Origin: Schmidtea nova
Taxonomy: Eukaryota
DNA: 64,000 nucleotides
Assembly: GCA_044892505.1 (NCBI GenBank)
Contig: CM097884.1
Span: forward strand, 128,960,001-129,024,000
Direction of reading: 5' to 3'
Part shown: positions 1 through 64,000 of the stretch, one piece after another
How the letters are laid out: each line of letters starts with the position of its first letter
Numbering within the stretch: position 1 is the first letter of the stretch
Made by a program: the position numbers and the translations under genes
The notes under the pieces: model-generated
Seen by the model: the letters and a program-made list of their open reading frames with translations, nothing else
Database searches by the model: none
Told to the model about the DNA's origin: nothing

Positions 1-12863: not shown

Positions 12864-13573
12864 TATGTTGAATTTACTGAGTTGGCGTTTTTCTATTATT
12901 AAATCAAAAAATAACAAATTTTATTTTCACAAAAAATACATGAATTCTGACAAATGATTGCATTGTAACTTCATTCGAATAAATCTTTGGGTAAACTTTC
13001 CTTTGCACAATGATTAATTAATACGGTTTTAAATACAACTCAAATTTCACTACTCAAATTCTTTAAGTAAATAAAAATAATTTTTATCTTACTACTGCTA
13101 TTGTGTCTATGAAAATTGGGAATTTTGTTTTCAAAAATTATGAATTATGTCGTTATTTGATAAGTGAATGATTTGCATTTGTATCTCTTGGGACCTATTC
13201 TATTTAAAATTATTAGATTAGTTTAAAATATTTCATTCTCTACATTGTCCTACTCTTTTCACCGGAAAAAATATAAGTGCTGAGTTTTCTATGTTATACT
13301 CAACTTTATGTCCTATATAAATAATAAAACAAACGCTGGTTCGAGAAAAAGTTATTAAATAACAACATTTTTATATACTATTTGCACTATATATAATCTA
13401 TATTTACTTGACTTACTATAATCAAATGTTAAAATGTCAAATATTAGATAGGACTTATCGGGGTTGCAACTTTCATTGCCGATGCCCCTAAAATAAAAGT
13501 TAATAAGATGAAATATGCAATAAACATTTATTTAAAAGATATCTTCTTTAGCTGGTTAAAATTTTGCTTCTAG

Positions 13574-13664
13574 TAAAATGTTAAAATTCTGCTTGTTGAA
13601 ATGTTGAAATTCTGCTTATTTAAAATGTTGAAATTCTGCTTATTAAATATGTTGAAATTCTGCT
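13574..13664. repeat. Minisatellite, ~4 copies of ATGTTGAAATTCTGCT(TATTAAA)
   Basis: Direct reading of the sequence. Confidence 0.7.
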
Positions 13665-13774
13665 GCGTTATAAATTTTCTGCGTTTTAAATTTCAATTCG
13701 TTATCTTCTGCTGTTCTTTTAAACAAAACTTATATATATCTACTTATTTTAATTTAATATAGATATGTATATAT

Positions 13775-14365
13775 CAGTGTTGTCCAAACTGTGTGCCGTG
13801 AAATTTTTTTAAAAAAAGTCAAAAAAACCCTGTTTTTCCAAACAACTTAATAAAAGTAAATTGTGGATATTTTAACAGTTATTTCAAAGTATAAATGATA
13901 ATCAGTCAATTAAGTGCGAAATTTATTTGTTTACAATTATATTTATATTTCTTACTAGAAATATTGACTATCTAAAATACTGTGAACTAGAATACTCTGT
14001 GAACTGGGATTTTCAACTCTTACCACAATTAAATCAAAAAAGAGGGAACGTATGGTTAACATTGATCAAGAATTAAGAGTTTGTTTGTCAAAAGTTCCAC
14101 CACGATTGGAACTTATTTGTTCGGAACATCAAGCACATAAATCTCATTAACTATGTTTTATGAATTTTTCATTCACTAATTTTTCTAAATTTCAAATTTT
14201 TTACATTAAATTTATTTCAAGTAAATAAGTTTTTCATATCTTATTAAAAGACTAGTAAAAGTGCAATAAAAAATTGCAAATAAAGCAAAAAAAAAATTAG
14301 GTGTGCCGCGAAAATTTTAAATTCAGCCAAGTGTGCCGTGGCTCAAAAAAGTTTGGACAACACTG
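13775..14365 (+). mobile_element. Internally deleted hAT element, Buster/Charlie type (591 bp)
   Basis: 15-bp TIR CAGTGTTGTCCAAAC; 8-bp TSD GTATATAT (13767-13774, 14366-14373) with central TA; retains transposase C-terminus CELGFSTLTTIKSKKRER...ELRVCLSKVPPRLELICSEHQAHKSH*. Confidence 0.92.
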
Positions 14366-15619
14366 GTATATATAATATATTAAAATTAGTAAAAATATAA
14401 ATAAATATATATATGACGAAGGCACTGCTTGATTAAAAGATATATTAATTCTTGAATTTGATCAATTACTTACTAATGAAATCTTTATTTAACTGAAAGA
14501 AAGTTTAATGTTTTATGTACTAAAACTGATTTAACTTTGATATTTCATACTCATATTTCATACTTAGTCAAATTATTTGAAAATCAAAATATTTCATTCT
14601 TAAATATAGTCAAAATATTTCATACCTAAAACCGAATGAATCTTACGAATTAAAAATATCATTGCAGTAAATAAACTATAATTTAAAAGAAATTTATCAT
14701 TACCACCATTTTCTCTATTATCGACATTCAAGTTATTAGTTGACTAAATATACTAAGTTAAATATTAAATACCATTTTCTTCCTCATTTTCTAAAATCGA
14801 ATTCCCAATTTAATTATTGATATTACCTAAATTAATAATAAATAATAATAAATTAAAAAATAAATTTACCATTTTATTTGCCACTTCGTTTTTCGCTCAT
14901 AATTTTTTTTCAAGAAGCCAACTGTAGTGCCTCGGATTTTTCAATTTAATTAGGACATTAATTTAATAATTAAATTATTAATTTAGTATGATATTAAATA
15001 AACGTATTTTTCCTTTTGTTTAAAATAATCAAATACGCTCCATTTTGCAAATTAAAAAAGAAACCAACTTGAAGAACATACTCCAAGAAAAATTCACAAT
15101 GATCAAATCAAAATCGAAAATGAAATCAAATGAAATATTTTCAAATCCAAACGTTGCGACAAATCAGAGATCTGGGGAATACCGAGTGGAAAAAATCTAT
15201 CTGAATCGAATACTTATAAACTATCGGATTGTGTCAGTAACAATCATCAGTCATTGAATACGGGAATTATTTCATCTTCATTTCAGTTATGTACTCAGTC
15301 TGGAATGGCAAATGCTCATTTACTCCAACAATTTCAAAACAATCCCCAATATTTCTCGTTGCTAAACATTCCTAATGAGTCTTCAATTTTTAGTGACTGC
15401 AATATGAGTCAGGTTAATGAATTTTTCGATGTTGGTCTAATGGATAACAATCAGAACCAATAAGGAATTCAACCAAAAACCATTGAATCCCAAACACAAT
15501 ATGTGTAATGTGCAAACAATGCCGAATCCCAGCACAATCAATAAAAATCAACAAGTTATGCTGTCAAAAATTTGCGATTACAAAATCCAAGGATTTCGTT
15601 CATCAACTATTGTAGATTG

Positions 15620-16014
15620 GAATATAATGTTAATTCTTAATCTTTTCCTTTCCCTACATCAACAAAGATAAAGAATTTAATAATTTATTTACAAAGATTT
15701 CTAGACATGTTGGAGTTACAGTTATATTCATTACATAAAATCTTTTCCAACATGGTGCAATTCATCGAACATGTAATTTGAATGTATATTATCTGGTTAT
15801 TTTTAAAAACCTAAGAGATGCAACGGTTATAGATTTTCTTGCAAGACAAGCATATCCAAACAATAGAAAATTTCTACTTGAAACATTCCAAGATGCTACT
15901 AAAATTCCTAATGGATATATTTTTCTAAACTTTACTCAGAAATCCTCAGATGATTTACGAGCCAGAACTGATATATTTAACAAGAACAGTGTGACTATAT
16001 ATAAACAAAGTTGA
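15620..16014 (+). pseudogene. Maverick packaging ATPase (A32/FtsK-like), C-terminal part
   Basis: LFTKISRH...IFIT*NLFQHG...LNVYYLVIFKNLRD...LARQAYP...DATKIPNGYIF...RTDIF matches the C-terminal half of Polinton ATPases. Confidence 0.8.
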
Positions 16015-16214
16015 ATAAATAAAATGAATTATGAAATTGTCATTTCAAACATTCGTTTTCAAACCTGCAAAGAAAATTAATTTAAAGAATTTAATTAGAA
16101 AACAAAAGAAGAAAAAGATTTCAAACATAGTTACTCCAAAAACAAGTTATACACCTCCAAAAGAGTACGGAATATCCAGCAAACAACGTATAGAGTTCAA
16201 AATATCGAAATAAA

Positions 16215-16548
16215 TTAAAATTACTCGAAGCTTACCGTATTTTAAATCGTTGCTAAAGGTACGGAAACAATTGACAATGACTATTTTACAATCATTTCCT
16301 ACATTTGTGATTGATGAATTACTTGACATTATAATGAAAGTTGTATATGGAAACGCGAACATTAGCAGTGCCAAAAACAAGTTTTGAAAAAACACAAGAA
16401 ATCTCTTTTATCTCTTGTAAATAGCAAAAACAGGAAACAAATGAGAAAGATAATGTATAAACAACATGGAGGATTTACTGCAGCATTGATTCCGCTTGCA
16501 TTATCATTATTGGATGAAGCAGGTTTATTAAGTAATTCGAAAACATAA
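16215..16548 (+). pseudogene. Small basic Polinton protein ending in a Q-x-GGF hydrophobic helix (adenovirus pX-like tail)
   Basis: ...IIMKVVYGNANI... then a frameshift, then LKKHKKSLLSL...MYKQHGGFTAALIPLALSLL; lies between ATPase and integrase. Confidence 0.55.
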
Positions 16549-16619
16549 GCAATGGGCGCTAGTCCTTTGTTACCAAATTTCAAGTTTGATTTTAAATCAA
16601 ATTGTTGCATTGGAGCAAA

Positions 16620-17520
16620 TATAAACAAATCCTAAAGATCCATTCTATTTCGGCGGAGTAAAAAAGTTAAAGAAGGCTGTTCCAAACTCAAAGAAAGAGA
16701 CTCAAACATGATTGTCAAACCAATTGGCATACAGTCTAAATAAACCAATGTTGAAAAGATTTCCTACAAGAGCCTATAAAACATTCGGAATTGATGATTT
16801 GTGGCAATTAGATTTGATGGAAATGATTCCATACTCAAAATTTAACAAAGGTTTCACGTATATTCTAACATGCATTGATGTTTTTAGTCGGTTTGCAAGA
16901 GCCATTCCAGTAAAATCAAAATCTGCAAATGAAATGTCATTAGCAATCAACAAGTTATTTGCTGATGGTCACCCTGATAATTTACAAACATATTTGTGTA
17001 AAGAGTTCTACAACAGTCAACTGAAACAAATTCTAAAATAAAATCATGTAAATCATTATACTGTTCATTCCCAGTACAAGGCAGCACATGTTGAACGTTT
17101 TAATTGTACATTACGTGATAAATTGAAAAGGTATTTTGTACATCAAGGTAATAAAACATGGATAAATGTTTTACCAAAAGTTGTACATTCATATAATAAT
17201 TCATCACATCGTGGATTGAATGAATTGAAACCAATTGATGTTTCATCAGATAATCAAGTAAACTTGTTTTGTCTCGTAAAAACCCAAAAGTAAAAAAACT
17301 AAAGTATAAAATCGGAGAATATGTACGAATATCAAAAAGTATGCTTCACCATTCACTAAAAACTTTGACTCAAATTGAAGTGATGAAGTATTTCAAATTT
17401 CAAAGATTAATACAAAACAGAGTCCTGTCATGTATATCATTAAAGATTATGACAACAATGAAATTGTTGGGGAATTCTATGAACAAGAATCACAGGTTAT
17501 TCCACCAATACAATCTATTT
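16620..17520 (+). pseudogene. Maverick retroviral-like (c-)integrase
   Basis: DDLWQLDL, YILTCIDVFSRFA, QTYLCKEF (second D lost), AHVERFNCTLRDKL, then YKIGEYVRISK; stops at 17038 and later frameshifts. Confidence 0.9.
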
Positions 17521-17639
17521 GAAAAGAAATTGGGAGGTGGCGTTGTTAGACTTCCCGGTATTCCGAAGAAATTCAAAGGTTCCAAACCATTATGTGCTAT
17601 AATTTTGGCTCGAAATTGCTTAAAATAGTCTGCTAACAG

Positions 17640-18350
17640 CTATACATCTCACTTCATGTATATCATCATGTAGTCAAATCATGATTCGCGTCTAGTATTT
17701 CTCCATATATTCTGGGCTTTTTCATAATCATCTTCAGTCACTCCATTGCATTTCGGTGGCAACTCAAAGATTTCTTGAAGTATTTCCAAATTTTTTGCAA
17801 AGTCAAATAGAAAAATACCCCTTGAGTCTACAATTGACCATTGAAAGACATAATTTGTTAAGGGTAAGCTCGTCAAAGTCTTCACTGCTCAAGCTATCGA
17901 TTCACTTATAAACTGGTATCAATCTATGAATTTTATTGTCATTTTCTTGCAATCAGCAATAAGCGTGAGAAATTTCTCACATGTTGTCGAAATACAACTA
18001 ATGCTCCAATTGCGAAACTTATTTAATCCGTATTTAATCCGCATATCATAACCTTTGAGGTTATGAAATACAACCGGTAGTGATTTTCTAACTTTTCGCG
18101 AGAGATTGTATTTGTTGCAAGCTGATCTTAAGTACTTTCCCCTTAAATGATCGTGATCATGAACCAAATTAATACGAGTTTAATAAATATATGTCCAGAA
18201 CACCTACTGATCTCTGTATACTTTATGACTATGAAATTAATTTCTAGTATATGATTCAAATGCCAACTACTTCCCATCGTAGTTCTTATTGTTATCTTTT
18301 CATTTAAAGATTTTATTCCCTCATCCAGAAAGTTTGGTGACATCTCTGCA
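17640..18350 (-). pseudogene. Protein-primed family B DNA polymerase, internally deleted fragments
   Basis: GSSWHLNHILEI..., VHDHDHLRGKYLRSACN...PVVFHNLKGYD, KFID, LPPK...EDDYEKAQNIW are Polinton pPolB N-terminal/exonuclease motifs. Confidence 0.85.
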
Positions 18351-18573
18351 ACTCGATATGAGAGTCTTGCAGTCCTGATCTCAACATCTTTAACGAATTC
18401 TGCCTATATGCCAAATTGTACCTTACCTTTTTCAATTCTGATAGGCAAATTTTCAGTTTGGCTTTTAATGAATCAGTAATAATTATTTCTTGTAAATTAT
18501 ATCTTGAAATGTCCAAGAAAATAATTTGATGGGGTCTATATAAATCACATTCATTTTCGGGTTTTTTATCTAT

Positions 18574-19520
18574 TCAAGCTCCAGTTTGTATAAATGTTTC
18601 ATCCATTAAAGAGTATCTCTCTGCATACTCTGTAGATTCGCTTTCGATATCAAAATCAGTTATTTCGTCCACTATTTCAAAGTTTAACCAATCTTCTCGA
18701 ATTGCCTCTTCTTCAGCATTGTTTTCGAACCAACATTGGTTTGTATAATGGCCAATTTCTTTACAATTTTCACATTTCATAATTCTAGATCTCTCGATCT
18801 ATTCATGCTGACCTCGTTTCTCCATTTTGGCTATGGACTTTCATATCGCTGAAATCTGTTTTCTAACTTCCAATTGTTCTGCATTAGGGGAATTTATTTT
18901 TCTCTTTTCACTGGCATCGTCACAAATACACTAGCCTTATCTTTAGAACTTTTTTAATTTAATTCAATTTTCATGGCTTTTTTGACTAGCTCGTCGAAAT
19001 TGTCATAATCTACATAGCACAATGTCGTTTTTATCTCTTTATTTATTCTTGACAAAAATTAGTCTTGGATTAATTCTTGCATTTGTTGAGCTAAACCTGG
19101 TTGCTTTGTATCTTCCTGGAATGATGAGTGTCGTCAGATGATATTCGAATTCACTCACTGTTTCGTTTGGATTCTAAACTCTACTATAGAACTTTTAGCG
19201 CATCAATCTTTTGATGTCTCCTCCAATAAGTTTTACAGACAACGCATCTTTCAACTTTGCCCAATCATTGCCAATAAGTTTTTATCAATCTGTTGCCACA
19301 CCTGCCTTGCTGCCATTTTAAGGTACAGGGGTAATCTCTGAATCATAATCGCTTAAGACCATCCGTATGCCGTTGCATACATATAATAATCGCTCATGAA
19401 ATCAACAAAAGCAACTGGATCTCCACCATATTGTTCTACTGGTAATCGTTGACAACTAACAAAGTCATTATCTTACTTGATAACCGAGCCTGGCAAATAT
19501 TCATTACTCATTATAGGTTC
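18574..19520 (-). pseudogene. Retrotransposon gag with CCHC zinc knuckle, no pol
   Basis: Manual translation: YGGDPVAFVDFMSDY..YATAYGWS...QRLPLYLK.AARQVW...NETVSEF...FDELVKKAMKIE, then CENCKEIGHYTNQC (~18735-18775). Confidence 0.7.
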
Positions 19521-19769
19521 TCTTTAACTCTGGCTTCGTAAATTATATCGACTCACTTTAACAGATTACTCTCTCAAATTGCACAAAATCTAAATTTCAA
19601 AATTATTAACACAATTAATAATTTACCCCTCATTTAAAACAATTTATTTTCACCAACTTTGATTCACCTCAGATAAAATCAAAATGGTTTTATTCGACTT
19701 TTGATCACTTTGATCACGTCATATTATGGCACTAATATTTTGATTCGATACTCTTTTCACAAACGTTTG

Positions 19770-19787
19770 ATCACGTCGGGCTCACCA
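19770..19787 (-). promoter_or_regulatory. tRNA-Trp primer binding site
   Basis: Minus strand TGGTGAGCCCGACGTGAT, 17/18 identical to the canonical tRNA-Trp PBS TGGTGACCCCGACGTGAT; upstream of the gag in the correct orientation. Confidence 0.85.
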
Positions 19788-22744
19788 AAATATTTGGGCT
19801 TCTGGATCGTTGGTGAAATTAAAGGTGTGTCTTTCCGTGACCCACAAATAAAGATACACAACCGGAAATTTTTATTTATAATCAAAAATTTTTTTAATCA
19901 CAATGTACTGTCTACTCAACAATCTAAAACTCGTGCGATTACGATCACTGATTGGATTTATTCAATGGCTATTAATACGGTCTGTTGCCTCTTTGACTTG
20001 GATTGTCTGTTGGCCTTTGCTTTGTTACGAAATTCGGTTCTTTCTCTTTTCTCCAATAAGTTTTCTGAATTTAGTTTCTCTTTAATAACTTCTCTTCAAT
20101 AACTTCTCTCAACAGCTTTTCTTAATAATTCTTGTAAAATTTTACACAATTCTCCCCTGATACTCTTTTGTGAATTTCCCACCACAGCAATTACTTCTTT
20201 CACATTGTGCCGTCTCTTTTATTGTTCGTCAACTTGTGACTCTTCAGCTTATCATCTTGTTTTTCCTCATTTGTATTCCATATTTTCTTTTCACTTTTGT
20301 GCTATCTCTGACAGCTGTCAAGATATGCGATATTTTTCTCTTTTTCCTCTTCGCTTTTTCCCATCGCACTCTGTTTTCTCTGACAGGCTGTCGAGATAAG
20401 AATTTGTTGTTTTCATGATTCCTTTTCCCGTTTTGTACTTTTTAATTAACTTTTACCTTTATTTTCTTCCTTGTTTAATTCTTTTTTTTAAACTATTTTT
20501 TTCTCATTTTTCGATTTTTTGCTCTTTGCTCTTTTTTCCTGGATTGCCTACTCTAGTCGATCAATTTTCCCCCAAGTAATTTTATATATTTATGTCATAA
20601 TTTGTTTTTCAGGTATCCTCAACTCAATTATGAAAATTATTGATATAATAAAAAGAGGTCAAAGGTTTAACCAAAAGATGATAATGATAAAAAGGAATAA
20701 ATTAAAATTAATATAGTTTTATTATTTTACGAAAGCAAAAAAAATCTCTGATAAATAAAAATTTATTTATGACTCAACCAAATAATTATGATGATTTGCC
20801 AAAATGTAAATTTTATGAAAATCAAAATTATTATTTATTCGTTAATAAAAATTGCATTTTGAATTTTTTTGTTTTTATAAACTTCGTATTTAACATAAAA
20901 AATACACATCTACAGACAATAACATTTTTAAAGGTGACTCAGTTGGGCTCTACAAATATTTATGAATACCGCCTCACGATATAATTACATCTGTAATGAG
21001 TAACAACTATTCGATATCATTTCATATTTTCAGACAATATTTCAAAGCATTTTTTTGCATCTGTTGTCTGAAAACATGAATATAAACGAAATCGTAAAAA
21101 AGTCAAAGGAGAAAATAAAAGATTCTATTAAAATAATTCGATATACATACAGTAACAACTGGGAAATTATCGATTTACGTCAATATATTAAAACAACCAT
21201 AAACAATTAAAAATAGTTGCCAAAGAGATATAATAAAATCCCGATTTGTAATTGCAAATGAATAAATTTGATACAGCCTATCAATATCATAAATTTATTC
21301 ATATATTTTATTAGATATATAGAAATCTCTTGTGCTTTGTCCTATCTGTCCATTATAATAGTTGATTGCTCACAAACAATGAAATCCAACCTGTTCAATA
21401 AAACAACAGTTCAATTTTAAAATTTATCATTTAATTTGATGATTTTAAACTTTCAATTTTAAGAATCTACTTCAATAACAGAATAAGTGCCATTGAAAAA
21501 TTAAGTCGATCAGACAAGAACGTTAATTAAAATAATTGATACTCAATTCTTGGTTTTATTTTTATTCGTTTGAAAATCAAACAACACAACTATCAAATTT
21601 TTAATTTCTTTAAACCAAATTTTTTTTAAAAACGTATTCAATTTCCAATTAATTTATTTCAATTAAACATAAAAACAATATTTTCATGTCAATATTACAA
21701 TAAAATTGTCATAAATTGAAAGACATTAAAAATTGAAATTCTATTGGCTATCAAACCGACCAATTACATTGATACATCAGCCATATATTAGTCAAATTAA
21801 TTTTTATATTAATGACAAAGACGAATTTTAATTTAACTAGTTATTTTTATTTCTTTAAAAAAGGAAACTGTTGAATGATTCAAATTTCCTTAAAATACAA
21901 AATTATCGATTGGATTCTTAATTATTCCTTTTGTGGTTCTGGTTAATTTATACATTATTAAAGTGAGTTGTTATTATATTTTTGATATTACAATATTAAA
22001 TAGAAATTTATTATTTTTTGTTTTAAATCCAATACTTTTTCATTATGTAATTATAAATGGTAATGGACAAAAAAAATTGTTATTCCAAACGATAATTGAA
22101 TAAAATAAAAGCAATATTTACTTGTTTAGATTTATGTAAATATTCCATCTTTGTGTCACGTTTAGTTATTTGTTTAACCTTTACAATGTAACTGAAAATA
22201 TGTTTGCTTAAATCAACGGTTTCTTATTTTTTCAATAAATGGAAATTCATTTTTCATAACAATAATAATATCAAACTAAAAGGCATTTTTATCAATTTTC
22301 AAATCGATCTTGATAATAAATTTGAATGATATTTGAATTTTGTCAAGTATTTTTACCAAATATAATTTGAAGGTATAATAACTATTTTCAAATTGAATTA
22401 ATTGACATTATTTTGCTGGTTCTTTCCTTTTTGATATTACAAATTATTTGTGGATTTTAATTGTAAATTTTACAATTGATCTTGATGTGTTGCAATAGAC
22501 ATGATTGTAAAACATAGTTTAAATTAGGGACTCATAGTTATTTAAATATTTTCAATAATAACATTTGAAGTTTATGTAGTTGAGAATTATTTTGTATATT
22601 TTATTACTATTATGATATTAAGAATAAAAATAATATAATACTAAAACGTTTTTTACCTTATTTAATTATTTTTTTCATTATGTTATCATTAAAATTTTAC
22701 TTCAGCAATTAATATTTTCCCAAAATATTCCCAAAATTAAGGAA

Positions 22745-23148
22745 AATAATACACACATGTAGGAGTACACTTTTTAAATGACACAATCTCAAAAATATAT
22801 TTCTTCTGTCAAAGTAGTGTTGCTAGCAATGTATAACGAAGTAGCTCCCAAATAACTCATGGTAAAAGACGGGTTAATAATAGAATATAATAATAAAACT
22901 AAATAAAAAATATATATAGTTTTATTATTTAAAAAAAATATACGTGAGTTATTTAATTTACTTACTTTTTTATTTTACAATATTGATGATATTTTTCATT
23001 ATTCGGTGGCAGTGCAGAATTCGACCACAATTATTTAATTATTTTTTAATAATAAAATTTAATAATGTTTTTATGCAGTTGGGTTTTTAAAGCAATATTT
23101 GATAATGATACTTACATTTATTTATTATTTCATTATTATTACGATGTA

Positions 23149-23232
<84 letters not shown>

Positions 23233-23949
23233 AATGATAAATAATAATAATAAATAATCTGTTAAATAAAAATTGCAATTTATTCAACATTTATTCAATT
23301 TATTCAGCTGTCATCAGGCTTTAAACAAATTCAATAAATAAAATTTGATCCTATTTATACATTTATTAGTAATTACATTATCATATTTACATAATCCAAT
23401 AAAACTTTTATTAACCCTAGTAAAATTAATTAAAAACTCTCAAAATGCATGTAGATATTGGATTTTGTATGTTTATTTTAGGATTCAATGATTTTATCAT
23501 CGAAGCCTCACAATTCACACTTTCACAATAATACACACATGTAGGAGTACACTTTTTAAATGACACAATCTCAAAAATATATTTCTTCTGTCAAAGTAGT
23601 GTTGCTAGCAATATATAACGAAGTAGCTCCCAAATAACTCATGGTAAAAGACGGGTTAATAATAGAATATAATAATAAAACTAAATAAAAAATATATATA
23701 GTTTTATTATTTAAAAAAAATATCTGTGAGTTATTTAATTTACTTACTTTTTTATTTTACAATATTGATGATATTTTTCATTATTCGGTGGCAGTGCAGA
23801 ATTCGACCACAATTATTTAATTATTTTTTAATAATAAAATTTAATAATGTTTTTATGCAGTTGGGTTTTTAAAGCAATATTTGATAATGATACTTACATT
23901 TATTTATTATTTCATTATTATTACGATGTATTTGATGATGATGATGATC

Positions 23950-23998
<49 letters not shown>

Positions 23999-24293
23999 TA
24001 AATAATAATAATAAATAATCTGTTAAATAAAAATTGCAATTTATTCAACATTTATTCAATTTATTCAGCTGTCATCAAGCTTTAAACAAATTCAATAAAT
24101 AAAATTTGATCCTATTTATACATTTATTAGTAATTACATAATCATATTTACACAATCCAATAAAACTTTTATTAACCCTAGTAAAATTAATTAAAAACTC
24201 TCAAAATGCATGTAGATATTGGATTTTGTATGTTTATTTTAGGATTCAATGATTTTATCATCGAAGCCTCACAATTCACACTTTCACAATAAT
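22745..24293. repeat. Tandem duplication of a ~780-bp segment (copy 1 starts 22745, copy 2 starts 23527)
   Basis: Near-identical copies, each with a (GAT)n(AAT)n microsatellite and a minus-strand PLE family A 3' end; a few substitutions and different repeat lengths. Confidence 0.95.
23270..23532 (-). mobile_element. PLE family A 3' fragment with collapsed hammerhead
   Basis: Reverse complement matches the family A 3' end; ...AAAGC CUGAUGA CAGCU GAAU... with stem II deleted. Confidence 0.75.
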
Positions 24294-24330
24294 TTTTAAA
24301 ACCCCTAGACAATAGTTTGGAATTGGAATT
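24035..24330 (-). mobile_element. PLE family A 3' fragment (duplicate copy), back-to-back with the long plus-strand copy
   Basis: As 23270-23532, but extends further into the endonuclease-coding end (CTAGGGGTTTTAAAAATTATT). Confidence 0.75.
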
Positions 24331-24359
24331 TAAATTCACGTTGTTTAAGTTCAAAAATT

Positions 24360-26336
24360 AAAAAAATTGAGAAAATTGTTTGGTGTGTGTGCACCTAATG
24401 TTAAGAATACTGTGGTGAATGTTACTGATGTGCCATTGACGAGAAATGAGGAGGGTATTTTAAAGTTTGATCCGAATCATGTTATTAGAAATAGAATTGA
24501 TAAATTTAATCTTTTCCCAGATTTTGTTTTTTACTTAATCTAAAAATATGAATATTTATTTGAATTATTTAAAACACTTACTGAATGTTAATGTCAATGA
24601 TTATTTAACTAAGAAGAAAAAGCTAAATATTAATGAGGAAGAAAATTATTAATATATGTAAATTTGATAAAGGTAATGGTTTATCGTTCTTAATCATGAT
24701 GATTATATAAAGTTAGAAAAGGTAGTTATTTCCACAATTTGAAAAGATTGTCAGTTTTCGAAAGAATGACAAATTACCACCTTAAAAATATGAAACCATA
24801 TTAATATCTCTACTTCATGACTTAATTTTTAATAACAATGTATATATATAAGAATATTGTTAATTCACTTTAGCCTCGTGGATCCCAGCCTGCTAAATTA
24901 TATGATCTTTCAAAAGTACATAAAAATAATTTTTTAAGTAGTAAATTTAAAGATTGGAAATGGTGACTTTATGGTTTTGTTTGATGTGGTTAACATTTAT
25001 AGAAATGTTTCTTTAATAGAAACAAATGATATTTGTAGCAATTTATGGAGTGTTAACAGTTCACTTTATAATATTATTGATATTGCTGCTTTTCGTAAAC
25101 TTTTGACATTTGGTTTTCTAATGTCCATTTTATCTGTGATAATCAAAGGTATAAACAGATTGATGGTGTTGTCATGGGCTCACCTTCAGCTACTACAATG
25201 GCTACTATTTTCATATCAAGTTTTAAAAAGAAATTTGCAAATTGTAGTGTGAATTAACCTTTAGTATACAAACATTACGTTGATGATATTTTTCTTGTAT
25301 TTAAGAATAAAGAACACGTTGAAACTTTTTTTATTAATTTATATAAAAATATTAAATTTACTTTTGAAAAGAAAATTAATTCTAAAATATCATTTATTGA
25401 TTTGTTGATTGAAAAGAAAGATAAACATTTTGAAACCGAAATTTATAGGAAAACAACAAATACAAGAAAGCTTTTGTGATTTAAATATAAACGAAATATG
25501 ACATTGTCGTCAATTTATTGTAAATTTATAAATTGTATTGATTAATTACTTAATTTGCTACAGAAAAACGGATATCCAAAATGTTTCTTGAAACGAATGG
25601 TGAGAGAAACTGCTAATAAATGTATCAATAAGCTGAATGTGATTGATTACAAAATTTCACCTAATATTGAGCCTTTTAATTCCGTTCATAGTGTTCTTTT
25701 GATTGAAACAGGTAATGTTGTAATGGGATTGAATGATGGTGTTGATAGTAATACTAATGAAATAAAAATAATTTGAAAGATAGCATTGGTTCTGTAATAG
25801 TTTTACCGTTTTCTGAGGGTTTTGTAAATTTTAGAAAATTTATCATAAAACATATTGAAAATACTAATTTTAAAATAATTTCTAAGTCTTACAAAGTTCG
25901 GACATGTTCAATAATAAATTTGTGACGCCATTTGGTCTATATTCTGATCTCGTATATCGTTTTACTTGTAATAGGGGTAATGCCACATACATTGGAGAGG
26001 CTGTCCATCATCTGTTTCAAGAGCATGTTAGAAAGAGCAGAAAGAGTAATATTATTGAGCATAATAAGATATGCAAGAAAATAATTAATATTTTCAATTT
26101 CAAAATATTGTCTAGTGGTTTTAAAAATTAATATGAACGTGTGAAATGCGAGGATTTGATGATAAAATTATTTAATTCTAAAGTAAACATACAAAATGCA
26201 ATATCTACATCCATTTTGAGAGTTTTTAATTTATTTTAATAGGGTTAATAAAAGTTTTATTGGATTATGCACATGTGATTATATATTCAATAATAAACGC
26301 ATAAATTAGATCAATTTCTTTATTGAATTTGTTTAA
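24360..26336 (+). mobile_element. Long decayed Penelope-like element (family A): RT plus GIY-YIG endonuclease
   Basis: PAKLYDLSKVHK, VLFDVVNIY, DGVVMGSP, YKHYVDDIF (25267-25293), NGYPKCF, VYRFTC...TYIGE; 3' UTR stops at a TTAA just before the position of the hammerhead. Confidence 0.9.
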
Positions 26337-26429
26337 CCCTTTCGTGTAATACGTATTCCCACTTTTGTTTTGCCCTAACAAGACAGATGGGAATGCCTTT
26401 TCACGATATTTTGGAAGTATAGATTCCAG

Positions 26430-29400
26430 TTTTTTACACGAGTGAACGTTTGTGACGGTACCATCCGTCCAAACACTTGTACATCTTGCATTCGGCGGCT
26501 TACAGAATACCTTTTCTCCTCTATCATAACGACTTAGAATTTCGTCATTCTTGATTTCCACTTCTTGCATATCCTTCCAGTCGTATGTAAATTGTTGTCA
26601 CGAAGGCGCTTCAAAGTCGCCACTGGAGCTCATGTTGATCTAGTATGTCAAGGGTGTCCCCTTTCGTACGGGCCGCCATTCTCTTCATAGTCCTGTGGTT
26701 CCTCTCAACAATTCCGTTTCCCGATGGTCGGTAAGCGCATCAAAAAATACGACCAACACCCACTTTGCACATAATTCCTCTAATTGACGAGATCTAAATG
26801 AATCACCATTATCCATGAGCAACTGGCACGCAGGTCCGCGTTCTCTGAATATATGTTCATAGATTCTAGTAAAGGTCACAGCATCCTCGTTACAAATCTC
26901 TCTCCATATTGCGAATCTACTCGGTCCGCAGTCGATACACGTCAAATAACGCTTATTCTGGTAGTGAGTCACGTCTAACGCCAATCTGGTTTAATTACAC
27001 TTCACCGCAAAATTTCCATGTTTCCATCTTACAAGTGTTGGATCTATCGTTCGACACTTAATACAGTTTGATATCACACCTTGTACCGCTCCATGAGATA
27101 CGTTAGGAAGCAACTTCCTTACGAAATACAGAGTTCGATCCACTCTGAAGTTATGCGCCTCGTGGCAATTCTTTATTCTGTCGGATATCTATATAGTAGA
27201 ACAACTTACTTGTTTAACCCATGTACGCCAAGCTTTTTTAACTCTAGTTAAAACGTCGGCCTTGTTTTTCTCGGTCGGGACAAACTCCACTGTTATCTTT
27301 AAGTTGTATGCCAGTTGGAGTTCGCGAACAATTTGTAGACGCCTAAGAATTAGCATCTCAGAAGATCCGTGAGTTTTTACTCGATGACTATCTGTCAGCA
27401 ATGACCCCAGCCAACTTTGGACCGTCGCAGAATCTGATTTCACGATTATCAACGATAGATCCCACTTAATCTCGAGATTAATTCCTTTAATTACAGCATT
27501 GAGTTCAGCCACGTTTATATGCGCTGCGTCGTCTGTCTTTTTCAGCCAAGCGGCATCCTCCACGATCTCTCCGTTGATTTCGAGACAAACTCCAAGATTG
27601 CTTGCATCACACCATACAACTCCATCTTTTGTCGGTGAAACATGTCAAACTCCACAAACTAAATCATCTTTCTTAACGAGTTCGATAATTTCAGCTATTA
27701 TCATGGAAGCATAATCTCCAATTGTATCTTCCCACGTTGAACTGGTACTCTGGCGCTTAACATAACTACATGCAATCTGCAACCATCCAGCAACTGGGTA
27801 GTGACCGACCAGATGACCGCACAAGAAAAACAGCTCCCTCCTTGTCATCGCTTCGCATGGTCTCATCTCCCTTAATTACGTTTCTTCTCCTCCAATATCT
27901 GCCTTCCGTGCATCTAGAGATCTGTAATCCCAAAACTTTAGAAGTATCGAATTTTTCCGGAGTTTTAACTGCTAGCCCGTATCTTGCCAGATGACGCACA
28001 ACTTTGTCTAATTGTACTTTTGACTTATTGACAATGATATCGTCAATATAACTGTCGGTTGCCTCTTTAATGTCTTTACGTAATCTTAACACTCTTCGCA
28101 CTATGGCAGACATTATTTTTAGTGCTACATTGAGGCCGAAACCCAATCTTGTCAAAGCATATACCTTTCCTAAAAACCTGACTTTTTGAAAATCCCACAG
28201 ATCGGGATTTACATGTATTTGTAGATAGACTTTTCTCAGATCTAGCATCTCTACTTTCTCCCCGAATCTTCAACAACGCCGTAAAGATTCGTCGCAAGCT
28301 TCACTCTGACCCGTGTGGCTCATTACATATTTATTCAGTTCGCGATAGTTGAGTATTGGTCGTATTTTTCCTTTGTTAGACTGATTAACTGCCATTAATG
28401 GTAGTATACCATCAGAGTTTCCTTCATAAGGCGTTAACCAACCGTTTCTAATCCATTCTGTGATTTCCGCGTCGAATCCATTGCTTAACTCTGGCTTAAT
28501 TCCATAGTTGGCACATATATTACCAAGTTCAGGAGGTTGATTTTTCCATTTCCAGCTCACTGTTCAATTGCCGGAAAGGAAATCGGCTTGAAAGTCTTCA
28601 TCTCTAATTTCCAGAGAATCGGTATGTCGTTCGCCTGCCCTCAAGAAATCGGACTTTCTCCCCACGGTGCTGGCCAAAAGAAGCGATACTCCTTGCCTTG
28701 ATATATTCACCCGCCGAGCATTCCTATAACATCCATTCCCAAAATTGCACCAAAATCTCTTGGAAGGTTTTCCATCACCAGACAGACCACTCGCAGACTT
28801 GTCTTTCTAATAACGATGTTAACCTCGACGGTTCCCAAACTCTTGGCCAATGATCTATCAGCCACCAGCACACTCTCGCTCTTCCCATACGGTCCGCTGT
28901 CCAACGAGGACAAAATAATAGATTGGGTACAACCTGAATCTACTAAAGCTTTGGAAGTCCTTCCGTTGACAGTTACAACGACAGTCTGCAGCGCCATTAT
29001 TGCTTTTCCGGAGTAAACACTGCGCACGTGTTACTCCAATAGTGTTTCCAGTCTGTTTCTTTGGGCACGATCGCGAGATGTGGGCTTTATCACCACATAT
29101 CCAACATTGTTTGTTTTTTCGGAAACATGTATCTTCATTGTGCCCTTTCTTTCCACAAAACGAATACATTTGGTCATTAGGATTGGGAATTCTTTTTTCT
29201 TTTACTCCCAGCATACAACTTTGCTGAGAAACTACAATACTCAACATAGTTCGAGCTATCTATACGACCGCATCCATTGCCATTGTTTCAATGGTCGGAA
29301 TAGCCTGTAGTGACAGTGATATAGAAGCGGGAAGTCCAGTAACGAACGAACATCTAATAATGGCATCATTGACTCCAGATAACTTACCCAGAAATGTTAG

Positions 29401-29860
29401 TTTGACCAGATAAACATCGACAGACTCGTTGCTCCATGATCGATTCTTAAATTTTTTAAAGGCAAGAAACATTGACATAGAGAATGCTCTCTTCATTGCT
29501 GCTTCGGTCTTGATGAAACTTCCTCTGACTTCATCGCTGAGATGTTGATACACCGCATATGCGTCTCCTTTCATCAGTATCGACAGAAACATCTCCAGGT
29601 TCTCAATCTTTTGCATGAGAGCTATCGTTCTTACTTGGGAAAACCATATCGTCACATCAACCGTTTCATCAAATTTTTGAAAATATTTAATAACTTCCAT
29701 GAATTTAGCCACGAAAGCTTGTAGTCGAACGCACAAGATCACTTTATTTAATAGATTCAAAAAATAAACAATCACGTTTTTAACCTTGTATTAAACAAAC
29801 ATAATAATCAATTTTAACATAATAATCAATTATCTTATATTTGTGCCGTTTATTCTAACA
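26430..29860 (-). mobile_element. Ty3/gypsy LTR retrotransposon, 3'-truncated, frameshifted
   Basis: gag from ATG 29700, two CCHC knuckles (CSFCGKKGHNEDTC, CWICGDKAHISRSC), protease ALVDSGC, RT (LDLRKVYLQ, RLGFGL, YIDD), RNase H (IKSDS), integrase HHCC and ALDVTH/LLMDNG/ER core. Confidence 0.93.
29720..29860 (-). repeat. Putative 141-bp 5' LTR (TGTTAG...CTACA)
   Basis: TG...CA termini, AATAAA near the end, 19 nt upstream of the gag ATG; no partner LTR in the window. Confidence 0.55.
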
Positions 29861-30769
29861 GTGGGATTTTTTGTTATAAAACGATATTTAAAAATTTATA
29901 TTTCAATAAAGATTAAATATTGTTAAGGTTTACCATACAACCTTTGTGTATTTTGTAGTTTTGATGTATAAGTTAGAACACGTTAAAAATGACAGACCTT
30001 TGTTTAAATATCAATTAAAATACCTAACTCTCTGATGCATTTAAAATCAATTTTTCTTCTTTTATTTATCTAATTCATATTCAGCAACTCCTTATGACAA
30101 TATTAATATCAGACTCAGAGTCCGTACAAAAAGTGTTTTTTCGAGCGATGTAATCTGCTATCACTATTTTATCACTATTTTACAATTTCATAATTTTATT
30201 TTGATATCGTATTTTAAATTAAAATGTAACAATATTTTATTCAAGTTTCTTTTCCATAATAATTCGGATCATTTTGAGTCTAATGGAAATAAAATTATTT
30301 TGATTAGGTTTTTGGGTGATTTTGGAATTTTTAAGGACACTGGAATTTAATTATTAATGATGAGTTCCGATAGTTTTAAATGAAATCAATCCGTCATTAA
30401 TTATTAATAATTTAGCCGCCTAATTAAAAAATCTGACCCGGATATACGTAATCTGATGGTGAATAATGATTTGAATAGAAACAGATGTCTACCAAACAAA
30501 ACCGTTTTTATATTAATGAATAGCACTTGCATTTGAACCTTGTTGAAATAATTATAAAACTTCTGTGTTTCTAGGGTGCTTGTAATGGTCAACGGCCAAA
30601 CAAAGGGGGTTATTTTTCTTTATTTTACTCATTATGAAAGTGGTTTATTTATTTATAATTTATATAAGGTTTTGAGTCTTTTAATACTAATAGATTTGTG
30701 TCAAACAACTATTTGAAAGCTGAACATAAAACTAGGAACGCAGGGTATAAATTTGGTCTGAATGAAGAC

Positions 30770-31117
30770 TAGAGATAAAAACGTTTCCTAGAATTTTTCT
30801 TCATTCATTTGTCATGAAAATTACGTTGATCTGAGGTACCTATTGATTCTGATGAAAGTACTTTGTTAATTTCGGAAAGTGACAAAAATCGATCTAATCG
30901 CACTGAGCCGAAATATGTGTTGGTATTCCCTTATTTTGAGGGCTTCAGAGAATTTAAGCACAAAATTCTCAAACATGTAGGCAGGGATCAATTTAGGATT
31001 TTCCACGTCTTGCAAAGTTAGCAGTATGTTCACTAATAAATGTCCAACGCCATTTGGTTTGTGTTCTGAGCTCGTGTATCAATTTTCATGTAATGGGTGT
31101 AATGCCACATACATTGA
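30770..31117 (+). mobile_element. PLE fragment related to family A (RT thumb to start of GIY-YIG)
   Basis: FPRIFLHSFV...GIPYFEGF...TPFGLCSELVYQFSCNGCNATYI, nearly identical to the motif in the 42222-43046 ORF. Confidence 0.75.
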
Positions 31118-31207
31118 AGATATGAAATATTTCTTATCTTCAGCGCGGGACACAATGACATAAAATTCGAGATTGAATACCCGAAAGAAGACGGATCCCT
31201 CGAACTA

Positions 31208-32002
31208 TTGGATCTGAGCATAAAAATCAACTCAGACACACCAGCATATGGGTTCTACAGAAAATCAGCCCGCAAAGAAATATTTATGCACCAAAGATCA
31301 GAACTTCCTCATCTGCAGAAGGTAAACGTCATTAGAAATGAGAGACAAAGGATAGCTAATCGATGCACAAAGAAAGAGGACAATTCAGTACAGCAAAGAA
31401 TATTTACAGAAGTCCTGCATCGTAATGGATACCATAATATTAACGAAATCAACAAAATAAAATTCAACCAGAAAAGGCAGAAAGACCTACAAAAGGAAAA
31501 GAAATATTTCTACCTCCGAATTCCTTTCATCAGTGACCGAATAAATTTCATGATCATCAAAGAACTTAATCTCACTGGCCTTCCGATTCGTTTGGCACAT
31601 AGATCTAAGACATTAAGGAGAGCTCTAGCTAACAACACGAGAAAGGAAAATACATGTAAAATGGAAAATTGCCAAACACCAAAGAAATTATGCTTTCGCA
31701 AGAACATAATCTATAGCATCATGTGTAATAAATGCAAAGAAATTTACATCGGAAGCACCCTTCGGACTTTGCATCAGAGAATTAAAGAACATCTTGATCC
31801 TGGTGGAAAGTCATCTGTATATAGACATCTCCACCAATGTCATACAGAAAATAAGGAAAAATTAATATCAGTGAGAATATTGACAAATGAAAACGACGAG
31901 AAAAATCTCAGACTTAAAGAAGCTATTCTCATTAGAGACAAACACCGAAAAATTAACTCTAAAGAGGAAGTAAGCGAAATCGCCCACTTGTTATCTTGTT
32001 AA
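31208..32002 (+). CDS. PLE ORF fragment: RT thumb, Cys-rich linker, GIY-YIG endonuclease
   Basis: LLDLSI...FYRK...HLQKVNVIRNE...NGY...LRIPFI...CKMENC...C...NIIYSIMCNKCKEIYIGSTLRTLHQRIKEH...RLKEAILI...INSKEE; 5'-truncated, no real start codon. Confidence 0.88.
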   Translation: MDLSIKINSDTPAYGFYRKSARKEIFMHQRSELPHLQKVNVIRNERQRIANRCTKKEDNSVQQRIFTEVLHRNGYHNINEINKIKFNQKRQKDLQKEKKYFYLRIPFISDRINFMIIKELNLTGLPIRLAHRSKTLRRALANNTRKENTCKMENCQTPKKLCFRKNIIYSIMCNKCKEIYIGSTLRTLHQRIKEHLDPGGKSSVYRHLHQCHTENKEKLISVRILTNENDEKNLRLKEAILIRDKHRKINSKEEVSEIAHLLSC

Positions 32003-32436
32003 AAAATGTGGTTCTACGAAGACGAAAGTATAAAAGTAAAAGGAAGATATAAAAAAAGAAGAAAGAAAAGTGATAGTACAGAGAATTTATGGACATTTCA
32101 AAGAGATATAATTAAATTTTAAAATTCAAAAAATAAAATTCAAATATAAAAGGTTGGAAAATTAAAAGTGTAGAATAGAGACAATGGAAAAATTTAAAAA
32201 TTTTTAATTTTTAAAAAAAGGATAAATTTATTTATTCTGAAAAAAATTTAGAAAAAATTTTTAATAATTTTTAGAGTATTTGTTTTATATTTTTAAATTT
32301 TTAACAAAAAACATTTAAAAACAATTAAGAATTTAAAAAATTTATATTAATCAGATTAACATCCAATGAAAAGGAAGAGAAATCACGAAAAAAGAAACAA
32401 CAGAATGAATGAAGATACCAGTTATTTGCCGAATTA

Positions 32437-32475
32437 GAGATTGACGAGGATTATTTGATAATCGAAAATTTTCTC
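32437..32475 (+). ncRNA. Minimal type I hammerhead, U3-G8 variant (family B)
   Basis: GAGA UUGACGA G GAUUAU UUG AUAAUC GAAA AU UU^ UCUC: 4-bp stem I, 6-bp stem II, palindromic stem III AAUU. Confidence 0.75.
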
Positions 32476-32649
32476 ACTTAATAAAATTATTTTTGCAGTN
32501 NNNNNNNNNNNNNNNNNNNNNNNNNNNNNNNNNNNNNNNNNNNNNNNNNNNNNNNNNNNNNNNNNNNNNNNNNNNNNNNNNNNNNNNNNNNNNNNNNNNN
32601 NNNNNNNNNNNNNNNNNNNNNNNNNNNNNNNNNNNNNNNNNNNNNNNNN

Positions 32650-32853
32650 ACTATAGATCAAAATTTTTTTTTTATAAACAATAACACAATATTTCGGCAC
32701 AGCCTTTATCAAGTGTGTATATACACACTTGATAAAGGCTGTGCCGAAATATTGTGTTATTGTTTATAAAAAAAAATTTTGATCTATAGTCATTATGAGA
32801 ATTATTGATAATAATAATAAAAAAAGATCAAAGGTGAAAAAAGATAATTATGA

Positions 32854-32886
<33 letters not shown>

Positions 32887-33088
32887 CATAATTATCTTTT
32901 TTCACCTTTGATCTTTTTTATTATTATTATCAATAATTCTCATAATGACTATAGATCAAAATTTTTTTTTATAAACAATAACACAATATTTCGGCACAGC
33001 CTTTATCAAGTGAAATACACACTTGATAAAGGCTGTGCCGAAATATTGTGTTATTGTTTATAAAAAAAAATTTTGATCTATAGTCATT
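32650..33088. repeat. Alternating inverted array of the family D hammerhead module (-,+,-,+), flanked by gaps
   Basis: Head-to-head centres at 32720/32721 and ~33012; tail-to-tail join via ~(ATT)10 at ~32855-32885. Confidence 0.95.
32725..32757 (+). ncRNA. Minimal type I hammerhead, U3-A8 variant (family D); further copies at 33019-33051 (+), 32684-32716 (-), 32981-33012 (-)
   Basis: ACAC UUGAUAA A GGC UGU GCC GAAA UA UU^ GUGU: 4-bp stem I, 3-bp GC stem II, palindromic stem III AUAU. Confidence 0.75.
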
Positions 33089-35633
33089 NNNNNNNNNNNN
33101 NNNNNNNNNNNNNNNNNNNNNNNNNNNNNNNNNNNNNNNNNNNNNNNNNNNNNNNNNNNNNNNNNNNNNNNNNNNNNNNNNNNNNNNNNNNNNNNNNNNN
33201 NNNNNNNNNNNNNNNNNNNNNNNNNNNNNNNNNNNNNNNNNNNNNNNNNNNNNNNNNNNNNNNNNNNNNNNNNNNNNNNNNNNNNNNNNNNNNNNNNNNN
33301 NNNNNNNNNNTTTTTGCTAAATCTTTAACATTTTATTTCCAAATTTTATAACAACATGTTTAACAGAAAAAACTTTTTTTAAATTTGTAGAGTACAAAAA
33401 TTTTCCCACTTTACGAAACAATGAGAACATTCTAAAGTGTATATATGACAAATTATATATAGTTTTATTGCAAATTTAATTCTATACACGTAACAATTAA
33501 AAAATGGAAATCTGAATAACAAATCTTTTGGACAAATCTTTTTCGGATTAAATTCGATTAGCCAATAAAATGACTTTGTTTAATCTTGTCCAACGAAATG
33601 TATTCCTAATGAAACTCATACAATTGACTGGAAATCTATTAATTTGTTTACAAATGTCAATACCGGAACTTATTGCATTTTTAGCTGGTAAATTTATCAA
33701 ATTTTCTTATTCCAAAACGAAAACTGAATAATTGAATAACTAGGAATGTTGAAAAATTTCAAAATTAATGTTTTTGCAATAATTTATTTATGTTCATCTC
33801 AGTGGTAATACCATTAAAAACTTATATCTTTTTCACCTTTGATCTTTATTATATTTCATTTATTTTCATTTTATCAGACAATAAATAAAAAATATTTTTC
33901 CTCCCTTTCAAAGACAAATTTTCGACACTGCCTGTTCTCAAAAAGACAGTTTTAAAAATTTGTGAGGAATAAAAGAAAAAAACATTGATATATTGCCTGA
34001 AAAAATTGATAATAAATAGATGATTTTCAATTAGATAAAAGTTTGATTTAAAGCGGCTTTTCCCAAAATTAGTAGCCATCATTAGGAATATATTGAGCTA
34101 TTGTCATCTAACTTTTATTTTTAATCAATCTTGACAAAAAGCATTAAAATTTGTGACAAATTATTTATATCTTTATTACCAGGGGATTAAAATCTGCGTA
34201 AATAACCAACCCAAGGTCTTATTTAATTCGTCATTTTAAATTGATATAAACATTTAAAAATATTTTTAACGTACTTACTCGTAATTGACTTTCTATAAAT
34301 CTACCACAATTCTTTAATGTCTATTTTCTTCAACTTTTAGTTGTATTTACACTCAATATAAAACTGTCATTTCTGATTAAATTATCAATTATAAACCTCA
34401 TTATGTATCGTTTTAATTTTGCAAAGATTAATTAAATATTGTTCAATTTTTAAAAAAAATGTTAATATGTTAATTTTAATAAATTTCATTTAAATACTTT
34501 ACTAATTATAGACTATTAATTAAAATTAATTAATTTTGATTAGCTTCATTTTTAATTTCTACTATGAAAAATAATAATAAGATATTTAAAACAAATACTT
34601 AAGAAAAATTTTGTCGAAAAATCGTCTTAAATGATTAAGATGTCACATAAAAAATAAAATTGCTTTAGTAATTGTTAAAAAGAATATATTTTATACAGCT
34701 TTTAATTAACAGTTTTTGTCATTCTAATAATTTCGTATATAGTTTATTCATTTCTCAATGGAATTTTCATACTAAAAGGCTGTACCGTTAGTTTATATTC
34801 GAAGAAAAATTATATCAACAATTGTAAGTCGTTAATGGTAAAAATACATTGAATACCCAATATAAACAGCGATATAGTCTTTAAAAAATACTGGAAAGTT
34901 TTTACCAGAAGTATGACGATAAAAGCAGTGTAGATGCAAAATAGTCTTAAGATGATTTTTAGAAAAAAACATATATTCATCAGAAAGATGCTATATATAT
35001 ATTTGTCTTCTGCATGAACCTTATTACGTCACACGGTCTTTTCATAATCTTTGATTTACAGCGTTTGTTCCGCATAACTTTTAGATGTAAATACAGGACC
35101 CATATGATGGTCGTTTAACGTATTCAGGCACTCGGAACTTCGTCCACGGTTCGCGCGATCAAAATATTTTTGTACTCACTACTTTTTATAATATTTATAT
35201 TCAAGAGTACTATAAAAATCTCACCAACTTTATCGTAAATGTTCACATCATCTATATTCTTACTAAAATAGATAAAATGAATTATTAATTAATATAAACA
35301 GGAAATATTTAATTTGAAGGATAAAATAGATTATCATAAATAGTAACAGAATTTAAGAGAAAAAAAAAGTGGTATAATTTGGTTTCTTATATTCAGCTTT
35401 TTAGTTTATTATGCAGGCTAGGATGAATGATCTTTTTATATTTCAATACAATTAATANNNNNNNNNNNNNNNNNNNNNNNNNNNNNNNNNNNNNNNNNNN
35501 NNNNNNNNNNNNNNNNNNNNNNNNNNNNNNNNNNNNNNNNNNNNNNNNNNNNNNNNNNNNNNNNNNNNNNNNNNNNNNNNNNNNNNNNNNNNNNNNNNNN
35601 NNNNNNNNNNNNNNNNNNNNNNNNNNNNNAAAT

Positions 35634-35854
35634 TGTTAAGTTTGTTTCAATATCGAGGATGGCTGTTTATTGTGTGATTGACTTATAGTAAAATGCTTTT
35701 TTATTATATTTGTGTCGATAATGAATGAGAGTTGTGTGAGGTAGATACTGAAGAGCCCGAGAGAGTCACCAATTTATGTTGGGACACTCGGGGTGCTTGC
35801 TATGTATTTGTGTGTTTGCGTGCTTTCGTGCGTAGATGAATGTGTTTAATAACA
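35634..35854 (-). mobile_element. Probable solo LTR (221 bp)
   Basis: TGTTA...TAACA inverted termini, higher GC than the flanks, AATAAA signals on the minus strand; TSD not confirmed (gap 4 nt away). Confidence 0.5.
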
Positions 35855-49331: not shown

Positions 49332-49688
49332 AATAAGCATTTGCTGCAAAAACAATTTTATTAAGGGAGAAAATTTTCGATATAAAATAGTCTTCGTCAA
49401 TCTTTAATTCGGCAAATAACTGGTATCTTCATTTTGCTGTTTCTTTCTCGTGAATTATCTTCCTTTTCATTGGATGTTAATCTGATTATTATAAATTTAA
49501 AATTGTTTTCTGAATTTTTTTTATTAAAAATTTTAAATATAAAATTCAAACTCTAAAATTTTAAAAATTTCTAAAATTTTTTTTTTCGAATAAATAATTT
49601 TATCCTTTTTTAAAATTTAAAATTTTTTTTCAGTTTATTGTCTGTATTTTACATTTAAATTTTCCAAACCTTTATATTTGAATTTTTT
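49332..49688 (-). mobile_element. PLE family B 3' UTR with U3-G8 hammerhead (49367-49404)
   Basis: Reverse complement aligns by eye with ~32130-32499; HHR AAGA UUGACGA A GACUAUUUUAUAUC GAAA AU UU UCUC. Confidence 0.85.
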
Positions 49689-50621
49689 NNNNNNNNNNNN
49701 NNNNNNNNNNNNNNNNNNNNNNNNNNNNNNNNNNNNNNNNNNNNNNNNNNNNNNNNNNNNNNNNNNNNNNNNNNNNNNNNNNNNNNNNNNNNNNNNNNNN
49801 NNNNNNNNNNNNNNNNNNNNNNNNNNNNNNNNNNNNNNNNNNNNNNNNNNNNNNNNNNNNNNNNNNNNNNNNNNNNNNNNNNNNNNNNNNNNNNNNNNNN
49901 NNNNNNNNNNNNNNNNNNNNNNNNNNNNNNNNNNNNNNNNNNNNNNNNNNNNNNNNNNNNNNNNNNNNNNNNNNNNNNNNNNNNNNNNNNNNNNNNNNNN
50001 NNNNNNNNNNNNNNNNNNNNNNNNNNNNNNNNNNNNNNNNNNNNNNNNNNNNNNNNNNNNNNNNNNNNNNNNNNNNNNNNNNNNNNNNNNNNNNNNNNNN
50101 NNNNNNNNNNNNNNNNNNNNNNNNNNNNNNNNNNNNNNNNNNNNNNNNNNNNNNNNNNNNNNNNNNNNNNNNNNNNNNNNNNNNNNNNNNNNNNNNNNNN
50201 NNNNNNNNNNNNNNNNNNNNNNNNNNNNNNNNNNNNNNNNNNNNNNNNNNNNNNNNNNNNNNNNNNNNNNNNNNNNNNNNNNNNNNNNNNNNNNNNNNNN
50301 NNNNNNNNNNNNNNNNNNNNNNNNNNNNNNNNNNNNNNNNNNNNNNNNNNNNNNNNNNNNNNNNNNNNNNNNNNNNNNNNNNNNNNNNNNNNNNNNNNNN
50401 NNNNNNNNNNNNNNNNNNNNNNNNNNNNNNNNNNNNNNNNNNNNNNNNNNNNNNNNNNNNNTAGCTTCCGACACTTTTTACATAAAAAAATACAAACCGT
50501 TCATCAACATTCAATTTGCACCAAAAAATTAAAATAAATTTTTTTTCATCTAATAAAATCATTTTAAAATATTAAAAAAATAATTAAGGTCACCATTTAG
50601 GATTAAGTTAATATAACGATA

Positions 50622-50738
50622 GAAATACACACTTGATAAAGGCTGTGCCGAAATATTGTGTTATTGTTTATAAAAAATTTTTTGATCTATAGTCATCATT
50701 ATGAGAATTATTGATAATAATAATAAAAAAAGATCAAA
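50622..50738 (+). repeat. Single (non-palindromic) family D module
   Basis: GAAATACACACTTGATAAAGGCTGTGCCGAAATATTGTG...ATGAGAATTATTGAT; runs into a gap. Confidence 0.92.
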
Positions 50739-51074
50739 NNNNNNNNNNNNNNNNNNNNNNNNNNNNNNNNNNNNNNNNNNNNNNNNNNNNNNNNNNNNNN
50801 NNNNNNNNNNNNNNNNNNNNNNNNNNNNNNNNNNNNNNNNNNNNNNNNNNNNNNNNNNNNNNNNNNNNNNNNNNNNNNNATTTTAAAATAATATTTAAAA
50901 AATTTTAAAAAGCTAACATCTTTAATTAATTATATTTAAATAATTTATTTATTTAATTATATTTTATCATAGTTTTATGGATACTTGAAAATGGAAGAGA
51001 GTCTAGCGAAATATATAGTTCGTTTATTTTATAAATGGCGTTTTATATTAATAAAAAATAATATTCAATTGTTT

Positions 51075-51890
51075 GTGTAAATGAAAGAATATCCATTTTC
51101 TCAATTCAACAATATTGAATGGATGTGTGATTTTGCCTTTCTCGTCGATATAACCCAGCATCCGAATGACTTAAATATGGAACTTCAAGAAAAAAGCCAG
51201 TTTAAGCATAACATATTGGATGAAATTAAAACTCTTGAAAGCAAGCTTAAAATATGGAACAATCATCTGTCGACAAGCAATTCGTCACATTTTTCATACT
51301 TGAATAAAGAAACTCCTTCAGAAATACTAAAATAAGCCCGGAAAATACAAAATTTTATGGGCGAAGTGAGTTAAAATGGAATTGATGGATTTACAAAACA
51401 AAATTGATTTTGAGAAATAAATTTCAGAATTCGAACATCTAAAAATGTTATCTAAATTACATGATTTTACAAACATTTCCACGATTATTATGCAAATCAT
51501 GACACTTTTTGGAATTAATTATGGTTACTAGCAATTATTTTCCGCAAAATTAAAGGAACAGCCGATCAAATCCAATTGATGTACGGTGTAATGGAGCGTG
51601 AGAGTTACTGTATTGTCTATATCTGCAAAGATAGACCAATTGGTTACAAAGAAGCAATCCCAAACTTCTTATTACAATTTGTTTAATATGTTTCCCATAA
51701 AAAATAATTATAGTATTTCTATTATATTTTATTTGTGTTATTTTTATAGGATTATTATTATGTTCATTTTGTTACTAAAGAGATAATTTGTATTTATCAT
51801 CTAGTGTTCAAATTTTAATATGTTTCTTGTATGCCGCCCGTACAAAGTTTTTAAATTTGTAGTTGGTCCGTTGCAAAAAAAGATTGCTCT
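51075..51890 (+). pseudogene. hAT transposase C-terminal remnant (Buster/SPIN/GTF2IRD2-like)
   Basis: EWMCDFAFLVDITQHPNDLNMELQ...LESKLKIW...HF and terminal SAKIDQLVTKKQSQTSY; no intact TIR. Confidence 0.8.
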
Positions 51891-54800
51891 TATATATAAC
51901 GGGATTTAGAAATTATATATAAAATTATTTATTCAAACAAATGTAATGTTTTATCATAATTTTACAAAATAATACTTCTTAATAACGGGATTTAGAAATT
52001 TCCCCATTCGTCACATAGTTGGCTCCTCAATTTCTGGGAGAACTCACATATGTTTATAGTACTCTCGAGATTGAATTTAAAAAATGCAATTTTACACAAT
52101 ATAAACTCTTGTTAATTGAAAAATTAGTTTAATTTTCATCCTTCTCAAAGATTACTTTAACATATTTTTATCCCTAATAAAATAAATGTCACTGAAATGA
52201 TGGTAAAAATCATTTGAAAACATGTTTAATAATTTTTCATCATTTACTCTTGAAATATTTACAAATTTATCAAAACAATCGATTTTATATATGTTTTTTC
52301 TTTTTCTTTACATATTTTTCTTTATTTATTTTGTTTTCTAGATTTATTACTTCCCCAATCTTTTTTACAGCATAAAAAAGTAAGATTTTAATTTTAATTT
52401 ATAATTATAATAAATCATTAAGTTTTTTAATTAATCAAAAATTAATTTTTTATAAATAATTTTCAAATTTTCGGAGACAATATATTATACGGTTAAAGGA
52501 TAATTTATCATATACGTTGTATTTGAGGCGGTATATTGCATTGTTTCCGAATTCCATTGCTTGAGGCATCATTATCCATCATCAAAATGTTAGAACAACA
52601 TGAAAATTTATCTAATTTTTTTTCTATCGGGACTGAAAGGGATAATAATTTAAATAAGACTAACAATTTATGTTTGCTATTTTATAACCCATTAAAATTG
52701 TTGAGTTAAAAGTTAAATTTAAAAAAATTTTCAATTTTTATAGAATTATACAAAATAATAAAAATTATATATTTTCAATATTTTTCTTTTCATTGTAAAG
52801 AAAATAAAAATAATAATTATTTATAGACTGAAATAAATGAAGTAAATCAGCAATGTACTATAGTGAATAAAATTTTTTATAAATATTTTTTGTTTTGTAA
52901 GAATTAAAATATTAAAAAATTTAAGTATATTATAAATTTAAAAAATGTTGAAATATGAAAAATAAAAAATAAATCTATTAGTGAAAAATTAAATTTTAAA
53001 ATTGCAAGGTAAACTACGGGAAAGTTTATTAAATATTTAACTTTGTTTAGTTCATTTCCTTTTTCTAAAATATAAATTAATTAGTACAATATACAAAATT
53101 CAATGTTAAATGAAATTTTAAAAATAAAAAAAATACTTTGAAATATATTTATAATTTTAATTAAAAATGTCCTTTATTTTAATTTATAACTAATAAACTT
53201 ACCAATTCTTTGATTCATTTTTATAATAATAAATAATTTTTAAAATGCTCGTATAAATAATACCATATGAATTAACTTGAAAATTATATTTATTAAATTC
53301 TTATAAGACATTATTTTTTTTTATAAAATAGCCTTAAAATATGGCCAGCAAAAAATGAAATTAAAACATAAAATGCAGTATGTGTTACATTAACACACAC
53401 TACAAAAAGCGTAGTATGACGGAATTTGTGTGTGTGTGTGTGTTGATTGAATCACAGCCGAGTGAAAATTTATGTCTCGGATAATTTGTTTTAATACTGA
53501 AAAAATAAAAAAGATGAAATTTTGTTTTATTGAAATAAATATTATATGAAAATTTAATTAAAAATTTAAATCTTGCAATTTTATTGCAAATGACAAGTAT
53601 TTTTCTTAATTATTTTTAATTAAAAAAAATAATTAACTTTCATTTAATATAAAATGAAATAATTAGCCCTATCACAAATATTTTTTGTTTGAAACATGAT
53701 TATTATAATTTAATTCAAATGAAACTTTGTTTTTACTATTTCTATGTAATGAATTTATATTATGGTAAAGAAAAATAAAATTAATCAATATCAGGTCTAT
53801 TGTTAGAATTAATAAAAATGTTATTATTAGAGTTGGATAACAATACAGGGAAACATATTGACTTAAGGAAATTTATTTTCGAACCCACATAAGTTATATG
53901 GAATTTATTAACTTGTAAAAATAACTGCATGTATTTTTGTTTCAATATACTAACTATTTTCATATTATCATGTCGGTTCTGGTGTATGGGGAACTCTGAA
54001 ACATTTCCTCTCTAGTTATGAAATTATTATTTTTTAAATAATAACCTGAAATTTTATCAGATTATCATTGAATTGACTCTAAAATGAATTCCAACATGCC
54101 ATTTAAAAAATGCAGGGTAAGTTAAAATTCACATGAAACTCAAGATATATTTCATTGAACTATAAGTAACAACCTTTTGGGTTTTTATTCCGTACTAAGC
54201 GTAGAGTTGCATCAGTAGCTCACCGGAAGGTATTGGGCCGCCCTTCCCAACTGTAGATTATATATGGACGCCATCTAAATATCATGCTTCCCTGCATTGG
54301 GTAGATGAGTAGCGGGCCTTATTAGTATGGCCTTGAGTTGCATCATTCTACCACTTATTGTTGTACATATTCTAAAAAAATCATCTTAAGGAATTTTTTT
54401 GGTCGCAATCTTATACTACTATAAGCATCTTTTCCCCAGAATTTCCACAAATAAATGTCATTGTATGTAATTATATCAGATCTTAGGGATCAGTTTTGAG
54501 CAATATTCAAACCTATATCACAATTTGCAGGAAACTGTCAAAGAAAAAATTGCGGAGTCTAATGTAACGTGTGCGATGTGGCACCATATTGTCGCTTTTT
54601 CTGTCGCTTGATTTTTTTGTCTTTTTCACTATAATCAATAAATAAGTTAAAATTATGGTTAGGCATAATTTATTGATAATTATTTTTCAAAAATTGTGAA
54701 TTTGAAACAAAATCCAAGCCGAATTTGTCTTGTATTTTTCAAAACTTTTTGGGATTAAATTCAAAAATATCTTTTAATCTTTTCACTATTGATTTGATTA

Positions 54801-57800
54801 CCTTTTCCTTTATTTTCATTTCTTTTCTGACTCTAGGTCAATATTTTCCAACATTTTGAGAATTTTACCGCCATATTTAGTGTAATAGTCAAATGACTTC
54901 GGTAAAAATTTATAAAAACTAGTATTTAAAAAAAAACGGTTAAAACTTTCTAATTTTATTTTCTAAAAAAGTATATTTTAAAAGCTAGCTACAAAACCCG
55001 TCAAATGACGGAGAAATCTTTGTGGATTTATTTAAAATTATACATGAATGGCGACAAATGGCAGACATTATATATACATTTTGTATATTATAAAAACAAT
55101 TTGAACTCAAATTTATAAATTTATTCCGTTATTTAATGTGACCCTCGAGTCTCATATTTATTGTTCAGTTACTAATTCAGTAATTTCTTCTTAAATATCT
55201 GCGTTTTATTAAAGTTAACCCATTCGTTACCTCAATTTCCAAATGGGGATTTGAATATTTAATTTTTTTCCCAATTAATCACTTATCTATATGCCTACAT
55301 CTCACAAAATATAAGATAATAAAAATAATCCACAATTTAAGTAAAATGTGTATTTTTAAAGTCAACAGCAAATAAATAAAAAAAATTTTTTTTCACATGT
55401 CAAACAAACATTTATAATTTGTGCACCATACTGATTCATTCTGATGCTAACCGCACAAATGTATATTAATTTTTATTTTTTTAAGCATTCTACTTTATTA
55501 AAAAATAAATTTTTAAATATTATTCTTATTTTTTTCAGAAGTTCTGAAATATTTATTTTATAATTAATAAAAAATTATTTTAATTATTTTAGAAAATATA
55601 TTTTTAAAAATTTGATAATTTTTTTCGTCGATTTCTAAATAATTTCACAGACAAAATCTGGTAAATAAATTATTTTTTAATTATTTATTATTCACTTAAA
55701 ATTGTGTTTAAAATCAATTATTTTATTATTAATTAAACCAATGCTCATTTAAACAATGAATTGTAAATTTCAGTTAATTATCCATATTTGCAGTTATTAT
55801 TTTGAAATGTAAATTAGGACAGTCAATTGTATTTTTATTTTTTATTAACAAATTGTTTTGCTTGAATAATTAATCGTATCAGATTTCTCAAAGATAAATC
55901 CCGAATAAAACCAATTGTCGACGTTCGTTTGCATTTTTGTTCATATTATTGGGGAAGTGTAGCATATGTCGATTGTTGAGAGGATTATGTTGTGTTTTTG
56001 TTTTATTTCAATTTTGAAATACACAATTCAGAAAAAAAGACAATCAATTTTTTGTTGGACGAAATTATTATAATAATCAGAAGGAGTTGGGAAATTCTCA
56101 TAGGTAAACAGGCGACCTTTATAAAAAAATTTATATAAATATTCTTCAAGTGGAGCCGTCGATAGTCGAGTTGACAAAGCTGTTCAATAATAATAAACAA
56201 TTTTTGTTGTGTAGAAAATCTTATGAAATATTGATTGGGTATTCAATTAATTGTGTTCTTGTTTATTTATTGATCAATTATCTATTATATTTTTATATTT
56301 TTTATCGCTTGAATTGATCATAATTGTTTGATAATACCAGTTGATTTTTTACACTATTAGTATGGTATGTATTATTTTTTTGTTTTTTCATAACTGAAGA
56401 CCGTTTTGTTGGATTTGGCTAATACAATTAAGATCAATTTAATTAATTAAAATATTAAAAATATATATAAATTTAATATTATTAACAGTTATTTTTCATT
56501 TATTTTTTTCATTGCATATTTTAGTTGAGTAAAATAATTTGTCAATTTGTTTTAATTTGTCGAATTAATTTGCATAAATGGGAATATTTTTAAAGAATTT
56601 AATTCACTGAGTTGTATTTATATATTATGATTGTCAGATGTCTTTATTCCCGTTTTTTTAAAATTACTAACTGAGCTTGCTACACCATTTCTCAAATTCA
56701 ATTTGAAATAAACAGAAAACTGTGTACACTGCCCGATGCAGACACACATACTTTGTAGTCACCTGTAGTTAGAATCACGAGAATAGTCCAACAACGGAAT
56801 TTTAATACATCCAGATTTATGCATACCCACTGAACATTCAAATAAGCACACAACTATTTTTGACATTTTATTATATGACCACAAAATATTTAACATGAGG
56901 ATGATATACAAGTTGAATACTTATAAAAGAATCAATTTATAAATGGTGTATATTGACTACGTCTATTACACTGGTTCGCGTTTATCTGTTTTGTATTAAA
57001 TGATCCGTGCTCAACTTAAAAACACAAACATAATATTTTTCTTGATTTTTATATCACCTTTCATTTTTTAAATATTATTTTTAAGGCGGTTTTTTAAATA
57101 TGTATATGATTTTATTGCAGTAATTCTTGCTTAATTAAACATATTAAAACTAATAAAAATTTGATCAATATTTAGCAAAATATAATCGAGTAAATGCATT
57201 TTTGGTTATAACGGGATATTTAAAGATTTGCGTTTCAATAAACAAAATATCGATAAGTTAACTTTTCTGTGCTTTGTAGTTTTTGATAATGTAAATTTAT
57301 TATCAATTAATGTATATTAAAGATCCTTAATCATCCTTTTTATAGACTTTTTTCAATTTTTAGGAAATCAATCGAATTTTGCCACTTTTATTTAAGAGTA
57401 TAAGAACACATTGACAATGTCCTTATAGAAAGTTTTACATAAAAAAAGTTAGTAATCCGAAGATGTTAAGTCTGAGCAATACTTTGGGTATGATAAATTA
57501 AATATTTTACATAAATAAAAGAGTTATTTTTACATAGAATTTTTTTCATATAGTAGACTAAATCAATTTTTCAGAAAAAATGTATATATTGTAAATGCAG
57601 AATTTATACTCAAAATTAATCTCCTAATTTTATCAATAATATTCATGTATTTCTTAAATATTATTTTAAATTATACTCGTTCACATTGTCATAATTCCTT
57701 CGCAATTGCTTTTCCTAAAAAATTAAAATAAATCATCAAAAATGGGAAATAATAATTGCATAGATCTTTCCAGAAATGGAAAAATATATTTGACAGATGT

Positions 57801-58019
57801 AACAATAAATCAAAAAAATCCAAATAAACTACCGGCTCAATTCCTAAAATATATTTTCGTAAATTAAATTTATTAAGATTTGTTGAAAATCAACAAAACT
57901 TTCATAAAAATAAAAGATAGTTACTATATAATATAATTAATATTAGGTTACACGAAATGAAATGTCCGCTAAATGGATTATAATTCAATAGACATACAAT
58001 ATATTTAGACATTTATTAA

Positions 58020-58200
58020 TTAATCAAAATATGATCCATCAAAATTAATACACTCTTGTCATAGCTTTTCTATACCTTCTTTAAAAAAGCCTCATGTCTG
58101 AAGTCCAAGAAAGTAATAACTGTCGATTTTCTGTCGATTTAAAAAATAATGTACCGAAGATTTGTTTAGTTTGTTTAAAAATATTGAAAATTTGTCATTA
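58020..58200 (-). pseudogene. Mariner transposase C-terminal scrap
   Basis: Manual translation ...FKEGIEKL*QECINFDGSYFD* resembles the mariner end (F..GI.KL..RW.KCI..DG.YFE). Confidence 0.45.
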
Positions 58201-61200
58201 ACAATAAAAATCAAACCTTATAATCGTCATTATTAATAAAAATTTTCCCCGATTATTTTTATTATTTTTTTATCATCACGGGGAGTTTTTGAATGATTCA
58301 ACTTATAATAGTATTATAATATCAAAGAAGAACATCAATGTCTTTTGATGTTTGTCTCATTTCACTTGCAGTCTCCAATCGTTTTTTTTTGAGTATTTTT
58401 TATGACTATTTTTACTCATTTGCTTTTTATGTCTATATTACTCATAATATTGAGCAGATTGTAAAATTTAATTACTACTTTCAGTAAAATATTTTATTTA
58501 ATTTTTGTTAGTGGTGTAGTTTCCCAGAAATATGTGGTTAAATTTATTTTATTTGCCATTTGGTGAAAAATAAATTAATTAAAATGCATTACTACTTGTA
58601 AACGAAGATATAAATTTTTATTTTTAACATAAATCGCAAATAATAAAAATTAAATTTTACAATTTATTACAATTTTTGTAGATCTAATTAATTTTTTAAA
58701 TCATAAGAAAAAATAATTTTAATTAATAAATTTAATTAAAATAAATTTAACATATATTAAAACATATTAGTGAATAAGTTTATAGCACAGCCGGCCGGTG
58801 TTTAAGATTTATTAATAGACATACACAGATGAGCTTAAAACGATTTTTTTTGATTATATTATATTTTAATATTAAATTAACTATGTAAATTAATTTTATT
58901 ATTTTTATTTTTAAATTAATTTTATTTGGTAATTTGCAATCATGTTTATAATATTAATTTATTAAGTGAATTAATTACTCATCATTAATAAGTAATATAG
59001 AGATGGATTTAGATTATTATCTGTTAAGTCCATCCTTAGACATAGTAGGTTTCATGGACATTGTTGATGTAGGGGAGAGTCATATTTATGAGCATAGTAA
59101 AGTTTGAAAATGAGGGGTCACTTATTAGTTACTGGTGCTGATATCTCTATCTGAAAAAACGTATTTTATAATTTTTTATTTGTATGATCATATATTTTGT
59201 ATGAAAGTGGTAACCTGAGGATGGTAGTAAATCTTTCGCAAAACTTACTCAGTATAATTTTAAGTCTTTGTTATTTAAATCGTTGTCATATTCATATAAT
59301 CATTAACATATATAAAAAAACATATTTGAATGGAACATTTACCATATTAAATGGAATCATTACCATATTTTCCCCAATTTTGTCACATTTCTATTCATCT
59401 TTAAGATAATGAATCAAATTTCTTTAACCTGAATGAAAAAAAATTGGATCTATTGTCATAAAATGAAAATACGTATATATATAATTACATTCATTATTCA
59501 TTATATGTAAATAATTTTTATTGGTTTAATGAATATTTTTCTTTCAATACAAAATAATTTCCTTAAAAATTCTTTAACCATTTTTCAAACTGCATTTATT
59601 AAGAATATATTTTTTAATTTTTAATTACAGATAAATTAATTGCTCTCTAACTTTTATTTCTTCCATTTTCTTTGTCGTCTATTCACCTTAATCTCTCTAA
59701 ATTTCTATTGAATAGTTTATTATATTTTATTTTATTTTTGAAAGAATAATCTTAATTGATAATCGACTAAATAATAAATGATGATCTTGTCGCGTGCCAC
59801 GATGAGAAATAAGTAATTAAAAGGAAACCATTAAAACAATAAAAACTTTTTTAATTCACGAATTAATAGCCTTCATTGGTTCTTTTACACCACAATAATT
59901 ACCAAAATGTAGACTTAATTCCATGAATTTCTAAGGGTTCATGTACAAGGTTTCATTTACTTATTTTTTATCAGAGCTGGCTGAAATGTCAAAAAGAAAA
60001 ACATTTGTTTAATTTATAATTAATTTTTTTAACTTTTTAAATTTCAAATTACATTTAAAATCTTTAAGTTTTGTCGCCTTTAATTTCAGTTTTTAGACAA
60101 TATTTGCAGAATTTTTTTATAAAACACAAAATTTTGGCACTGACTTTTCAATTGAAAAAAAGCACTCGAGAAAAACAGTGATGAAAATTAGTGTTACACA
60201 ATAAAAGATTTTGATCTATTTAATATAAAACAATTTCGAAATAAAATTATTTTGTTTTAATTGATACATATTATTGTAATTAAAATAATTTCAAAAACTG
60301 AATTTAAATTGTGTGTTATCGAGATAAATTCAAAAAGACAAGTTATTGCTAATATTTCAAGGAAGTCGGCGAGGAAACAACAACAGAGAATACATGCAGG
60401 TATCAAATTTGAACAAATCGTTGGCAATTAATAAAAAATAAAAAATTGTAAATAATTTTATTTTGTCAATGCCGACATCATGACACGGCTCATTGTTACT
60501 TCTATGAATTCTTTTCTGACTGCCTAATCGATATGAGATGCCAACAGTGGAAATTATGGTTATCATACATTTAAATAGTTTATAAATAATTGATCCAAAT
60601 AAATTGTCGGAACACTTTTATCGGTTTGCCTCGACATTGTTGTCGTAAAGTTGTGGAAAAAATTATTTAGAGAAAACTTTTTTTTATTGGTGTAGAAATT
60701 AAAATATACACAATCGATTTTTGTTAACTATCCCTACCGACTGTTGTTTTTTATTTTTACGAATTATATATATTTGTGTGTGTGTGGGGGGGGATCGGGA
60801 TCGGGATACTACTAATTAATTGAAACGGTTTTGATGAAATTTAGTGGATCCAACTATTAAGGAGCTGGAAAACAGTTTAATTAGATCTTAACCTTGGACA
60901 TATTCAATTAGAGGTAAAATAATTGGTTTCTATGACAACTGAGAGGTTTTAAAATATTTATATAAATTAAACGAATTAAGGAAATTAATTTAATTAATTC
61001 TTCTTTTAAATTAGATTTAGCTTTTAATATCTAATAATATTTCTTATCCTTATTTACTAAGTACAATAATTAAGTAATTAAACTTTATAAACTTTTTTTA
61101 CAAAAATATTCTTGCAATTTTTTTCTCGAAAACGGTTTTAAAGATAGGATGAATTTTGTTAAATTTACCGATTTGGATTTCTTGAAATGTCATTTAGGAA

Positions 61201-61253
61201 AAAAAGATAATTATCTGGATTTTTTAATATTTGTGTATCCATGAAAACTGAAA

Positions 61254-61288
<35 letters not shown>

Positions 61289-62849
61289 TGTGAGGAGTTT
61301 TGTAGCCCAAATTTGTTATTTTCAAAGGGTATGTTAAAAAAATAAAATTTAATTCTTTGTAGTTTGATTTTTCTAGTATTAATTGCAGTAAAAATATTTA
61401 TTATATTTGTATTTTTGGGACATAGTTCAATTTCGTTTATTATTACTTCGATTTTGCACCCAATTTGCAAAGTTTCGCCCTTAGGACATGCGATTAAAGA
61501 TTTTAAAACTAAAATAAGTGTGTGTGTAAATGTGAAAAGTAATTGTTATACAGGATACATCAGTCATCCTTAATTTAGCCGTTGTAAAGATACAACCATA
61601 AAATTTTTAATTGGAATAAAATTTATCAAGTTAGTGTAAATCACTCTAAGATCATAAAAAAGTATACCATTCCTGTGATTGTGAATATATTTAAACAAAA
61701 CTCAAATGGGTAGATATTGTCATAATTATGTAATAATGTACATTGCTAACGTGCTTAATTATACCGTTTGTGATTATTGAGTGTGAGAAAAATGATTTTC
61801 TCTCAATGCGAAAGTGTCAATTCTTGAAAACATATCTAAGTATTATAGACAGTTAACCACAGAGTTTATATAATTATTATTTAAGGAATTTACAATCAAC
61901 AAAAGGGAAAAAATCAGGTTGTGTCAATTTTTCAACAAAAAAAAATTTCTTAATAGAATTCGAATTTGGTTGTTTTGAAAATGATGAAAAATAGTTTGAG
62001 AATTCAATTTTTATTTGCAAAGAGAAAAAATAAATTTCATTTTCGAAATAATTTCGAATGACTTTGAGGAGTAATAATATTTATTTGAACTAATCATTGT
62101 TTCATTTGAGGCGACAATTAGTTTGAATTTTTTCTTTTCCTTAAACAGAAGTGAGTCAACGAATAAACAAGAGAAAGTTTTGTTGATGGAATATGTCATG
62201 GATTTAGTAAAATAAAATCTGTTTGTGACGAAATAAAAAGTCGTTTGTTATTTCCTCCAAACTTTAATGTCTTCACTTTATAGCAAATGGATTCGACAAT
62301 GCAGTTGAATTGATATCAAATGAAGATTGTTTGCGATTGTTGAAATACTTTGATTTTTGTTTTACTATTTGTTGAGTTTGTTTGTGTAAATTTTTTGTGT
62401 TCGATTTATTTGTCGTAATGGAATTTTAATTTTTATTAAATTATAATNNNNNNNNNNNNNNNNNNNNNNNNNNNNNNNNNNNNNNNNNNNNNNNNNNNNN
62501 NNNNNNNNNNNNNNNNNNNNNNNNNNNNNNNNNNNNNNNNNNNNNNNNNNNNNNNNNNNNNNNNNNNNNNNNNNNNNNNNNNNTACCGGATTTTCTTGAA
62601 TATAAGATTAATATTCGAGAAATAAATATTTAAAAAATTTTATTTAAATTCAATGTTAATAATTCCACTTAAATTAGCGTTTAAATTTAATATTTAATAT
62701 TATTTTTAATGCTTTATAATTATTTTTAGAAATAAATTTTATCGTATGAATAGAGAATCTTATTTGATAATAGAAAAATTAAATGCTTTAAAAAAATTAG
62801 AAGAAAATCATGAATAAAATTTGAAAGCCAGCAGCTGATCTTGGAATTT

Positions 62850-63760
62850 CTAGAAAAATGATTAGAGACAAAAGAATTTTATCATATAACTCATTTAAAG
62901 AAAATGCATTGAAATTTGCTACAGAATTAAATATTCCTTATTTTTAAGCAAGTAACAATTGGATTTTTTTTGTTTTTAAAAAGAAATGACATATCCGTAA
63001 GGAACATAACATGAATCGGCCAAGAAGATAATAGACCTATTTTAAAGTTAAAACAATTTAGTTTTAAAATGTTTTAAAGAAGTCAACTGAAAAATATGTC
63101 AACTGAAAGAGTTTATAATATGGACGAAACACCAATTTATATTTATACTGTGAATAGTAGAACTGTTACATTTAAAAGTAAAAAAACATAAAAATTCATG
63201 CTACTGGACATAAAAAAACTCATTTCACTGTTGCTTTAACTACTTTGGATTTTGAAAATCTTCTAAATAATTTTGTTATATTAAAATGTTTAAAAGATTT
63301 TCTGATACCCTCAAATAAGGCAGAGACAAAATTTAAAACAGGGATGATGAATAAAAATCTAATTAATATATAATTTAACGCTGGTTTAAAGGAAGCAGGC
63401 TCATTTTTAATTACAGAAAAATAATTGTTATTTTTGGACAGTTTCTGTTCTCATAAAGTTGAAGTTTTTCTAAAGAATGTTTTTTAAGTACTTTTAAATA
63501 TGACCTTTTTCCATCTAAAGTCAACATCGTTTATTTAGTCACCATGCGTTTTAGGAAATTCAGTTTTTAAATTACATATAAAATATTTCTGGGAAGATTG
63601 GAGCAAAAATGGGTTATAAACAAAAACAACCATGAACCGTAATATTATCATTTATATCTTTAAAGAAAATTCATTCAACTCTTATTTGTAAATCTTTTAA
63701 ATTATGTGGGATTAATAACAATGAAGTTATTTTAGCAATGGAATGAATGGCAAACTTGAA
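62850..63760 (+). pseudogene. pogo/Tigger-like (CENP-B/DDE_1) transposase remnant
   Basis: ALKFATELNIPYF*ASNNW, YNMDETP (~63116), GHKKTHFTVAL, LFLDSFCSHK; heavily frameshifted. Confidence 0.8.
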
Positions 63761-64000
63761 TAATACTAAATACTGGAAGCGTTGAATAATTTATATCCGA
63801 TTTTGATTCAAATAATGAATCAACTGATGGGCCAACGAAATATTCTATTGTTAAGGATATTAAATAAAAAGAATGTTATAGTATTTTTGTTCTTTAACTT
63901 TATAAGACCATGGACTCAACTATATTTTTATCTGGTAAAACTCGAATTCTAAAATATAATACTTTATTCGAGAAAATCTGGTAATTAAATTTCTCAATTA

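Follow-up and report, generated by a model that had tools for sequence, protein, structure and literature searches.

The window analysed here, the whole stretch of 64,000 nt, is AT-rich (G+C about 27%, with 13 N gaps) and carries a series of short motifs with the core of a hammerhead ribozyme, in which the letters at core positions 3 and 8 differ from one family of copies to another. Positions 3 and 8 form a tertiary pair in the active hammerhead fold. The question raised by this locus is whether the C3-G8, U3-G8 and U3-A8 forms seen side by side are states of the families themselves or the decay of individual copies, and to what kind of element the motifs belong.

Motifs in the window were detected by direct reading of nt 32200–33000 and by a relaxed core expression run on both strands, after which all spans were re-extracted. 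A strict structural descriptor (core, stem II of at least 3 bp, GAA, palindromic helix III, non-G17 and stem I of at least 3 bp) found 12 motifs in the window, against a mean of 0.01 expected from 200 first-order Markov simulations of 60 kb. The preliminary description had reported CUGANGA cores in families A and C, U3 with G8 in three copies of family B, and UUGAUAA in family D, all with one extra nucleotide after A9 and a palindromic stem III; the re-extracted spans agree with it throughout, in position as well as in form. The features of families B, C and A are as follows.

32437–32475 (+): family B hammerhead, UUGACGA (U3, G8); core expression and descriptor; the same motif flanks intact 856-codon PLEs
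49366–49404 (−): family B copy, UUGACGA, with damaged stem II; core expression
41954–41992 (−): family B copy, UUCACGA (G5C), 5'-truncated just upstream of the hammerhead and adjoining a (TAA)n microsatellite
31208–32002 (+): C-terminal part (linker and GIY-YIG) of a B-type PLE protein, 5'-truncated; Pfam GIY-YIG, E = 6.9e-07
32500–32649: assembly gap (N), unfilled, which the B tail enters; it lies between the end of the B motif (32475) and the start of the D palindrome (32650)
12623–12661 (−) and 12823–12861 (+): family C head-to-head pair, canonical CUGACGA; core expression and descriptor
42076–42118 (−): family A hammerhead, canonical CUGAUGA, downstream of an A-type PLE endonuclease ORF
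40451–40493 (+): family A copy, CUGAAGA, with decayed stem II; core expression
42222–43046 (−): ORF fragment of an A-type PLE, containing the endonuclease; 49% identity with the protein of the C-type PLE

The B motif at nt 32437–32475 (+) reads GAGA-UUGACGA-g-GAUUAU-uug-AUAAUC-GAAA-AUU-U/UCUC, where the slash marks the predicted cleavage, after the U at nt 32471. Stem I is formed by GAGA/UCUC, stem II by GAUUAU/AUAAUC and helix III by AAUU. The motif starts 435 nt downstream of the end of the GIY-YIG ORF (nt 31208–32002), whose copies genome-wide are 94–96% identical, some of them lying within 856-codon frames. No hammerhead motif touches or spans the N gap at nt 32500–32649.

A-type PLE endonuclease fragments were also observed at nt 25904–26131 (+) and nt 31026–31163 (+). 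Since the second of these is directly upstream of the truncated B-type ORF, the B copy inserted into or beside an A-type copy that was already there. Another retroelement accounts for a weak minus-strand match to RVT_1 (nt 27766–28248). A 284-aa ORF at nt 39399–40253 (+) encodes an ISXO2/IS1595-like DDE transposase domain (Pfam, E = 6.3e-11) and is what is left of a DNA transposon, with PLE fragments on either side. Near one end of the window are two mutually inverted arrays of a 22-nt tandem repeat (nt 1159–1334 and 2485–2868), 87–94% complementary and about 1.2–1.3 kb apart.

Family D has the motif ACAC-UUGAUAA-a-GGC-ugu-GCC-GAAA-UAU-U/GUGU, and its ten copies in the window are mostly arranged as head-to-head pairs.

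32684–32716 (−): D hammerhead (U3-A8), left arm of a head-to-head pair; core expression and descriptor
32725–32757 (+): D hammerhead (U3-A8), right arm of the pair; predicted cleavage after the U at 32753
32981–33013 (−), with truncated stem I, and 33019–33051 (+): D head-to-head pair; core expression and descriptor
44064–44096 (+): D hammerhead; core expression and descriptor
46139–46171 (−), with a G-U in stem II and stem I lost, and 46172–46204 (+): D head-to-head pair; core expression and descriptor
48964–48996 (−) and 49006–49038 (+): D head-to-head pair; core expression and descriptor
50629–50661 (+): D hammerhead; core expression and descriptor
near 11211–11247 (−): decayed D copy; core expression

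Most D copies are only about 150 nt in length, in the window (nt 32650–33088) as well as at loci L001–L020 and at L021:2241–2392. These short copies have a sharp 5' end about 8–11 nt before the hammerhead core, at (GA)AAUACACAC, and discrete 3' ends, either 102 or 67 nt beyond the cleavage site, that border on (TAA)n, (ATT)n or (TA)n. Often a pair of them is joined head-to-head into a near-perfect palindrome, reverse transcription or joining stopping exactly at the 5' edge of helix I. They are mostly solo or head-to-head, and not in the direct tandem arrays that, with circular RNA intermediates, characterise non-LTR retrozymes (short non-autonomous hammerhead repeats). Comparison with complete elements shows that the short copies are the junction part of an autonomous D element, the apparent tail being its 5'UTR and first codons; in the window, the sequence downstream of the motif at nt 32725–32757 is this same 5'UTR and the first codons of a D-type PLE.

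The elements themselves were followed in the rest of the genome, in part through three fetched loci (L021, G000:C1:77006500–77015500; L023, 338227500–338236500; L089, 10810000–10818000), and full-length, uninterrupted ORFs were found for families B, C and D. The D unit is 2,767 nt long in the tandem array of L021, where two units are 100% identical and carry an intact 869-codon RT-endonuclease frame (RVT_1, E = 1.3e-07), the C-terminus of which can be aligned to the GIY-YIG region in B; from the stop codon to the hammerhead is a distance of about 115 nt. Upstream, solo D copies elsewhere have a sequence in common, which proves to be the last part of a long ORF that includes an RT YxDD motif and has a C-terminus resembling GIY-YIG. 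Four sequencing runs containing the D junction, all from one study and of unknown kind, consist of contigs with Nextera adaptor ends and are DNA-like, with no preferred ends; their steps in depth mirror genomic copy number, being high over L021:2241–2392, lower upstream and about 30-fold lower downstream. The B unit is 3,136 nt long with an 856-codon frame at 6 loci, and the C unit is about 2,880 nt long with frames of 850–859 codons. A hidden-Markov search with three endonuclease sequences, for which the best candidates were scored, gave D-type copies only. In all three families the predicted cleavage site falls shortly upstream of the ATG of the next unit, by 6 nt in C, 41 nt in D and 74 nt in B.

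The motifs belong, then, to deeply diverged PLE lineages, in which they occupy the same unit-junction position in full-length tandem copies, in the 3'UTR of one unit. The B, C and D proteins are only about 25% identical to one another in pairwise comparison, while the A fragment is 49% identical to C. Other hallmarks of PLEs are present as well, namely tandem units, head-to-head inverted 5'-truncated copies, and copies that run out into (TAA)n, (ATT)n or (TA)n. Inverted copies truncated at the 5' end, and microsatellites as targets, are typical of PLEs (PMC8557442). D is a very young PLE, and both B and D are intact, recently amplified autonomous PLEs.

The architecture of the motifs is shared in spite of this divergence. 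U4, G5 and A6, A9, G12, A13 and A14, the A15.1-U16.1 pair and a non-G17 are present in A, B, C and D, including the motifs beside intact ORFs, and the sole copy that breaks the invariant core letters is the one at nt 41954–41992 (G5C). A single unpaired base follows A9 in all copies (U, G, A, A and A in families A, B, C, D and E, respectively), and helix III is self-complementary throughout, being AUAUAU in A, C and E, AAUU in B and AUAU in D. The sequences of stems I and II vary among the five families and the pairing is kept. This extends to subfamilies of B, as the younger B1 has stem I GAGA/UCUC and the older B2 has GGA/UCC, a difference of one matched extra A-U pair. Minimum free energy folds (ViennaRNA) of the B, C and D motifs consist of exactly helices I and II with the core open; the family A copy in the window has only 2 bp paired in stem I, and its fold differs from this pattern. 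Dimer cofolding gave trivial domain-swapped duplexes only.

Family E was observed adjoining the C-type element in L089 (L089:6631–6663, minus strand). Its motif, GCAC-CUGAUGA-a-GAGAAU-uaa-GUUCUC-GAAA-UAUAU-U followed by GUGC, combines a canonical core with a stem I of 4 perfect base pairs.

Searches with Rfam gave no hammerhead match, either at the gathering threshold or at E values up to 10, for the whole window or for pieces of 100–141 nt containing C, B or D. As the canonical family C is missed too, the models evidently do not cover min-HHRs, and the result is silent on B and D specifically. It had been predicted in the preliminary description that standard CUGANGA searches would overlook B and D. 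That is so, and with Rfam the oversight extends to C.

The reading that best accounts for these observations, to which we would give a probability of roughly 0.7 as a whole, is that the motifs are the minimal type-I hammerheads of PLEs (min-HHRs), from at least five co-resident families (A, B, C, D and E), and that the letters at positions 3 and 8 are the states of their master copies. Families A, C and E have C-G. U-A is found in D and also in B3, an old subfamily of B, while B1 and B2, the active B subfamilies, have U-G, a wobble for which the literature consulted documents no active state.

This last part can be examined directly from copy numbers. For D, 62,791 matches to stem II plus GAAAUAU were found, and 41,601 exact anchored matches genome-wide; UUGAUAA is present in 94 of the first 100 anchored matches listed. 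C3 occurs in only 283 D copies in the genome (of the first 100 listed, 98 are CUGAUAA and 2 CUGAUGA), and only 94 copies are UUGAUGA, with G8. Family B has about 7,560 matches genome-wide (control, about 50); among the first 100 listed all have U3, none has C3, and 64 are UUGACGA, which is also the core of all 11 hammerheads flanking intact 856-codon elements. Family C has about 4,700 copies; of the first 100 listed, 97 have C3 and one has U3. At position 3, then, sporadic change affects no more than about 1% of the copies of B, C or D. The variant letters belong to the masters, and the 3/8 variants are states of master copies and not decay of individual copies.

C3 is found in 72 B copies genome-wide (about 1%), and 13 of these are in one local array. 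In the latter (G000:C2:328858123–328881984) the 13 B-type CUGACGA hammerheads lie within 24 kb at irregular spacing, which looks like local amplification of a revertant and not like a transposing subfamily. A canonical C3-G8 subfamily of B was considered and rejected, as the 72 copies consist of dispersed singles and this one 24-kb array.

Two alternative explanations can be weighed against these data. According to one, U3 and A8 are sporadic C-to-T and G-to-A changes in dead canonical CUGANGA copies within an AT-rich genome. The G+C content of the genome, about 27%, is in its favour, as is the fact that C7-G8 of B is a CpG and that UUGACAA and UUGAUGA copies of young B1 are sporadic decay. 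Against this, U3 is found in 100 of the 100 first-listed B copies and in every one of the 11 motifs beside intact ORFs, UUGAUAA makes up about 94% of the first-listed D copies (more than 41,000 in total) and is found in tandem units that are 100% identical and have intact ORFs, and sporadic change at position 3 is limited to about 1% of B, C and D copies or fewer. The genome-wide counts refute the decay explanation. The preliminary description had asked whether U3-A8 and U3-G8 are fixed in their families, and the counts show that they are; the C3-G8 consensus with sporadic decay that it named as refuting its view was not what the counts gave. The other explanation is that the D palindromes are miRNA-like hairpin genes or foldback DNA elements, with an incidental likeness to hammerheads. 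They do give Rfam matches to mir-3688 (55.6 bits, gathering threshold 84) and mir-31 (45 bits, threshold 51), but these are below threshold and symmetric on both strands, as for any long perfect hairpin, and were rejected as generic. Moreover, each arm is the end of the 3'UTR plus the 5' start of an autonomous PLE, and the copies are met with singly, in tandem and inverted, inversion of 5'-truncated copies being a known outcome of PLE insertion (PMC8557442). We consider the hairpin explanation very improbable. It may be noted for annotators that the D palindromes at nt 32672–32769, 32969–33063, 48952–49050, 46127–46216 and 44026–44108 could be mislabelled as miRNA genes by automated pipelines.

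Within the B lineage, both U3-G8 and U3-A8 occur. Copies with UUGACAA, and some with UUGAUGA, carry the flank signature of young B1 and show no clustering on the flank tree (for UUGACAA, 9 changes compared with 9.5 in shuffles); these are sporadic decay. The UUGAUAA copies of B type behave differently. None of 20 carries the B1 signature, and they cluster on the tree of flanking sequences, with 6 changes compared with 15.6 in shuffled data, and no shuffle out of 500 gave so few. Because of this clustering and their own flank signature, an origin from UUGACGA by double CpG decay was rejected. Copies were then sampled by flanking sequence only, so that the core letters had no influence on the choice. 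In the B subfamily with UCAC as the 3' strand of stem I, exactly UUGAUAA is present in 52 of 100 copies, A8 in about 85 and G8 in 10, while the UCC subfamily has mostly G8, with U, A or C at N7. The oldest-looking copies in the lineage are U-A, and those currently active are U-G. The B lineage has thus kept U3 throughout, and G8 and A8 have been switched in replicating masters; the tree is unrooted.

The presence of U3-G8 and U3-A8 subfamilies in a single lineage means that exchange through the wobble did happen. The suggestion in the preliminary description that U3-G8 is a wobble intermediate holds to this extent, within B. It does not hold for the path to D, as a direct descent of D from B was rejected on two counts: the RT-EN proteins are only 25% identical and the stem II sequences are unrelated.

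If the motif is functional, self-cleavage would be expected to release the RNA of the element. As the predicted cleavage site lies upstream of the ATG of the next unit, cleavage of read-through or tandem transcripts would free unit-length RNA, and the literature suggests that it would take place as dimers, through the palindromic helix III. Constraint on the motif is suggested by D, where the hammerhead is identical at 37 of 37 positions between two subfamilies (e.g. L012 and the main one) whose flanks are 82–85% identical; in more diverged D copies, 21 of the 22 positions left free by the search pattern are kept, while flanks have 65–70%. The 37/37 identity fits such a constraint. We infer that the motifs probably cleave in vivo, and that the 3-8 pair is likely to be under selection for pairing, with U-A as a true compensatory state and U-G as a tolerated wobble.

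The principal alternative is that the variant cores are weak or dead ribozymes. The motif of 33–39 nt would then be kept in masters for recognition by the RT, for folding of the junction RNA, or by hitch-hiking in young families, and U3-G8 and U3-A8 would be a tolerated loss or attenuation. Several observations are in line with this. When all single and double mutants of a type III hammerhead were scanned, activity came back with the G3-C8 swap only, and all other 3/8 variants were low (PMC9901934), so that U-G, and even U-A, may be weak. The min-HHRs of PLEs have low activity in vitro, cleaving poorly even as dimers (PMC4209133), and PLE clades without hammerheads proliferate well (PMC8557442). 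The most prolific families in this genome, D and then B, are those with non-canonical pairs. Every B and D insertion retains sequence on both sides of the predicted cleavage site, indicating that the RNA template had either escaped cleavage there or been religated. The C3-G8 revertants of B, about 1% of copies, did not spread and founded no dispersed subfamily, so that the canonical pair had no visible advantage.

Other observations speak against a weak or dead motif. The two changes in D hit exactly the pairing positions and leave G5, G12, A13, A14, A15.1-U16.1 and the G-C stem II untouched; the stems covary between families and subfamilies; and the D motif is invariant between diverged subfamilies. 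C3-A8 is found in no family, although with about five families this absence is not statistically significant. U3-A8 variants were also reported to be active in vitro (Przybilski and Hammann 2007, as summarised in PMC3088659). On balance weak or dead cores seem the less probable explanation, yet one to be taken seriously, and functional min-HHRs are preferred. The preliminary description had taken it as established that compensatory swaps at these positions rescue activity. This is right for G3-C8, but rescue depends on context, and in the scan that swap alone succeeded (PMC9901934). A more speculative possibility, which we think doubtful, is that weakening of C-G to U-G or U-A may itself be selected in PLEs to lower self-cleavage, with U-G as a stable adaptive state. 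The RNA that is reverse-transcribed in B and D must span a hammerhead left intact or religated, since insertions keep both sides of the site. Selection for weaker cleavage would also fit the two families with non-canonical pairs, B and D, being the most prolific here; U-G would then be more than a passing intermediate, and PLE lineages would then be expected to move freely between U-G and U-A, as within B.

The role of hammerheads in PLEs is unsettled: most clades have them almost without exception, their cleavage in vitro is poor, and very successful clades lack them. The present genome offers a natural comparison, with five co-resident families of one architecture, core pairs of C-G, U-G and U-A, and one lineage that switches between U-G and U-A; it supplies constructs with which to test wobble tolerance in a dimeric min-HHR, and the strength of cleavage against success in transposition. 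That CUGANGA descriptors and Rfam models undercount such motifs is already known.

The U3-A8 form is not new. Natural covariation to U3-A8 was reported by Perreault et al. 2011 (PMC3088659), and in the min-HHRs of PLEs it was described from the Cercyon elements of Schistosoma mansoni, with about 1,300 matches, by Cervera and De la Pena 2014 (PMC4209133). The latter authors also described the unpaired base at stem II, the palindromic helix III, dimers, tandems of about 3 kb and opposite-strand pairs. No description of a hammerhead family fixed for U3-G8 was found in the literature searched, the coverage of which was partial (Lunse et al. 2017 lies outside it), and a U3-G8 wobble fixed in an intact, high-copy PLE family seems to be undescribed. 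What is new here is modest: the fixed U3-G8, and a lineage in which G8 and A8 have been switched.

Among the closest known systems are the min-HHRs of PMC4209133, which lie in the pLTRs of PLEs. As in these, the motifs described here are type-I, with a short helix I, one unpaired base 5' of helix II and a short palindromic helix III that implies dimers; they occur as repeats flanking an RT-endonuclease ORF in units of about 3 kb, the copies are mostly solo or in opposite-strand pairs, and the U3-A8 form needs its own descriptor. They differ in coming from another genome and having unrelated stems, in the number of U3-A8 copies (more than 41,000 compared with about 1,300), in the D helix II of only 3 bp, and in including a family with U3-G8 fixed, a state absent from that paper's account. 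The hammerheads of Perreault et al. 2011 (PMC3088659), from bacteria and other sources, show the same two core positions changing together with the Watson-Crick pair preserved; unlike the motifs here, most of them are complete hammerheads that have tertiary contacts and a genuine helix III, and they do not come from PLEs. Engineered exchanges at positions 3 and 8 (Przybilski and Hammann 2007, to the extent related in PMC3088659; PMC9901934) concern the same tertiary pair and likewise show that pairing matters, but the outcome varies with context, as in the 2023 scan, where only G3-C8 gave rescue and U variants were low (PMC9901934), and none was made in a dimeric min-HHR. A hammerhead variant from a saltern (Perreault et al. 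2011, as quoted in PMC7151607) also has U3 and G8. According to that quotation it differs from B in having a two-base insertion beside position 3, in its prokaryotic or phage source, in being a single case, and in its very low activity except at high salt. Finally, the HDV-like ribozymes of the non-LTR retrotransposons R2 and L1Tc (PMC6765202) likewise self-cleave just upstream of the coding region and can free the RNA of the element from a co-transcript. These belong to another class of ribozyme and of retrotransposon, and in the PLEs described here the motif also ends the upstream tandem unit.

Follow-up and report, generated by a model that had tools for sequence, protein, structure and literature searches.

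Penelope-like elements (PLEs) carry minimal hammerhead ribozymes, which are recognised by a short helix I, a nucleotide inserted between positions 9 and 10.1, a G10.1-C11.1 pair and a palindromic 15.2-16.2 stretch, such that helix III forms only in a dimer; a covariation of the core to U3-A8 has been described in Schistosoma (~1,300 copies), and pairs of minimal hammerheads on opposite strands, 100-700 bp apart, were noted as early as 2014 (PMC4209133). The published minimal hammerheads cleave poorly in vitro (PMC4209133), and one of them needed the PLE protein for cleavage (PMC11167929). PLE insertions have a characteristic layout, in which an inverted, 5'-truncated copy lies adjacent at the 5' end, and they are biased towards microsatellites; PLE structures are also known to upset short-read assemblies (PMC8557442). 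Further, purified PLE protein cleaves and extends both target strands (PMC11167929). Two other systems are relevant here: the metazoan non-LTR retrozymes, which are thought to derive from the pLTRs of PLEs (PMC7229834; 10.64898/2026.07.22.740005), and rearranged Penelope copies with inverted repeats, which yield siRNAs mapping exactly to the inverted parts (PMC3681739).

The locus described here lies in a 64-kb stretch of Schmidtea nova DNA with a GC content of 26.8% (the window; all positions are those of the window). Positions 32650-33088 form an island, i.e. a 439-bp contig with a run of N at each side, in which a ~135-bp module, referred to as family D, occurs four times in the order -,+,-,+. 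Arm 1 (32650-32720, minus strand; row p1L of alignment A1, which comprises all eleven family D arms of the window) has its 5' end at 32720, and its outer part is lost in the gap. Arm 2 (32721-32854, plus strand; row p1R) is full length at 134 nt, arm 3 (32885-33012, minus strand; row p2L) is ~4 nt short at its 5' end, and arm 4 (33013-33088, plus strand; row p2R) starts 2 nt further 5' than arm 2 and loses its outer part in the second gap. The first head-to-head centre, at 32720/32721, is a perfect palindrome; at the second, ~33013, the left arm is ~4 nt short and two A residues stand at the junction. The middle arms meet 3' to 3' via an (ATT)10 microsatellite at 32855-32884, which is the probable insertion target. 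When compared with its own reverse complement, the 439-bp contig displays 95% identity over 440 nt. We note that the four-arm order is read from this single contig, both ends of which fall at one and the same position of the module. The initial annotation had described a ~135-bp module alternating -,+,-,+, joined head-to-head and tail-to-tail via (ATT)n, and the four arms were recovered as described; its predicted cleavage sites at 32753 and 33047 (plus strand) and 32688 and 32985 (minus strand), 294 and 297 nt apart, respectively, agree in both coordinates and arithmetic. As set out below, we consider it likely that the array consists of two neighbouring twin insertions of a very abundant, ~135-bp non-autonomous Penelope-type retroelement in an (ATT)n microsatellite.

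The hammerhead motif of family D, as represented by 32725-32757, is 33 nt long and, read 5' to 3', consists of a 4-nt helix I strand, UUGAUAA, an extra A, a 3-bp helix II closed by a 3-nt loop, GAA, AUAU, a U and the complementary 4-nt helix I strand. Helix I is formed by ACAC pairing with GUGU (4 bp) and is open, giving the motif a type I topology. The conserved core is present (U4 G5 A6, A9, G12 A13 A14, A15.1/U16.1, with U as H17), and positions 3 and 8 are U3-A8 in every family D copy. The extra A lies between positions 9 and 10.1 and is followed by GGC/GCC, including the G10.1-C11.1 pair, so helix II has 3 bp and a UGU loop compared with 4-6 bp in two further hammerhead families of the window (families A and C, described below). 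Helix III is the palindromic AUAU, and the motif could thus act only as a dimer. Four motifs were located in the array: 32684-32716 on the minus strand (U3-A8 core; predicted site after 32688; descriptor and pattern match), 32725-32757 on the plus strand (predicted site after 32753; descriptor match), 33019-33051 on the plus strand (predicted site after 33047; descriptor match), and 32982-33012 on the minus strand (predicted site after 32985), in which helix I is cut to 3 bp and which is found with the loose descriptor only. Helix I is also limited to 3 bp in both copies at 46.1 kb. Otherwise, the motif is almost invariant within the window, and the 29-nt core of the module occurs 10 times at two or fewer mismatches, compared with 0 expected occurrences, at 32.7, 33.0, 44.07, 46.15, 48.98 and 50.63 kb. 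Folded alone, the motif at 32725-32757 reaches -6.5 kcal/mol (z -0.31).

The descriptor was built from the traits of PLE minimal hammerheads in PMC4209133; its strict form requires 4 bp in helix I and its loose form 3 bp. In the window, the strict descriptor matched family D and one unrelated motif at 32437-32475, and it gave no match in 300 dinucleotide-preserving shuffles of the window. The loose descriptor, for which the chance expectation is 0.007 matches per shuffled window, added a third family (C) at 12623-12661 and 12823-12861. Families C, A and D have different stems and differ in their 3/8 core pair, which is C3-G8, U3.G8 and U3-A8, respectively. Because all of the listed traits are present, and because the descriptor matches three unrelated families against an expectation of 0.007, we conclude that, judged by its sequence, the family D motif is a true member of the published PLE minimal hammerhead class and not a chance resemblance. 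This bears out the earlier parsing of each module as a minimal type I hammerhead and, at the level of prediction, the proposal that its palindromic stem III would restrict cleavage to dimers. The hammerhead models of Rfam did not match, either in the whole window at the gathering score or in the array and the isolated motif at E values up to 10; for the array, Rfam returned only sub-threshold generic hairpin (miRNA precursor) matches, which the palindrome explains. As a control, the family C motif with its canonical C3-G8 core was likewise unmatched by Rfam, and the negative result is therefore uninformative, as the models are blind to such an architecture. A metagenome scan with a degenerate 26-nt pattern returned five contigs and no further family D copies. 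Four of the five lie in unrelated DNA that is seemingly coding and richer in GC, and were rejected as coincidental. The fifth (L003:487-512, in a 1.2-kb contig of 24% GC) has a U3-A8 core, an extra base, a GGC/GCC helix II and GAAAUAUU, with an unmatched helix I; this could be a chance match, or a relative from some other AT-rich organism.

The surroundings of the array are rich in transposon remnants, and the PLE pieces among them gather at (ATT)n tracts. The ORF at 31208-32002 (plus strand) is the C-terminal ORF of a PLE with a GIY-YIG endonuclease domain (Pfam GIY-YIG, 6.9e-7, 29.9 bits compared with a cut-off of 22.6). It has two Cys residues inside the GIY...YIG core followed by histidines, a pattern characteristic of canonical PLE endonucleases (PMC8557442). 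Its nearest ESM Atlas clusters combine HTH_animal and GIY-YIG, one being named a reverse-transcriptase fragment; these clusters are arthropod and cnidarian PLE fragments. This ORF ends ~650 bp upstream of the array, with a 150-N gap in between, and its 3' region carries family A: a minimal hammerhead at 32437-32475 (plus strand), ~435 nt after the ORF stop. Its core has a U3.G8 wobble, its helix II comprises 6 bp and its helix III is AAUU. Inverted copies of the flank 32135-32498 are present at 49686-49344 and 41993-41931, and two older family A copies fall outside the descriptor: at 41950-41990, C replaces G5, and at 49344-49400, helix II is disrupted. A second PLE-endonuclease-like ORF (42249-42539, minus strand) is 32% identical to the first (tblastn 2e-7) and is followed by (ATT)10 at 41995-42024 and then by the 5'-truncated family A copy with the mutated G5; this region appears to be a further case of PLE pieces stacked at a microsatellite. 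It is plausible that family D is mobilised by a PLE, as suggested by its adjacency to the GIY-YIG ORF across the 150-N gap. The nearby endonuclease ORF is in keeping with the PLE link proposed in the initial annotation, but its 3' region holds a different hammerhead family and the family D parent is not in the window. Family C forms a 329-bp palindrome (95%) at 12578-12906, in gap-free sequence, with two arms arranged 5' to 5' around ~20 nt of filler; in each arm, a minimal hammerhead with the canonical C3-G8 core is located ~80 nt away from the centre, and the arms differ by one base that lengthens helix II in one of them.

Several other repeats were recorded in the window. The ORF at 39399-40253 (plus strand) encodes an IS1595/ISXO2-like DDE transposase domain (Pfam 6.3e-11) and is probably a Merlin-type DNA transposon. 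Broken ORFs at 26265-29775 (minus strand) give weak RVT_1 and RVT_3 (RNase H-like) matches and represent a decayed retrotransposon of a non-PLE type. A ~785-bp tandem duplication (96%) at 22745-24293 contains an (ATA)n tract in each copy, and part of each copy recurs near PLE remnants at 42.1, 43.7 and 26.2 kb. Finally, a 22-nt satellite is present as two arrays in opposite orientation, ~1.2 kb apart, at 1181-1314 and 2551-2802.

Outside the array, family D copies were found, with gaps beside them, at the four further loci that the initial annotation had listed (44.0, 46.1, 48.9 and 50.6 kb); all family D loci in the window adjoin runs of N. Three of these loci are head-to-head pairs. The pair at 44002-44124 (rows p3L and p3R) joins two different subfamilies at 44.06 kb, and its left arm is truncated 12 nt into the motif. 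In the pair at 46106-46340 (rows p4L and p4R), private variants occur in both arms; 8 nt are missing from the left arm by truncation, and the right one has (ATT)n at its end. The pair at 48895-49108 (rows p5L and p5R) has a near-perfect junction with one extra A and (AAT)n on its left. The fourth locus, 50610-50738 (plus strand), is a single copy in which the sequence runs on upstream of the usual 5' end, as in a longer parent form. When all eleven arms were aligned (A1), each pair was seen to contain one full-length arm, starting ATACACAC with 0-2 extra A, and a partner arm that falls short by 0, 4, 8 or 12 nt, depending on the pair. The extra A residues correspond to the letters of the longer 50.6-kb copy. 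The 5' ends of family D cluster within 3 nt, just upstream of helix I, and random 5' truncation leaves this clustering unexplained. Private variants are common to both arms of the pair at 46.1 kb and to both arms of the pair at 49.0 kb, which is the expectation if both arms were copied from one template. The five head-to-head junctions (32720/21, 33013, 44062, 46167 and 49000) all differ. Microsatellites of (ATT)n or (AAT)n are present at 32855-32884, ~46313-46335, 48841-48922 and 41995-42024, and the pairs at 46.1 and 48.9 kb, which lie inside a 3-kb contig, have (ATT)n or (AAT)n on their outside. Head-to-tail family D pairs do not occur in the window, where neighbouring arms are always opposite, and there is no full-length family D parent in the window either; as the upstream part of the extended copy (50462-50625) gave no significant match in the rest of the window, the parent element was not found there. 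We also observed, adjoining the (AAT)n that flanks the 48.9-kb pair, a perfect 41-nt tandem duplication (1.9 copies) at 48776-48854, which may be a PLE tail or target duplication, or microsatellite-adjacent slippage.

We used contigs built independently from the reads of two samples of the same organism to check the array; this check covers the two head-to-head junctions. The contigs of the two samples contain 93% of the sampled words. Among the runs listed as containing the stretch, none is recorded as RNA, and its k-mers were also found in soil metagenome runs. In total, 5,370 and 7,249 contig pieces from the two samples matched the array, indicating that family D is very abundant. Both inner junctions are spanned by read contigs from both samples, which extend more than 31 nt beyond the junction in either direction, and we conclude that the inverted junctions exist in the reads. 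Further, more than 100 contigs per run begin at 33011-33014, i.e. at the module 5' end, with unrelated sequence upstream, indicating that single copies sharing this 5' end are frequent. Some read contigs carry the upstream letters of the 50.6-kb copy, and a longer form of family D thus exists. A further class, known from the read contigs only, keeps the hammerhead and diverges right after it, and the left arm at 44.0 kb diverges likewise. Among the contig pieces listed, none covers the entire 32650-33088 interval, and no contig class beginning at the cleavage site was present among the best-supported loose ends listed.

Family D at this locus displays the layout of inverted PLE insertions: copies arranged 5' to 5', variable 5' truncation, 3' ends facing outward and a microsatellite at the site. 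In each copy, the 5' end bears a PLE-type minimal hammerhead motif and the 3' end leads into (ATT)n, and we infer that twins arise at integration, when the PLE machinery would prime reverse transcription on both strands of the cut (ATT)n target. Two cDNAs would then grow inward from their 3' ends and become linked through their 5' ends, one arm losing a small and variable number of nucleotides, and two such events in one microsatellite would produce the order -,+,-,+. The cleavage and extension of both strands by PLE protein provides a direct route to two inward cDNAs joined in this way. That the palindromes were made at insertion, and not copied as units, is indicated by the inner junctions, which differ by locus, and by the pair that joins two subfamilies; twin insertion would be expected to form a fresh junction every time and to lose nucleotides at the centre, whereas copying of a palindrome through a hairpin RNA would put the truncations at the outer end and leave the centres alike. 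The ribozyme motifs on both strands would, on this account, be a by-product of insertion geometry, and the hammerheads of a read-through transcript would be hidden within long perfect hairpins, making the siRNA pathway a more likely destination than self-cleavage.

The alternative that survives best, although we regard it as unlikely, is that the -,+,-,+ order is a product of assembly, in which a 439-bp contig of a family with thousands of copies, running through the repeat graph, was dropped between gaps and the real locus may contain one pair or none. The N on both flanks, the identical module position at both contig ends and the occurrence of all family D loci in short contigs beside gaps agree with such an origin, as does the tendency of PLE structures to break short-read assemblies (PMC8557442), and the (ATT)n joint lies outside the coverage of the read contigs. 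However, the two inner junctions are unlike each other, both are bridged by independent contigs from two samples, and a 3-kb contig contains further pairs with (ATT)n or (AAT)n on the outside, at 46.1 and 48.9 kb.

The initial annotation had favoured an ambisense, viroid-like retrozyme, in which same-sense hammerheads dimerise and cut out a ~295-nt self-complementary RNA that circularises and is copied by a PLE reverse transcriptase. This reading draws on the 294- and 297-nt spacing of same-sense motifs on both strands, on the palindromic helix III, which could pair in a dimer, and on the perfect junction with high k-mer depth in the reads, but we consider it very improbable for several reasons. 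First, in a read-through transcript of either strand, each hammerhead is immediately preceded by its own perfect complement. For the junction region (74 nt), a 35-bp hairpin of -60.3 kcal/mol is predicted, compared with -12.2 kcal/mol for the best structure that retains helices I and II, and the 294-nt unit folds into two perfect hairpins (-182.4 kcal/mol, z -32), whereas dimerisation of two free motifs yields only -18.9 kcal/mol. Because the antisense precedes each hammerhead, and given the energies of the junction region, the active hammerhead fold is predicted to be disfavoured both at equilibrium and kinetically. A sense-only RNA running from the junction outward would leave the motif free, but would contain only one motif. 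Second, the junctions vary by locus and one pair is heterologous, implying that the palindrome is not a copied unit, and the truncations are found at the inner junction and not at the outer ends, where a hairpin-RNA template would place them. Third, contigs starting at the cleavage site did not form a class among the best-supported loose ends listed. Fourth, family D in the window lacks both features by which retrozymes are defined (PMC7229834), direct tandem repeats and canonical hammerheads with loop-loop contacts, and a retrozyme identity for the array was rejected on this ground. Hairpin energies, heterogeneous junctions, the PLE insertion layout and the retrozyme definition speak against the ~295-nt circle of the earlier proposal. 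Its caveat, namely that double-stranded RNA sequesters the hammerhead and turns the locus into a source of siRNA, appears to be the better reading: read-through RNA would likely end as dsRNA and siRNA, considering that the antisense hairpins bury the hammerhead and that Penelope siRNAs provide a precedent (PMC3681739).

A related idea, to which we give even less credence, is that the head-to-head dimer is itself the functional unit, in that proteins of the host or of a PLE open the hairpin and a ~295-nt RNA of either polarity is excised, circularised and copied into (ATT)n; if true, this unit would be an inverted-repeat (ambisense) form of the animal retrozyme. The array is probably not a new ribozyme circle working on both strands. 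Its two polarities are the same sequence mirrored by an inverted DNA repeat, and a viroid-like RNA is without support. Just as improbable is a foldback or MITE-like DNA transposon resembling a hammerhead by chance, since the near-perfect, dispersed and AT-rich palindromes and the sub-threshold generic hairpin (miRNA-precursor) matches in Rfam, which are all compatible with it, are set against a motif far from chance that is shared by two further unrelated families with different stems, common single non-palindromic copies, a centre that varies where the ends do not, outer ends that are microsatellite and not inverted termini with duplications, and PLE ORFs nearby.

Twin insertion of a short Penelope-type element, which we prefer, has several consequences. 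The hammerheads on both strands of the palindrome would follow automatically from the PLE mode of insertion and, alone, are no evidence for viroid-like RNA; the finding thus mainly removes a tempting false lead. At 33 nt, with a U3-A8 core and a 3-bp helix II, the motif is among the smallest natural hammerhead candidates and offers a simple substrate with which to study the limits of the minimal core and the need for PLE protein in cleavage. Since full-length family D twins are very frequent, the genome would be a good natural record of two-strand PLE priming, and the family D hairpin loci would allow a test of siRNA feedback on the element. What may be new here is the very compact motif, the sharply clustered 5' end upstream of helix I and the high share of full-length twins.

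Overall, family D most resembles the PLE minimal hammerheads of Cervera and De la Pena (2014, PMC4209133), with which it shares the type I topology, a helix III that consists of the palindrome only, a 4-bp helix I, the extra base, the G10.1-C11.1 pair and the U3-A8 core, as well as massive dispersed copies, mostly single or truncated, and opposite-strand pairs. It differs from them in helix II, which has 6-8 bp in the published examples and 3 bp with a triloop here (33 nt in all), and in the placement of the motif, which occupies the extreme 5' end of its ~135-bp unit, with (ATT)n at the other end. Complex PLE insertions (Craig et al. 2021, PMC8557442; Frangieh et al. 2024, PMC11167929) likewise have an inverted 5'-truncated copy joined at the 5' end, with 3' ends facing the target, a microsatellite bias and nesting beside older PLE copies; unlike in those cases, both arms of family D are short and non-autonomous and often both full length, resulting in perfect palindromes, and no 30-40 bp tail was confidently identified. 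The metazoan non-LTR retrozymes (Cervera and De la Pena 2020, PMC7229834; Li et al. 2026 preprint, 10.64898/2026.07.22.740005) are also short, AT-rich, non-autonomous repeats with type I hammerheads. However, theirs are direct head-to-tail tandem repeats of 150-450 bp, whereas the family D arms are inverted; their hammerheads are canonical with loop 1-loop 2 contacts, whereas that of family D is minimal with an open 4-bp helix I; and they have been seen as circRNAs, whereas family D is known here from DNA. The rearranged Penelope copies of Drosophila (PMC3681739) resemble family D in being inverted PLE copies predicted to form dsRNA, and differ in that they are full Penelope elements with small-RNA data, in contrast to the genomic record on which the present description of family D is based.
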